This document shows, in pieces, positions 1-28,205 of a stretch of 28,205 nt of DNA. How positions within the stretch are numbered: the stretch's first letter is position 1; the number at the start of each line of letters is the position of its first letter. Below the pieces are notes generated by a model that did not search any database, had not been told where the DNA came from, and saw nothing but the letters and a program-made list of their open reading frames with translations. The translations under genes were made by a program, and so were the position numbers. Source of the DNA: Chlorokybus atmophyticus (Eukaryota; Plantae; Mesostigma and Chlorokybus algae); NCBI GenBank assembly GCA_009103225.1, contig RHPI01001960.1:1-28205 (forward strand). Direction: 5' to 3'.

Positions 1-66
1 TTTTGGAATGAATGGCTGGGCCGTTATCGGCATGACTGCTGGTCCACCGAGGTCGACACACCAGGA

Positions 67-516
67 GCTGTGCCGTCAACGGCACAACTGCTGCTGCTGC
101 TGTGCCGACGTCGGCAGCAGTGCTACTGTGCCGAAGTCGGCAGAAGCGCTGCTGTGCCGAAGTCGGCAGAAGTGCTATTGTGCCAAAAACGGCAGGATCG
201 TTGCTGTGCCGAAGACGGCAGAAGCGCTGCTGTGCCGAAGACGGTGGGGTCGCAGCTGTGCCGAAGACGGCAGAAGCGCTGCTGTGCCGAAGACGTTAGA
301 AGTACTGCTGTGCCGAGGTCGGCCCAACGCAGTTTGCCCCGTCAGCGGCAGTAACCAGCTTGTGCCGGCTGACAGATGGTGACTTACGATCCTCTGCCGG
401 CACAAAGCGACTTGTGCCGTCTTGGGAGAAGAACTGCTCGCAGAACTCGAAGGCAGGTGCCGCTGACGGCACAACTGGCTTGTGCCGAGAACGGATTCTG
501 CTGCAGGCGCCGTGTG
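67..516. mobile_element. Putative end of a CMC/CACTA-like DNA transposon (subterminal repeat array) abutting the truncated gypsy 5' LTR
   Basis: TGTGCCG/CGGCACA motifs occur in both orientations up to about 490. The segment ends ...GGCGCCGTGTG (CACACGGCGCC on the - strand) exactly where LTR homology begins at 517. The other end and any TSD are not in the window. Confidence 0.45.
99..332. repeat. Tandem array of about 9 copies of a 26-bp unit (GCTGTGCCGAAGACGGCAGAAGCGCT)
   Basis: Units start near 99, 125, 151, 177, 203, 229, 255, 281 and 307. Each has a TGCCG-N4-CGGCA mini-hairpin. Degenerate copies lie at 67 and 333-490. Confidence 0.9.
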
Positions 517-934
517 TTATCAAAGGCTATAATGCTTATTATACCTTAAATAAGTCCTTATGGGTGTAGAACCGCTTATTCAAACCTATTTGATGTCACA
601 TTTGATAAAATGTGATCACTATCTCGCTAGGTACCTTACAATAGGTATCTTTCGATAGGTACCTTATCGATAGGTACCTTATGTGAGCTATGAATGGCTC
701 ATGCTAGATTTCCTAACCACCCTATCTGTAGGGTCGATGTCTAGTTGTGAGCTAATTAGTGAGAGGTGTATATTTGATATACTTTTGATATAAAAGGTCA
801 CATCAAACTGATGCGAGGGGACTTTTAATTCTCTGCTCAGTGGCTGCCACGCCGCTAAAAGGCTTGTCATAGGCGGTGTGGGTGTTGGGGTAGAGGATTG
901 AAGGGGCATCACCGGCAACGGTGGTGCTGTTACA
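517..934 (+). repeat. Gypsy 5' LTR, missing about the first 105 bp
   Basis: Colinear with 11765-12182: 39 mismatches in 418 nt by manual count, no indels. Ends ...GCTGTTACA and is followed by the PBS. Confidence 0.93.
628..682. repeat. Four 14-15 bp repeats (TAGGTACCTTATCGA) inside the gypsy LTR
   Basis: Units at 628, 642, 656 and 671, with AGGTACCT and ATCGAT palindromes. Also present at 11876-11930. Confidence 0.85.
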
Positions 935-935
935 T

Positions 936-947
936 TGGTATCGGAGC
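936..947 (+). promoter_or_regulatory. Gypsy primer-binding site for the tRNA-iMet 3' end
   Basis: TGGTATCGGAGC one base after the LTR end. The canonical plant-type PBS is TGGTATCAGAGC (one G:U difference). Confidence 0.88.
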
Positions 948-1031
948 TTGGTTCTGCCGGTGGCCGACCATGACGAACCCCTGGGATAATTCCTCAGCTG
1001 AGATGGCAGCTGCCGAGGACGTCAGCGTTTT

Positions 1032-1130
1032 TAAGTGGGGGGGAGTGTCACGGGAAGGTACATTCAATTACCACAAATCGACCATAGAAGCACCAAGTCT
1101 TTTGTGGTCGAGTGGGCTGTTACATTGGTA
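1032..1130 (+). other. Internal PPT plus 79-bp mini-LTR (1046-1124) plus TGGTA in the gypsy leader
   Basis: 1032-1055 matches the true PPT/LTR-start junction at 6649-6672 at 22 of 24 nt. 1116-1130 is identical to the LTR-end/PBS junction at 926-940 (15 of 15). Confidence 0.75.
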
Positions 1131-1686
1131 CCCATGAGCTGGGGGGGTGACATGAGGACTTATAGTCAGCGACGACTTGCTTCCGGCCAATTGGAAGGCG
1201 GCGGCGGCACCCTCACATCGTCCACGTGCTCTCAAGTTCAAGTTTGCTTCCCTGCGCTACCTACACATCTCAGAAGCCATCACAGAGGCGGCGTGGGAGG
1301 TATTCCCCGTACACAGCATGCTCGCTTGCCAGTGCACGTGTGTGGGGGAATTTCATTTCATTTTCATGCACACATTAGTGACTGCTTGTCAACTGCTTGC
1401 TTACTTGCTTTCCAGTTGCTTGCCAATGCATGTGTGTGCGTGGCTTGCACATCATGTAATGATTGCCACCTGCTTCCCTGTTGCTTGCCTGTTTGCACAG
1501 CTGCTTGCCAGTGCATGCGTGTCATACATCACTGTTTGTCATTGTGCTTGCCAGTGCATGTCACAGTTGGTCACTGTACGGCTTGCCTGTTGCATGCCTG
1601 TGACGTGCCTGTGACCTGCCAGCTGCTTTTCTGGGTCGCTCGACCCGGGTCCGCAAGTTTCGAACCAAGCTGCTTCCAAGCCCTCC

Positions 1687-1830
1687 CCCTCTGGCTTCGG
1701 CCTGGAGATCGGGACTTGGTTAGGACAGTTTTGGAGAAGTTCTATAGCTAGAACATTTTGTTCTCAAACTATTAATCTAAAACCCTCTCCCTCTGGCTTC
1801 GGCCTGGAGATTGGGACTTGGTTGAGGACA
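1687..1830 (+). repeat. Direct repeat of about 41 bp in the gypsy leader (1687-1727 and 1789-1830)
   Basis: CCCTCTGGCTTCGGCCTGGAGAT(C/T)GGGACTTGGTT(G)AGGACA occurs twice. Confidence 0.85.
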
Positions 1831-2026
1831 ACACAGGGTTGGGACCTTCTGGTCCCATTCAGACTTGTACAGTTTGGTGACACTTCAGATCAAGCCTTTC
1901 CTTGTTTTTGGACTGATTTGGAGTCTGTCTAGGACTTGAGCAACTAGGGGTCATTTTTATCCTCTCGTTGAACCTGGTCCATTGGTGAGGTTCTCACCAT
2001 CCCATTTTGCCTGTTTTTGCAGACAA

Positions 2027-3117
2027 ATGGAAGAGAACTCGGTGCCCACCTCGAAGGGGGAAAGCTCGCAAAAAAAGCAATTATCCCGTAAGGAGGAGTT
2101 TCCTTCCATGGAGGATATCGCCAATCCGGATGATGCACTTGATGAGTCTCATGCTGCTAAGGCTGTGGATTCGGTGGAACCAGACAGTCCACCTCCACAA
2201 GCAGGTCCTGAAATCTCAAGTCGCTTGACGAAACAGGAGCTAATGGACCACTTTCTTGGCACACATATGATGAGGAGCCTCGTGAGGCGATTGTCTCGCT
2301 CATTAACTTCCTCTTTCAAGTGGCGGAAACGATCTTAAAGCTCACCTTTATGGGGCAAGATTGGGAGGGATCAATGGGTGAAGGCAAACGTGTTTTAAAC
2401 ACGATCGAGCGCCTTTAACGCTCTGACAGCGGTTTACCTGTTCAAGCGCTCGCTCGTCCTGCCGAGTTTGTTCCCAACAAGCAAGCGGCAACTTTCGACT
2501 GGCTCATGAAGCTGAGACACTATGTCTACTCCCTTCACATTTTTAAAGAGGGGAAGTTGCTTTTAGCTGAGTTGCTGATTCTAAATGTTGCTATGGCAGA
2601 GTAGTACCGCCGTAAGCAACGTGATACGAATCTTTGGCGGGAAGTAAATCAATTGTGCTCTTTCATGGAGCAGCGCTATAGCGGCGCAGATCCCGCCCAG
2701 GTTGCTCGCAATCAGCTGCACAATGTGCATCAAAACGGGCGCCGAGTTCAGCTGTACATCCAGTCTTTGATCAGCAAGATCAATGCTAGCAAACTGCCCA
2801 TCAGTAATGCTGATCAGCTGGATATGTTCAGGCGTGGCTTAAACACAAATTTCGTGCAGCATGTGGCCGTCAACCCCGCGAGTTTGCCAGAGTGGGCCTT
2901 GATGGATTTGCCAATGCTGATGCGGATGGTTGCTGCTGTGGACAGTGTGAAGCGCTCGCATGCCAACATGCAAACCACAGCCAAAGAGGCAGCCCCGGCT
3001 TCAGCTGCAAAGCGCCTGGCCACTGACAACTTCTGCCAGAAGACAGATCATGAGGAGGCCAAGTGCTATGCCAAGCAAATCGCACAAAAGGCTAAGCAAC
3101 AGAAGGTCAAGAAATAG
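2027..3117 (+). pseudogene. gag: Gypsy gag, disrupted
   Basis: Retrotransposon-gag-like QNGRRVQLY...MFRRGL and a degenerate zinc knuckle (D)NFCQKTDHEEAKC. Stops and a frameshift lie between 2338 and 2610. Confidence 0.8.
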
Positions 3118-3161
3118 CAATTGTCCGTGGTTGGTAGCTTAGTCGAGCAGCACGACGTTAA

Positions 3162-3470
3162 AACTCTATACATTTTGATAAAGTTTCCTCTGTTTGCAAT
3201 GTATCAAAAGTGTGGACTGATGTGAGCACACCAACCGTGTTAGCAAACACAACTGGTTGTGTTTTAATCAATGTTCCATTCTCTGAGTTAGTAACTGCTG
3301 TTAAGCACTTACACAAGTTGCAACTACAACATGATATCAATGCATGCGTAGTTATCCCTTGATATCATGGCCCGTGGTTGCGGTGGTTGAAAGGGGGAGA
3401 AGTGATTATGCAACTCTCACGCAAAGATACAGGAACATCACCATTACAGGTGATCTTTATCAAGCCTGCT
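3162..3470 (+). pseudogene. Putative Dam/DIRS-type N6-adenine DNA methyltransferase-like domain between gag and protease
   Basis: The unlisted frame +3 reads NSIHFDKVSSVCN...GCVLINVPFSELVTAVKHL...NACVVIP*YHGPWLRWLKG...SPLQVIF. This matches the NPP[FWY] motif-IV context followed by A-x-x-V-x-P-x-W of this family. One TGA at 3360. Confidence 0.6.
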
Positions 3471-3480
3471 ACCAATCACG

Positions 3481-6400
3481 GCACCGACATTAGCTACATT
3501 TGATGGTCACTTAGTGCCACTCAAATGGAGATTTGAGAGTCAACTTATAGGCACACCATGTATAGCATTGATTAATACTGATGCAAACCATAACTTTGTT
3601 GAACATGCTTGGGTGAAACGTAATAACATACCTTTCACACCAGTCACGTCGTATGTGCGTGCTGATGGTTCCACCCTCAATGCAATCGGGGAGGTGAAGG
3701 GGCGTTGTTATTAATAGCCACAAGACTCAACTGAATTTCATCGTGGTGGATATAGGTATCCCCGGGGTGGATGTTGTTTTGGGTGAACAGTGGCACACCG
3801 AAGCAGGTTTGCAATTGGACTCTCGAGCAAATACGTGCACCCTTCGTAAGGGTAAACGGAAAAATAGCTAAAAGAGTTAGAGTTATTAGACAAAGGCTTG
3901 ATAACAAAGAGCATGTCTCCTTTTAGAGCACCAATTTTGTTTATGCCCAAAAAGAATGGCAAGCTACGCATGTGTGTTGGTTACCGTGCGTTGAACAAGG
4001 TAACTGTGAAAACAGATACCCTTTGCCTCGGATTGATGATTTGTTTGATAAGCTGTTAGGTGCAACAGTGTTCAGCACACTGGATCTGACCAGTGGTTAT
4101 CAAATCAAAATCCACCCGTCGGATATATAGAGTACTGCGATTCGCACCCCAATAGATCACTTTAAGTATAAAGTATTACCATTTAAATTTAACAAATGCA
4201 CCAGCTACATTTCAGGCAGCCTTGAACGCGGTATTTGCTGATGAATTGTACAAGTTTGTACTGGTATATCTTGACGACATTCTTGTGTTCAGTAAAACCC
4301 GGGAGGAACGCCACAGGCATGTGGAATTGGTTCAAGCTAAGTTACGCGAACACAAATTCTATGCCAACCTGTCCAAATGCAACTTTGCAAAAGATGAACT
4401 ACCCTTTTTAAGGCATGTGATTAGCAGAGAAGGATTGAACCCAGACCCTCAAAAGGTGTGTGCGGTGAAGGATTGGCCACCACTAAAGGATGTACATCAG
4501 TTACGTGCTTTCTTGGGGCTAGCCAATTATTTTCGCAAGTTCATGCGAGCATATTCTAGCATGGCAAATCCTTTAACATCTTTATTGAGAAAGAATGTTA
4601 AATTTGTGTAGACGGAGGCACACGAGGTTGCTTTTACACGCATTAAAGATGCATTAACACAAGCCCATGTGTTAGCCTTCGTTGATCACACCAAGCCTTT
4701 TGTGGTGATCAGTGATGCTTCTACCATTGGGTGTGGGGCAGTCCTTCTACAGGATGACGGACCATGTGCATATGAAAGCGAAAAGTTCATTCCTGCTGAA
4801 CGTAATTACACAACCACTGAGCAGGAATTGCTTGGGGTGGTGCGCGCGCTGCGCACATGGCGTTGCTACTTGGAAGGTGTGGAGTTTTTAGTGATTACTG
4901 ATCACAACCCGCGCACATCTTTCATACGCAACAGAACGTGTCGAGGCGGCAAGCTGGGTGGAATGAATTCATTTCTCGTTTCACGTTCACTTGACAATAC
5001 CGTCCGGGTCGCACCAATGTGGCGGAGCCACTAAGTTGTAGCCCTGCTCTTTTGGCACTTACGCGCTCTTGAAGTACGCGTAATGTGCAACAGCCTGAAG
5101 ATCCTTTCCTAAAGGAAGTGTCCACAGGTTATAACTCAGATGATTGGTTTAGCAGTCAAACCAACTTGCAACAGCTTGCTCCTGTTAGCAATCTGTGGTA
5201 TAAGGGGAGCAGTTGGCATTTCCTAACTCGGGCGACTTGCATAAGCAATGCTTACAATCAGTGCATGACCCGCCGTATGCTGGACATTTGGGGAAACACA
5301 AAATACTCAAAGCTGCGCAATAGTTATACTGGTGGCCGTCAAAGTCAGCTGATGTGGATCAATATGTTCGCACATGTGACGTGTGTCAACGTAATAAGCC
5401 ACTACGAAAAAACAAGCAGGATTGCTTAAACCATTGGCAATCCCAGAGCAAAAGTGGGATAGTGCCAGTATGAATTTGATTACTGACCTACCGGAAACAG
5501 CAGCCATATACACTGCTTTTGTGGTTTTGGTCGACCGTTTGACCAAAATGATGCATTTTGCCCCGTGTTGCACAACTGTAAGTGCACGGGACTTAGCACA
5601 TTTATTTGTGTCCACGGTCTTTCGAGTTCACGGTGTACCGCGTGAGCTTGTCACAGATTGTGATCCTCGATTTGTCTCCAAGTTTTTGGAGAGAAGTCTG
5701 TGAATTGTTGGGGGTAAAACAAAGAATGTCGATTGCTTTCCACCCGCAAACGAACGGGCAACCCGAACGATCAAACCAAGTATTGAAAGAAATGCTTCGC
5801 CACTATGTGGCTCCTGATCATTTTGATTGGACAGGTACTTGCCAATGGCAGAGTTCGCCGTGAACAATGCGTGGCAGGAAAGTGTAAAGGAAACCCCATT
5901 CTTCTTGAGTTATGGGATTCACTCGAACACACCGGCGTCATTGCGCGTACCTCGCAATGCTCTAACCGTACCAGCGGCAGCGAAGTTTGCCACTGCTATG
6001 CAGGAACATTTGGCTCGAGCCAAGCTATGTCAGTAAAAAGCACAAGACAGGCAAAAAGCTTATGCTAATACACATCGAAAAATGGCCAATCTCGATGTCG
6101 GCGATAAAGTTTTGCTAAACGCAAAAAACATAATCGTCAAAGGTACGGGTGCCCGCAAATTGCTGCCCCGATGGTTAGGTCCGTTCTCTATCATTGATAA
6201 AGTTGGTACGCACGCTTATCGACTGCAATTTCCCCCAAGTGTGCGTATACACAATGTGTTCCATATGGAACTTGTTGAAACCTTACCGCTCAGACGGTAT
6301 ACACAGCCTCCACCACCGCCAGTTGAGGTGGACAGCGAAACCGAATACGAGGTGGAAGCTTTATTGAACCATAAGTTAAATAGTCGAGGACCCGCAACTT

Positions 6401-6519
6401 GCTATTTGGTGAATTGGAAAGGGTATGGCCCAGAACATAACAGTTGGGAGCCCGACATGCATCTTACGCACTGCCGCGAGTTGCGTCGAGCTTACTGGGA
6501 TTCACGTTCTGTCCCGTAA
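3481..6519 (+). pseudogene. pol: Gypsy pol (protease, RT, RNase H, integrase, chromodomain) with many frameshifts and stops
   Basis: Protease ALINTDANHNF (from LIDTGA). [36 protein letters not shown]. RNase H SDASTIGCGAVL, NYTTTEQELL. Integrase HDPPYAGH...CDVC, MNLITDLP, FHPQTNGQPER. Also GPF. Confidence 0.95.
6343..6519 (+). other. Chromodomain at the integrase C-terminus
   Basis: EYEVEALLNH...YLVNWKGYGPEHNSWEP, a canonical (group I-like) chromodomain with aromatic residues kept. Confidence 0.92.
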
Positions 6520-6649
6520 AATGTGGGCTTGGTGTAATGACAAATGGCAATGCAGTTTAATTACCACCCTGTCATTTCCTGCTATCTCACCGGTTACAAT
6601 TACTCGAAATCAAGACTGATCAACTTGAGTTCAACGAGGATGAAAACCT

Positions 6650-6662
6650 AAGTGGGGGGGAA
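6650..6662 (+). promoter_or_regulatory. Gypsy polypurine tract
   Basis: AAGTGGGGGGGAA directly before TGTAAC, the LTR start. Confidence 0.88.
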
Positions 6663-6694
6663 TGTAACGGGAGCAATAATAATGGGGGTACTAC
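6663..6694 (+). repeat. Gypsy 3' LTR, first 32 bp (before the copia insertion)
   Basis: Starts TGTAAC after the PPT, inversely complementary to the 5' LTR end GTTACA. Confidence 0.82.
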
Positions 6695-7096
6695 TGTTGA
6701 GAAGCAAGCATGCAAGTGAAAAGGGCAAGCAATGACACACAGGAGAAGGCAACACACTTCCCGATTTATTATCAACAGACCGCGGGGTTATATACCCGCC
6801 AGTCAGTACACAGTTTGTACACACTGCTGGTCTACATGCAACAGCGTCCGATATACTGAACCATATCCTACGCTGTAAGATGTGCCACGTAGCTAACTTG
6901 ATAAGCTTTGTAACAAGCTATGCCACGTCCTATAAGACTGAGTATCCTAGGAGATATGACGATTCTCCTAGGACCCTTCTCTGCAGTCCGCGCCAGGACC
7001 TTCATGTCCGGAGTCTTCGAGGTCCTCCCATCGAGGTCCCTTCTCTTCTCTCTTGTATGCAGGGCAGGCTGACCGGATGTAGGAATATCTTCAACA
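6695..7096 (-). repeat. Copia 3' LTR (402 bp)
   Basis: TG...CA ends; 9 mismatches against 11285-11686 (about 97.8%). AATAAA on the - strand at 6765-6770. Confidence 0.97.
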
Positions 7097-7105
7097 CTCC
7101 CACGC
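7097..7105 (-). promoter_or_regulatory. Copia short polypurine tract
   Basis: GCGTGGGAG directly before the 3' LTR on the - strand. Confidence 0.6.
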
Positions 7106-7141
7106 GGGCAGCTTGGCCTCCAACGCTTGGTCTTCTTTCAC

Positions 7142-10100
7142 CTAAGCACATATGCCGAGTCCCTTGCAACATGCCTTGAACTTCAGCGGTGACAGTGGCT
7201 TCGTCATGAAGTCCGCGAGCATGTCTTCCGTATTGCAATATTGGAACTCAACCTCCTTGCGTGTGACTCTGTCTCGCACAAAGTGATGCATGACATCAAT
7301 GTGCTTTGTCCTTGTCGAGGTGATGGGGTGCTTCAGCAACTTAATGGCGCCTTGGTTGTCGCAGTTGATCGTGATGCACGCCATTGGGTGCTCCAGATCT
7401 GCCATCAGCTTGCGAAGCCATAACGCCTCCTTTACTGCAGCCGATGCTGCCATGTACTCCGCTTCCAAAGTGGATGCTGCTGTTGTAGGTTGCAGCCTAC
7501 TGTTCCAGCTCACCACGCCTCCATTCAACTTAAATACGTAAGCCGTAGTGGACCTCCTGCTGTCGAGGTCGCCTGCAAAGTCTGCGTCGCAGTAGCCCTC
7601 CATCTCTGTGCTCCCGCAACCAAACTTTATGCCAACACCTGTGCTTCCAGCCACGTAGCGCAACACTCCCTTCGCGGCACGCCAATGCTCCATGCTTGGT
7701 GCTGACATGTAGCGCGCAAGCACTCCAACATAGGGGTACTGAGCCTTGTCGAGTATCTCCTCATCCTTTGCTTTGACGAGGTTGATGCCGAGTGCCAATG
7801 GAGTAGACTTGGTCTTTGCTTCATTGAGTCCAAACTTTGTGACAAGTCGTTTCACCATCTGCTCTTGGCTGATCTTGATTGTGCGTGCTGCTCTGTCACG
7901 CTCTATCACCATGCCAAGAAATAACTTGACCTCTCCAAGATCGCGCACTGCGAATGCTTGCTGTAGTCCGTTCTTTGTCTCCTTCAGGTCTTCAATTCGC
8001 TTGGCCGTGACAATGATGTCGTCCACATACACGAGCAAGTAAACCTTCTTTTCTTCATGGATGAAGAGCCCCGGATCCGCTGAGGATGCTTTGTAGCCGA
8101 GTTTCTCCAACTCTTTCGTGAGGCGAATGTGCCACACACGTGGTGCTTGTCGCAGCCCATACAAAGCCTTGATCAACTTGCAAGCTATGCCTGGCTCCCC
8201 TTCTGCGTAGCCTGGTGGTTGCTTTGTGTAGATCTCTTCCTCCAGCTCTCCGTAAAGGAAAGTAGTCTTCACATCAAGGTGGTGACACTCGAGGTCTTCA
8301 GCAGCAACCATGGCGATCAATGTGCGGAAGGTTGCATGCTTACTTGCAGGTGCAAACACTTCATTAAAATCCACACCTTCTTGTTGCAAAAATCCCTTTG
8401 CCACCAACCTTGCCTTGTAGCGCTCGATGTTGCCTTGACCATCACGCTTCACCTTGAACACCCACTTGACCGGAATGGGCTTCACACCTTGCGGGGGCTT
8501 CTCCAACACCCATGTGTTGTTGGCATGGAGTGATGCAATCTCATCATCCATAGCTCGCTGCCATTGTTCTGCATCTGGTGCTCGCAATGCCTCCTCGTAG
8601 GTGCTTGGTTCTTCACTCTCGTCATTGTGCACACTAGCGATGTGTGCCTTGTAGAAGTCAGGTGCTTGTCTTTCCCTCACTGGGTAGCGTCGAGCTTGCT
8701 CCTGCTGCTTCTGCTTCTCGCCTGCTTCAGATGAGCCCTGCTCTTTATTGATGACTGATGCCTCGCCTTCAACCTCTTCTCTGCTTGAAAGCTCTTCAGG
8801 TTGTGCTTTGTCATCTTCATCTTGAGGGTAGAAACCTTCTTCAGCTTCAACTTGTGATGAGCCTTCGTGGAACACGACTTCTCTGCTCACCACAATCTTG
8901 CGCGTGTCCTCCAGTAGGACCTTGTACGCCTTTGAGCCTGGTTCGTAGCCAACGAAGATGCCCTTCTTGCTGACCGGCTCCAACTTGTGTCGCAATTGAC
9001 TTGGCACAAGTGCATATGCCACACATCCGAACACACGCATGCCACTCACATCTGGCGCTTCACCGTAAAAGAGCTCCCACGGAGTCTTTTGCTCAGAGCT
9101 TATCGGTGAACGGTTGCGGATGTAGTTGGCAGTGAGAACGGCCTCTTTCCACAGACTGTCCTCTAACTTGGTGTCATTGAGCATGGCTCGAACACGCTCC
9201 AACAACGTTCGGTTGAGACGTTCAGCTGCTCCATTCTGCTGCGGTGTGTATGGTGCTATTGTCTCATGCCGTATGCCTTTGCTGGCGATGAACTCTTTGA
9301 GCTGGGCGTTAATGTACTCCCATCCTCGATCACTTCTCATTGCTTTCATCTTCTTGCCCGATTGAATCTCAAGCAATGCAATGACTGTACGCACAGCTCC
9401 AGCGACTTCTGACTTTTGAATCAAAGGGAAGACGATGGAAAGCTTGCTGTAGTCGTCGAGGAATGTTGCAAAGTACCTTACCCCTCCTTTCGCCACAATG
9501 CGCATAGGCCCGCAAACGTCCATGTGCACAAGCTCGCAGGGATGTTTGCTACTTGAAGAAGATGATGAGAACGGCATGCGATGCTGCTTGGCCAACACAC
9601 AGGGTTTACAGAGCGTAGTTGAAGACGCTTGAAAATCTTCCTTGCTCCCAGTAATGCCCTTCACCATGTCTTCAGCGACCAGGCGTGTGAGGTTGCGTTA
9701 GCCCGAATGCCTGGACCTTCGATGCCAAAGCTCAGCCGTCTCCTTCTCCTTCACAATCATGGCCTTGCTGCCATGAGTCTGCTCCACAATGTAGAGCCCT
9801 CCTCGTTGGGTGCCGACCATGTACTCGACCCCATCCATGCGTACGGAGCAGCGTCCCTCCCGGATCACTATCTCAGCTCCCACGCGCTCAGCAACTCTCA
9901 TAGAAAACAAGCTTGCAGCAGCTCCAGGTACGTGCAATACTTCACGCAGTACCACCTCTCTCTCACCATCACTAATCTTGCATTGAAGCCTCACTTCACC
10001 AACTCCTATTGCTTCCAACCCGTGACCACTAAAGCCTTCCACCTTCCTTGTGGTTAACATCTTCCTGTAGTTCTCCATCACCTCCTTGTGCGGTGTGAGA

Positions 10101-10961
10101 TGCTGGTCACAGCCTGAGTCAAATGCCCATGATGTTGTATCAAACTTTCTTGAGGCAGTAAATGCAACACCCTTTTCTTTGCGTTGAGCGTTGCTATTGG
10201 TGCCTGCTTCAGATTGCTCTCGTTGGCGCTTACGACAATCCTTTGAGATATGTCCTTTAATACCACAATAGTGGCATGTGAGATTCTTGAACTTTGAGTT
10301 GCTGCCTTTCGCCTTGTTCTTGTCTTCGTAGTTGCTTAATTTCTTGTATTTGTCTCGTGCGTAGAAGGCCACAGAGTCCGCTTGCTCTTCCTTCTTTGAG
10401 ACGCGTTGCTCCACAGTGAGCAACTTGGGTAGCATCTCGTCTAGGGTTAGCTCCGATGACGATGTCTCGAGCAGAGTAGCGACAACTTCGTACTCTAATG
10501 GCAGTCCTGCAACAATCGCCAATACGACCTCCGTCTCTTCCATCTTGTGGCCGACGTTGATGAGGTCCGCCCACAGCTCTCTCGCACGTGCAACATATTT
10601 TGTGACCGGCTCGGCCGTCTCTTTACTGAAGCGCGCTTAGCTGCTTGCGTAATTGTATCTTTCAGGCGTTGTTCTTGGCTTGAAATATGGCTGCAAGCTT
10701 CTCCCAAGCTTGTCTGCCATCTTCACATGCTGTGAGCATGGGAAAGTGATGTGGCTTGCAGTTAAGCACCATCAAGGAATGTGCTTCAATTGAGTGTTCA
10801 AGCCAGATGCTTTCTTCTCCTGCTCTTGGTGCAGATGCCTTCGGGTCAACATACTTCCACATCTTCTTGTGGATAAGTAGTGCCTTCATTTCTACGCACC
10901 AAGTGCTGAAGTTGTTTATGTTCAGCTTTGTGATCAGCCCTTTATCGTAGCTTACCTCCAT
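7142..10961 (-). pseudogene. gag-pol: Copia gag-pol polyprotein with two premature stops (10662, 9698), a frameshift near 10624 and an in-frame deletion near 7730
   Basis: NFSTWCVEMKALL; knuckle CHYCGIKGHISKDC; protease FDSG; WHRRSRH...CKPC; integrase HMDVCGP/RSDRG/AAERLNRT; RT KARLVAKG, LYGLRQAP, YVDD; RNase H YCDADFAGD, EAEY, CDNQGA. Confidence 0.96.
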
Positions 10962-11271
10962 CTTTGCCGCGCCTGCTTTCTTCTTGCAGTTAGCACTTGA
11001 GACTTGCTTTGATAATCTTCCCGTGTTGTGACTTGAGTGACTTTGTTGACTTCAGTAACTTTAATCTACACTTCACTCTTGAGCGACGTCAATGACTTCG
11101 GTGTTGAATGACTTCGGTCTTCACTTCACTCTTCATCGCCTTCAGTCGTGAGTAACTTCGGACTTCTCTTCACTCTTCAGTCTTGAGTAACTTCGAGCTT
11201 CTCTTCAATACACTTTGTCACTTTTCTTCACTTCGCTTTCTTTCTCTTTCTCACACTCTTCACGCGTAGTG

Positions 11272-11284
11272 TGGGCCCATAACC
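11272..11284 (-). promoter_or_regulatory. Copia PBS matching the internal (anticodon arm) region of tRNA-iMet
   Basis: GGTTATGGGCCCA directly after the 5' LTR with no TGG/CCA, the same type as Drosophila copia. Confidence 0.88.
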
Positions 11285-11686
11285 TATTGAGAAGCAAGCA
11301 TGCAAGTGAAGAGGGCAAGCAATGACACACAGGAGAAGGCAACACACTTCCCGATTTATTACCCACAGACCGCCGGGTTATATACCCGCCAGTCAGTACA
11401 CAGTTTGTACACAGTGCTGGTCTACATGCAACAGCGTCCGATATACTGAACCATATCCTACGCTGTAAGATGTGCCACGTAGCTAACTTGATAAGCTTTG
11501 TAACAAGCTATACCACGTCCTATAAGACTGAGTATCCTAGGAGATATGACGATTCTTCTAGGACCCTTCTCTGCAATCCGCGCCAGGACCTTCATGTCCG
11601 GAGTCTTCGAGGTCCTCCCATCGAGGTCCCTTCTCTTCTCTCTTGTATGCAGGGCAGGCTGACCGGATGTAGGAATATCTTCAACA
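11285..11686 (-). repeat. Copia 5' LTR (402 bp)
   Basis: Matches 6695-7096; the terminal CA has mutated to TA. Confidence 0.97.
11378..11384 (-). promoter_or_regulatory. Candidate TATA box in the copia LTR
   Basis: TATATAA on the - strand, flanked by GC-rich inverted bases, about 17 nt upstream of AATAAA. The copy in the other LTR is at 6788-6794. Confidence 0.5.
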
Positions 11687-12182
11687 ATTGCTATCTCAAT
11701 AACACGTTCTGTATGAATAAGTATTTAAATATGCTTATCTATACCTCTTTCTACCGTTCCTCGCTTATTAAAGGCTATGATGCTTATCATAGCTTAAATA
11801 ACTCCCAATGGGTGTAGATTCGCTTATTCAAGCCTATTTAATGTCACATTTGATTAAATGTGATCACTATCTCGTTAGGTACCTTACGATAGGTATTTTT
11901 CGATAGGTACCTTATCGATAGGTACCTTATCTAAGCTGTGATTGGCTCACGCTAGATTTCCTAACTACCCTATCTGAGGGGTCGATGTCTGAATGTGAGT
12001 TAATTATTAAGAGGTGTATAGTTGATATACACTTGATGTAAAAGGTCACATCAAACTGATGTGAGGGGACTTTTAATTCTGTGCTCAGTGGCGGCTACGC
12101 CGCTAAAAGGCTTGTCATAGGCGGTGTGGGTGTTGGGGTAGAGGATTGAAGGGGCATCACCGGCGACGGTGGTGCTGCTACA
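11687..12182 (+). repeat. Gypsy 3' LTR, remainder after the copia
   Basis: 11765-12182 aligns with the 5' LTR and ends GCTGCTACA. The assignment of 11687-11764 is inferred. Confidence 0.9.
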
Positions 12183-12565
12183 CAAGGTGTGCACTAATCA
12201 TGTTGCTCATGCTTACTCAACATAGCGCACGGTTGTCGGACATGCACTGAGGCTGTCCATGCGACTGTCAAGTCAGCCCACTGCTATGCGCATAATGTTG
12301 TAAACCATACTTCGGTTGTTGATAGCCCGTTTCTTTTTATAGTTGATTGACTTGGAGATTGCCATGGTCCACATGCGATTAGATACGGCGGCGCAAGAAA
12401 GTATGCACACACCGCCAATGCCTTCAGCACAATGCAATACCCCTCAACCAGGTATTCTTGCCAAGAACAAACCTCAGAAACACCTACGCAAAGATGCTGA
12501 ATAAGTTTATGCCACTGCTTACAGACTTGGAGGACTCTCATGCCCAGCAATGACTGATCAATAGG

Positions 12566-14860
12566 GTACCGAAGATTATTTTTGGCGCTAAGGACTCAAT
12601 TGTTCAGCTTGCCAAGGATCCTGCTTATAACCATCGTCAGCTGCAAAATGACCTCCACACCTTGCTCGGGCAGCGCAACCCCTCCCAGCCGGCTGACATC
12701 ACGGCAGTCGATGCATTGCTGACTTCCATCGGAATGCCAGACACAGAGATATACAGCATGCACGCGATGTAATCTCTTTTCAGATGCTTACCCATCTGGG
12801 TTCGATGACAGCGAGGACAGCTACGAGGCAGATGACAGTTGCCACAAGCATGTGAAGCGCTTGTGGAAACAGCCGTGCGGAGGCCAATGCGGGCGCACGC
12901 GCAAGGAGTGCATTAACCTTCTGTACACACACATTGGTCCAAGGCTCGGTCCGTGGCTGCAAGTACCTTCTATTACATATGACAACCTTGCTGCTTGGCG
13001 AGACAAAGACACCTGGCTCGACGTGCCAGCTAACCAGCCCCCAGTGCCTCAATGGGAAGATTGGCATGGCAGCAAGTGGAGAGAGGTGTCTTCTTTTTGG
13101 GACTGCACGAAGATCATTCCTCTGCAAAACAAATGCGATTGTGGACGCTACAATTATGACATTGACATGTCCCAGCACAAGGATGGTTACCAGAAATGGC
13201 ATTGCGAATGCTCTTATGACAATGAAGAGGCTGCGCAGCAGTGTACTGGAGACCCGCGCAACGTTGTGCTCATGCTGCACAGTGATGGTTTTAAGCTGCG
13301 CATTCACTACAAAACGGAGCAGCCCTGTCAGCAACATTGTTGTGCTCAACGGAGGCGAGCGCGTCAGCTCACAGACTTCTTCCATCATGCCCGTGGTATT
13401 TGTCCCAGTTGACGAGCTACTCGACGCTAACCAGAATCGTCTAAACCCGTTTATGAAGCCCATGCTGGATGAGTTGGAGGATTTGTACGCCATGGGCTTC
13501 CCTACGCACTACGGGTTGGACTCCAGCCAGGTGGACATCAAGCTCCCTCATCAATTCGCCGGTACACTTGATGCATCTGTTCACAAGACCTCGTGCGCAA
13601 TGCCGTGTCATAAATGTGACTGTCGACATTGCCTGTCAACTTAATAAAAGCATTGTAATGAATCTAGCAGAGTAAGCACAATTCATTGAGAGCGTTTAAA
13701 AGACTATCGACAGCGACTGTCAACAGCGACTATCTTTGTGCATCTGTCCACTGTACGGGACAGTCCATGTTAAAAGGTCGCGGTTATTTCCTGTGCGTAG
13801 CTTCACACGTGCTGGCCATCAAGCTATGCGTCATGATGCAACGGGTTTTGCAGGTGAAAAGGCTTTCCTGAGAGCCATTCTCATGAACATAGCCGGTGAC
13901 AATCCCGCTCAAAGCGAGATGGGGCAATTTAAGAATGGCGGCTTATGCGGTTGCGGGGCTTGTTGCCTGCTGGCAACTCATATCCGGTACTCTAGTGTCA
14001 CCCAAAAAGCCATTCAAGATCCCAGCACTGCCAACGATGTTGTTGAAAAAACTTGGAGCAACAAGACCGATTTCCACTAGGCTAGCAGCCGCTACCACGG
14101 TCGCCATTCATTTGCCAAAAGAAACTGCAGAGGCCACTTACCTGGCCTATGAAGTTGAAAGCACATGAGATCCTAATCGCAAGAAAGAAAAAGCCAAGAA
14201 GTATGGCGTCAACAGGCTGTCGCCTTTGTGGAGGCTTTGGCGGATGTACAATTTTGACCCATGCCAGGACATGGTCTTTAATACCATGCACACGCTAGTC
14301 GAAGGACTAGCCAAGAGCTTGACAGCCTGCACTCTGATGGATGGTGGGGACGAGCAGGTCAACAAGGTCGAGATTGACAGTCGGCTAAATGTGATGAGAA
14401 ACGCACGGCCCAGGGAGTTGAGGCATGGTAACCGCTGGCCACATGGCCTCAGCAGCCGCCTTGGATGGTGGAAGGCGCTGGAGCACCAGCTCTTTGTGCA
14501 GTTTGCTGTGCCTTATGTTTTTTACAAGCTGCTAAGCGAAGAAAGGAGAGACCTCGTTATGTGCCTCCACATGAAATCTCGCTTGTTTCTTGACATCTTG
14601 CGCTGCTTGGGCTGGGATTGGCCGTCTGGAGCTCGCTAACGCATTGCTTAGGTACTGGAAGGTGAACAGTGACATCTGCTTTAGCACTAACAAGAAGATT
14701 CTAGAGCACATTGCGGGAACTTGCCACCTGCTTGACAACATCCGCCGACATGGCCACCATGATGTATTCTGGTGCTACGCCTTTGAGCGTTTTGTGAAGC
14801 TGTATGTCAACACCCCATCCAAACAGCAAAGACTACGAGATCAGCTTCATGCACCGGTAG
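12566..14860 (+). pseudogene. CACTA/EnSpm (Transposase_21/DUF4218-like) transposase, decayed, with one clear intron at 13562-13853
   Basis: YTHIGPRL; GDPRNVVLMLHSDGF; NPFMKPMLDELEDLY; LRAILMNIAGDNPA...CGAC; KYGVNRLSPLW...FDPCQDMVFNTMH; GWWKALEHQLF; HLLDNIRRHG...FWCYAFERF. The GT-AG intron joins in frame (FA-G-EKAF). Several stops and frameshifts. Confidence 0.85.
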
Positions 14861-15800
14861 AAATGGGTTTCGACAAGTCAGGGTGGATCTTTAACTTTAT
14901 TAAAGTTTCAGTGCAAAGTTTGTTAGGGATTCGCAAGATCTCTAATTAATTCATAGCTAGACCCCTATAAGTTTGAACCTGTCACAAGCGGCCATCGGTC
15001 GCTTAATGTGTACCAGATCTGTAACAACGTTGAGGACTGCGCATTACATTTGTTAACAACCACGGTCGTAACAAAGAACTGTACGAACGTGTATCACAGT
15101 ATTGACCACTTCCCTGACGCCGTTGGAGACACGGTGGTTACATTACAACGCATTTAGGTCAAAACAATGGCCGGTACGAATAATTGTTGCGACCGTGATT
15201 GGTTCCGTCATTGATGCATGGATCTAGCAGTCATAAAGCTGTAACGTTGGTCGATACACCGCACTATTACAACCGCCTTAATAATTTGCCACCTGATCAT
15301 CAATATATCGCCGGTCCAAGCTTGCCTGTAGGTACTTAAGTACCTACAGGCGTGGCCGCGGCCTACCTGGGACTTGCCTTAATGATGACGCAGCATACTA
15401 TGACCAGTGGTCACTGACTACTCTATCAATCAATAACACACCGGCGCAACTTGCCAATGGTAGGTGACACAGGGAGTTTATGGCAACAGCCTGCCCTACA
15501 ACCAACGTTGTGATTTACTACGGTTTTTGTTCACTCGCTCGGGGGGGCTTTCGAGTGAAATAGTAGGTCGAGGGCCCGAAGGGCCCCCCGAGATACGGTC
15601 ATCGGGGGGTGTACGGTGTATCTTACGCCTATGATGATCGGGGTACAATAGCGACAGAATTAAGATTGTGTCACAAGGTCCGACCGGTATAAGATAAAAT
15701 TCCGCTATCACCTGCTAATGTTCCGATGGCCTAACCACCGGTGATCCGGAGGAGGGTTTGCTCATTAGCAACTTCGCGAAGGTCACGTGTGTATCTTCCG
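14861..15800. other. Unclassified, probably non-coding insert with strong inverted repeats; boundaries approximate
   Basis: Composition changes at the end of transposase homology. 28-bp perfect palindrome at 15324-15351 and a hairpin cluster at 15530-15609. No recognisable ORF or termini. Confidence 0.35.
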
Positions 15801-16614
15801 TGCATGCATTTATGCGAGCAAACGTGCGTTAAAGAAATTCAGTAGGAGGAGCGAAGGTACGTTGTAGCTAACATAGGGTTATTTACGCTTTAATAGCCTT
15901 AGAATGTTCACATACTCAATTCAACGGTATGCTAAATATAATGTATATGCTACACCAAGAAGTCATTGGATTTATATGCAAGCATTAAAAGTTTTTGATT
16001 AATGTTCCACCTTTGCATAGAGCCGTGCGTTTAAGCACATTAGTGCAATGTTCATAATGTGTTGAACAATGAATGCGATCACTAAAAATTGCTCTCAACG
16101 TTTGTGGTCATATGTGAATCGTATGCAATTGAATTATTGTACATAACATATGCATGTACCCATGTGTGTAAAATGTATCTCAATTTAAATGTCACGAAGT
16201 GAAAAGTACAAGTACGTGTAATTCCGTTTATTGCACGTATACGAATGCGCATGCATGCGCATACTATGTACGTTCTACCAGGTGTTTAGGTGTGAAGATT
16301 TTGTGTGCGTGCGTGCATGTCGCTGTCCACACAGGTAGGTTGCACTGTTGTAGGGCCCTCCTTTCCTTGCCGTGCTCGCTTGCGCGGTACTGCTGTAAGC
16401 CCAAGCACACTACTTAGTGCATTGTTGTGCTGTAATTCTGATTGACTTTGCACGGCCAACTCTAGATTCCCCGTGTCTCACGACAGCTCTATTCTTACAC
16501 TACTTGTGTATCCGCTTGTGTTGCCTGTGATGTGATCGCCCCACTGATGCTGCTACGGTACCTGCGTATGTATCAAGTGCATTTCAACATTGACATGAAT
16601 AGATGAAGCCCCCT

Positions 16615-16708
16615 CCCCCCCCCCCCCCNNNNNNNNNNNNNNNNNNNNNNNNNNNNNNNNNNNNNNNNNNNNNNNNNNNNNNNNNNNNCCCCCCCCCCCC
16701 CCCCCCCC
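16615..16708. other. Poly-C tract containing a 60-N assembly gap (16629-16688)
   Basis: C14, N60, C20 seen directly. Confidence 0.97.
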
Positions 16709-16817
16709 TTCTCTTTTCTTATGCGTGCTGCTTGTATAAAAACATGCATATGCAGGTGCACATCGCAATTTATGGTACAAGATCATTGGTCGTGTCATTA
16801 CATAGCATTTACTCAAA

Positions 16818-17620
16818 TTATGCTCTGCAGCGGAGATGGCAATCAACCATGTCACATCTGTCTTCTGGAGGCCATAGATACTTCCCTGTCACGTTTGGTG
16901 GGTAGCGATATGGGCAGCTGCTATGCTGATGCTGCCACATCATCGCCACCTCCTTGCGCGCATAATGTCTGCAGCGTTTGCAAGTTTTCTTTACATTCCT
17001 CCCACCTTTGCCTGCACCTTGAACTTGTTGCTTGCGTCGTATAGCTCCACCATCCATTTTTGCAGGAGACGCCGGGGGTGTTCGCACTACATTTGCCCAG
17101 GTACGCGTTGTGTGTGATGATGGCACCGTCTGTATACACAAATTAACTTAATGGTTGAATCACATGTTCAACTTCTACTGCAAACTTGACATGTGCACCG
17201 TGTGAGACTTCACTTCTGTACCTGAGCGGATACCCATGTTGGCTCTTGATGCGGAGCAGGTACACCTTGCGGTTCCTCCACCGCAGCTGCAAATCCATGC
17301 CAAAAAGCCTGTGCAGCAGCGAATGTGATGTTCAACTCTCTACCTGCATGCTCAGCGACCAATTCTGTTTGATACTTTCGCAAGTGACTTCTCAACTTGT
17401 AGAAAATATTTTGGTTGGTTGTAGTATCTCGCATTTGCTCAGCGACGCGCAAGTTCCATTCTCTAGCCATCTTCCCCCAATCAACCACGCCCGCATCATC
17501 AACCATATCCGTGTACATTGATAGCCACGTCTGTTTTTCTGCTGGACTTGTGATGGCACCGTCACCAAAGTGTAGTACAGTTGTATTAATATCAATGTGG
17601 ACCATCAATGCAATGGTCAT
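16818..17620 (-). pseudogene. Spliced C-terminal fragment of an uncharacterised gene resembling the C-terminus of DUF6729-associated proteins
   Basis: Upstream exon has AITSPAEKQTW...DWGKMAREWN...NIFYKLRSHLRKY. An in-frame GT-AG intron (17130-17221) leads to an exon with TCKRCRHY...HQHSSCPY. Family recalled from motif memory only; 5' exons not found. Confidence 0.45.
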
Positions 17621-18289
17621 TGCATTGATGCTATCACATCAACACAAAACAATGCAGTGTCCACAATAGCTTCACATGTTGATGTTGAGCGTGTATGCAT
17701 GTGTGAATGATTCAATGCATGTGCAATCGACATTAGTGCAACAGCGACGTAACGCTACTAATGCAACTGTGATGCAAAGGTAATGACTATTGTCGCAATA
17801 CCTGCTGCATTGTCATAAATCCCGCGTGGTTATCATATGGTTGTTGTATCTGTTAAACTGATGCAGCTTTAACGTGCATAACATGTTGAAAAGACATCAG
17901 TTGCATGGGTTCAATGCTTGTTAAAGCCATGCATGCATAAATGCTGTTGTAAACATGCTGCAACCACGCGCTTTGTTGATGTTAATGTGATGTAAAACTG
18001 TTGCTGTTGTCGCATGAACATAATGTGCTGCAAATGCACGTTAACGCAGTGCTCAACCACCATGGTACCAGCACCATCTAATCAATGCAAGTGTGATGTT
18101 CTCTAGCAACAACATGACACGCAGCTGACATGAACCTCATCTGAAAACTATCACTACCACATCAACACCACATGAGTAATGTATTAACATAGCTTAGCAA
18201 AGCATCTGTTCAGTGTCAGTAACGCATTGCAGTAATGCAATCTTGTCACATATCAAGCAAATACACTATTGGGTTGCCAAGTTGCCAAT

Positions 18290-21260
18290 TCAATGTCGAT
18301 GTTGATTGATGAAAAAGTTCTCAACTCCGTCCTCAGCACTGAAATCGGGCACAATGTGCGCTACCCTCTCTATGCACCCTAGAGCTACAACATCGTACCA
18401 ATCAGCTCCCTGCCTCTGTGCCCACTTGAGTCGTCTCTGACCCAGGTGCGGCACAACCCTCCCGAACTCCACATACCAGCGCACAAGTGCACACATGTGC
18501 CACTCGCGCCGTGTGTTTGCCATCAGAAAGAGCAAGCGCACTTGTCCATACCACTTCACATCGTTCCCGTTCCCGGCATCAACTCCGCGCACAACCACAT
18601 CGTCGAAAACCGGGTTGTAGTAGCTGCAAAAATTGGCGCGAAGCATGGAGCAGCCACTCCGTCCTCGACTAGCGGCTGCAGCTGTAGGAGAAAGTCGCAC
18701 TGAGTTGTACACATAGACCTGCTCAACACACAACATCAACATTGTAAAGCGTTTCCACACAGTAGAGATAGCGTGCACATATGTATGCACATGCACGCGC
18801 AGCCGCATGCGCACGCGCACATGCAAAAAGTCATGTATGCAAGAACCGCCACACCCACGAACAGCCACATGTGCATGTGCCAGCCAATCCCAATTACTTG
18901 TTTCATTTACATCTGCTAGTACCTTATCACCAAGAATGCATGGAAGATTGTCCCATAGTGCAGCATCTCCTCTCACGCCTCGACGGCCTTCAAGTTCCAG
19001 CAGATACCTTCTTGCTGCGAGTGGTAGATGCACGAGCTCGGGCTGCTCTTGTAAGCGTTTGATTGAAGCAACATCCGCTGGCTGCCCCTCTCTAAGCCCT
19101 TGCAAGTCGAGGACTTTGCGGCGGCTACTAATGGCATGGTCCCCTAGACCATCCGGCTGCAACACAACAAGAGCACAATGCATGCTTAGTTCACGCTGAG
19201 AGTGTACTAGTAGTCTAGACACGAGGTCATACGACAGATTGCACAAGTACCGTTTGTATGTGACGTGCTTTGTTTCGTTGCTTAGGATGTTCATGCCTTG
19301 GTCGGCTCACTGCATTCCAACTGCGTCTTACATCTCCGAGCGCCGAGCCTAAGCTTTGACGATGGACAACACGCCGGACCATCTGCGCGCATTGGAGAGC
19401 GTCTGTTAGTGTCAACATCAAAGCTATCATCATGTGTGACTCAACTGCACATACACGCACTCACGCGCATTGTTGCACACCGTGTGCACAAGGCATCGTG
19501 GGCTCGTGGACGCATGTGCATGCGGGTGCCACCCGCATGCACATGCGTCCACGAGCAGTAGAGATAATGAGAGAGTGCAGCGCAGACAGTAGAGCACCAA
19601 AAAAATGAACCTAGCAGCAACATACAGCGCATACACATGCTCTCGCGCACCAAGTTGAAATGCAACGTGTGTTGTACCTGCTGCATGACTGTACGCGCAT
19701 GCTTGTTTGTTGCAGAGTACGGCTTGTGTGCCACATTCTTGTGATCTTCTTCCCAACTCTGAGCGTCGTACTCATCCAAAGGCCCCAACCGCTTGATGCA
19801 CTGCTCGTAATGCTTGAGTGCATGGTACTTCACAGTGTTCCAGTTCGACAACTGGTATGGGCCAAGACGTTCTTTCGCCAGCTGGTCGAATCTGCATTCA
19901 GATGTTTAAATACGCATGCATGAGTAAATGCAAGTCAGATTACAAGCTCATACAAGCTAGTACTAATGGCTTTTGTGTATACAACCGTGACCTTATGTGC
20001 AACAAGCGCTGTGACAACACTTGGTGCGAAGCATATGAACAGACTGCAAGCAAAGCTATGACTTATGGTATATAGCAAATTAAACTTACTTTGCTCTTGC
20101 TTGTGCCAGCTTTGCGAGCGTCAAGTCTGTGTGCGGACCAGCGTGCACACCCTTTCGATTGGCAATCATGTAGAACTCGCTGAAGGCAACAAAGAGTGGA
20201 GTGACCTCATCCACCAAGTTGTCACCATGCGATACCAGAACTGCCATGTAGGTTGCGTAAGGCATCACCTGTAACAATGCACAGGCTTGAGATTGTGGCA
20301 ACATCTTTCAAATGAGTATGCATGCCAACTAGCTGTCATGGAAGTTTGGCACACCTGCATGGTTGCTGCGTGCTCATTGGCGGTGACCGCAACGTCGGTT
20401 GTGAGATAACCAAAAGGAATGCGCAGAGCTGGACACTTCATTACGTCCAGCCTTGCTTCAATGGTGCGGATGGAGTCACCTGTGGGATCTGTGTGTACAT
20501 GTCACTTAATGGTGCATGCTAATGTTTATTGTGACAGAAGTTGATCGACAAGCAACCTTTAAGGAGAAGCTAGACTACAGCTACCTTTATCTTTGAGGTA
20601 CTCAACAAGTAATGTGGTTAGGTCTTTGTACACGCCTAGCACTGCTTGATGCATCCTTTCCAAAGTGATAGCTAGATGAGCATTACCAATGGGCAGGTTT
20701 TCGAATGCAGGTCCCACAATGAGCACTGCTAACAAAAAGTAATTTGTCAGTACATCATCTATGATCAGAACTGTTGCAATAGGCACAACACAAGCTTGCG
20801 CATCTTCACCACTTGGCTGTATGACACTTTTGACAACATCGCCTGTATGTTGCATAAAGGTTGACCAGACTGCATGGCACCAACAGCCATTGCCCATGTG
20901 TGCTTCATTGCCTCAATTGTGCGCTCCTCATGTACACTTGACAAGTCGCTCAACTCTTCTCTCGGACACATACACCAATGGCATGGATAGTTGCAGCCAT
21001 TGGTGTCCTTGTGACAAAGGAGCTTGCAGCCTTCGGGCCAGTCCGTAATCCAGGATGCGAGGAAGGGATACACGAGCTGCCTTTCGCCGTTAGCATTGAC
21101 CAAGACTTCACCGCTGCAACTCATCACATGCTTATCAACATAACGTTCAAGCAGGCCTGCAATGCAACACGTCTCATCGCAAGACTAGCTGCAAGTGCGC
21201 GCGCGCGCATACGCGCACACGCACGCGCACGCGCATGCGCACTTGCTGCTACTAGTAGTC

Positions 21261-21339
<79 letters not shown>

Positions 21340-22963
21340 NAGCTGCAAGTGCGCGCGCGCGCATACGCACACGCGCATGCGCACTTGCTGCTACTAGTAG
21401 TCTTGCAGAGAGAGAGAGAGAGAGAGAGGACTTACTTGGCCATTGCTTTAATGGGGCCGAGGACAATTTCAAGACAACGATGCAAAAGATCCAGTTTGGC
21501 CCACTTGAATTGTCTGGATTTTCTGCCAAGACCTCGCTTGGGGAGAGGCCGCAAGGTAGGCAAATAACCAACCAGCCATTTGGCGTCTTTATTTCTAAAG
21601 CGCTTTGCGATATTGAACAAGCTGACTGAAATTGGCCAGCAAGATTGTCCTTTCTGATTAACGGGAGTACTATCGCTGAAAAAAACGAGCATTGCACATG
21701 TGGCACCCTCTGGAAGCAATGCCTGTTACAAGCCACATCAGCAACCACACGGATACAACTGTGGCCTTTCACATAACGACATGTAAGCAATACCAACAAC
21801 ATACACCACATATGTACACGAGCACAATCAGCTAGCAGTACCTGAACATCGTTCCATGATATGCAGGTGTCTGGGCTTGCATAAATGCGACCTTCGCCGG
21901 CAGTCAGCACCTTTGAATACAGCACGAAGTCCACCTGGAAGCGATTGTCACACCACATCTCAGCAAGCACTTCACCCATGTTGCGGTGGGTGAAGTAGAC
22001 ATCTTGTCCATACTCTGTCCGCGTTAGGTTGGTCCTCACCCAACCCTGTCACATTATGCAAACCAACTTAGACGTACTCCCGTGCACACGTGTAAGTGCA
22101 CGCATGCGTGCGTACGCGTGTGCATGCGTATGCGAGCACGCGCGTGTATGTATGCGTGCGTGGGTTCTATGTGCATGCGTGCCTGCGCATGCATATGCGT
22201 GGGAGCGTGTGCATATGATGGTGTGCATGCTTGCCCGCATGCCATTGCATTTAAGGTGAGGGGGACATACGCATGCGTGCAATGCATGTGTTAAAATGTC
22301 CACAAGTGACCTCACGAAGACCAAGAAGAATATGTCACCTGTTGTACTTGCGCCTCAGCGAAAGCTTTACAATTTTGCGCGGTGCGAACTAGCAGTTGCT
22401 CAGGGTGGAAGGACGGATGCCGAAGCAGTCGCAATAATCTATTGATGTCTGCATCTGATTGCCCTCGCCCTCCTCGACTTTCAAAGCAAAACCTCACAAA
22501 CTCTGCAGTCACAGCAAAAGGTCCTAGTTGCTGCCTAAGTTGTTGCTGCCGAGCTGCCTCCTGATCCGCGTCGCGGTCTTGTGTAGTTGCGAGATGCAAA
22601 GCATCATCAATGCCTTGGAATGTCCAGATGGGTGCATCTGGTAGGTTGACATCGCCAGACGGGTTGGCTGCAGGAGGTGAGCGCGGACTTTGACTGTTAC
22701 TGTGGACTTGGTGTGTTGCATGATGGTTGCTTGGGTCTTGCGGCATCCAGTCAGCTGCTCTATCAACTTGCTCATCTAGAACTCTCTCCACATGTTGAGT
22801 AATTGACACAGGCAGTTGTGCGTGTAGACGGTCAAGATCCAGGTCGTCGGCGATATCGGTAGCAGCTCGCACGCGACAACGCGCGCTGAAGTTGACATGT
22901 GCAGCTCTTGCGCAATGCGTCGTAAAACTCTCGGCCACATGCATTGCATGCAAACCCAGCCAT
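18290..22963 (-). pseudogene. Plavaka-family transposase, multi-exon, with 1-2 frameshifts
   Basis: N-terminal zinc finger MAGFACNACGREF(frameshift)...H...C; GPF...INRLLRLL; YFTHRN...RIYAS...W; LPEGATCAMLVFFSDST...WPISVSLFNI...WLVGYLP; VYPFLASWITDWPE; ERMHQAVLGV; NTVKYHALKHY...LGPLDEYDAQSWEEDHK; WYGQVRLLF...LVRWY...YDVV...AHIVPDF...FFIN. In-frame introns at 22046-22338, 21723-21841 and 21114-21435. Confidence 0.88.
21187..21429. repeat. (AG)n microsatellites within a local duplication spanning a single N (intronic)
   Basis: The AGCTGCAAGTGCGCGC...GTCTTGC(AG)n block starts at both 21187 and 21341; N at 21340. Confidence 0.9.
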
Positions 22964-23150
22964 ATGTGCCTGCGTAAGCACGTCAAGCGATTAGATACAC
23001 ATACACCATTTCCCATAAACATGCACTGGTGCATTCCAACATGTATAGCCTACTGTGGTCACTGATTTGCTAAATTCTCCACACTCAGATGCTAGCAAGG
23101 CATGCGCAACAGTTGGTCATAAGGCAATGAGGCCCTGCATGCGGAAGTCT

Positions 23151-23221
23151 ATGTCAGTCTACTGTTCACTTCACCTCATGAACGGTGGATTCATGAGGTG
23201 CACTGAACAGTAGGCTGACAT
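23151..23221. repeat. 71-nt near-perfect inverted repeat
   Basis: 32-bp arms (ATGTCAGTCTACTGTTCA-CTT-CACCTCATGAA and its complement) with a 7-nt loop. Confidence 0.88.
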
Positions 23222-24246
23222 GCACTAACATAAATAACATAACATAAACTCAGATTATAGCTCATAAAGAGATTAAACCAATGAACGGTAAACTTGTTCT
23301 CTCAAGCTACCGAGAGAAAGGCTTAGACCTTAGCCTATTCTCTTGGCAGCATAGACTGAGATCTCAAGTTCTCTAGGATTACATCCCCAGTTCCTGTGTA
23401 GTGTCAACTATGTACGTTACGCAACCTGGCAATTTGGCCATATTTACCGGTACCAGGCAACCACATAATGTGCTTTACTCCGTCGCAATAGACTAGTTTA
23501 ACGCATGCAGAATTGAAGTCCCTTGCAACTTGGCAGTGTTTACCGCTACCACACAGCGCATGCACATGCACATGCACTTTAGTCATGCGCTTACTACACG
23601 TTCTTTGACCAGGCGCAACCAAGATCCAGCCTCCTGGCAGCCTCTTGGCTGCCCTCCTTCCTGCCGCCGCCGCTGCCGCCTGCGCCCGGCTGTACGTAGG
23701 CTGCTATAATTAGGGTTTGATTGCAGGGCATTGAGTCCGCATGTAGGTTCCACCGTGAGCACGCAGAGCGGTAGCGCCCTTAGCGACAAGCCGGTGCTGG
23801 CGGCGGTCTTTGGCGGCAAGGAGGCAAGGTGGAAAGGTGCGCCTTGGTTTGGCTTGCATAGACAGCCTGTGCGTTGGCTTGCATGCACAGTCTGTGCTTC
23901 TAAGCAACCATGAGTCACATCAAGCCCAAGGTCAACAAGCTGCCCCAGGCTGTTTGAAACTGAGTTGCCTAGCAGCGTGCTGTAGCAGGGATCTGTAGCA
24001 CAAGCAGTCTTCATCATATGCTCCGGCATTTACTGATTGTTATGTGCATTGCATGCACTCACTCGTTTTTGTGTCGTATGCTCAGCCCTGTTACATGCAT
24101 TGCATTTGAAAATCAGTTCTTCTGTGTGCAGTATGCTCAGTACTGTAAAGTGATAGCAAATGCCTGTTGCTTAGCATTGCAACATGGAGGTAGCTAGCAC
24201 GTGTACGTATAGGTGCCAGGAAGTTTTGCTGTAGTACATGTTGCAG

Positions 24247-26631
24247 GCAGGGGACGCTGGCTTAACCTCCAAACCTCAGTTAACTAGTAGGCAAGCTGAG
24301 GAAGCTGAGGACGCTGGCATGGCCTCCCAATCTCAGCGTCCGACCAGAAAGCAAGCACAGCAGGCGATAGCCAACCTGACGCAGCAGCTTGCCAGTCGAA
24401 AACGCAAGGCACCGAATGACAAGGAGGTAAGCAGCAGTTCAACACGCTTGCACACATGATGTCTTGCTGCGCTGGTTGTATTCAGTGCGTTATATGCACA
24501 AGACAGTTGATTACAGCTGTAACGTGGTGCTGCGAGAGCTGCCAAGTTTGCGGCTGCACTCTCAGTTGGCTTCAAGCCAGTCCATTGTGCACCTGCGCTT
24601 GACTGCAAGCTGCAATGTTTGCAAGTTGCCAAGCTTACAGTTGATGCTAGTTCTATAGAACTATCGGCTAACTTACTACCTGCAGGCTACCCAAGCAGTG
24701 ACTCAACCAAAGCAAGCTCCATCAGCACTGATCGAGGCTTCACCCTTGCCTGCAACAACCACCACAACAGCGTCGGCCCGACGCACGGCACCAGCCAAGT
24801 CTACCAGCCAACTACGACGTATAGGTACACAAGCAGCCATACCAGTACTAGTAGTTGATCGGAGCACTCTCACCAATGCATTTCCTAGTAGGCTAACAGC
24901 TGCTGCTATTTGCAACCTTGCAACATTGAATCTCACATTGCTCTACAGGTCTAGTGCTGTAACGTATGAGTTGCATGACACTGCGGTTGTGCCGTGGGCA
25001 GTTAGCGATGACGAAGACGATGACATGGATGAGGAGAGGAACGCCCACAATGACTTGGACGATGAACTTGATGATGACGACGACAACATTAATCACGATG
25101 ATGTTGCCGGTCATCCTCCGGCAAGCAACGCACGCGCCTTTCTTGATGACATAGCTCAAGGTGCGGTTGACATGAACATAGTCTATGGCGCTCGGCGCAT
25201 GTCACACTATCAGTAGTAATTGCTTGATAACGTGCGCTTGCAGTTGGTGGCAACCAACTGCCTGTGGCTGCGCGTCAACGCGCGCAAAGCACTAGACCGC
25301 CACAAGTGACCAGCGAGGTGCTGCTTCCAGCGCACACCCACATCAGGCCCATCGCCGCTCAGATTACAGCGGCGCGCGATCAAGCGCAACTTCATAGCAG
25401 TGCACGCCGTGACGTTGCAGCACGCGTGCCTACTAGTGGTGCAACCGAGCAGCGTAGCGCGCGATCTGCGTCGAGCTTGGATGTACTCAAGGACTACCTC
25501 AATACGGCAGGCAGCAATGAAATCCGCAAAGCTTTCGAGTACTTCTACCAGCTGCCTATGCTCTACAACGGTAAACCCACAGCCGCGCGGCTTGCACAGC
25601 TTGCGGCATTGAAGAAAGGTAAGGGCATGTACGCGTGTATGTCTTGAACTCAACTCGTTGACGTGCAAGGTTGCATTCAATGTTTGGAACTTTACAGATA
25701 GCGCATACCGCCGCCATGGACGCTTAGAATGGGGTGACGAGCGGTTCGGACGTTTGCTGCAAAAAGTTTGGTGCTCGCAGCGAGGAGCAGGTACGCGGTG
25801 CAGAGCTTCACATTCTGTTGCAGTTTTAGAATCTACGACCTTCATGTGGTAGGTGATGTACATTAACTAATATATCGCACAAAGGTCCAGCTGACATGTG
25901 GAGCTGGCGCTGGACCTTTTCAACTCTGATGTTTGCAACCTTCACTCTACATGAAAGTCCAACGCCAGCTGCACAATGTGGAGCTGGCGCTGGACCTTTC
26001 CAGCTCTGATGCTTGCAACCTTCACATCATTTCAAGGTCAAGCGCCAGCTCCACATGTGCAGCTGGCGTTGGACCTTTTCAGCTCTACTGTTTGTGTTTA
26101 CATGAAGGTCCAGCGCCAGCTCCACATGTGGTCTCCCCAGGTTGGCGCTGGACCTTTTCAGCTCCGTTGTTTGCCACTTTCATTCGTGCCACTTTCATGC
26201 AATCCAATATCTGCCCTTAGGTGATGTGGAGCTGGCGCTGGACAGCGAGGAAAGAGGAAAGCGAGGCGACGCCGTTGCGCGTAGCTGTCACAAAGGAGCA
26301 GCTGGCTTTCACAGTCGCTGTGGTAAGTACGTGATGCATGCTTGATTGAAACAAGGTTAGCAAAGGAGTCACAACACTTTGTAGGTGCGATTGCTCGCGT
26401 GCGAATGAACTTCATGCACTCATGCTTCTTGCACAGGTGCTTCAGTTCCTTGTCAATCAAACCATTCAAGACAAAAAAGACCCTGTTGCCTACTTCAACA
26501 AGGTTGTCCAGTATGTTAACAACACCCACATGGACACGCTTGAGATCGTTAACGCGCCGGCACTGCCTACTGTTGAAGGCCTGCCGGGAGGGGAAGGCGA
26601 TCTTGAAGACGCGGAAGACTTCACCATTTGA
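24247..26631 (+). CDS. Spliced orphan gene divergent from the Plavaka transposase; 5' end uncertain; one frameshift
   Basis: Phase-consistent exons 24247-24426, 24686-25160, 25244-25618, 25698-25790, 26221-26322 and 26437-26631, provided one extra A is removed from the A5 run near 25761. Basic/acidic low-complexity N-terminus and helical C-terminus (...RHGRLEWGDERF...EEQVMWSWRW...VLQFLVNQ...). Confidence 0.55.
25882..26156. repeat. Intronic tandem array of four ~44-bp palindromes, period about 75 bp
   Basis: Consensus AAGGTCCAGCGCCAGCTCCACATGTGGAGCTGGCGCTGGACCTT at 25882, 25955, 26034 and 26105. Confidence 0.92.
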
Positions 26632-26871
26632 GTGGTAGTTGTGCTTGCATGCAGTAGCAGTTGATTGTGTTAGCTTGTGTCGTACGGCAGAACGGCACAA
26701 CCCTTGTAAAACCCCACAAGGGCACACCTGCAGAGTTCTACTAGCGTTGTGTCCTAGTAGACCAGTGTGGACTTGAACTTCCAGCGCTCACATTGAGCGC
26801 GACATGTATTGTAACCACAATGTTCTTGATTGGCACTTTGCATTCACATTGAACAGGTACTTATTCACTAT

Positions 26872-27028
26872 GACTGCAACGTGCATTCTACATCATGTCA
26901 ACGACCGTTGATGTTAGGTTAAGTGATGCTGCAACAACACAGCATCAATGCGACTGCTATGTGCATTCTACAGCATGTCAACGACCATCAAGTCAACGTC
27001 AAGTGATGCTGCAACAACACAACATCAA
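26872..27028. repeat. Two-copy tandem repeat of an 80-bp unit
   Basis: GTGCATTCTACA at 26881 and 26961; AAGTGATGCTGCAACAACAC at 26921 and 27001. Confidence 0.85.
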
Positions 27029-28205
27029 CGCTTGGCACAAGGGGTTGTGTTGATAACACATGCATGTTGCATCAGCGTTAGAAGTATATGACATGTGCAT
27101 GCATCAACATCTGTTTTGTTCAATGTTGCACAACACCAACCTTGCATGCAATCAGTGTCAAAGCAATCGTCGTCAAGGCGATAGCAATTGCATGCGTGTG
27201 TGACATGTTAACAACTGGCATTGTACAATGAGCATTCAACCAATGCCACTTCAGCAATCTTTGTTACTTCAATACAAAGTAACGTGAGGCAATGCTAATG
27301 CTATGTTGAAACAACTCGTCTACACTTTGGTGACGACGTGCAAACTCCATTGGACATAGCTTGGAAAAGCGCATGCGCGACACGGCTTTGCGATTCTTTC
27401 CTGTGTTCCTTTCTGCAACTGGACGCACCTGGATACGGCGCTGAGCACCTTGGGCGCGATGTGTGCGTGGTCCTGCAACATGTCTTTGTTGCAAACCAAT
27501 GTAACAGGTTTGGTCACCTCTGCATGCTAATGACAATCACCCTTACCAGCCTCTGGCATTGGTGATGCTTGCATGGAAGAGTATGAAGGCACTGGTGTTG
27601 ATGGTTGCTGCAACCAAAGTATATCCTATCCATCGTTACGTGCACAGGCTTCGTATCATGCATATGCAGTCAACCAACAAGTCCATGCAACTTACAGCAC
27701 CTGCGATGATGACGCCGTTGCAAGTGAGGGCTGCATCGGTGACGCATCAGTCGTAAGGGCAATGGCCTCTGGTTCAGCACGTGCAACGCCTTGGGCACGC
27801 TGATGCAAGTTGGCAGATGATAAGTTACACTATACATATGCTGCTCTGACTGTGACACACAATGTGCGGTACCTGGGTGGCTTTTCCAACCGGCGTTACA
27901 GGTTGTCTTTGAGCCCTACCGCCGAGGCCACTTTGCCCTTCTTGGCAACCTTCGGTGTCAGGTATGTGCGCATCGTGCTGCATGTTCAGAGATCAAGCAC
28001 AAGTACAGGTTAGACTGTCACGTGTTGGCAACAGCATGTGCAACGACGTGTGACTGTGCACGCATTCATACCCACATGCACTCATGTGTGTCTTGCGTGG
28101 CCGCGGGCACATGCACAAACATGCAGCACATGTGCACACATACACCTGCACACATACTCAACGCATACACAGGTGCACACAGGTGCGAGCACATGCAGCC
28201 CCCCC

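What the first reader, a model, noticed from the sequence alone, without database searches (positions are those of the whole stretch)
3162..3470. Hidden adenine-methyltransferase-like domain between gag and protease of a chromovirus
Seen: the ~400 nt between the gag stop and the protease is not spacer. Frame +3, absent from the ORF track, reads ~100 codons with a single TGA: ...FDKVSSVCN...GCVLINVPFSELVTAVKHL...NACVVIP*YHGPWLRWLKG...SPLQVIF. Known: Dam-like N6-adenine MTases carried by DIRS retrotransposons have a D..N motif, then [W/Y]xNPP[FW], a helix, and A/I-x-x-V-P-x-W...W; in DIRS the domain lies after RT/RH, and it is not part of the textbook gypsy layout. Inferred: this gypsy lineage carries a DNA-modifying (or NVPF-variant, possibly inactive DNA-binding) domain in its polyprotein, which could mark or protect its cDNA or interfere with host 6mA/5mC. 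Related placements may already exist in algal gypsy entries, so novelty is unverified.
Basis: partly seen in the sequence, partly recalled or inferred. Interest (0 to 1): 0.85.

Follow-up and report, generated by a model that had tools for sequence, protein, structure and literature searches.

The report
Worn-down methyltransferase domain in algal retrotransposon
A dead copy of a Gypsy-type jumping gene, likely from a green alga, carries a real but worn-down adenine-methyltransferase-like domain just before its protease; a 2026 preprint already described this design, but the altered, likely non-catalytic form seen here outnumbers the intact form among the relatives examined and mostly escapes standard domain searches.

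Summary
Frame +3 at 3162-3470 reads 103 codons with one stop, between gag and protease of a decayed chromovirus. Pfam misses it. A profile of 35 relatives, gathered by reverse transcriptase alone, scores it 20.1 bits against 7.4 for the best of 1000 shuffles. Natural relatives fold as class I methyltransferases; the top match is the RNA-cap enzyme PCIF1. The layout is known: bioRxiv 10.64898/2026.05.21.726589 describes a chlorophyte DAM-chromovirus clade, and this scan found the kind before on other DNA. The variant is what differs. The NVPF motif is unchanged in same-family contigs of two runs, while the stop is not shared. Of 51 assessable relatives, 40 carry the domain and 30 of those lack NPP[FYW]. 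Degenerate forms show relaxed constraint. Best reading: an inherited, likely non-catalytic methyltransferase-fold module at the front of Pol. Activity is untested, and the preprint's E. coli assay of representative eukaryotic domains was negative.

The parts
3162..3470 (+). Degenerate adenine-methyltransferase-fold (DAM/PF05869-like) domain at the front of Pol; frame +3, one stop at 3360-3362; it may begin as early as 3118
   Evidence: fold of relatives
3270..3281 (+). Motif IV equivalent, NVPF (canonical relatives have NPP[FY])
   Evidence: aligned to the NPP column; no difference listed in X1 or X2 contigs
3177..3179 (+). Asp that may be the acidic residue of the cofactor-binding motif (31 codons before the motif IV Asn; 35 residues in relative P0015)
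   Evidence: MAFFT column match only; unchanged in X1/X2; not aligned by the HMM
1940..3117 (+). gag, broken by stops and frameshifts; C-terminal part 2605-3117 ends after a decayed zinc knuckle and a basic tail
   Evidence: PF03732 E 7.8e-5; two gag relatives end at a similar place
3454..3714 (+). Aspartic protease-like frame, catalytic triad decayed in this copy
   Evidence: position and sequence read by eye; no Pfam hit; protease follows the domain in relatives
4156..5031 (+). Reverse transcriptase (C-terminal part) and RNase H
   Evidence: PF00078 E 5e-14, PF17919 E 4.5e-29
5398..5703 (+). Integrase core fragment
   Evidence: PF00665 E 0.005, below its cut-off
6037..6519 (+). Integrase SH3-like domain and chromodomain
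   Evidence: PF24626 E 5.8e-17, PF00385 E 4.1e-13
517..934 (+). 5' LTR (3' portion), followed by a primer-binding-site-like TGGTATCGGAGC at 936-947
   Evidence: 90.7% identical over 418 nt to 11765-12182; sequence
6650..6694 (+). Polypurine tract and start of the 3' LTR, interrupted by a copia insertion
   Evidence: sequence; boundaries inferred
11685..12182 (+). Remainder of the 3' LTR after the copia insertion
   Evidence: the start is inferred

Best explanation
The stretch encodes a degenerate adenine-methyltransferase-like domain at the front of the Pol protein of a dead chromovirus, likely inherited from an algal ancestor that had a catalytic-motif version and likely kept in this family as a non-catalytic module rather than as a working DNA methylase. 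Shown: homology, position before the protease, the NVPF state of the family, and decay of this copy. Predicted: class I methyltransferase fold, from models of natural relatives and not of the window peptide. Inferred: in active elements it would be made as part of Pol, packaged with the element's RNA, and cut free by the adjacent protease. There its retained core would bind the element's RNA or RNA-DNA intermediate, or serve as a folded spacer for Pol processing, under weaker selection than the catalytic form.
For: Homology 20.1 bits vs 7.4; better fit to the 24 degenerate than to the 11 canonical relatives, 20.2 vs 10.1 bits. NVPF is unchanged in contigs of runs X1 and X2, the stop is not shared, and length differences on either side put the domain in the protease frame in those contigs. 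Window vs contig differences, classed by hand: core 3255-3470 has 9 synonymous of 16 (expected share 0.23-0.31, p 0.004-0.028); the N-terminal, cofactor-binding half has 5 of 16 (p 0.32-0.51). The domain is less conserved than the protease in 6 of 8 degenerate pairs and more conserved in 6 of 6 canonical pairs. Motif IV varies freely among degenerate relatives. A model built only from 28 non-NPP[FY] rows still folds as a methyltransferase (pLDDT 85). Iyer et al. (PMC4738411, passages) judge the related DIRS domain likely inactive and possibly RNA-binding.
Against: The family keeps Asn, Pro and an aromatic residue in motif IV, and possibly the motif I Asp. Active rRNA adenine methylases KsgA/Erm carry N-[LI]-P-Y (recalled, no call), so NVPF need not be dead. 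Over the whole stretch the synonymous excess is marginal once transition bias is allowed (14 of 32, p 0.069), and the core/N-terminal split was chosen after seeing the data. Degenerate domains exceed the protease-RT linker in identity in only 6 of 8 pairs, mostly by a few points, so they may be near-neutral spacers. Pairs share members and are not independent. X1 and X2 show almost the same differences, so they count as one comparison. No binding or activity was measured.
Confidence: 0.55

Rival explanations
1. The family's NVPF domain is still an active N6-adenine methyltransferase that marks the element's cDNA or RNA-DNA hybrid, so that new insertions recruit host AMT1 and stay expressed (the preprint's model).
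For: N, P, F and the upstream Asp are unchanged in X1/X2; the core is under purifying selection; the preprint reports more 6mA and higher expression on DAM-LTRs in ichthyosporeans.
Against: The conserved first Pro of NPP is lost; the peptide fits degenerate relatives best; the N-terminal half looks unconstrained; representative eukaryotic domains gave no 6mA gain in E. coli.
Confidence: 0.15
2. The domain is an RNA-directed enzyme or reader of the PCIF1 or KsgA/Erm kind that methylates or binds adenine near the cap of the element's own transcript.
For: PCIF1/CAPAM is the top methyltransferase match for the NAPF relative P0121 (Z 11.4, rmsd 2.6, 136 aligned; T4 Dam 8.9, E. coli Dam 8.8). It is the only Foldseek hit at E<=0.001 for the degenerate model. 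Iyer et al. place the DIRS domain in the PCIF1 clade. It would explain the negative DNA assay.
Against: For the degenerate model PCIF1 (Z 8.6) is tied with KsgA/DIMT1 (8.1, 8.0), and T4 Dam is at 7.5. By sequence the canonical domains match phage DNA methyltransferases (phrog_111, E 2.8e-12), and no PCIF1 hit appears in a PDB sequence search. The domain is small and has no obvious cap-binding part. A shared fold shows no substrate.
Confidence: 0.15
3. The domain is a functionless vestige that only has to stay open and folded as a spacer between Gag and the protease.
For: Identity in degenerate pairs is close to that of the protease-RT linker; 11 of 51 assessable relatives show no detectable domain; motifs are lost in many ways.
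Against: The domain persists in 30 degenerate relatives spread over the RT tree, with conserved His-Tyr, Cys-Lys and Thr-Ser-Ala-Cys columns; the core shows a synonymous excess.
Confidence: 0.15

Closest known systems
Chlorophyta DAM-chromovirus-like clade of DAM-LTR retrotransposons (Fernandez-Moreno et al., bioRxiv 10.64898/2026.05.21.726589; text parts 1-4 of 5 read, figures and supplements not seen)
   Same: Ty3/Gypsy element with a chromodomain and a DAM-family domain; nearest named RT relatives are algal.
   Different: The preprint stresses a conserved Asn-Pro-Pro triplet and screened at E 1e-5; this domain reads NVPF and gets no Pfam hit. The main text never names gag, protease, PCIF1 or inactive forms; its Fig. 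2B may show the position.
Chlamydomonas reinhardtii reverse transcriptase Q84UZ3 / AAO73551.1 (recalled as REM1; the REM1 paper was not held)
   Same: The domain starts the Pol protein and is followed by protease and RT.
   Different: It has canonical NPPY and a PF05869 hit. REM1's integrase is truncated and reversed (PMC2774666, passage), whereas the window element has the usual order.
MT domain of DIRS retrotransposons (PF05869; PMC3783388 and PMC4738411, passages)
   Same: Same Pfam family in the canonical relatives; judged likely inactive by Iyer et al.
   Different: In DIRS it is listed after RT and RNase H in pol of a tyrosine-recombinase element; here it precedes the protease of a DDE-integrase LTR element. 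No DIRS sequence was compared directly.
PCIF1/CAPAM cap-specific adenosine methyltransferase (PDB 6irx, 6irv, 6irw)
   Same: Best structural match among methyltransferases for both models.
   Different: 12-16% identity; a far larger protein; no sequence-level hit; works on capped mRNA.

Membership tests
Ty3/Gypsy chromovirus | gag-PR-RT-RH-INT order with a C-terminal chromodomain, between LTRs | tested here: met
   the protease is assigned by position and by eye only
Chlamyvir clade (algal chromoviruses) | RT groups with Chlamyvir references | tested here: inconclusive
   No reference set was held; in a quick RT tree the window row lies among algal-like chromoviruses but in no starred group
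DAM-LTR retrotransposons (2026 preprint) | Domain homologous to the eukaryotic DAM family inside an LTR element | tested here: met
   transitive profile link to PF05869-positive relatives
DAM-LTR retrotransposons (2026 preprint) | Direct DAM profile hit at E<=1e-5 (the preprint's screen) | tested here: not met
   no Pfam hit at E up to 10 for this decayed copy
DAM-LTR retrotransposons (2026 preprint) | Asn-Pro-Pro catalytic triplet | tested here: not met
   NVPF in the window, unchanged in X1/X2
Chlorophyta DAM-chromovirus-like clade | Placement in that clade of the DAM tree; chlorophyte host | not testable with these tools
N6-adenine methyltransferases (class I fold) | Rossmann-like methyltransferase fold | tested here: inconclusive
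   met for natural relatives P0121 and P0010; the window peptide itself was not folded
N6-adenine methyltransferases (class I fold) | Acidic cofactor-binding residue after strand 1 | tested here: inconclusive
   Asp 3177-3179 on the conserved column by MAFFT, not aligned by the HMM
N6-adenine methyltransferases (class I fold) | SAM-dependent methyl transfer | not testable with these tools
   needs an assay
EpiLTR (DAM + DNMT + chromodomain) | Cytosine methyltransferase domain in the element | tested here: not met
   no such Pfam hit in the element frames scanned; the gag-protease gap is filled by the one domain, and pol ends with the chromodomain
DIRS retrotransposon | Tyrosine recombinase, no aspartic protease or DDE integrase | tested here: not met
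   rve, SH3 and chromo hits with direct LTRs

The most novel reading that the evidence does not exclude
Most algal chromoviruses carry a hidden pseudo-methyltransferase at the front of Pol: degenerate forms outnumber catalytic-motif forms about three to one and escape Pfam. The domain's real partner is the element's own RNA, as with PCIF1 or KsgA, rather than DNA. That would explain why it survives loss of the catalytic motif and why DNA assays of representative domains were negative.
Probability: 0.2. Interest if true: 0.62.

Novelty: new variant of a known kind. Interest (0 to 1): 0.3.

Why it matters
The 2026 preprint argues that LTR elements keep DAM domains to exploit host 6mA. If three quarters of the related chromoviruses keep the domain without its catalytic motif, the census is too low and catalysis on DNA cannot be the whole reason for retention. 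The mix of canonical and degenerate forms in intact Pol frames gives a natural series for testing substrate and function. The window copy itself is a dead insertion of no functional weight.

Tried and rejected
No genome is held for the window, so copies in the host genome could not be counted. Direct searches with the peptide found nothing: Pfam, PDB sequences, and proteins of 182-2000 residues (0 of 19 candidates; shorter proteins were not searched with it). The language-model look-alike search gave no result for this peptide, so that question stays open. Locus scans with alignment A1 confirmed 0 of 35 viral and 0 of 590 metagenome stretches. A second metagenome scan kept 79 loci, of which 2 carry a clear domain and 1 a weak one. 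In L007 the gag and pol frames overlap, and in L005 an upstream frame overlaps pol likewise, so these give no support for stop-codon readthrough as a general rule. No RNA holder was listed; that is no evidence on expression. Runs X3 and X4 covered only short RT pieces. The gag search of cluster representatives gave only 2 hits. The careful RT tree did not finish; the quick tree leaves the window row unplaced, so no count of independent motif losses is claimed. Within-cluster protein pairs (8) were too alike to inform. Rejected: chance spacer (shuffle controls); NVPF as decay of this one copy; DIRS or EpiLTR membership. Literature searches for a prior account of degenerate or PCIF1-like forms in LTR elements found none by title or listing; subscription journals, Repbase and the preprint's figures and supplements were not seen.

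Full report
Observation. It sits between the gag stop at 3115-3117 and a protease-like frame. The surrounding element is a Ty3/Gypsy chromovirus: Retrotrans_gag, RT, RNase H, integrase, SH3 and chromodomain hits occur in the usual order. The LTR pieces at 517-934 and 11765-12182 are 90.7% identical, and a copia element is inserted in the 3' LTR. The copy is full of stops and frameshifts, so it is dead. No genome is held for the window. A green-algal host is inferred only from the named RT relatives (Haematococcus, Chlamydomonas, also Closterium and Chara).

Is it a real domain? Direct searches fail: no Pfam hit at E up to 10, no PDB sequence hit, and none of 19 candidates among longer proteins. 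I therefore collected relatives by RT alone: 878 proteins passed and the best 120 were listed, of which 8 carry a precomputed PF05869 (Dam) domain. The window peptide's best matches among the 120 lie in the N-terminal region of Pol, before the protease (best E 3.9e-5). A profile of the 11 relatives with W-x-NPP[FY] finds the same domain in 37 of 120 proteins, but scores the window peptide weakly: 10.1 bits against 7.6 for the best of 1000 shuffles, and E 0.12 in a six-frame search. A profile of 35 relatives scores it 20.1 bits against 7.4 and makes it the top hit of the window (E 1.6e-4), aligned over profile positions 50-112 of 144. The 24 non-canonical relatives alone give 20.2 against 5.7. 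None of these profiles contained the window peptide. So homology holds for the core from motif IV onward, and the peptide belongs with the degenerate forms.

Is NVPF the family state? Two public runs hold contigs of the same family at about 90% identity across the whole element. They list no difference in the four NVPF codons or in the upstream Asp codon, and they do not share the stop. They carry length differences on either side of the domain that place it in the frame of the protease downstream and of gag upstream. X1 and X2 show almost the same differences and count as one comparison. Classing the listed differences by hand, and leaving out one compensating indel cluster, gives 14 synonymous of 32 over 3162-3470 (p 0.007 without and 0.069 with transition bias), 9 of 16 in the core and 5 of 16 in the N-terminal part. 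The split was chosen after seeing the data, and part of the difference is neutral decay of this copy. The result fits a coding region with a constrained core and a loose cofactor-binding half.

How common is the degenerate form? Of 123 proteins held, 107 aligned to the window RT over 200 residues or more, and 16 were dropped. Of the 107, 56 were too short upstream to judge. Of the 51 left, 10 had NPP[FYW], 30 had the domain without it, and 11 had none detectable. Pfam Dam matched 11 of 35 members of alignment A1 at E 0.01. Motif IV takes many forms among the degenerate rows, and the upstream acidic residue is kept in 22 of the 32 rows that cover it. Degenerate domains occur in long unbroken Pol frames with several cluster members. 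The domain is more conserved than the protease in 6 of 6 canonical pairs and less conserved in 6 of 8 degenerate pairs, where it exceeds the protease-RT linker in 6 of 8, mostly slightly (pairs share members). A quick RT tree scatters both states but does not place the window row.

Fold. The natural relative P0121 (NAPF motif, domain plus protease) folds at pLDDT 85. Its N-terminal domain matches class I methyltransferases, led by PCIF1/CAPAM (Z 11.4, rmsd 2.6, 136 aligned), then T4 Dam (8.9) and E. coli Dam (8.8) among many RNA adenine methylases. A model of the P0010 domain, built from 28 rows without NPP[FY], folds at pLDDT 85. It matches PCIF1 (Z 8.6), tied with KsgA and DIMT1, with T4 Dam at 7.5; PCIF1 is the only Foldseek hit at E 0.001 or better. 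By sequence, canonical domains match phage DNA methyltransferases (phrog_111), and P0121 gives no PCIF1 hit in the PDB. The window peptide itself was not folded.

Mechanism. Shown: homology, position, family motif, decay of this copy. Predicted: fold. Inferred: the domain is made at the front of Pol, packaged, and released by the neighbouring protease. In this family it most likely persists without catalysis, as a nucleic-acid-binding or structural module (0.55). Rivals are an active DNA methylase (0.15), an RNA-directed enzyme or reader (0.15) and a mere spacer (0.15). NVPF is not proof of inactivity, since KsgA/Erm enzymes work with N-[LI]-P-Y (recalled, from no call).

What is known. The bioRxiv preprint 10.64898/2026.05.21.726589 (text parts 1-4 of 5 and word searches seen; figures and supplements not seen) reports DAM domains in LTR elements, including a Chlorophyta DAM-chromovirus-like clade. 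It stresses the Asn-Pro-Pro triplet, screens at E 1e-5, and found no 6mA gain in E. coli. Its main text does not mention gag, protease, PCIF1 or inactive forms. Iyer et al. (PMC4738411, passages) put the DIRS domain in the PCIF1 clade and call it likely inactive. PMC3783388 (passages) describes the DIRS layout. Neumann et al. (PMC6317226, passages) define Chlamyvir, and their main text has no mention of methyltransferase. C. reinhardtii Q84UZ3 already has the canonical domain before its protease; that it is REM1 is recalled. This scan noted the same kind on other genomes four times; those notes are not independent evidence. Searches (listings) showed no account of degenerate forms in LTR elements.

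Verdict. A real feature and a known design. The worthwhile addition is that degenerate, Pfam-invisible versions appear to be the majority among related chromoviruses, and that the fold points to RNA methylases as much as to Dam. New variant of a known kind; interest 0.30.

Noticed in passing
window 3112-3123: The gag stop reads TAG CAA TTG, one base off the CARYYA readthrough context (PMC7026636, passage). In X1/X2 contigs the downstream domain lies in gag's frame and no Met precedes it, so Pol might be made by readthrough. Whether the TAG is shared could not be read, because it lies near contig ends and one difference was not shown; a single gag-pol frame, as in P0027, is equally possible.
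   Followed up: partly
window 936-1139: After the LTR and its primer-binding-site-like motif come about 100 nt, a polypurine tract (1033-1045), a short TG...CA unit (1046-1124) and a second primer-site-like motif: a tandem or miniature LTR arrangement. Contig depth is several times higher here in X1 and X2.
   Followed up: no
window 6695-11684 (minus strand): Nearly intact Ty1/copia element (850-aa and 311-aa frames, RVT_2 E 1.4e-67; LTRs 97% identical) inserted in the chromovirus 3' LTR, younger than its host element.
   Followed up: partly
window 20765-21722 (minus strand): Plavaka transposase fragments (PF18759, E 1.4e-10 and 7.2e-7), interrupted by (AG)n tracts.
   Followed up: no
window 70-367: Tandem array with a 26-nt period just upstream of the truncated 5' LTR.
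   Followed up: no
window 2000-2030: A pyrimidine-rich tract ending in CAG lies just before the likely gag ATG, like a splice acceptor, which suggests an intron in the leader (read by eye).
   Followed up: no
P0083 (relative): A canonical DAM-chromovirus Pol that also carries a PHD finger besides the chromodomain.
   Followed up: no
window 25894-26185 and 26865-27024: Two separate tandem repeats with a period of about 80 nt, the first with internal inverted copies.
   Followed up: no
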